Shown here: positions 1 through 5,651 of the stretch, in pieces
How the letters are laid out: the number at the start of each line of letters is the position of its first letter
How positions within the stretch are numbered: the stretch's first letter is position 1
Source: a virus
Lineage: Duplodnaviria; Heunggongvirae; Uroviricota; Caudoviricetes
Strand: one strand, 5' to 3'
Virus record (IMG/VR): IMGVR_UViG_2671180430_000009
Location: 1-5,651 of that record
Length of the DNA stretch: 5,651 nt
Made by a program: the position numbers and the translations under genes
Notes under the pieces: model-generated
Database searches by the model: none
What the model saw: the letters and a program-made list of their open reading frames with translations, nothing else
Told to the model about the DNA's origin: nothing

Positions 1-141
1 GAACAGGAGGGACAGCTGATAGAAACAGAAGCCACTGGAGCACCTCAAAAACACGATCATACACTAAATCAGTAAGTTGGCAGCATCACCTTTTGTCTCT
101 ATGTTGATATAACCGTTTGTACTTATAAACCTGGAGGCATC

Positions 142-354
142 GTGGAAAAAATAAAGAAACTATTTAGTAGTAAATACGCAGTCATACGTCGTGATGACCT
201 GTCAGTTATAGTCGAAATGGATTACTTCCCTGAAACCAAAAAATCAATGATGTATCGTAATGGTCGAAAGGCAATTTTTTTACCGATGAGGGTAAGTGAC
301 ATTATGGGAAATGATAAACTGCTGGATGAATTGCGAGTCAGAGCATCCTGTTAG
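142..354 (+). CDS. Small hypothetical phage protein (70 aa), GTG start
   Basis: ORF 142-354 starts at GTG 142 with GGAGG at 133-137 (4 nt spacing). Lys/Arg-rich 70-aa product; no family recognised. Position at the head of a co-directional phage gene block. Confidence 0.5.
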   Translation: MEKIKKLFSSKYAVIRRDDLSVIVEMDYFPETKKSMMYRNGRKAIFLPMRVSDIMGNDKLLDELRVRASC

Positions 355-425
355 TATTGGCATTAATTCTGGTATACTACATAACGGGCTGAACACCCAT
401 TCTACTGCGCCAGCGGAGAACTACG

Positions 426-1025
426 ATGGCGCATATACAACTGATCAAACAAACCTCTTCCGGATTACTTCTCCCGGCGACGCCGGAGAGTTGCGATTTT
501 CTGCATCAAATCAAAACAGGTGAGTGGATACACGCAGACTTTAAGCGTGTGCGTAACTACGCATTCCACAAGCGTTTTTTCAAACTCCTGCAACTGGGAT
601 TCGATTACTGGACTCCGGTCGGTGGGGCGATCACGCCTCGCGAACGAGAACTGCTGTCTGGTTTCGTTGATTACCTGTGCGAATCAGTAGGTCGGGAACA
701 TACGCCAGCTCTGAGCGAAGCCGCAGAGCAATATCTGAATACAGTTGCGACACGCAGAACCCGGGATACGGCATTGCTAAAGTCGTTTGAGGCTTTTCGC
801 GAGTGGGTAACCATTCAGGCTGGATTTTACACCGAACATTTTTATCCGGACGGTAGCCGCGGGCGTCGGGCAAAATCCATCGCTTTTGCGAATATGGACG
901 AAACCGAGTTTCAGCAGGTTTATAAATCTGTTCTGAATGTGCTGTGGAACTGGATTCTGTTCCGTAAATTTTCCTCTCCGGAACAAGTCGAAAATGTGGC
1001 CGCGCAGCTGCTGGAGTTTGCGTAA
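426..1025 (+). CDS. Lambdoid-prophage nin-region protein, DUF1367-like (199 aa)
   Basis: ATG 426 preceded by GGAGAA at 415-420; 199-aa ORF; stop TAA 1023-1025 overlaps the next start by 1 nt (TAATG). Family assignment is from memory of prophage proteins that precede YbcO-like genes; not verified. Confidence 0.8.
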   Translation: MAHIQLIKQTSSGLLLPATPESCDFLHQIKTGEWIHADFKRVRNYAFHKRFFKLLQLGFDYWTPVGGAITPRERELLSGFVDYLCESVGREHTPALSEAAEQYLNTVATRRTRDTALLKSFEAFREWVTIQAGFYTEHFYPDGSRGRRAKSIAFANMDETEFQQVYKSVLNVLWNWILFRKFSSPEQVENVAAQLLEFA

Positions 1026-1315
1026 TGGTGGATTTACGTAAAGCGGCGCGGGGGCAGATGTGCACCGTCAGAATTCCTGGCTACTGCAATCACGATCCGG
1101 AAACGTCTGTGCTGGCGCATTACCGACTGGCGGGAACGTGCGGAACAGCGATAAAGCCACACGATATGCAGGCAGCGATTGCCTGTAGCTCGTGCCACGA
1201 TTTAATCGACGGGCGGGTAAAAACCAGCGATTACACCAAAGAAGAATTACGCCTGATGCATGCAGAAGGTGTTTTTCGCACACAAGAAATCTGGAGAAAG
1301 GAGGGATATTTATGA
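1025..1315 (+). CDS. ybcO: YbcO-like (DUF1364) Cys/His-rich putative nuclease, 96 aa
   Basis: 96-aa product MVDLRKAARG...CTVRIPGYCNHDPETSVLAH...CSSCHD matches the length and Cys/His pattern I recall for E. coli DLP12 YbcO. Start overlaps the upstream stop (TAATG); stop TGA 1313-1315 overlaps the downstream ATG 1312 (ATGA). Confidence 0.8.
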   Translation: MVDLRKAARGQMCTVRIPGYCNHDPETSVLAHYRLAGTCGTAIKPHDMQAAIACSSCHDLIDGRVKTSDYTKEELRLMHAEGVFRTQEIWRKEGYL

Positions 1316-1866
1316 TTTACCCAACGAATACAGGAAAAAGCGGAGAACACCTTCGTCTCACCACGCTGGAAAGTGTCTGGATTCAGGGAAAACTACGTAT
1401 GTGGGGGCGCTGGTCGTATATTGGTGGCGGTAAGACGGGGAATATGTTTAACCTGATGTTGACCTCTAAAAAGCTGACAAAAACGGCAATTAACGAGGCG
1501 CTCCGGAGGATGAAAAAAGCAGGTCTGAACAAGTCTGAACTTGAGGCTTTTTTGCGGGATATGATTAACGGTAAGCAAAAGAGCTGGCTGGCGCATTGTA
1601 CTGATGCAGAGGCGTTATGTATTGATCGGGTCATAAGTGAGGTGCTGGCAGAGCATCCAGGATTGATTAGCGTCCTTCGGCAACGGTATGAGGGGCGGGG
1701 GATGACCAAACGCAAAATGGCTGAACTGCTGAATGATGCACACCCGAAATGGAGTTTAAGAACCTGTGAAAGACGCATTGAGCATTGGCTAAAGGTGGCA
1801 GAATTTATTTTGTACAAACCAATGGTTATGGCTTTTGGTATAGAGAAAAAAGTTATTGCTTTTTGA
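1312..1866 (+). CDS. Putative late-gene regulator, Q-antiterminator-like (184 aa)
   Basis: ATG 1312 with strong SD GGAGG 1299-1303 (8 nt spacing); the ORF-track start at 1192 would overlap ybcO by about 120 nt and lacks an SD. It is the last gene before a terminator and tRNA array, the position of Q in Stx-type lambdoid phages. C-terminal segment (MTKRKMAELLNDAHPKWSLRTCERRIEHWL) looks like a helix-turn-helix. No lambda-Q-type Cys zinc finger, so the Q assignment is positional. Confidence 0.6.
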   Translation: MIYPTNTGKSGEHLRLTTLESVWIQGKLRMWGRWSYIGGGKTGNMFNLMLTSKKLTKTAINEALRRMKKAGLNKSELEAFLRDMINGKQKSWLAHCTDAEALCIDRVISEVLAEHPGLISVLRQRYEGRGMTKRKMAELLNDAHPKWSLRTCERRIEHWLKVAEFILYKPMVMAFGIEKKVIAF

Positions 1867-1941
1867 CGTAAAAACTGCTTCAATTCTTGTACGCTTCGCA
1901 AAGCTGTACCGCGAGGCGAATAGCAGACATGGACATTTGAA

Positions 1942-1968
1942 AGAGCCCGCTTTATGCGGGTTTTTTTA
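1942..1968 (+). terminator. Rho-independent terminator downstream of the Q-like gene (candidate tR')
   Basis: GC stem CCCGC (1946-1950) / GCGGG (1956-1960) with 5-nt loop TTTAT, followed by T7 run 1961-1967. Confidence 0.75.
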
Positions 1969-2017
1969 TACCTGAAAAACGGCACAGGACGTTAAACGTG
2001 CTGGTGGTCAGATGAGT

Positions 2018-2046
2018 TTGCAGATGTGATGACATATGGTTATTAT
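2018..2046 (+). promoter_or_regulatory. Candidate sigma70 promoter for the tRNA array
   Basis: -35 TTGCAG (2018-2023), 17-bp spacer, -10 TATTAT (2041-2046); predicted start about 2053, 3 nt before the first tRNA. Motif match only. Confidence 0.35.
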
Positions 2047-2055
2047 TCTGCCTCC

Positions 2056-2132
2056 GGCCCTTTAGCTCAGTTGGTCAGAGCGAGCGACTCATAATCGCCA
2101 GGTCGCTGGTTCAAGTCCAGCAAGGGCCACCA
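2056..2132 (+). tRNA. ileZ: tRNA-Ile2 (anticodon CAU, lysidine type; decodes AUA), phage-borne
   Basis: Cloverleaf folded by hand: acceptor GGCCCTT/AAGGGCC, D-arm GCTC..GAGC, anticodon loop CTCATAA (CAT), T-arm GCTGG-TTCAAGT-CCAGC, discriminator A, encoded CCA. Anticodon and T arms closely match E. coli ileX as I recall it, rather than elongator tRNA-Met. Confidence 0.85.
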
Positions 2133-2133
2133 A

Positions 2134-2210
2134 CCACCACTAGCTCATCCGGATAGAGCATCAACCTTCTAAGTTGACGGTGCGAGGTTCGAGTCCTCGG
2201 TGGTGGGCCA
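2134..2210 (+). tRNA. argN: tRNA-Arg (anticodon UCU; decodes AGA/AGG), phage-borne
   Basis: Perfect 7-bp acceptor stem CCACCAC/GTGGTGG (C1-G72), D-arm GCTC..GAGC, anticodon stem TCAAC/GTTGA with loop CTTCTAA (TCT), T-arm CGAGG-TTCGAGT-CCTCG, discriminator G, encoded CCA. Same anticodon loop as E. coli argU. The argN name is by analogy with Stx phages. Confidence 0.8.
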
Positions 2211-2212
2211 GC

Positions 2213-2288
<76 letters not shown>

Positions 2289-2291
2289 TAT

Positions 2292-2366
<75 letters not shown>

Positions 2367-2371
2367 GTCAG

Positions 2372-2418
2372 AGTCTTTCAGTCTGCGATGATGGGAAATC
2401 CCGGAGTGACTGAAAGAC
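2372..2418 (+). repeat. Long hairpin directly after tRNA-Gly (11-bp perfect stem, 24-nt loop)
   Basis: GTCTTTCAGTC (2373-2383) pairs perfectly with GACTGAAAGAC (2408-2418). Begins 6 nt after the tRNA-Gly CCA and is followed by GTTTAAGTT. Possible 3' processing or termination structure for the tRNA transcript. Confidence 0.5.
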
Positions 2419-2425
2419 GTTTAAG

Positions 2426-2498
2426 TTATGAATGATCGCCTTTTTTTGCAAAATTGCTGTGCAGAAATACTAACCTTCGGGCGTGCGATCATTCATAA
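2426..2498 (+). repeat. 14-bp perfect inverted repeat with 45-bp spacer
   Basis: TTATGAATGATCGC (2426-2439) and its exact reverse complement GCGATCATTCATAA (2485-2498). Spacer contains a T7 run and the palindrome TTTTGCAAAA (2444-2453). Confidence 0.5.
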
Positions 2499-2548
2499 GC
2501 ACTCTGCTTTTATTCCGATTAACTGTGGGTGGTTTGTTGGATAGAGTG

Positions 2549-3692
2549 TGAGGTGTACTGGCAATAGCGGACACTACCATTTGTTCTTTTTTTAAGCAGC
2601 CATCTGATGATATTTTTCCCTGAAGGCTGCCGGGGAGATATTCCCCAGACGAGAGTGACGACGCTGACGATTGTAGAAAATCTCAATGTATTCCCGTATT
2701 ACTGAGATGGCTTCATCCCGGTTATTAAAACGATAGTGGCTCAGGCTCTCATTTTTCAGCGTTCCCCAGAAGCTTTCCATCGGAGCGTTGTCGTAACAGT
2801 TACCTTTACGCGACATTGATGTTTTCAGACCAGACTGCTCCTGTATGACCCGGTAATCGTATGCGCAGTACTGTGAACCTCGATCAGAGTGGTGGATTAG
2901 CCCGGCAGGTGGGCGCTGGCTCCTGAGCGCCATAAACAGGGCTTTACCTGTCAGCTCTTTTGTCATGCGCTCTCCCATGGCGTAGCCGACAATTTCGCAC
3001 GTATAAACATCTTTGATGCCAGCGAGGTACAACCATCCCTCCTGTGTGGCAACATACGTCAGGTCCGCCACCCAGACCTGATTTGGTGCTGTAGGAGCGA
3101 ACGTCTGGTTCAGCAGATTTGGCGCAACTGGCAGATTGTGGTTCGAGTTCGTAGTCGCTCTGAACTTGCGTTTCTGCTTACAGCGTAGCCTTAGCTCCTT
3201 ACGAAGACGTGCCAGTCGGTCACGACCAACGATGATGCCATTCTCTGCCAGCTCCGTCTGGAGCCGCCGGGTTCCATATGTTTCGCGAGTGCGGATATGT
3301 GCCACCTTAATCTCCAGTTTTAGCCGCTCATCACTTTGTTTTCTGTCTGAGGGTTCATGCTGTACCCAGTTGTAATAACCGCTCCTGGATACACCAAATA
3401 CCTGACACATCGCTTCAATGGGAAATTGTTGTCGCCATTGTTCGATTAACGCGTATTTTTCAGCGACTCCTGTGCAAAATACGCTGTTGCTTTTTTTAAT
3501 ATATCTCGCTCAAGGCGAGCTTCATTTAACGCCTTACGCAGTTGCAGAATTTCAGATTCCAGTTCAGCCACCGTGCGGGAACCAGGAGTACCGAGCCCTT
3601 TTCTGGCGGCGGTAACCCATTGTCCTAAAGTGCCTTCAGGAAGAGATAATCGGGAAGCGCCTTCACTGATCGAAAGTTGATTTTCAAACACA
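2549..3692 (-). mobile_element. IS600-like IS3-family element, apparently truncated or rearranged at its left (orfA) end
   Basis: + strand begins TGAGGTGTACTGG at 2549, 43 bp outside the orfB stop. orfA and orfB lie in -1 frame relation with an A7G slippery run (3491-3497 on +). Canonical orfA homology seems to stop near 3690 (see finding). The 3692 boundary is an estimate; if the element is intact its end lies near 3789-3812. Confidence 0.7.
2592..3410 (-). CDS. IS3-family transposase OrfB (IS600-like), 272 aa from first Met
   Basis: 272-aa product with the IS3-family integrase/DDE-type core (e.g. ...WVADLTYV..., ...HHSDRGSQY..., ...KGNCYDNAPMESFWGTLK...). Frame is -1 relative to orfA, so it is probably expressed as an OrfAB fusion by frameshifting. 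Confidence 0.9.
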   Translation of the reverse strand: MCQVFGVSRSGYYNWVQHEPSDRKQSDERLKLEIKVAHIRTRETYGTRRLQTELAENGIIVGRDRLARLRKELRLRCKQKRKFRATTNSNHNLPVAPNLLNQTFAPTAPNQVWVADLTYVATQEGWLYLAGIKDVYTCEIVGYAMGERMTKELTGKALFMALRSQRPPAGLIHHSDRGSQYCAYDYRVIQEQSGLKTSMSRKGNCYDNAPMESFWGTLKNESLSHYRFNNRDEAISVIREYIEIFYNRQRRHSRLGNISPAAFREKYHQMAA

Positions 3693-3790
3693 ATATTGTG
3701 TGGGAATGTCTGACTCCTTACCATCTCCTGTTCTGTGATGTTGTTTTGTTGCAGTTCCAGTGCTCTTTTTTCAGCACCAGAATGGTGCAT
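3446..3790 (-). CDS. IS600-like OrfA (HTH transposition regulator) with atypical or replaced N-terminus
   Basis: Residues from ENQLSISEGASRLSLPEGTLGQWV to the C-terminus match IS600 OrfA as recalled, including the leucine-zipper-like tail and the slippery run near the 3' end. The first 35 codons of this ORF (MHHSGAEKRAL...VRSQTFPHNIVF) lack the conserved helix (..EFKAEAV..) seen in IS3-family OrfA proteins. Possible starts are ATG 3790 or ATG 3724, neither with a well-spaced SD. Confidence 0.6.
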   Translation of the reverse strand: MHHSGAEKRALELQQNNITEQEMVRSQTFPHNIVFENQLSISEGASRLSLPEGTLGQWVTAARKGLGTPGSRTVAELESEILQLRKALNEARLERDILKKATAYFAQESLKNTR

Positions 3791-4113
3791 TGTCGGTCAG
3801 GTTACGTAGTGAACCTCTGGCAGGGGACTGATGATTCATCATTCTGGTGTTGTAAATATCTCTTCGGACAACTTACAAAATATTCTAAGCAAACCCCGGG
3901 AACACACTCTTAACTGCCTTGGCTGGCGGTTTTTTGTACAGCGCTCGGTATGTGTGAGCTGGAAATCAGATTTTGCATGGACTGGAATCATGCTGTTATT
4001 TAGGGGCGAAGAACTGGCTTTTTCTTCCGCCTTCTCACCAGTAACGATTAGAAAAATAATGAAATGCCCCCCTCCGGGGAGGAGGACCGTAGAAAAAAGG
4101 ACCCGCCAGCAAA
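3790..4113 (+). repeat. Copy A of a 324-bp direct repeat (noncoding)
   Basis: 3790-4113 matches 4946-5269 with only 2 mismatches (3833 G vs A, 3836 T vs G) and no indels. The preceding CA dinucleotide is also shared. No credible ORF inside. Confidence 0.9.
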
Positions 4114-4873
<760 letters not shown>

Positions 4874-4945
4874 TGGAGCACCTGTGTTGTTCTGAGGTGA
4901 GCATATCACCTCTGTTCAGGTGGCCAAATTCAGTGTGCCACTTCA

Positions 4946-5269
4946 TTGTCGGTCAGGTTACGTAGTGAACCTCTGGCAGGGGACTGATAATGCATCATTC
5001 TGGTGTTGTAAATATCTCTTCGGACAACTTACAAAATATTCTAAGCAAACCCCGGGAACACACTCTTAACTGCCTTGGCTGGCGGTTTTTTGTACAGCGC
5101 TCGGTATGTGTGAGCTGGAAATCAGATTTTGCATGGACTGGAATCATGCTGTTATTTAGGGGCGAAGAACTGGCTTTTTCTTCCGCCTTCTCACCAGTAA
5201 CGATTAGAAAAATAATGAAATGCCCCCCTCCGGGGAGGAGGACCGTAGAAAAAAGGACCCGCCAGCAAA
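4946..5269 (+). repeat. Copy B of the 324-bp direct repeat, abutting the IS911 IRL tip
   Basis: See copy A. Starts immediately after the terminal CA of IS911 IRL (4944-4945); identity ends at 5269 (GCCAGCAAA), after which the sequence continues toward the holin gene. Confidence 0.9.
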
Positions 5270-5423
5270 AACATTGGGGATGAACAGCTTTCGCTACTCA
5301 GATTGCTGGCGGGTAAAGTTCCTCATGAATTAAGAATGCTACGCGATCTTTTTTAATGGAAATGAAAATTATTGTCAATTAGTCGTGCGTGTTTTTTCAT
5401 ACAATATTGGTAAAGGTGATTCA

Positions 5424-5455
5424 GGCCATCAGAGTTTTGCTGATGGCCTTTTTTC
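5424..5455 (+). terminator. Rho-independent terminator upstream of the holin gene
   Basis: Stem GGCCATCAG (5424-5432) / CTGATGGCC (5440-5448), 7-nt loop, then T6 run 5449-5454. Confidence 0.8.
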
Positions 5456-5489
5456 TTTCCGATAGCACAGGTCTGTCGGGGGGCGGGAT

Positions 5490-5651
5490 ATGTATCAGAT
5501 GGAAAAAATATCAACAGGCATTGCCTACGGCACCTCCGCCGGCAGTGCCGGCTACTGGTTTTTGCAGTGGTTGGATCAGGTCAGTCCATCACAGTGGGCT
5601 GCGATTGGTGTGCTGGGAAGTCTGCTTCTGGGGCTTCTGACTTATCTGACG
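5490..5651 (+). CDS. S: Class II (S21/pinholin-type) holin with dual-start motif, 5' partial (runs off window end)
   Basis: Translation from 5490: [54 protein letters not shown]..., near-identical over this span to phage 21 S holin as recalled. Two in-frame Met codons (5490 and 5499) separated by two codons give the antiholin/holin dual start. No stop before the window end, which is why it is absent from the supplied ORF track. Confidence 0.85.

Follow-up and report, generated by a model that had tools for sequence, protein, structure and literature searches.

A DUF1133-type gene of an IS-disrupted lambdoid prophage very probably encodes a late antiterminator of the phage 21 Q superfamily

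The gene and its prophage surroundings

The window, by which we mean the whole 5,651-nucleotide stretch of viral DNA analysed here, comes from a lambdoid prophage whose lysis module is of the phage 21 type and which is disrupted by insertion sequences. The features of the locus are collected in Table 1. The gene of interest encodes a protein of 184 amino acids, and the two ORFs upstream of it belong to the Pfam families YbcO (96 aa, E 7.7e-45) and DUF1367 (E 2.9e-96). A longer mechanical ORF reaches an upstream GTG at 1192; all 62 aligned members of the DUF1133 family start at the MIYP that corresponds to the ATG at 1312. This ATG (1312-1314) overlaps the ybcO stop codon (TGA, 1313-1315) as ATGA (1312-1315), and the overlap suggests that translation of the gene is coupled to that of ybcO.

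Table 1. Features of the locus, with positions counted from the first nucleotide of the window
Feature	Position	Strand	Basis or remark
Shine-Dalgarno AAGGAGG	1298..1304	+	7 nt 5' of ATG; sequence inspection
DUF1133-type, Q21-superfamily putative antiterminator CDS	1312..1866	+	184 aa, ATG 1312, TGA 1864-1866
Helix H1 codons, residues 18-38	1363..1425	+	model helix; contains W34 (equivalent of Q21 W26)
Basic enlarged segment codons, residues 39-93	1426..1590	+	alignment gaps; low pLDDT; charge count
Helix-turn-helix codons, residues 132-174	1705..1833	+	T151, C152; base-reading equivalents R150, E153, R154
Candidate -35 TTGCTT of late promoter (PR' equivalent)	1856..1861	+	PWM scan; inside last codons of gene
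Candidate Q-binding element TTTGACGT	1862..1869	+	first 8 bp of -35/-10 spacer; overlaps stop codon; inferred
Conserved AAACTGC, then -10 region	1872..1885	+	TTCAAT 1879-1884 with TG 1876-77, or TCAATT 1880-1885
TACGCT, candidate sigma-dependent pause element (SDPE), -10-like	1890..1895	+	at or adjoining predicted start
Conserved initially transcribed block TCGCAAAGCTGTACCGCGAGGCGAA	1896..1920	+	megablast similarity to relatives ends at ~1920
Intrinsic terminator (tR' equivalent), 13-bp hairpin	1938..1968	+	U-run 1961-1967
tRNA array (CAT, Arg-TCT, Thr-TGT, Gly-TCC)	2056..2366	+	past terminator, as in phage 21
P21-type holin S, first late gene	5499..5651	+	PF04971, E 3.7e-25; runs off window

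The first-pass annotation of this DNA had described a strong Shine-Dalgarno sequence, the overlap of the start with the ybcO stop, a protein without a paired-Cys zinc motif, and a terminator and tRNA array 3' of the gene. All of these elements are present, at the positions it gave or a few bases away. The only cysteines of the protein, C96, C103 and C152, are scattered, and none of them belongs to a CxxC or CxxH pair; in the 62-sequence DUF1133 alignment C96 is invariant, C152 is kept in 59 of 62 members and C103 is variable. An Rfam scan found the four tRNAs and nothing else, and the CAT tRNA is called Met by ARAGORN and Ile in the annotation of the RefSeq relatives. The holin S is 94% identical to S21 and is the presumed target of Q-dependent read-through.

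Over the region the best complete E. coli genomes share about 96% identity with the window. In them RefSeq labels the gene only as "DUF1133 family protein"; several phage records name it "antitermination protein Q". An IS1 end lies at 1-90, and two IS3-family elements together with a duplicated 300-bp segment separate the tRNAs from the holin; a gene in so defective a prophage could be a decaying remnant that has no current function. We regard this as very improbable, as the ORF is intact and of full length, the gene is identical in five viral-contig loci, a partial Shigella sonnei protein is 100% identical and the cassette described below is unbroken; the identity of the gene would be unaffected even if the prophage had lost its function. 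The IS elements place the cassette about 3 kb from the lysis genes, and because of this separation the system may be inactive in this host.

Family membership and predicted fold

The first-pass annotation proposed that the protein, found at the genome position of Q, was either a member of one of the non-lambda Q families or a different type of late activator, and it suggested profile searches against the Q families as a check. In the Pfam search the protein matched DUF1133 (PF06576) at E 2e-107 with 356.7 bits (cut-off 23.1), residues 1-176 aligning to profile positions 1-176. It also scored 29.4 bits against the Q21-type family PF06530, above the gathering score of 26. No other Pfam family gave a match at E <= 1, including the lambda-Q family PF03589 and also PF06323, and no sigma or LuxR family was matched. 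PF06323 is the family that we take to be that of Q82. The NCBIfam search gave no match, and in PHROGs the protein falls into PHROG 753, 'anti-termination protein Q-like' (E 9e-80). In the preprint of Yin et al., PF06530 is printed for both Q21 and Q82 (10.1101/651190). It was thus the first option that stood, in the form of a DUF1133-type protein related to Q21, and the different late activator that did not. The annotation had also held that placement in an unrelated family, together with a separate Q gene elsewhere, would speak against its reading; no unrelated family fits, and in one intact E. coli relative the stretch from the replication module to the lysis module contains no further gene of a Q family.

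The relationship to Q21 is distant at the level of single sequences. BLASTP against the phage 21 Q protein (OL657228.1) aligned residues 14-181 with residues 6-155 at 24% identity, and phmmer of the PDB returned the Q21 chains 6p18 and 6jnx at E 4e-4 with nothing else below E 0.4. Our DUF1133 alignment holds 62 sequences, distant members included, from Escherichia, Salmonella, Citrobacter, Pantoea, Pectobacterium, Dickeya, Hafnia, Kluyvera, Raoultella, Morganella and Yersinia. When it was compared by hhalign with a 28-sequence alignment of the Q21 family, the two were related with 98.4% probability (E 5e-15), and Q21 was the sole significant match of the DUF1133 profile in the PDB (E 6e-10). 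Moreover, most close homologues of Q21 have precomputed matches to both PF06576 and PF06530. DUF1133 comprises 70 clusters at 50% identity among 1.8 billion representatives, mostly fragments; the exhaustive search of these representatives did not reach Q21 at library-wide E-values, so that profile methods are required for the link between DUF1133 and Q21.

A structure model built from 33 close homologues reached a pLDDT of only 52.8 and was left out of the fold search, whereas the model from the 62-sequence alignment reached a pLDDT of 72.8 and a pTM of 0.61. The latter is confident over helix 18-38 and residues 98-175 (pLDDT 88-95 over 98-175) and of low pLDDT over residues 39-93. Structure comparison with Q21 had been proposed for this protein, and in the Foldseek search of the PDB the best 12 matches were all Q21 chains (E 5e-5 to 7.5e-3), followed by noise. 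As modelled, the 184-aa protein has the Q21 fold, namely a helical body like sigma region 4 (sigma-R4) with helix H1 packed on it. The model also resembles sigma region 4 and LuxR-type DNA-binding domains, and the C-terminal helix-turn-helix that the first-pass annotation likened to these is real. It consists of a first helix (133-143), a short turn (144-148) and a recognition helix that begins at 149. Such a helix-turn-helix is Q21's own published fold (10.1101/651190; PMC6606751), and its presence is no alternative to the identity of the protein as a Q. The matches to sigma-70-family region 4, ECF sigma factors and LuxR-type domains cover only 55-90 residues, and the protein lacks a sigma region 2, a receiver domain and a ligand domain.

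The contacts made by Q21 have been described at the level of residues (PMC6606751): W26 and V27 touch the beta-prime dock; the phosphate contacts to DNA come from S93, K94 and T125, and base recognition in the TGAGCA subsites from H95, A124, R127 and R128. R113, in the long loop L3, enters the minor groove. The Q21 torus is formed by segment H2 with linkers L1 and L2 (10.1101/651190; PMC6606751). The equivalent of W26 in the window protein, W34, is found in 62/62 DUF1133 members and that of T125, T151, in 61/62, while position 132, which corresponds to S93, is Ser or Thr in 57/62. The variable positions of the alignment are the base readers, which are R150, E153 and R154 in the window protein.

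Compared with phage 21 Q (PF06530; 6P18, 6P19, 6P1A-C, 6JNX, 6JNY), the window protein thus has in common the sigma-R4-like body with its packed N-terminal helix, the dock-contact Trp and the Thr-Cys at the start of the recognition helix, and its gene occupies the same position. Beyond the low identity, the two proteins also differ in detail. The segment that forms the torus in Q21 has 29 residues and a net charge of +3; its counterpart in the window protein, residues 39-93, is 26 residues longer (55 aa) and carries a net charge of +8; the median of the DUF1133 family is +5. In the DNA-binding loop 13 residues of Q21 are missing (DAHPKW in place of RVARPRKMLCRGGGRIQKP). The two helices of the helix-turn[loop]-helix are conserved, the long loop of Q21 is absent, and neither R113 nor the loop-mediated contact between protomers has an equivalent. 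The base-reading residues are R/E/R in the window protein and A/R/R in Q21.

Lambda Q (PF03589) occupies the same genome position, has the same presumed role and likewise combines a helix-turn-helix with a Q-binding element (QBE) in the promoter spacer and a sigma-dependent pause. However, it has no sequence or fold relationship to the window protein, which is without zinc-binding Cys pairs, and no lambda Q structure was among the PDB matches. The Pseudomonas aeruginosa antiterminator AlpA (7XYA, 7XYB) was matched by Foldseek at E 0.55, which is not significant, and sequence similarity between AlpA and the window protein was not detected.

A promoter, pause element and terminator cassette 3' of the gene

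In the phage 21 record the Q stop codon is followed by the -35, the QBE (ATTGAGCA AATGAGCA) in the spacer, the -10, the start site, the SDPE, a terminator within about 50 nt, the tRNAs and the S21 holin. The window has the same cassette order, and in the two the terminator follows within about 50-80 nt. This cassette (1856-1920, with promoter, pause element and binding site) is the strongest contextual evidence for the identity of the gene, and it was missed by the first-pass annotation.

The candidate promoter TTGCTT-17-TTCAAT with its upstream TG has a spacer at 1862-1878 and a PWM score of 5.6, against 10.1 for PR' of phage 21; its -10 is weaker than that of phage 21. The homologous -35 of relatives is TTGACT, TTGACA or TTGCAA, and the -10 region aligns with TAAATT, TGAATT and TATATT. 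AAACTGC is kept in nearly all variants of the window type, the two others seen being AAACCGC and AAATTGC. Both readings of the -10, TTCAAT and TCAATT, are without the consensus A at -11. Transcription is predicted to start at about 1890-1891, next to TACGCT, whose counterpart in phage 21 is TAAGCTG (core TAAGCT), adjoining the transcription start. By the geometry of phage 21 and lambda, polymerase would pause at about 1905-1908, and termination would yield an RNA of about 75 nt, compared with about 50 nt in phage 21. Two other assignments were considered and dropped. TACGCT (1890-1895) was tried as the -10 of a promoter with a poor -35, but relatives have TAnGCT 4-7 nt past a canonical -10; TTCGCA-AAGCTG (1895-1906), which is like TTCGCATAAGCTG of phage 21, was tried as a mark of the start site and was abandoned after diverse relatives had been aligned. 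The sites of the anti-sRNA paper (PMC4104026) lie farther downstream of PR'.

The hairpin of the terminator has a dG of -18.4 kcal/mol and a z of -5.2, and none of 200 shuffles folded equally well. It was found by folding, while a pattern-based terminator scan of 1200-2600 returned nothing, probably because pairing between the A-tract and the U-tract consumes the T tail.

The arrangement recurs throughout the family. For the comparison, 38 species-level loci and the viral-contig loci were each anchored at their best promoter in the neighbourhood of the stop codon. They have in common a sigma-70 promoter whose -10 lies no more than about 20 nt from the DUF1133 stop codon, followed after 4-7 nt by a -10-like TAnGCT, about 25 conserved nucleotides and a terminator. 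In 36 species-level loci, which share ancestry and are not independent trials, a promoter scoring at least 7 follows the DUF1133 stop in 89%, compared with 9% at random positions in the same loci, TAnG[CA]T lies 3-8 nt past the -10 in 83% (0.4% at random positions), a terminator lies 60-120 nt past the -10 in 92% (11%), and promoter, pause element and terminator occur together in 72% (0.0%). In most loci the terminator is found 71-85 nt past the -10. Close relatives of the window share the block AAACTGCTTCAAT-N5-TAnGCTTCGCAAAGCTGTAyCGCGAGGyGAA and diverge from about 1920; the block 1856-1920 is co-inherited with the DUF1133 gene. The terminators differ in sequence between relatives and subgroups, while their position is constant, which argues for selection despite the shared ancestry of the loci.

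The best promoter match near the gene is another one, TTGCAG-17-TATTAT at 2018-2046, with a score of 9.4. If this sigma-70 site were the true late promoter, the hairpin at 1938-1968 would end the early operon and the DUF1133 protein would act elsewhere or be idle. We consider that highly improbable. The distance of the site from the DUF1133 stop varies among relatives, it lies directly upstream of the tRNA array where tRNAs were located (in the window and in locus L010), it is missing from several variants that have no nearby tRNAs, and it is the block 1856-1920 that is inherited with the gene. There is also no pause element or terminator between this promoter and the tRNAs. The site was therefore dropped as PR', as it belongs to the tRNA module rather than to the DUF1133 gene; the simplest reading is that it serves the tRNA array.

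The weakness of the window's promoter raises a further question, namely whether the protein activates the late promoter instead of, or besides, antiterminating. In such a scheme the promoter would be intrinsically defective, and the sigma-R4-like domain, adjoining the -35, would recruit or stabilise RNA polymerase. In favour of it are the similarity of the fold to sigma region 4 and to activator domains of the LuxR type, and the position of the candidate binding site immediately next to the -35. In addition, no window-type variant examined has an A at -11, and their scores are only 5.6-7.7, which is unusual for a constitutive PR'. Nevertheless, many members in many genera have near-consensus promoters that need no activator (TTGACT-16-TATGAT, TTGACA-16-TAAGAT and TTGACT-18-TATATT, all with scores of 12), a pure activator needs neither the terminator nor the pause element that most loci keep, and the homology to Q21 extends over the full length of the protein, RNAP-docking helix and invariant W34 included. 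Activation in this form is quite improbable in our judgement, and a purely activating role is unlikely, though a dual role is conceivable, given that the window-type -10 has no A at -11.

The recognition helix and the start of the promoter spacer vary together among the relatives. Q21 itself is A-R-R at its base-reading positions and reads TGAGCA. DUF1133 proteins of the x-R-R type have (A/G)(A/G/T)TGAGC(A/C) at the spacer start in 10/11 distinct sequences, so that relatives with R-R at the positions of R127/R128 carry TGAGCA, the half-site of Q21, and one x-R-R locus carries AATGAGCA, identical to Q21's QBEd. Proteins of the type R-E-(S/T/N) go with TTGCGCGG, i.e. TTGCGCG(G/A/C), in 13/14; the exception, locus L091, is without a recognisable cassette. 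The window type, (R/S)-E-(R/K), goes with TTT(G/T)ACG(T/C). Loci L097 and L114 (R-E-S) on the one side and L101 and L103 (I-R-R) on the other are almost alike in -10, pause element and downstream block, and differ in the recognition helix and the spacer motif. On the other hand, the loci of Yersinia S-R-R proteins are without TGAGCA, counter to the association, and the motif is often part of the gene's final codons, so that physical linkage could explain why helix and motif are inherited together. For these two reasons TTTGACGT is put forward as a candidate QBE only. The Q21 QBE consists of two direct TGAGCA subsites, whereas in the window there is neither TGAGCA (1850-1900) nor an evident second subsite, a repeat scan of 1850-2060 having found no tandem direct repeat.

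Proposed mode of action and significance

Taken together, the data show that the product of the gene is very probably a transcription antiterminator for late genes, from the DUF1133 branch of the phage 21 Q superfamily. The homology, the fold, the conserved Q21 contact residues and the family-wide cassette of promoter, pause element and terminator support this reading directly. By analogy with Q21 we predict antitermination activity for a DUF1133-type protein, as well as where transcription starts, that the polymerase pauses, which sequence is bound and that a torus forms.

By the same analogy, a mode of action can be outlined. RNA polymerase would initiate at the promoter lying across the 3' end of the gene (-35 1856-1861, -10 ~1879-1885), sigma-70 region 2 would bind again at TACGCT, and the polymerase would pause once about 15 nt had been transcribed. 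The protein would bind the promoter spacer just past the -35, at the candidate site TTTGACGT, through the second helix of its sigma-R4-like helix-turn-helix, with R150, E153 and R154 as the probable base readers. It would dock on the polymerase via helix H1 (W34), and the basic 39-93 segment would enter the RNA-exit channel. The hairpin 1938-1968 would then no longer be formed by the modified polymerase, which would continue past it to transcribe the tRNAs and the P21-type lysis genes. A torus forms only on RNAP, and the model, of low confidence over residues 39-93, gives no structural support for a nozzle.

The DUF1133-type Q may also be a mechanistic variant of the Q21 nozzle, in which the protein of the E. 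coli/Shigella subgroup is needed for initiation as well as antitermination; we give this an outside chance. The lack of an A at -11 in the -10 of this subgroup means that the protein could be needed for both activation and antitermination, and for the former it would act as a sigma-R4 surrogate adjoining the -35. Pointers to a nozzle variant are the torus segment, about twice as long and more basic, the absence of the long minor-groove loop and the single subsite adjoining the -35.

The assignment of DUF1133 as a Q is not new in kind. A 2021 survey already made it on the basis of HHpred (PMC8136144), and the Q name is in use in PHROGs and, as mentioned above, in phage records. In the searchable literature we found no experimental work on any DUF1133 protein, Rac-type q or irsA loci. 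What is added here is quantitative evidence of homology and fold, the mapping of residues, the family-wide cassette and the differences from Q21. The general picture of how Q proteins act is unchanged by the assignment.

For annotation, hundreds of enterobacterial prophage genes that are named only "DUF1133 family protein" gain a defensible functional name, and for the DNA 3' of them there is now a predicted map that shows where promoter, pause element, binding site and terminator should lie. DUF1133-type genes are also found upstream of toxin and lysis genes in Stx-type and LT-II-type prophages, where the type of Q bears on toxin expression. In addition, the DUF1133 proteins are natural variants of the Q21 design that could be used to probe nozzle formation and specificity: the torus segment is lengthened, the DNA-binding loop is shortened, and helix and site occur in several pairings.

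Lysis genes and mobile elements

The window ends within the gene of a class II holin of the P21 type, which is 94% identical to the holin S21 of phage 21. Since the holin is of this type, the Q21-like cassette downstream of the Q-like gene is coupled with a phage 21-like lysis module. This pairing holds although the Q protein is just 24% identical to Q21. The stretch from the tRNA array to the holin contains both IS3-family elements, which together separate the late promoter from the lysis genes by about 3 kb; in the E. coli relative L001 this distance is about 300 nt. The second element is flanked by a direct repeat of 300 bp. The repeated segment was found in only 9 of the 5,426 complete E. 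coli genomes, where it carries no annotation, and it could be a target that was duplicated or one end of a further mobile element.

At the left end, the similarity of the window to related prophages begins only at base 91, which indicates that the IS1 element took the place of the former DNA upstream of the small ORF. This ORF was also searched for a Pfam match, and none was found.

Features around the Q-like gene and its cassette in the window
Feature	Position	Strand	Details
End of IS1 element	1-90		99% identity to IS1A copies
Small ORF (70 aa) upstream of the DUF1367 gene	142-354		PHROG 1813 (unknown function), E 1.6e-32
Strong sigma-70-type promoter	2018-2046		TTGCAG-17-TATTAT; PWM 9.4
IS3-family element, IS600-like	2592-3790	-	orfA and orfB both complete
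Direct repeat (300 bp), first copy	3788-4087		copies 99% identical
Second IS3-family element	4035-4909	-	orfB truncated inside the integrase core
Direct repeat (300 bp), second copy	4944-5243		
P21-type class II holin S, start	5499-5651		PF04971; gene runs off the window

Possible promoter and identity of the tRNAs

The first tRNA of the array lies about 10 nt beyond the end of the sigma-70-type promoter. A similar promoter (TTGCGG-17-TATTAT) is present directly 5' of the tRNA array in L010, the sole relative in which both the promoter and the array were located, and in other relatives similar promoters were found at variable spacing from the Q-like gene. Because this promoter adjoins the array in the window and in L010, and its distance from the Q-like gene varies, the tRNAs may be expressed from their own promoter with no need of Q. 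The first tRNA, with the anticodon CAT, is annotated as Ile in RefSeq, and this assignment therefore implies a lysidine-modified tRNA-Ile2. ARAGORN identified the fourth tRNA (2292-2366) as Gly (TCC), whereas in L001 RefSeq gives the fourth tRNA (7866-7936) as tRNA-Val.

Symmetric and repeated motifs near the pause element

An imperfect palindrome begins at the pause element (1890-1908, TACGCTTCGCAAAGCTGTA), and the Serratia relatives carry a near-perfect form of it, AAGCTTCGCGAAGTT. The palindrome, which is not universal among the family members, could give rise to a 5'-terminal hairpin in the nascent RNA or serve as a symmetric DNA site. Relatives from Enterobacter, Klebsiella, Citrobacter, Kluyvera and Buttiauxella (L097-L106 and L111) carry another copy of CTGAGCA downstream of the pause element, at roughly +25 to +33 relative to the predicted start. 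This copy occurs with proteins whose recognition helix is of the R-R type as well as with those of the E-S/T type, and therefore it does not track specificity.

Follow-up and report, generated by a model that had tools for sequence, protein, structure and literature searches.

The window, by which we mean the whole 5,651-nucleotide stretch of DNA analyzed here, belongs to a lambdoid prophage and represents its late-control region. On its plus strand, a DUF1367 gene (426–1025) and a YbcO/DUF1364 gene (1025–1315) precede an intact gene (1312–1866) for a 184-residue Q-like antiterminator of the DUF1133 family. Four tRNA genes (2056–2366; CAT, Arg-TCT, Thr-TGT and Gly-TCC) follow on the same strand, 3′ of a first intrinsic terminator, and the last feature is the start of an S21-type class II holin gene (5490–5651; Pfam PF04971, E = 4.5e-25), which begins at ATG 5490 and carries the dual-start motif M1/M4. 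Two insertion sequences on the minus strand occupy much of the interval between the tRNAs and the holin. A truncated IS600 copy (2549–3687), 99.6% identical to the IS600 of related locus L009, breaks the late leader region, and an IS911 fragment (about 4114–4943) is bracketed by a 300-nt direct duplication of native prophage DNA (3788–4087 and 4944–5243; 99% identical). The duplicated segment is present as a single copy in the uninterrupted relative L001, where ∼680 nt lie between tRNA-Gly and the holin. More generally, uninterrupted E. coli relatives have the gene order Q-like gene, tRNAs, 290–680 nt, holin, endolysin and lysis protein.

Several smaller features accompany these genes. The first tRNA gene (2056–2132, anticodon CAT) was called tRNA-Met by ARAGORN and is annotated as tRNA-Ile in the RefSeq records of relatives; a tRNA-Ile and tRNA-Arg pair is also found in Stx-phage records, under a match to the same tRNA region. 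A promoter-like site, TTTGCA-18-TATTAT (2017–2046), ends 10 nt before this gene, so the tRNAs might be produced independently of Q. Likeness to other phages with the same tRNA block starts at ∼2039, which places the −35 of this site outside the common block. A perfect 14-nt inverted repeat (2426–2439/2485–2498) follows the tRNAs, and another inverted repeat lies 5′ of the second terminator with the 11-bp stem CCCGCCAGCAA / TTGCTGGCGGG (5258–5268/5303–5313); the first copy of the latter is cut by the IS911 fragment. The native region also contains an additional terminator-like hairpin on the plus strand (5068–5087; duplicate copy at 3912–3931).

By profile comparison, the DUF1133 protein is a distant homologue of phage 21 Q. 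The best Pfam model for the 184-residue ORF is PF06576 (DUF1133; E = 2e-107), and it also matches PF06530 (E = 8.2e-7; 29.4 bits, above the 26-bit cut-off), which is the Q21 family (PMC9388147). A profile built from seven diverse DUF1133 proteins found the Q21 chains 6p18 and 6jnx in the PDB (E = 3.6e-7), hhalign aligned DUF1133 with Q21 over 137 columns at 96.4% probability (E = 1.1e-9), and in the reciprocal direction Q21 matched the DUF1133 model (E = 1.2e-4). The two proteins are 28% identical, and an internal insertion in DUF1133 accounts for its greater length (184 residues, compared with 162 for phage 21 Q). The same assignment was made by HHpred in a survey of Stx phages, in which DUF1133 was taken as the Q antiterminator of 13 phages (PMC8136144). 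The alignment behind an AlphaFold model of the protein was shallow, and the quality of the model (mean pLDDT 56.5, pTM 0.39) was too low to confirm a sigma-region-4-like fold with a helix-turn[loop]-helix. A partial copy of the window protein, 100% identical over 175 residues, is found in Shigella sonnei. DUF1133 loci were also carried by a contig labelled Candidatus Nanosynbacter (L015, 91% identical) and by one labelled Vagococcus (L021, 59% identical); these are unexpected hosts for an enterobacterial prophage gene, and contamination or mis-binning is therefore likely.

A preliminary description of this DNA had proposed two candidate late promoter/terminator pairs, one with a −35-like TTGACG over the Q-like stop codon and the other with a TTGTCA/TTTCAT promoter ahead of the holin, leaving it unclear which was Q-responsive. 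Both of the strong terminators in these pairs are real and fold beyond chance. The one after the Q-like gene (1938–1968, plus strand), the tR′ equivalent, is present as it was given, with a GC core (1945–1950/1956–1960), a TTTAT loop and a T-run (1961–1967); its upstream A-tract and T-run also pair, which extends the stem to 1938–1950/1956–1968. The fold of 1891–1970 has a ΔG of −30.9 kcal/mol (z = −4.3), and none of 200 shuffles was as stable. This terminator is also conserved: 49 of 56 loci have one whose end lies no more than 200 nt from the Q-like stop, and all five of the 14 consensus pairs that keep pairing through two-sided changes are in its stem. The second terminator (5423–5459, plus strand), 35 nt before the holin, consists of a stem (5423–5449) followed by TTTTTTCTTTC, and the fold of 5405–5465 (ΔG −25.9 kcal/mol, z = −5.8) was again matched by 0 of 200 shuffles. 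A consensus promoter/terminator scan passed neither of the two proposed promoters and missed the first terminator, probably because the A-tract pairs with the T-run and the stem extension consumes the tail. The same scan was blind to the annotated PR′ and tR′ of phage 21, so its silence is not negative evidence.

For comparison, 58 related loci were collected together with the annotated phage 21 record (OL657228.1), and motifs were counted on 55 distinct sequences. In 51 of these 55 DUF1133 loci, TTGnnn stands 25–31 nt (mostly 28, 29 or 26) 5′ of a TAnGCT element that adjoins the stop codon. Near-consensus promoters occur in the distant clades (Yersinia, TTGACT-16-TATGAT; Providencia, TTGACT-16-TATAGT; Edwardsiella, TTGACA-16-TAGTAT). 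The elements of the window, all on the plus strand, were placed by anchoring the loci on its TAnGCT element, TACGCT (1890–1895), and the 19-nt family motif TANGCTTCGCRAAGCTGTA matches the window once, at 1890–1908, with 0 mismatches and 0.01 matches expected. The predicted −35 on this anchor is TTGCTT (1856–1861; 3/6), which lies inside the end of the Q-like ORF in a column that reads TTGATT, TTGACT or TTGACA in relatives. Between its end and TACGCT there are 28 nt, the commonest spacing in the family; the phage 21 value is 30. The predicted −10, 17 nt further on, is of the extended type, TGcTTCAAT (1876–1884; TG 1876–1877, hexamer TTCAAT 1879–1884), and TGCTTnAAT is kept in the E. coli and Enterobacter/Klebsiella clades. 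Because TTCAAT is without the normally essential A at position 2, this −10 is assigned by comparison only. Transcription is predicted to start within 1889–1891, at G1889 by analogy with phage 21 or at A1891 by the usual 7-nt distance from the −10, which would give a terminated RNA of ∼76–80 nt. The −10-like TACGCT matches the family motif and sits at the phage 21 position, and is predicted to be a sigma-dependent pause element. It was rejected as a true −10, since no clade has a −35 at 16–18 nt upstream and TTGACG is 21 nt away. Sigma-dependent pauses fall ∼10–12 nt after a −10-like element, and this distance from TACGCT leads to the conserved CTG at 1905–1907 as the predicted pause position.

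Between the predicted −35 and −10 lies the predicted Q-binding slot (1862–1877), which reads TTTGACGT AAAAACTG and has the position of the phage 21 Q-binding element (QBE). Its upstream subsite is TGACGT (1864–1869) and its downstream half contains AAACTG (1872–1877). The Q21-type direct repeat (TGAGCA twice) is absent from the slot; its halves share 2–3 of 8 bases, and resemblance to a Q21 subsite (TGA...) is confined to the upstream one. Helix H6 of Q21 contacts the bases of TGAGCA through A124, R127 and R128 (PMC6606751), and hhalign places this helix (S122–L134) on window residues S148–L160, with R150, E153 and R154 as the counterparts of the three contacting residues. Across clades, the slot DNA co-varies with the motif of this predicted recognition helix. 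Helix TCRRR, like Q21's own TCRRE, is found with TGAGCA, TGAGCC or TGAACA, helix TCE[STN]R with TTGCGC, and helix TCEKR with TTTACGC; helix TCERR, that of the window and an O157:H7 copy, accompanies TTGACGT, and T[YHC]Q[DN]R accompanies TTACCG or TTGCCG. The lineage that carries the small RNA isrK has helix TCCSR and a wholly different promoter. Similarity of the Q-like gene to this lineage (92.5%) stops at ∼1757, ∼36 codons before the stop, so that the predicted recognition helix and the promoter region have apparently been swapped as one unit. Because the end of the gene adjoins the promoter and is inherited with it, part of the helix–DNA covariation may be linkage. However, RR recurs with TGAGC in phage 21 and in DUF1133 proteins only 28% identical to its Q, which would be hard to put down to linkage alone. 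The pattern suggests that the Q helix recognizes its DNA site by a code.

When the region is compared with the definition of a Q-dependent late cassette (PMC9388147; 10.1101/651190), the first pair has a Q gene directly upstream, a −10-like pause-type element at the predicted start and a terminator before the late genes, together with a candidate promoter whose position is conserved across relatives and whose hexamers are weak in the window. We consider it likely that the prophage controls its late genes in a Q-dependent manner through the first pair, and that this pair forms a cassette of the phage 21 type. That a late promoter/terminator unit directly follows the Q-like gene, as the preliminary description had it, agrees with the annotated order of phage 21 and with that of the uninterrupted relatives. 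Its expectation that the tRNAs and later genes are read by antiterminated transcripts also fits the layout, since everything from the tRNAs through the holin lies 3′ of the first terminator and would be covered by such transcripts.

The strongest competing explanation, which we nonetheless think unlikely, is that the first terminator serves only as the end of the early operon, or belongs to an isrK-like small-RNA gene outside the control of the Q-like protein, and that late transcription starts elsewhere. The leader does have the shape of a small RNA, with a 5′ stem-loop (1892–1918, plus strand; 8 bp, loop AAAGCUGUACC) in a conserved block, followed by a single-stranded linker and a U-tailed terminator, and a small-RNA function is known for short PR′ RNAs (PMC7547250). 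Conservation of the block GCTTCGCRAAGCTGTA extends from E. coli as far as Proteus and Edwardsiella. The 5′ stem-loop was dropped as a proven RNA structure, given the weak covariation in the family (mean z −1.1, register shifts between clades and one compensatory event), and a DNA-level pausing constraint explains the conservation of the leader equally well. Near the first pair, all non-tRNA matches in Rfam were below threshold (Trp leader, 23.1 bits; isrK, 19.9 bits at 1893–1966). The isrK score falls far under the gathering threshold of that model (RF01394; 50 bits), whereas true isrK scores 67–76 bits and was seen only in the lineage of L009, L010 and L014, where it overlaps a c4-a1b1 match. 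Homology of the window leader to isrK was rejected on these grounds, and the weak match reflects shape only. The pause hexamer and the QBE slot at phage 21 spacing also speak against this explanation, and a plain small-RNA gene would leave the helix–DNA covariation unexplained. In any case, control by Q and a small-RNA role are compatible rather than exclusive.

The conservation of the leader raises a related point. The block at 1896–1919, in which the loop AAGCUGUA is near-invariant, persists in loci whose proteins share no more than 32–43% identity. We see some chance, though a rather slim one, that this goes beyond a pause-site constraint and marks either a family-specific signal for the loading of DUF1133 or a small-RNA seed. 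If it is a loading signal, DUF1133-type Q would combine a single Q21-like subsite in the DNA with another contact of a different kind; if it is a seed, it would belong to a conserved trans-acting RNA freed at the terminator in lysogens. A full-text literature search for the leader sequence found no paper.

Quite improbable, in our judgment, is a late promoter that uses TTGACG (1863–1868) as its −35, with an unnamed −10 ∼17 nt downstream and a start near 1898. The hexamer does overlap the Q-like stop codon where the preliminary description put it (TGA 1864–1866 of ORF 1312–1866), matches TTGACA at 5 of 6 positions and stands at the end of the Q-like gene, and in several relatives the real −35 overlaps the stop codon too. 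Its role as a −35 did not hold up, however. None of the hexamers 16–18 nt downstream (TCTTGT, CTTGTA, TTGTAC) is an acceptable −10, and the 21 nt between TTGACG and the pause element fall short of the 25–31 nt that separate the −35 from it in the 51 relatives and of the 30 nt in phage 21. The sister clade reads TTTACG in this column and has its −35, TTGATT, 7 nt upstream, in the TTGCTT column; the C-terminal tail of the window protein differs from that of the sister clade, which moves the stop 7 nt further downstream relative to the −35. Moreover, hexamers within one mismatch of TTGACA number 39 in the window, fewer than in shuffled sequence (64.9 ± 7.1), so a lone −35-like hexamer carries no weight. 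The comparison with phage 21 that the preliminary description had called for gives TTGACG a different place: with the same order of elements in both cassettes, it aligns with the upstream Q-binding subsite. Since the phage 21 QBE maps onto 1862–1877 with TGACGT as its first subsite, TTGACG is most likely part of a site for the Q-like protein.

The second terminator is part of a holin-proximal module (5284–5456), a segment present in 876 of 5426 E. coli genomes. In strain EC20, 5284–5495 recurs at 89.6% identity before the same holin, and the Q gene, ∼3.3 kb upstream, is of the lambda family. The terminator thus travels with the holin regardless of Q type and would need to be read through. A fragment of the module is also found in an island of E. 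coli Nissle 1917 (L062, 3501–3676), where the annotation shows no phage gene within 3.5 kb; it lies between transposase remnants near the pap operon, without the holin. A Megablast comparison of phage 21 with the region before the holin found similarity beginning only within the holin gene. Of the two roles offered for this terminator in the preliminary description, the end of a former cargo unit is not borne out, as the module occurs with and without cargo, while the need for read-through fits a part of the holin-proximal module. The TTGTCA (5372–5377) and TTTCAT (5395–5400) hexamers, separated by 17 nt on the plus strand, are where they were reported. It is very improbable that these hexamers and the second terminator make up the Q-responsive unit, or add another, directly 5′ of the lysis genes: a strong terminator does stand 35 nt 5′ of the holin and TTGTCA is conserved in relatives, but both hexamers are conserved no better than their flanks, the −10 is poor and the promoter weak and unlisted by the scan, the TAnGCT family motif and an adjoining Q gene are absent, and the same module recurs behind a lambda-family Q in EC20 and away from annotated phage genes in Nissle 1917.

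With a Q21 homologue, conserved elements at conserved spacing and two terminators in place, we infer promoter use, a start site, pausing, binding and read-through of the following kind for the phage 21-type cassette at the first pair. Sigma-70 RNA polymerase would initiate at ∼1889–1891 from the weak promoter that extends into the end of the Q-like gene; sigma region 2 would then re-bind TACGCT (1890–1895), and the polymerase would pause ∼10–12 nt beyond it. Without the Q-like protein, transcription would terminate at the 1938–1968 hairpin and yield the RNA of ∼76–80 nt. After induction, the DUF1133 protein would bind the spacer at 1862–1877, with TGACGT (1864–1869) as the core of its site, and load onto the paused complex, which would become terminator-resistant. 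Such a complex would read on past the 1938–1968 hairpin, through all four tRNA genes and the additional hairpins, and across the strong terminator at 5423–5459 to reach the holin and lysis genes; termination-resistant Q complexes are known to pass terminators over thousands of base pairs (PMC9388147). The second terminator would be a passive barrier of the holin module that shields the lysis genes from Q-independent transcripts. In this genome, IS600 and IS911 break the late region, and the switch may consequently have ceased driving lysis.

With this reading, a late-gene switch can be assigned to a prophage type that is very common: 756 of 5426 complete E. coli genomes, O157:H7 among them, carry the switch module. 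The copy in O157:H7 strains is 94.7% identical, and locus L061 comes from ATCC 35150. The reading also gives precise coordinates for the predicted promoter, Q-binding site, pause element and terminator. There are two lessons for annotation as well: a good-looking TTGACG can be a regulator site and not a −35, and a strong terminator before lysis genes need not mean a second switch.

The closest known system is that of phage 21 (OL657228.1; 10.1101/651190; PMC6606751), in which the Q stop codon is followed by the −35, a QBE in the spacer, the −10, the start, the pause element, the terminator, two tRNAs and S21. Both have 28 nt from the start of the QBE (ATTGAGCA AATGAGCA in phage 21) to the pause element, and the phage 21 pause element, TAAGCTG at +2 to +8 with the start 1 nt before it, shares TA(A/C)GCT with the window. 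On the other hand, the phage 21 −35 (TTGACA) lies 7 nt after the stop and that of the window inside the end of the ORF; the QBE subsites are TGAGCA twice in phage 21 and TGACGT and AAACTG in the window; and the phage 21 terminator starts at the pause element, whereas the window has an extra conserved block and a separate terminator, with terminated RNAs of ∼50 nt and a predicted ∼78 nt, respectively.

A second parallel comes from Salmonella. In Gifsy-1, the antQ product interferes with termination, and the downstream isrK is a short terminated RNA with partial read-through (PMC4825925). As proposed for the window, a promoter directly after the stop codon gives a short RNA that ends at an intrinsic terminator, with some read-through into the genes beyond, and in the Gifsy-type locus L014 a DUF1133 protein 80% identical to that of the window occupies the antQ position, directly 5′ of true isrK. 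The two differ in that the leaders are not homologous and that the last ∼36 codons (helix TCCSR, compared with TCERR in the window) and the promoter region diverge; in addition, a c4-a1b1 match coincides in part with the Gifsy-type isrK, and a C4 RNA and an antirepressor come after it. At ∼3075–3276 of L009, L010 and L014 a C4 antisense RNA was found after isrK, and in L009 and L010 a C4 a1/b1-target match lies over isrK. The Gifsy-type arrangement looks like a P1/P7 immI-like antirepressor cassette placed after the Q-like gene, which may affect the interpretation of IsrK.

The PR′-StxS-tR′ unit of Stx phages and the PR′/6S RNA/tR′ unit of lambda share the logic proposed here, with a promoter just after Q, early termination that leaves a short RNA, and Q-dependent read-through into tRNAs, cargo and lysis genes (PMC7547250; PMC9388147). 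StxS is cut from a 258-nt transcript (PMC7547250). The Q of lambda is of another protein family and has a pause element and binding site unlike those of the window, and no sequence similarity of the window to the Stx-phage and lambda cassettes was found beyond the tRNA block. No dissection of the DUF1133 version of the cassette was found in the literature searched; the kind of system that it represents is well known from phage 21, lambda, the Stx phages and Gifsy-1.

Follow-up and report, generated by a model that had tools for sequence, protein, structure and literature searches.

The spacer between tRNA-Gly and an insertion sequence in a lambda-like prophage holds a structured RNA element, which we read as a modular plus-strand RNA at positions 2373–2549 of the window, the 5,651-nt stretch of DNA analysed here. 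It belongs to the late-operon leader of Enterobacterales lambda-like phages and prophages, where it lies 3′ of tRNA genes, and it comprises three adjacent stem-loops, H1, H2 and H3. Comparison of the relatives makes it highly probable that the stems of all three represent plus-strand RNA structure under selection. As to function, the interpretation that we prefer, with a probability of roughly 0.4, is that the element would form the structured 3′ end of a phage tRNA operon transcript, a trailer set free as a stable non-coding RNA. The Q-to-lysis stretch of lambda-like prophages, the site of Shiga toxin and of several regulatory small RNAs, thereby gains a well-supported and apparently undescribed structured RNA, found in roughly a tenth of complete E. 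coli genomes. It is linked to phage tRNA genes, and one of its hairpins, that with the near-invariant strand, recurs alone in the late leaders of other phages. As a stable released RNA, the element would provide a phage example of a tRNA-trailer regulator; a cis-acting role would make it a new point at which late genes or lysis are controlled.

In the window, insertion sequences interrupt the late-regulatory region of a lambda-like prophage, and the following features are present:

Ending at 1866: Q-type open reading frame, from the list of open reading frames.
1943–1968, plus strand: tR′-type intrinsic terminator downstream of Q, GAGCCCGC-UUUAU-GCGGGU followed by U7.
2017–2046, plus strand: candidate sigma-70-type promoter of the phage tRNA operon, TTTGCA-18-TATTAT.
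2056–2366, plus strand: four-tRNA array, Met/Ile2(CAT), Arg(TCT), Thr(TGT) and Gly(TCC), called by ARAGORN and scoring 56–70 bits as Rfam tRNA.
2373–2418, plus strand: H1, an 11-bp outer stem with inner GC/GU and UGGG/CCCG pairs.
2426–2498, plus strand: H2, a 14-bp basal stem bearing two small arms.
2444–2461, plus strand: near-invariant motif TTTTGCAAAATTGCTGTG in the apical arm of H2, from the columns of alignment A1.
2499–2549, plus strand: H3, an 8-bp outer stem, a 7-nt one-sided internal loop and a 6+4-bp upper stem.
2527–2540, plus strand: near-invariant 3′ strand of the H3 upper stem, GGGTGGTTTGTTGG, from alignment A3.
2549–3790 (right end approximate), minus strand: IS600 of the IS3 family, with left end TGAGGTGTACTGG, from the RefSeq annotation.
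5490–5651, plus strand: start of a class II holin gene, the first late gene downstream, homologous to a 71-aa holin.

The tR′ hairpin folds at −18.2 kcal/mol (z = −6.5) and is predicted to end the short PR′ leader RNA; it overlaps a weak IsrK-like Rfam match at 1893–1966 (19.9 bits, E 0.52) and was missed by our consensus terminator scan. Between the candidate promoter and the first tRNA lies a GC-rich discriminator, TCTGCCTCC. More than 30 distinct relatives carry TTGCA(N)-17/18-TAT(T/C)AT plus a GC-rich stretch upstream of the first tRNA, which is the layout of stable-RNA promoters, and the sequence at 2017–2046 would be expected to act as one. The first tRNA of the array is called tRNA-Ile by PGAP in one relative (L003). 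At the other end, ARAGORN places the last base of tRNA-Gly(TCC) at 2366, so that H1 begins after six unpaired bases; the tRNAs end there, and neither ARAGORN nor Rfam (RF00005) finds anything tRNA-like within 2367–2548.

An earlier note on this DNA had pointed to two long perfect hairpins in the spacer. Both are real, and a third, at 2499–2549, had been missed. With the repeat finder, the arms of H1 fall at 2373–2383 and 2408–2418 (GTCTTTCAGTC and GACTGAAAGAC; 11 nt, 100% complementary, 24 nt apart), as described for the first of the two, an 11-bp stem with a 24-nt loop 6 nt past tRNA-Gly. Those of H2 fall at 2426–2439 and 2485–2498 (TTATGAATGATCGC and GCGATCATTCATAA; 14 nt, 100% complementary, 45 nt apart), and the 45-nt interior does contain the T7 run (2441–2447) and the palindrome (2444–2453, TTTTGCAAAA) that had been ascribed to it. 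The first small arm of H2 lies within this region at 2443–2467, where UUUUUGCA pairs with UGCAGAAA around a 9-nt loop, and the second is CC-UUCG-GG at about 2474–2481. H3 is closed by the outer strands GCACUCU...AGAGUG, and its upper stem contains a U-U mismatch and ends in a 6-nt loop. A separate observation is a resemblance between the H1 interior, GCGATGATGGGnnnnCCCGGAG, and part of the adjacent tRNA-Gly, namely its variable loop and T arm, GCTGATGATGCGGGTTCGATTCCCGCTG; an origin of H1 in a recent att duplication of the tRNA-Gly 3′ end was considered and rejected, as the similarity is too weak and partial.

Repeats of this length are improbable by chance, as had been supposed. Counting perfect inverted repeats with a loop of at most 60 nt in 3000 dinucleotide-preserving shuffles of the spacer (2367–2548, 182 nt), the longest repeat averages 6.3 bp; one of 11 bp arises in 0.1% of the shuffles and one of 14 bp in none of the 3000. 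Folding on both strands, a check that the earlier note had proposed, gives for 2367–2548 −61.4 kcal/mol for the plus strand (z = −4.1, with none of 200 shuffles as good) and −46.5 kcal/mol for the minus strand (z = −3.9).

Stronger evidence for the structure comes from its conservation among relatives, for which we used three alignments: A1, with 36 distinct H2+H3 sequences; A2, with 25 sequences for H1; and A3, with 28 H3 sequences, including stand-alone copies. RNAalifold on A1 yields an irregular hairpin for H3 and, for H2, a long basal stem that bears two small arms. In this alignment 97.5% of stem cells pair, as opposed to 35–48% when the partner is slid by one to three columns, and 11 pairs show double-sided changes (82 cells, many of these double changes following a single split between two clades), with a covariation score that none of 500 shuffles matches. 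The H2 basal helix is paired in 97.6% of cells and has compensatory changes in five pairs, and the H3 outer stem exists in at least five different paired versions among relatives. In A3, 94.2% of cells pair as opposed to 37–49% in the slid control; six pairs carry double changes, one of which (14/56) occurs as four pair types. Support for H1 is weaker than that for H2 and H3, with 95.8% of A2 cells paired (39–48% slid) and double changes in two pairs. Compensatory substitutions separate the E. coli type from HK639 in all three stems. Importantly, G-U/U-G cells number 179 and A-C/C-A cells 14, an excess that identifies the plus strand, which is sense for both the tRNAs and the late operon, as the folded molecule. 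Among the roles that the earlier note had listed, that of a structured RNA is thus supported, its pairing being conserved across homologous prophage regions.

The conservation also extends beyond pairing. The 3′ strand of the H3 upper stem at 2527–2540 is the same in 24 of the 28 A3 copies, with single substitutions in L110, L104, L154 and L139, while the remaining differences in this stem are wobble-compatible changes of the 5′ side that leave each 3′-strand U facing A or G and each G facing U or C. Since one strand is near-invariant and its partner varies only in ways compatible with pairing, we interpret this as sequence-specific recognition of one strand beyond the helix. In H2, the 18-mer at 2444–2461 is exact in all Enterobacterales matches of a search with one genome per species and in the true IMG/VR homologues. 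The element is non-coding, because changes in T-run length break a 38-codon open reading frame from 2430, which in the HK639 clade also meets an early stop. A 44-aa minus-strand "hypothetical protein" in ON470583 overlaps H3 and the linker that follows it in relatives, and is probably an artefact.

Intact relatives provide the reference point for the architecture of the locus. Their order is Q, tR′, the conserved promoter, four tRNAs, the element, an intrinsic terminator and the holin gene. In E. coli Ecol_244 and phage vB_EcoS-689R5, taken here as examples, the 182 nt are followed by a U-rich linker of ~25 nt, a small intrinsic terminator and, ~60 nt further on, the holin gene. This intact form folds as H1-H2-H3, the U-rich linker as a single strand and the terminator hairpin, at −78.7 kcal/mol (z = −5.6). 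From tRNA-Gly to the holin gene, intact relatives have about 290 bp with no gene in between; no cargo gene has therefore been lost from the lineage, contrary to what the earlier note had suggested. Across 78 distinct loci, most place the element directly after the tRNA-Gly of a Met/Ile2-X-Thr-Gly array, and tRNA remnants adjoin it in HK639, L006, L097, L104 and L122. Three unrelated versions of linker and terminator occur, each with the terminator 25–40 nt 3′ of H3. The gene downstream is a holin of at least four families (the 71-aa homologue of the window's holin in 67 loci) and the gene upstream a Q protein of several families; the element therefore moves as a mosaic module of its own, keeping its late-leader place and orientation. 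In HK639, the late leader consists of tR′, tRNA-Asn, a tRNA-Gly remnant, the element, a terminator, STnc100 (52.6 bits), more terminators and then the lysis genes, and is therefore a string of RNA modules.

The 182-nt spacer is present in 536 of 5426 complete E. coli genomes, always on the chromosome and mostly at 95–99% identity. The element is also found in prophages of Shigella, Enterobacter, Citrobacter, Yokenella and Phytobacter (with one genome per species, the matches are in Enterobacter hormaechei, Citrobacter sedlakii, Yokenella regensburgei and Phytobacter ursingii), in six phage records, among them HK639 at 75% identity, and in more than 100 IMG/VR viral contigs. The Stx-phage lead of the earlier note fails: no more than six phage records carry the element, and none of them is named or annotated as an Stx phage. 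H1 is an optional module, as it is absent from seven loci (L015, L033, L054, L062, L064, L076 and L077), and in copies without it H2 starts 1–7 nt from the tRNA. A few contigs keep H1 and H2 with other sequence where H3 is expected. Conversely, R1, a covariance model of H2+H3, together with a targeted pattern scan, finds H3 alone in 11 viral contigs, carrying the near-invariant strand GGGUGGUUUGUUGG in late-operon leaders. Five of these loci have it 15–20 nt downstream of the PR′-tR′ module; in L256 it stands immediately upstream of a terminator and the holin gene, in L249 behind a Q-like gene and in L195 after a spanin gene. The stand-alone copies mostly have no terminator of their own, and within the phage collection stand-alone H3 and its PR′ module are found in no isolate phage beyond the composite carriers.

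We envision that a trailer of the tRNA operon would arise as follows. In the lysogen, the stable-RNA-type promoter upstream of the first tRNA would transcribe the tRNAs together with the element, and in intact copies the intrinsic terminator 25–40 nt past H3 would halt transcription ahead of the lethal lysis genes. RNase P and RNase E process tRNA transcripts, and such maturation would free the trailer as a 3′ external transcribed spacer of about 215–250 nt. Three tight hairpins plus the terminator hairpin would make this RNA long-lived, and it could then contact a host protein or RNA through the near-invariant GGGUGGUUUGUUGG of H3 and UUUUUGCAAAAUUGCUGUG of H2. During lytic growth, Q-modified polymerase would instead read through the element as part of the late-mRNA leader. 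A close analogy is 3′ETS-leuZ, an sRNA sponge formed by the 3′ external transcribed spacer of tRNAs in the E. coli glyW-cysT-leuZ operon. Like it, the element immediately follows the final tRNA of an operon with its own candidate promoter and, in intact form, ends in the intrinsic terminator of that operon (absent from the window copy), and release by tRNA processing would apply to both. Unlike it, the element is ~4–5 times longer, folds into three long hairpins and is phage-borne. The mode of action could likewise be by analogy that of the 3′ETS-leuZ sponge and of the small RNAs of the "moron" site. The name "3′ESTleuZ" appears in EPEC tables. Some findings count against a released trailer: most of its conserved bases are paired in stems instead of forming an open seed, the single-stranded linker differs from clade to clade, a complementary target was sought nearby without success, and a few copies have a protein-coding gene upstream instead of a tRNA. 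Stand-alone H3, located after tR′ or before the first late gene, also suits a cis-acting leader element better than a trailer.

Such a cis-acting element of the late-mRNA leader is the main rival to the released trailer, and we regard it as possible, if doubtful. It could be a protective 5′ structure left once RNase P/E has excised the tRNA, an RNase III-type site, or an insulator of the lysis genes against read-through. Irrespective of which Q or holin family flanks it, the element always runs in late sense, with Q/tR′ on one side and the lysis cassette on the other; its leading hairpin begins close to the tRNA 3′ end (at 6 nt in the window and 1–7 nt without H1), so that processing would leave it 5′-terminal; stand-alone H3 follows tR′ at 15–20 nt in five loci and precedes terminator and holin in L256; and the modules occur separately, as self-contained hairpins should. 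The 5′-terminal stabiliser hairpins of the ompA type and the RNase III processing hairpins of T7 and lambda offer precedents, also being irregular hairpins of 50–70 nt with an internal loop in long phage transcripts, and after tRNA excision the hairpin would likewise come to lie a few bases from the new 5′ end. However, the element keeps a near-invariant 14-nt strand, which a plain stabiliser does not need; neither type of hairpin is known to keep an invariant strand of this length. In most copies a terminator also stands between the element and the lysis genes, and three unrelated terminators right after H3 suggest selection for a discrete transcript end. A different cis role, and an improbable one, is that of a put-like RNA which would bind the transcribing polymerase or Nus factors and act in late processivity or in modulation of the following terminator. 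Like the put RNAs of HK022 and HK639, the element consists of adjacent stem-loops (H2 and H3 with at most one unpaired base between them) in a nascent phage transcript, upstream of terminators and with sequence-specific positions, its single invariant strand would fit a protein contact, and HK639, which has put RNA in its early operons, carries it. Yet the element lies in the late and not the early operon, where Q already supplies antitermination and where transcription running from a constitutive tRNA promoter into the lysis genes would be lethal to lysogens. Moreover, R1 scores 143.9 bits on the late-leader copy of HK639 and has no match on its annotated putL-like RNA, the fold of which is unrelated, and we reject identity with that RNA. 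A boxA-like or boxC-like character of H3 was discarded as well: the likeness is partial in two clades and absent from the stand-alone family, where the boxA-like 5′ side is not kept. More broadly, H3 with its near-invariant strand might be a widespread, unrecognised recognition element of lambdoid late transcripts, bound by polymerase or a host factor and setting the processivity, processing or timing of late (lysis) genes, with the H1-H2-H3 trailer as a derived form that couples this control to the tRNA operon; we consider this rather unlikely as it stands. Candidates for the host factor would be a Nus factor, an RNase or the ribosome.

Two further explanations sit poorly with the conservation of the element. 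Decayed tRNA debris or the functionless remnant of an integration site (att) might be suspected from the tRNA-like interior of H1 and from the tRNA remnants beside the element in five loci, but this is very unlikely: compensatory changes among sequences of 75–98% identity point to continuing selection on pairing, neither ARAGORN nor Rfam recognises a tRNA-like fold in H2 or H3, and one strand is kept invariant across diverged phages. Least credible of all, in our view, is that the repeats act as DNA-level operator half-sites, Fur-like or for a cargo-gene regulator, or that the hairpins are terminators of the tRNA operon. In favour of these ideas, both of which the earlier note had raised, the palindromes are perfect, their arms contain AATGAT / ATCATT, and they stand at the end of a tRNA operon. 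The arms, however, covary rather than keep their sequence (TTATGAATGATCGC in E. coli, TTTTGAATGGGCGC in HK639, both complementary to their partners), the opposite of what is expected for a protein half-site, and the Fur-box look is lost in the HK639-type clade. The half-sites would moreover be 45 bp apart, the asymmetry of G-U over A-C cells is unexpected for duplex DNA, and intact relatives have no regulated cargo gene. As for termination, neither stem is followed by a U tract, and no site was called in 1800–2700 by the scan, which also missed tR′; the loop of H1 spans 24 nt and the interior of H2 45 nt, and the real terminator of intact relatives lies beyond H3. Of the proposed "terminator or processing signal", only a role in processing, or as a trailer, thus fits the anatomy. 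Our reading of the window needs neither a cargo gene nor an operator, only an element whose local copy is cut by IS600.

The element apparently represents an undescribed structured RNA. Rfam gives no match within 2367–2548 at E up to 1, Rfam 15 on an intact E. coli copy (L003, 2990–3295) reaches only 11–15 bits (E 2.6–8.9), and the HK639 element returns only weak, terminator-driven hits to istR (26 bits) and isrB (22.5 bits) at its 3′ end. The family search that the earlier note had advised thus matched no described family on the window, the intact E. coli copy or HK639. In the full-text literature searched we found no mention of either invariant motif, in DNA or RNA form, and in that on prophage sRNAs, HK639 and the lambdoid tRNA/Q/holin region no description of the element.

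The niche between Q and holin is nevertheless a known small-RNA hotspot. AgvB/AsxR anti-sRNAs sit "3′ of PR′ in the moron insertion site" (Tree et al. 2014, PMC4104026), and PasA/C/D and STnc100 lie between Q and holin (bioRxiv 10.64898/2026.05.13.724894). AgvB/AsxR (RF02702, RF02703), PasA/PasC/PasD and STnc100 (RF02076) thus have in common with the element their place between Q/PR′ and the lysis cassette. Neither AgvB/AsxR nor STnc100 matches it in Rfam at E up to 10, and the search was able to detect STnc100, since RF02076 is matched in the neighbouring region of HK639, 45 nt past the element's terminator. Identity with the Pas sRNAs was rejected on the partial published sequences of PasA and PasD, which do not match. 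Compared with the 51–84-nt anti-sRNAs, the element is tRNA-linked and far more structured. The PR′-tR′ leader RNAs (lambda 6S, IsrK and StxS, the last described in PMC7547250) are also non-coding and occupy the same late leader, with a window copy at about 1880–1968, but they end at tR′, whereas the element lies past both tR′ and the tRNAs.

Other candidates were considered and set aside. A common GGTCTGCGAT and a G/U-rich strand prompted a comparison with GcvB; the best local match is these 10 nt, and homology or mimicry was rejected as within chance, since 15% of shuffles (HK639 copy) and 41% (E. coli copy) score as high. A search for a complementary CCAACAAACCACC target on the late-sense strand of 867 kb of oriented loci gave seven scattered two-mismatch matches, none of them conserved. 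A riboswitch with the downstream terminator as its platform was also dismissed: no alternative pairing is kept across the three terminator versions, and such a switch would make no biological sense behind a constitutive tRNA promoter and ahead of lysis genes.

In the window itself the element is truncated. The earlier note had placed the insertion of an IS600-like element at 2549; IS600 does start there (RefSeq annotates the match as "IS3-like element IS600 family transposase"), with open reading frames at 2592–3410 and 3446–3790 on the minus strand and more IS material beyond. It is not a simple insertion, however. The sequence to the right of the IS elements differs from the continuation in relatives, so that IS600 marks a rearrangement; for 4948–5489, to the right of the IS elements, a search of the phage collection showed no origin. 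Neither the linker nor the terminator that should follow H3 is present anywhere in the window; the rearrangement took both and therefore probably crippled this copy, which is probably non-functional as a unit. H3 is almost complete: IS600 enters one base short of its last pair, and the first T of the insertion sequence replaces a C, so that this pair is now G2499-U2549. The tRNA-Gly and spacer up to this point (2292–2548) recur without any difference in Shigella flexneri SFBU1023 and in a record listed as E. coli ECMA0423.

The late leader that carries the element has the appearance of several RNA genes in a row. In phage HK639, a match to STnc100 (RF02076; L002 3254-3459) lies just 3' of the element's terminator and scores 52.6 bits, above the gathering score, and STnc100-like sequence (CACCGGGAGGCACCCGGCACC) is also present 5' of tRNAs in the loci L097, L155, L251 and L255. 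Directly 5' of the first phage tRNA, at window 2017-2055, a sigma-70-type promoter with a GC-rich discriminator is predicted and is kept in more than 30 relatives; this suggests PR'/Q-independent expression of the phage tRNA operon. Two further features precede this promoter:

Window 1880-1968: short PR' leader RNA, ending at tR'
Window 2000-2007, plus strand: Chi site (GCTGGTGG), in the interval that separates tR' from the tRNA promoter

The PR' leader is the local counterpart of the lambda 6S and StxS-type RNAs; its two Rfam matches, IsrK at 19.9 bits and the Trp leader at 23.1 bits, are weak and sub-threshold. A Chi site also occupies the equivalent place in an intact E. coli relative (gcgctggtggagg, L003 around 2618-2625).

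Within the tRNA array, the second slot (window 2134-2210) differs in anticodon among otherwise similar prophages: it holds Arg-TCT in the window, and Lys-TTT, Phe-AAA/GAA, Leu-TAA, a TTA anticodon or an undetermined one in relatives. The tRNA with the TTA anticodon was labelled 'Stop' by ARAGORN. This variation could reflect anticodon switching, or could include a suppressor tRNA.

The surroundings of the element also vary. In three contigs, L041 (about 7100-7230, minus strand), L103 and L214, a 38-codon hydrophobic ORF (MGVWKIALILTASLIAGVFIYSDVISDLIVDANFLHLL) takes the place of the tRNAs directly upstream of H2, the element's second hairpin; it may encode a toxin-like peptide or some other small protein of the membrane type. 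One annotated reading frame overlaps the third hairpin, H3, itself:

L001 (record ON470583.1) 3103-3234, minus strand: 44-aa 'hypothetical protein', overlapping H3 and the linker that follows it

Because RNA covariation is found there, this protein is probably an annotation artefact. Where H3 stands alone after the spanin gene in L195, the intergenic stretch 3' of it, running to a methylase gene (8060-8330), contains more GC-rich, hairpin-like stretches (e.g., ccagcagggggaggcacccccgcc) and may harbour additional structured RNA.

Insertion-sequence material makes up further parts of the window. A 300-bp direct repeat, 99% identical between its copies at 3788-4087 and 4944-5243, encloses a second, IS911-like remnant with two ORFs:

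Window 4035-4544, minus strand: IS911-like remnant ORF
Window 4571-4909, minus strand: IS911-like remnant ORF

Searches of the phage collection yielded no source for the repeat or for 5244-5489 upstream of the holin gene. At the opposite end, window positions ~1-90 appear to resemble an IS1 terminus.

Follow-up and report, generated by a model that had tools for sequence, protein, structure and literature searches.

A 5′-truncated IS600 remnant joined to phage spacer DNA, and its chimeric orfA reading frame, in a mosaic lambdoid prophage locus

The IS600 copy in the window (the whole 5,651-nt stretch of viral DNA that was analysed) has lost its first 125 nucleotides, and the DNA that now precedes it on the coding strand is the antisense strand of a lambdoid prophage spacer. 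The position of the break and the source of the replacement DNA could both be determined exactly by comparison with intact IS600 copies and intact prophages. Very probably, this is a dead, 5′-truncated IS600 in a defective lambdoid prophage riddled with insertion sequences, and the open chimeric reading frame that runs across the break is accidental. The coordinates of the features are collected in Table 1.

Table 1. Features of the IS600 remnant, the replacement DNA and the adjoining IS911 remnant, in window coordinates
Feature	Position	Strand	Basis or remark
Type A spacer flanking the IS600 IRR	2367..2548	+	100% identical to L005 3568-3749
IS600 remnant, nt 126-1264 of the 1,264-bp element	2549..3687	-	Alignment to L001 IS600
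IRR terminus of the IS600 remnant, TGAGGTGTACTGGC...	at 2549	-	Present
IS600 orfB, intact, 272 aa	2592..3410	-	ORF list; identical to full-length copies
Chimeric orfA ORF	3446..3790	-	114 aa, ATG start; ORF list
A7G slippery run, orfA/orfB -1 programmed frameshift, retained	3490..3497	-	Sequence
Junction IS600 nt 126 / phage spacer	3687..3688		Blunt, 0 bp shared; CGAAAGTTGATTTTCAA/ACACAATATTGTGTGG
Foreign 5′ extension of the chimeric ORF, 103 nt	3688..3790	-	Antisense strand of phage spacer
Type B tRNA-to-holin spacer segment, 426 bp, EIEC-type allele	3688..4113	+	Sequence comparison
IS911 remnant, nt 1-832 from the IRL: orfA and part of orfB	4114..4945	-	About 417 bp missing on the IRR side
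Second copy of spacer 3790-4113	4946..5269	+	2 differences; unbroken to holin start at about 5490

The IS600 remnant and its junction with phage DNA

The reference for alignment was a full 1,264-bp IS600 copy on plasmid pRM8352 (L001 276-1539), which has both ends and is flanked by a CCT target duplication. From window position 3687 down to 2549, the remnant is identical to this copy at 1,137 of 1,139 nucleotides (2 mismatches, 99.8%), and it is 100% identical to the copies in L008, L009 and L015. The RefSeq features under these matches are named “IS3-like element IS600 family transposase”, and the homologous coding sequence is annotated there with a programmed frameshift. Thousands of IS600 copies were retrieved when window positions 2500-3900 were searched by megablast against 5,426 complete E. 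coli genomes. All of the alignments ended at query position 214, corresponding to window position 3687, and no record extended into 3688-3900. An apparent breakpoint recurring at window position 3686 in several loci was rejected as an IS600 polymorphism (CAGGAAC versus CAAGAAC); the BLAST alignments end where the window diverges from IS600, and there is thus no shared break at 3686.

In the native element, the orfA start codon lies at nt 65 and OrfA has 100 residues. The segment lost from the window, nt 1-125, contains the left inverted repeat (IRL), the 64-nt leader with its AAGGAG Shine-Dalgarno sequence, orfA codons 1-20 (MSRKTQRYSKEFKAEAVRTV) and the first base of codon 21. In the orientation from nt 125 to 1, the absent stretch reads GAACCGTTCTGACAGC. 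No remnant of nt 1-125 was found elsewhere in the window, nor any IRL-like sequence in the whole window with up to 3 mismatches allowed. An earlier, sequence-only reading of this DNA had relied on an expected OrfA N-terminus to place the loss at about 120 bp and 21 codons. Alignment to the reference IS600 confirmed the expected N-terminus and broke off where predicted, at nt 126, with the IRL absent; the exact values are 125 bp and 20 1/3 codons. Compared with a complete IS600, the copy has the expected nucleotide identity, but not both of the terminal inverted repeats (5′-TG...CA-3′). Nor does it have a full orfA to go with orfB in the -1 frame and the slippery run, as orfA is without codons 1-20 and its Shine-Dalgarno sequence. 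There is no 3-bp target-site duplication either, with type A spacer on one flank, type B spacer on the other and no common target between them. Judged by its sequence, the element is IS600, but a remnant rather than a variant isoform. Deprived of the IRL, the leader and orfA codons 1-20, it is unable to transpose as a two-ended element, and the description of it as a non-mobile remnant in the earlier reading was correct.

A set of Shigella-like chromosomes (4.8-4.96 Mb, with many IS1, IS600 and IS911 genes) was reached through a look-up of the DUF1133 (Q-like) protein. Window positions 1-3687 are 100% identical in L008, L011 and L015, and in these records IS600 runs on to its canonical left end. 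The identical 3.7 kb span an IS1 end, the DUF1367, YbcO and DUF1133 genes, four tRNAs, 182 bp of spacer, and IS600 from the IRR to nt 126. On the strength of this identity, the window carries the same IS600 insertion event, which was afterwards truncated or recombined. Since that insertion is full length in L008, L011 and L015, the state seen in the window is a secondary loss and not a natural variant end. The same comparison bears on the idea that the copy represents a natural, still mobile IS600 isoform with a different left end, for which the open reading frame is the one argument. The IRR has no inverted repeat partner anywhere upstream, the upstream DNA is contiguous spacer in phages that carry no IS, and the orthologous copy in the sister genomes has the canonical left end. 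This reading is already refuted, and its probability is practically nil.

The junction itself was fixed by a three-way comparison of the window with L008, in which IS600 is intact, and L003, in which the spacer is. On the phage side of the junction, positions 3688-4113 are 100% identical and contiguous in nine E. coli genomes, several of which are known EIEC strains. There, the matching stretch starts 34 bp past tRNA-Gly, the last gene of an Ile/Met-Arg-Thr-Gly tRNA cluster, and heads to a lambdoid prophage’s holin gene; the stretch is free of annotated genes. A search against Rfam returned four tRNAs only and no match in the spacer. The phage collection contained nothing closely related to the spacer; its top match, in an LT-IIb prophage, had 70% identity over 170 bp. 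The unrelated DNA that had been noted in place of the IS left end is thus lambdoid prophage tRNA-to-holin spacer, in antisense. The first 34 bp of the spacer, which precede the matching stretch, end in ...TTATTTGCACTG. The segment in the window opens with a 14-bp perfect palindrome, ACACAATATTGTGT (3688-3701), the only one in the window, and the IS600 break coincides with the edge of this palindrome.

On the IS600 side, the break lies directly 3′ of GTTC in the heptamer GTTCTTG (nt 122-128), which contains both GTTC and CTTG, the preferred target tetranucleotides of IS91 (PMC13181058). Moreover, an independent truncated IS600 on EHEC O165 plasmids (P0008) starts only 3 nt away, at nt 129, directly adjoining the terIS end of IS91, ...CTCG (L018). 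The break might therefore be attributed to a site-specific event at the GTTC target (nt 122-125), such as an IS91-type insertion or a one-ended rolling-circle event, with later loss of the element. We consider such an origin very unlikely, as the window contains no IS91-family end (terIS or oriIS), no IS91-family transposase and no Y2-transposase ORF. Furthermore, the junction DNA is native spacer, the four bases with which it ends (GTGT on the IS strand) correspond to no cleavage site known for IS91, and the prior for the tetranucleotide coincidence is a few percent. Given this lack of IS91-family sequence in the window, the position of GTTC at the break was treated as a coincidence worth noting and not as a mechanism.

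The mosaic structure of the locus

The two flanks of the IS600 remnant come from different prophage types, type A on the IRR side and type B on the truncated side. The type A spacer is intact in L005, where it carries no IS and is followed by the holin gene 110 bp further on. Beyond the type B segment lies the IS911 remnant, which is 99.9-100% identical to IS911 copies in L012 and L013; the RefSeq annotation under this part reads “IS3-like element IS911 family transposase”. The join between spacer and IS911 (4113/4114) is blunt like the first, with 0 bp shared in the junction comparison, and microhomology at this join was rejected on the same grounds. At its other end, the IS911 IRL at 4945 adjoins the second copy of spacer 3790-4113, and L013 matches the IRL/spacer junction and all of the DNA rightward of it at 99.9% identity. 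Between the two spacer copies there are differences at 3833 and 3836; here the allele of copy 1 is that of EIEC and the allele of copy 2 that of L013, which disfavours a simple tandem duplication. E. coli VL7S7, which covers 93%, was considered as an intermediate and rejected, because its IS911 lies downstream of the holin gene and represents an unrelated insertion.

From these identities, the window is a mosaic of three parts: positions 1-3687 from one Shigella-like prophage, 3688-4113 from an EIEC-type type B spacer, and 4114-5651 from a second Shigella-like prophage. Both blunt joins fall inside an IS and flank the single 426-bp piece of spacer. The surroundings are those of a defective lambdoid prophage of the Shigella/EIEC type, riddled with insertion sequences, with an IS1 end, a truncated IS911 and a partly duplicated spacer. 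This context fits the expansion of IS1, IS600 and IS911, three of the five insertion sequences that have expanded across all Shigella and also occur in EIEC (PMC7373316).

A mosaic of this kind could also arise artificially, by mis-assembly or from a chimeric molecule made of pieces of three prophages (1-3687, 3688-4113 and 4114-5651). Neither the 3687/3688 junction nor the 4113/4114 junction was found in the 5,426 E. coli genomes or in the collections of viral sequences, species-representative genomes and metagenome contigs. Moreover, the best source differs for each piece (Shigella-like L008, 100%; EIEC L003, 100%; L013, 99.9%), and both joins are blunt. Assembly errors, however, join sequences at shared repeats, whereas here 0 bp are shared at either junction. 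In addition, all three pieces belong to one kind of locus (Q region, tRNAs, spacer, holin), and their orientation and order agree, as expected from recombination among co-resident prophages. Shigella genomes, the likely source, lie outside the DNA collections searched, so that the absence of the junctions from those collections is weak evidence. An artefactual join is, in our estimation, very unlikely.

As the origin of the break, we favour an illegitimate join, with recombination having taken place as well between IS copies that belong to different prophages. Homologous exchange between the IS600 copies, and between the IS911 copies, of co-resident prophages, together with two non-homologous breaks, could have assembled the present arrangement. 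The non-homologous join within IS600 would have removed nt 1-125, and with them the IRL, the leader with the ribosome-binding site, codons 1-20 and, if IS911 is a guide, the promoter. What remained of IS600 was fused to non-coding phage spacer, the antisense strand of which is by chance open for 34 codons back to an ATG, giving a chimeric frame of 114 codons. Without an IRL, the copy is unable to form the two-ended synaptic complex or the circle used by IS3-family elements, and is immobile. Should blunt breaks in IS600 and IS911 around the 426-bp piece be found to recur, a specific breakage mechanism might be involved; the present evidence does not require one.

The chimeric orfA reading frame

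The reading frame reported from sequence alone is real, and its product is the peptide quoted then. It consists of 34 phage-derived codons, one hybrid codon (TTT) and the codons for IS600 OrfA residues 22-100, with the product reading MHHSGAEKRALELQQNNITEQEMVRSQTFPHNIVF followed by ENQLSISEGASR... The 103-nt extension is 100% identical to L003 and contiguous there with 3791-4113 (L003 4001-4426 in all), and it occurs in the nine E. coli genomes. The chimera matches the Pfam profile HTH_Tnp_1 (PF01527) over profile positions 19-75 with 43.2 bits, above the gathering threshold of 24.1, while native OrfA matches over positions 2-75 with 73.6 bits. Positions 1-18 of the profile are left uncovered in the chimera, whose match begins only at position 19; the first helix is therefore missing, in agreement with the earlier reading. 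The HTH core and leucine zipper are intact, as is orfB, and all three are identical to their counterparts in active IS600 copies. The N-terminal 35 residues of the chimera belong to no Pfam family and had no homologue in a search of 5.8 billion protein clusters.

Followed in five intact phages, this antisense frame forms an ORF of 61 codons that extends into antisense tRNA-Gly sequence, and it is therefore not a real gene start. Of 2,000 shuffles of the 426-bp replacement DNA, 16% left the frame open over 34 or more codons and 7% gave it an extension of 20 or more codons starting with ATG. The open frame is thus no more than would be expected by chance and is probably accidental, with no need of a special explanation.

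No Shine-Dalgarno sequence was found at a usable distance (5-13 nt) from ATG 3790 in the preceding 60 nt. At the internal ATG 3724 (M23), AGGAG directly adjoins the start codon, without workable spacing, and the native AAGGAG-N7-ATG of IS600 orfA is absent. A consensus scan of the minus strand between 3400 and 4200 detected no sigma-70-like site. The IS911 remnant (4945 to 4114) lies upstream on the same strand, separated from the chimeric frame only by a weak hairpin with a poor T-tail (4087-4066), and read-through from the IS911 promoter could transcribe the frame. In IS911, the promoter pIRL is situated at the left end, and the N-terminal HTH, common to OrfA and OrfAB, is the specific DNA-binding domain (PMC2909936). 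By analogy, the promoter, one of the ends bound by transposase and a portion of the DNA-binding domain would be missing from the IS600 remnant. With the native expression signals and the first HTH helix missing, the chimeric OrfA and any frameshifted OrfAB are most likely either not made or not functional, although, with the HTH core, leucine zipper and orfB intact, a product might still be partly functional. The suggestion that a fusion protein could still be made is thus right as far as the open frame goes, but the native promoter region and Shine-Dalgarno sequence were lost without replacement, and the product is in none of the databases searched.

The exact products of the chimera from three alternative start codons (114, 92 and 81 aa) are not on record among 153 billion gene positions, and exact look-ups did not find the chimeric IS911 orfB′ ORF or a 199-aa plus-strand ORF either. 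A look-up of the 97-aa spacer ORF returned only short draft contigs that break at IS911. Among the 5.8 billion protein clusters, the near-identical matches (94-99% identity) align with 71-75% of the query, namely its IS600 part only; the one match that reaches a cover of 89%, P0114, represents another chimera and shares 70% identity. ORFs with a truncated or chimeric IS600 OrfA occur commonly in Shigella and E. coli; P0008, P0011, P0024, P0038, P0056 and P0076 are examples.

Another interpretation of the frame is a functional, domesticated gene, which would encode either a zipper-containing, non-DNA-binding modulator that acts on IS600 OrfAB in trans or a new regulator. The frame is open and has an ATG, nothing is missing from the HTH core, leucine zipper, slippery run or orfB, and transcription could come from the IS911 remnant on the same strand. 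Haren et al. are said to have reported in 2000 that OrfA regulates OrfAB through the zipper. Both OrfA and OrfAB of IS911 have an N-terminal HTH and leucine-zipper multimerisation domains (PMC2909936), and a derivative with only the zipper could in principle pair with OrfAB. Against this, consensus scans revealed neither a Shine-Dalgarno sequence nor a promoter, the N-terminal 35 residues have no family or homologue, and the product appears in no collection. Furthermore, the frame would be open by chance in about one case in six, and its N-terminal codons are antisense spacer, identical in phages without the fusion. We therefore hold domestication to be highly improbable. There is likewise only a very slight chance that a truncated OrfA, transcribed from the IS911 remnant, serves as a trans-dominant partner of IS600 OrfAB; such a protein would damp or alter transposition of the many intact IS600 copies of the host.

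An accidental frame in a dead IS600 is a known and common kind of IS decay that matters little outside annotation. The ORF should be annotated as an IS600 pseudogene remnant, neither as a transposase nor as a new gene. The locus provides a small worked example of how IS-rich prophages of Shigella and EIEC decay into mosaics.

Comparison with known systems

The closest known system is IS600 itself, a 1,264-bp member of the IS3 family found in Shigella, EIEC and EHEC. The remnant shares its IRR, orfB, A7G run and OrfA residues 22-100, but differs in the absence of nt 1-125 and of a target duplication, and in having flanks derived from two prophage spacer types. The other chimeric IS600 orfA ORFs (P0008, P0011, P0024, P0038, P0056 and P0076) likewise consist of the 3′ part of orfA fused in frame to unrelated upstream DNA. 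The breakpoints in P0008 and in the window are 3 nt apart (nt 129 in P0008), but the partner in P0008, where IS91 has inserted into IS600, is an IS91 end, whereas here it is phage spacer without a mobile-element end. The domain order of the chimera, an N-terminal HTH followed by a leucine zipper, is the same as in OrfA and OrfAB of IS911 (PMC2909936). The window’s own IS911 OrfA (4571-4873) has the ..SAEFKRESA.. first helix that the chimera is without. In IS911, the left end carries the promoter, whereas the chimera has lost the left end together with the first HTH_Tnp_1 helix.

Flanks of the IS600 remnant

The phage DNA that flanks the IS600 remnant belongs to a different type of tRNA-to-holin spacer on each side, and the two types are denoted A and B; their positions, with those of the other features, are listed in the table below. 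Both types are carried by a single EIEC strain, CFSAN029787. The type-B spacer, about 680 bp in length and represented in the window at 3688-4113 and 4946-5489, is without annotated gene, and no Rfam family was matched in it. Its best phage match is the LT-IIb prophage SerU, with 70% identity over 170 bp. The type-B spacer occupies the position at which converting phages have their toxin genes.

Upstream of the type-A spacer lies the tRNA cluster. The tRNA with the CAT anticodon was called as Met by ARAGORN, whereas the RefSeq annotation of relatives gives tRNA-Ile. In L013, a related chromosomal locus, an IS911 is inserted inside the first tRNA of the cluster, at window position 2126. At the left end of the window, the prophage is truncated by an IS1 end upstream of the DUF1367, YbcO and DUF1133 (Q-like) genes.

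Features of the window and of the insertions in sister genomes (window coordinates unless a locus is named)
Feature	Position	Strand	Remarks
IS1 copy end	1-90		matches IS1 ends beside InsA/InsB genes in related chromosomal loci L007-L015
Four phage tRNA genes, clustered	2056-2366		CAT, Arg-TCT, Thr-TGT, Gly-TCC
Type-A spacer	2367-2548		intact in L005; tRNA-to-holin distance about 290 bp
Type-B spacer	3688-4113		intact in L003 (EIEC genome locus); tRNA-to-holin distance about 680 bp
Imperfect inverted repeat, 31 nt	3768-3798 / 3826-3856		in type-B spacer
Terminator-like hairpins	3912-3931 (with T-run), 3975-3993, 4066-4087		in type-B spacer
Direct repeat of phage spacer, 324 bp	3790-4113 and 4946-5269		either side of IS911 remnant
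IS911 remnant, nt 1-832	4114-4945	minus	orfA and part of orfB; second truncated IS in window
IS2-sized IS3-family element, 1,331 bp	L009 10055-11385		inside IS600; 5-bp duplication
IS911	L012 10055-11303		inside IS600; 3-bp duplication

IS911 remnant and spacer repeat

The broken end of the IS911 remnant meets a 426-bp spacer piece bluntly at 4113|4114, and the IS600 remnant adjoins the same piece. The truncated orfB of IS911 runs into the phage DNA, giving a 169-aa ORF (4544..4035) that constitutes another chimeric frame. We considered a fresh tandem duplication as the source of the 324-bp repeat that flanks this remnant. The two copies differ at 3833 (G/A) and 3836 (T/G), with copy 1 carrying the allele of the EIEC locus L003 and copy 2 that of L013, and a fresh tandem duplication is therefore disfavoured. 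More probably, the repeat arose when IS911 copies in two prophages underwent exchange.

Break and insertion sites in IS600

In the sister genomes L009 and L012, the orthologous IS600 carries different IS3-family insertions at one shared spot, corresponding to window 3361-3365, which looks like an insertion hot spot.

On the phage side of the junction with IS600, the DNA starts directly with ACACAATATTGTGT (3688-3701), the sole perfect 14-bp palindrome in the window, which belongs to the native spacer sequence (L003 4001-4014). The palindrome may have promoted the break, via a hairpin or as a protein-binding site, or its location may be a coincidence. On the IS600 side, the break falls directly after GTTC in the sequence GTTCTTG (IS600 nt 122-128), the retained part of which is window 3685-3687. 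This heptanucleotide contains both preferred IS91 target tetranucleotides (PMC13181058). In EHEC O165 plasmids (L018 3040-3075), an IS91 lies within IS600, 3 nt from the position of the break in the window; the chimeric OrfA that results there (P0008) is distinct from the chimera in the window.
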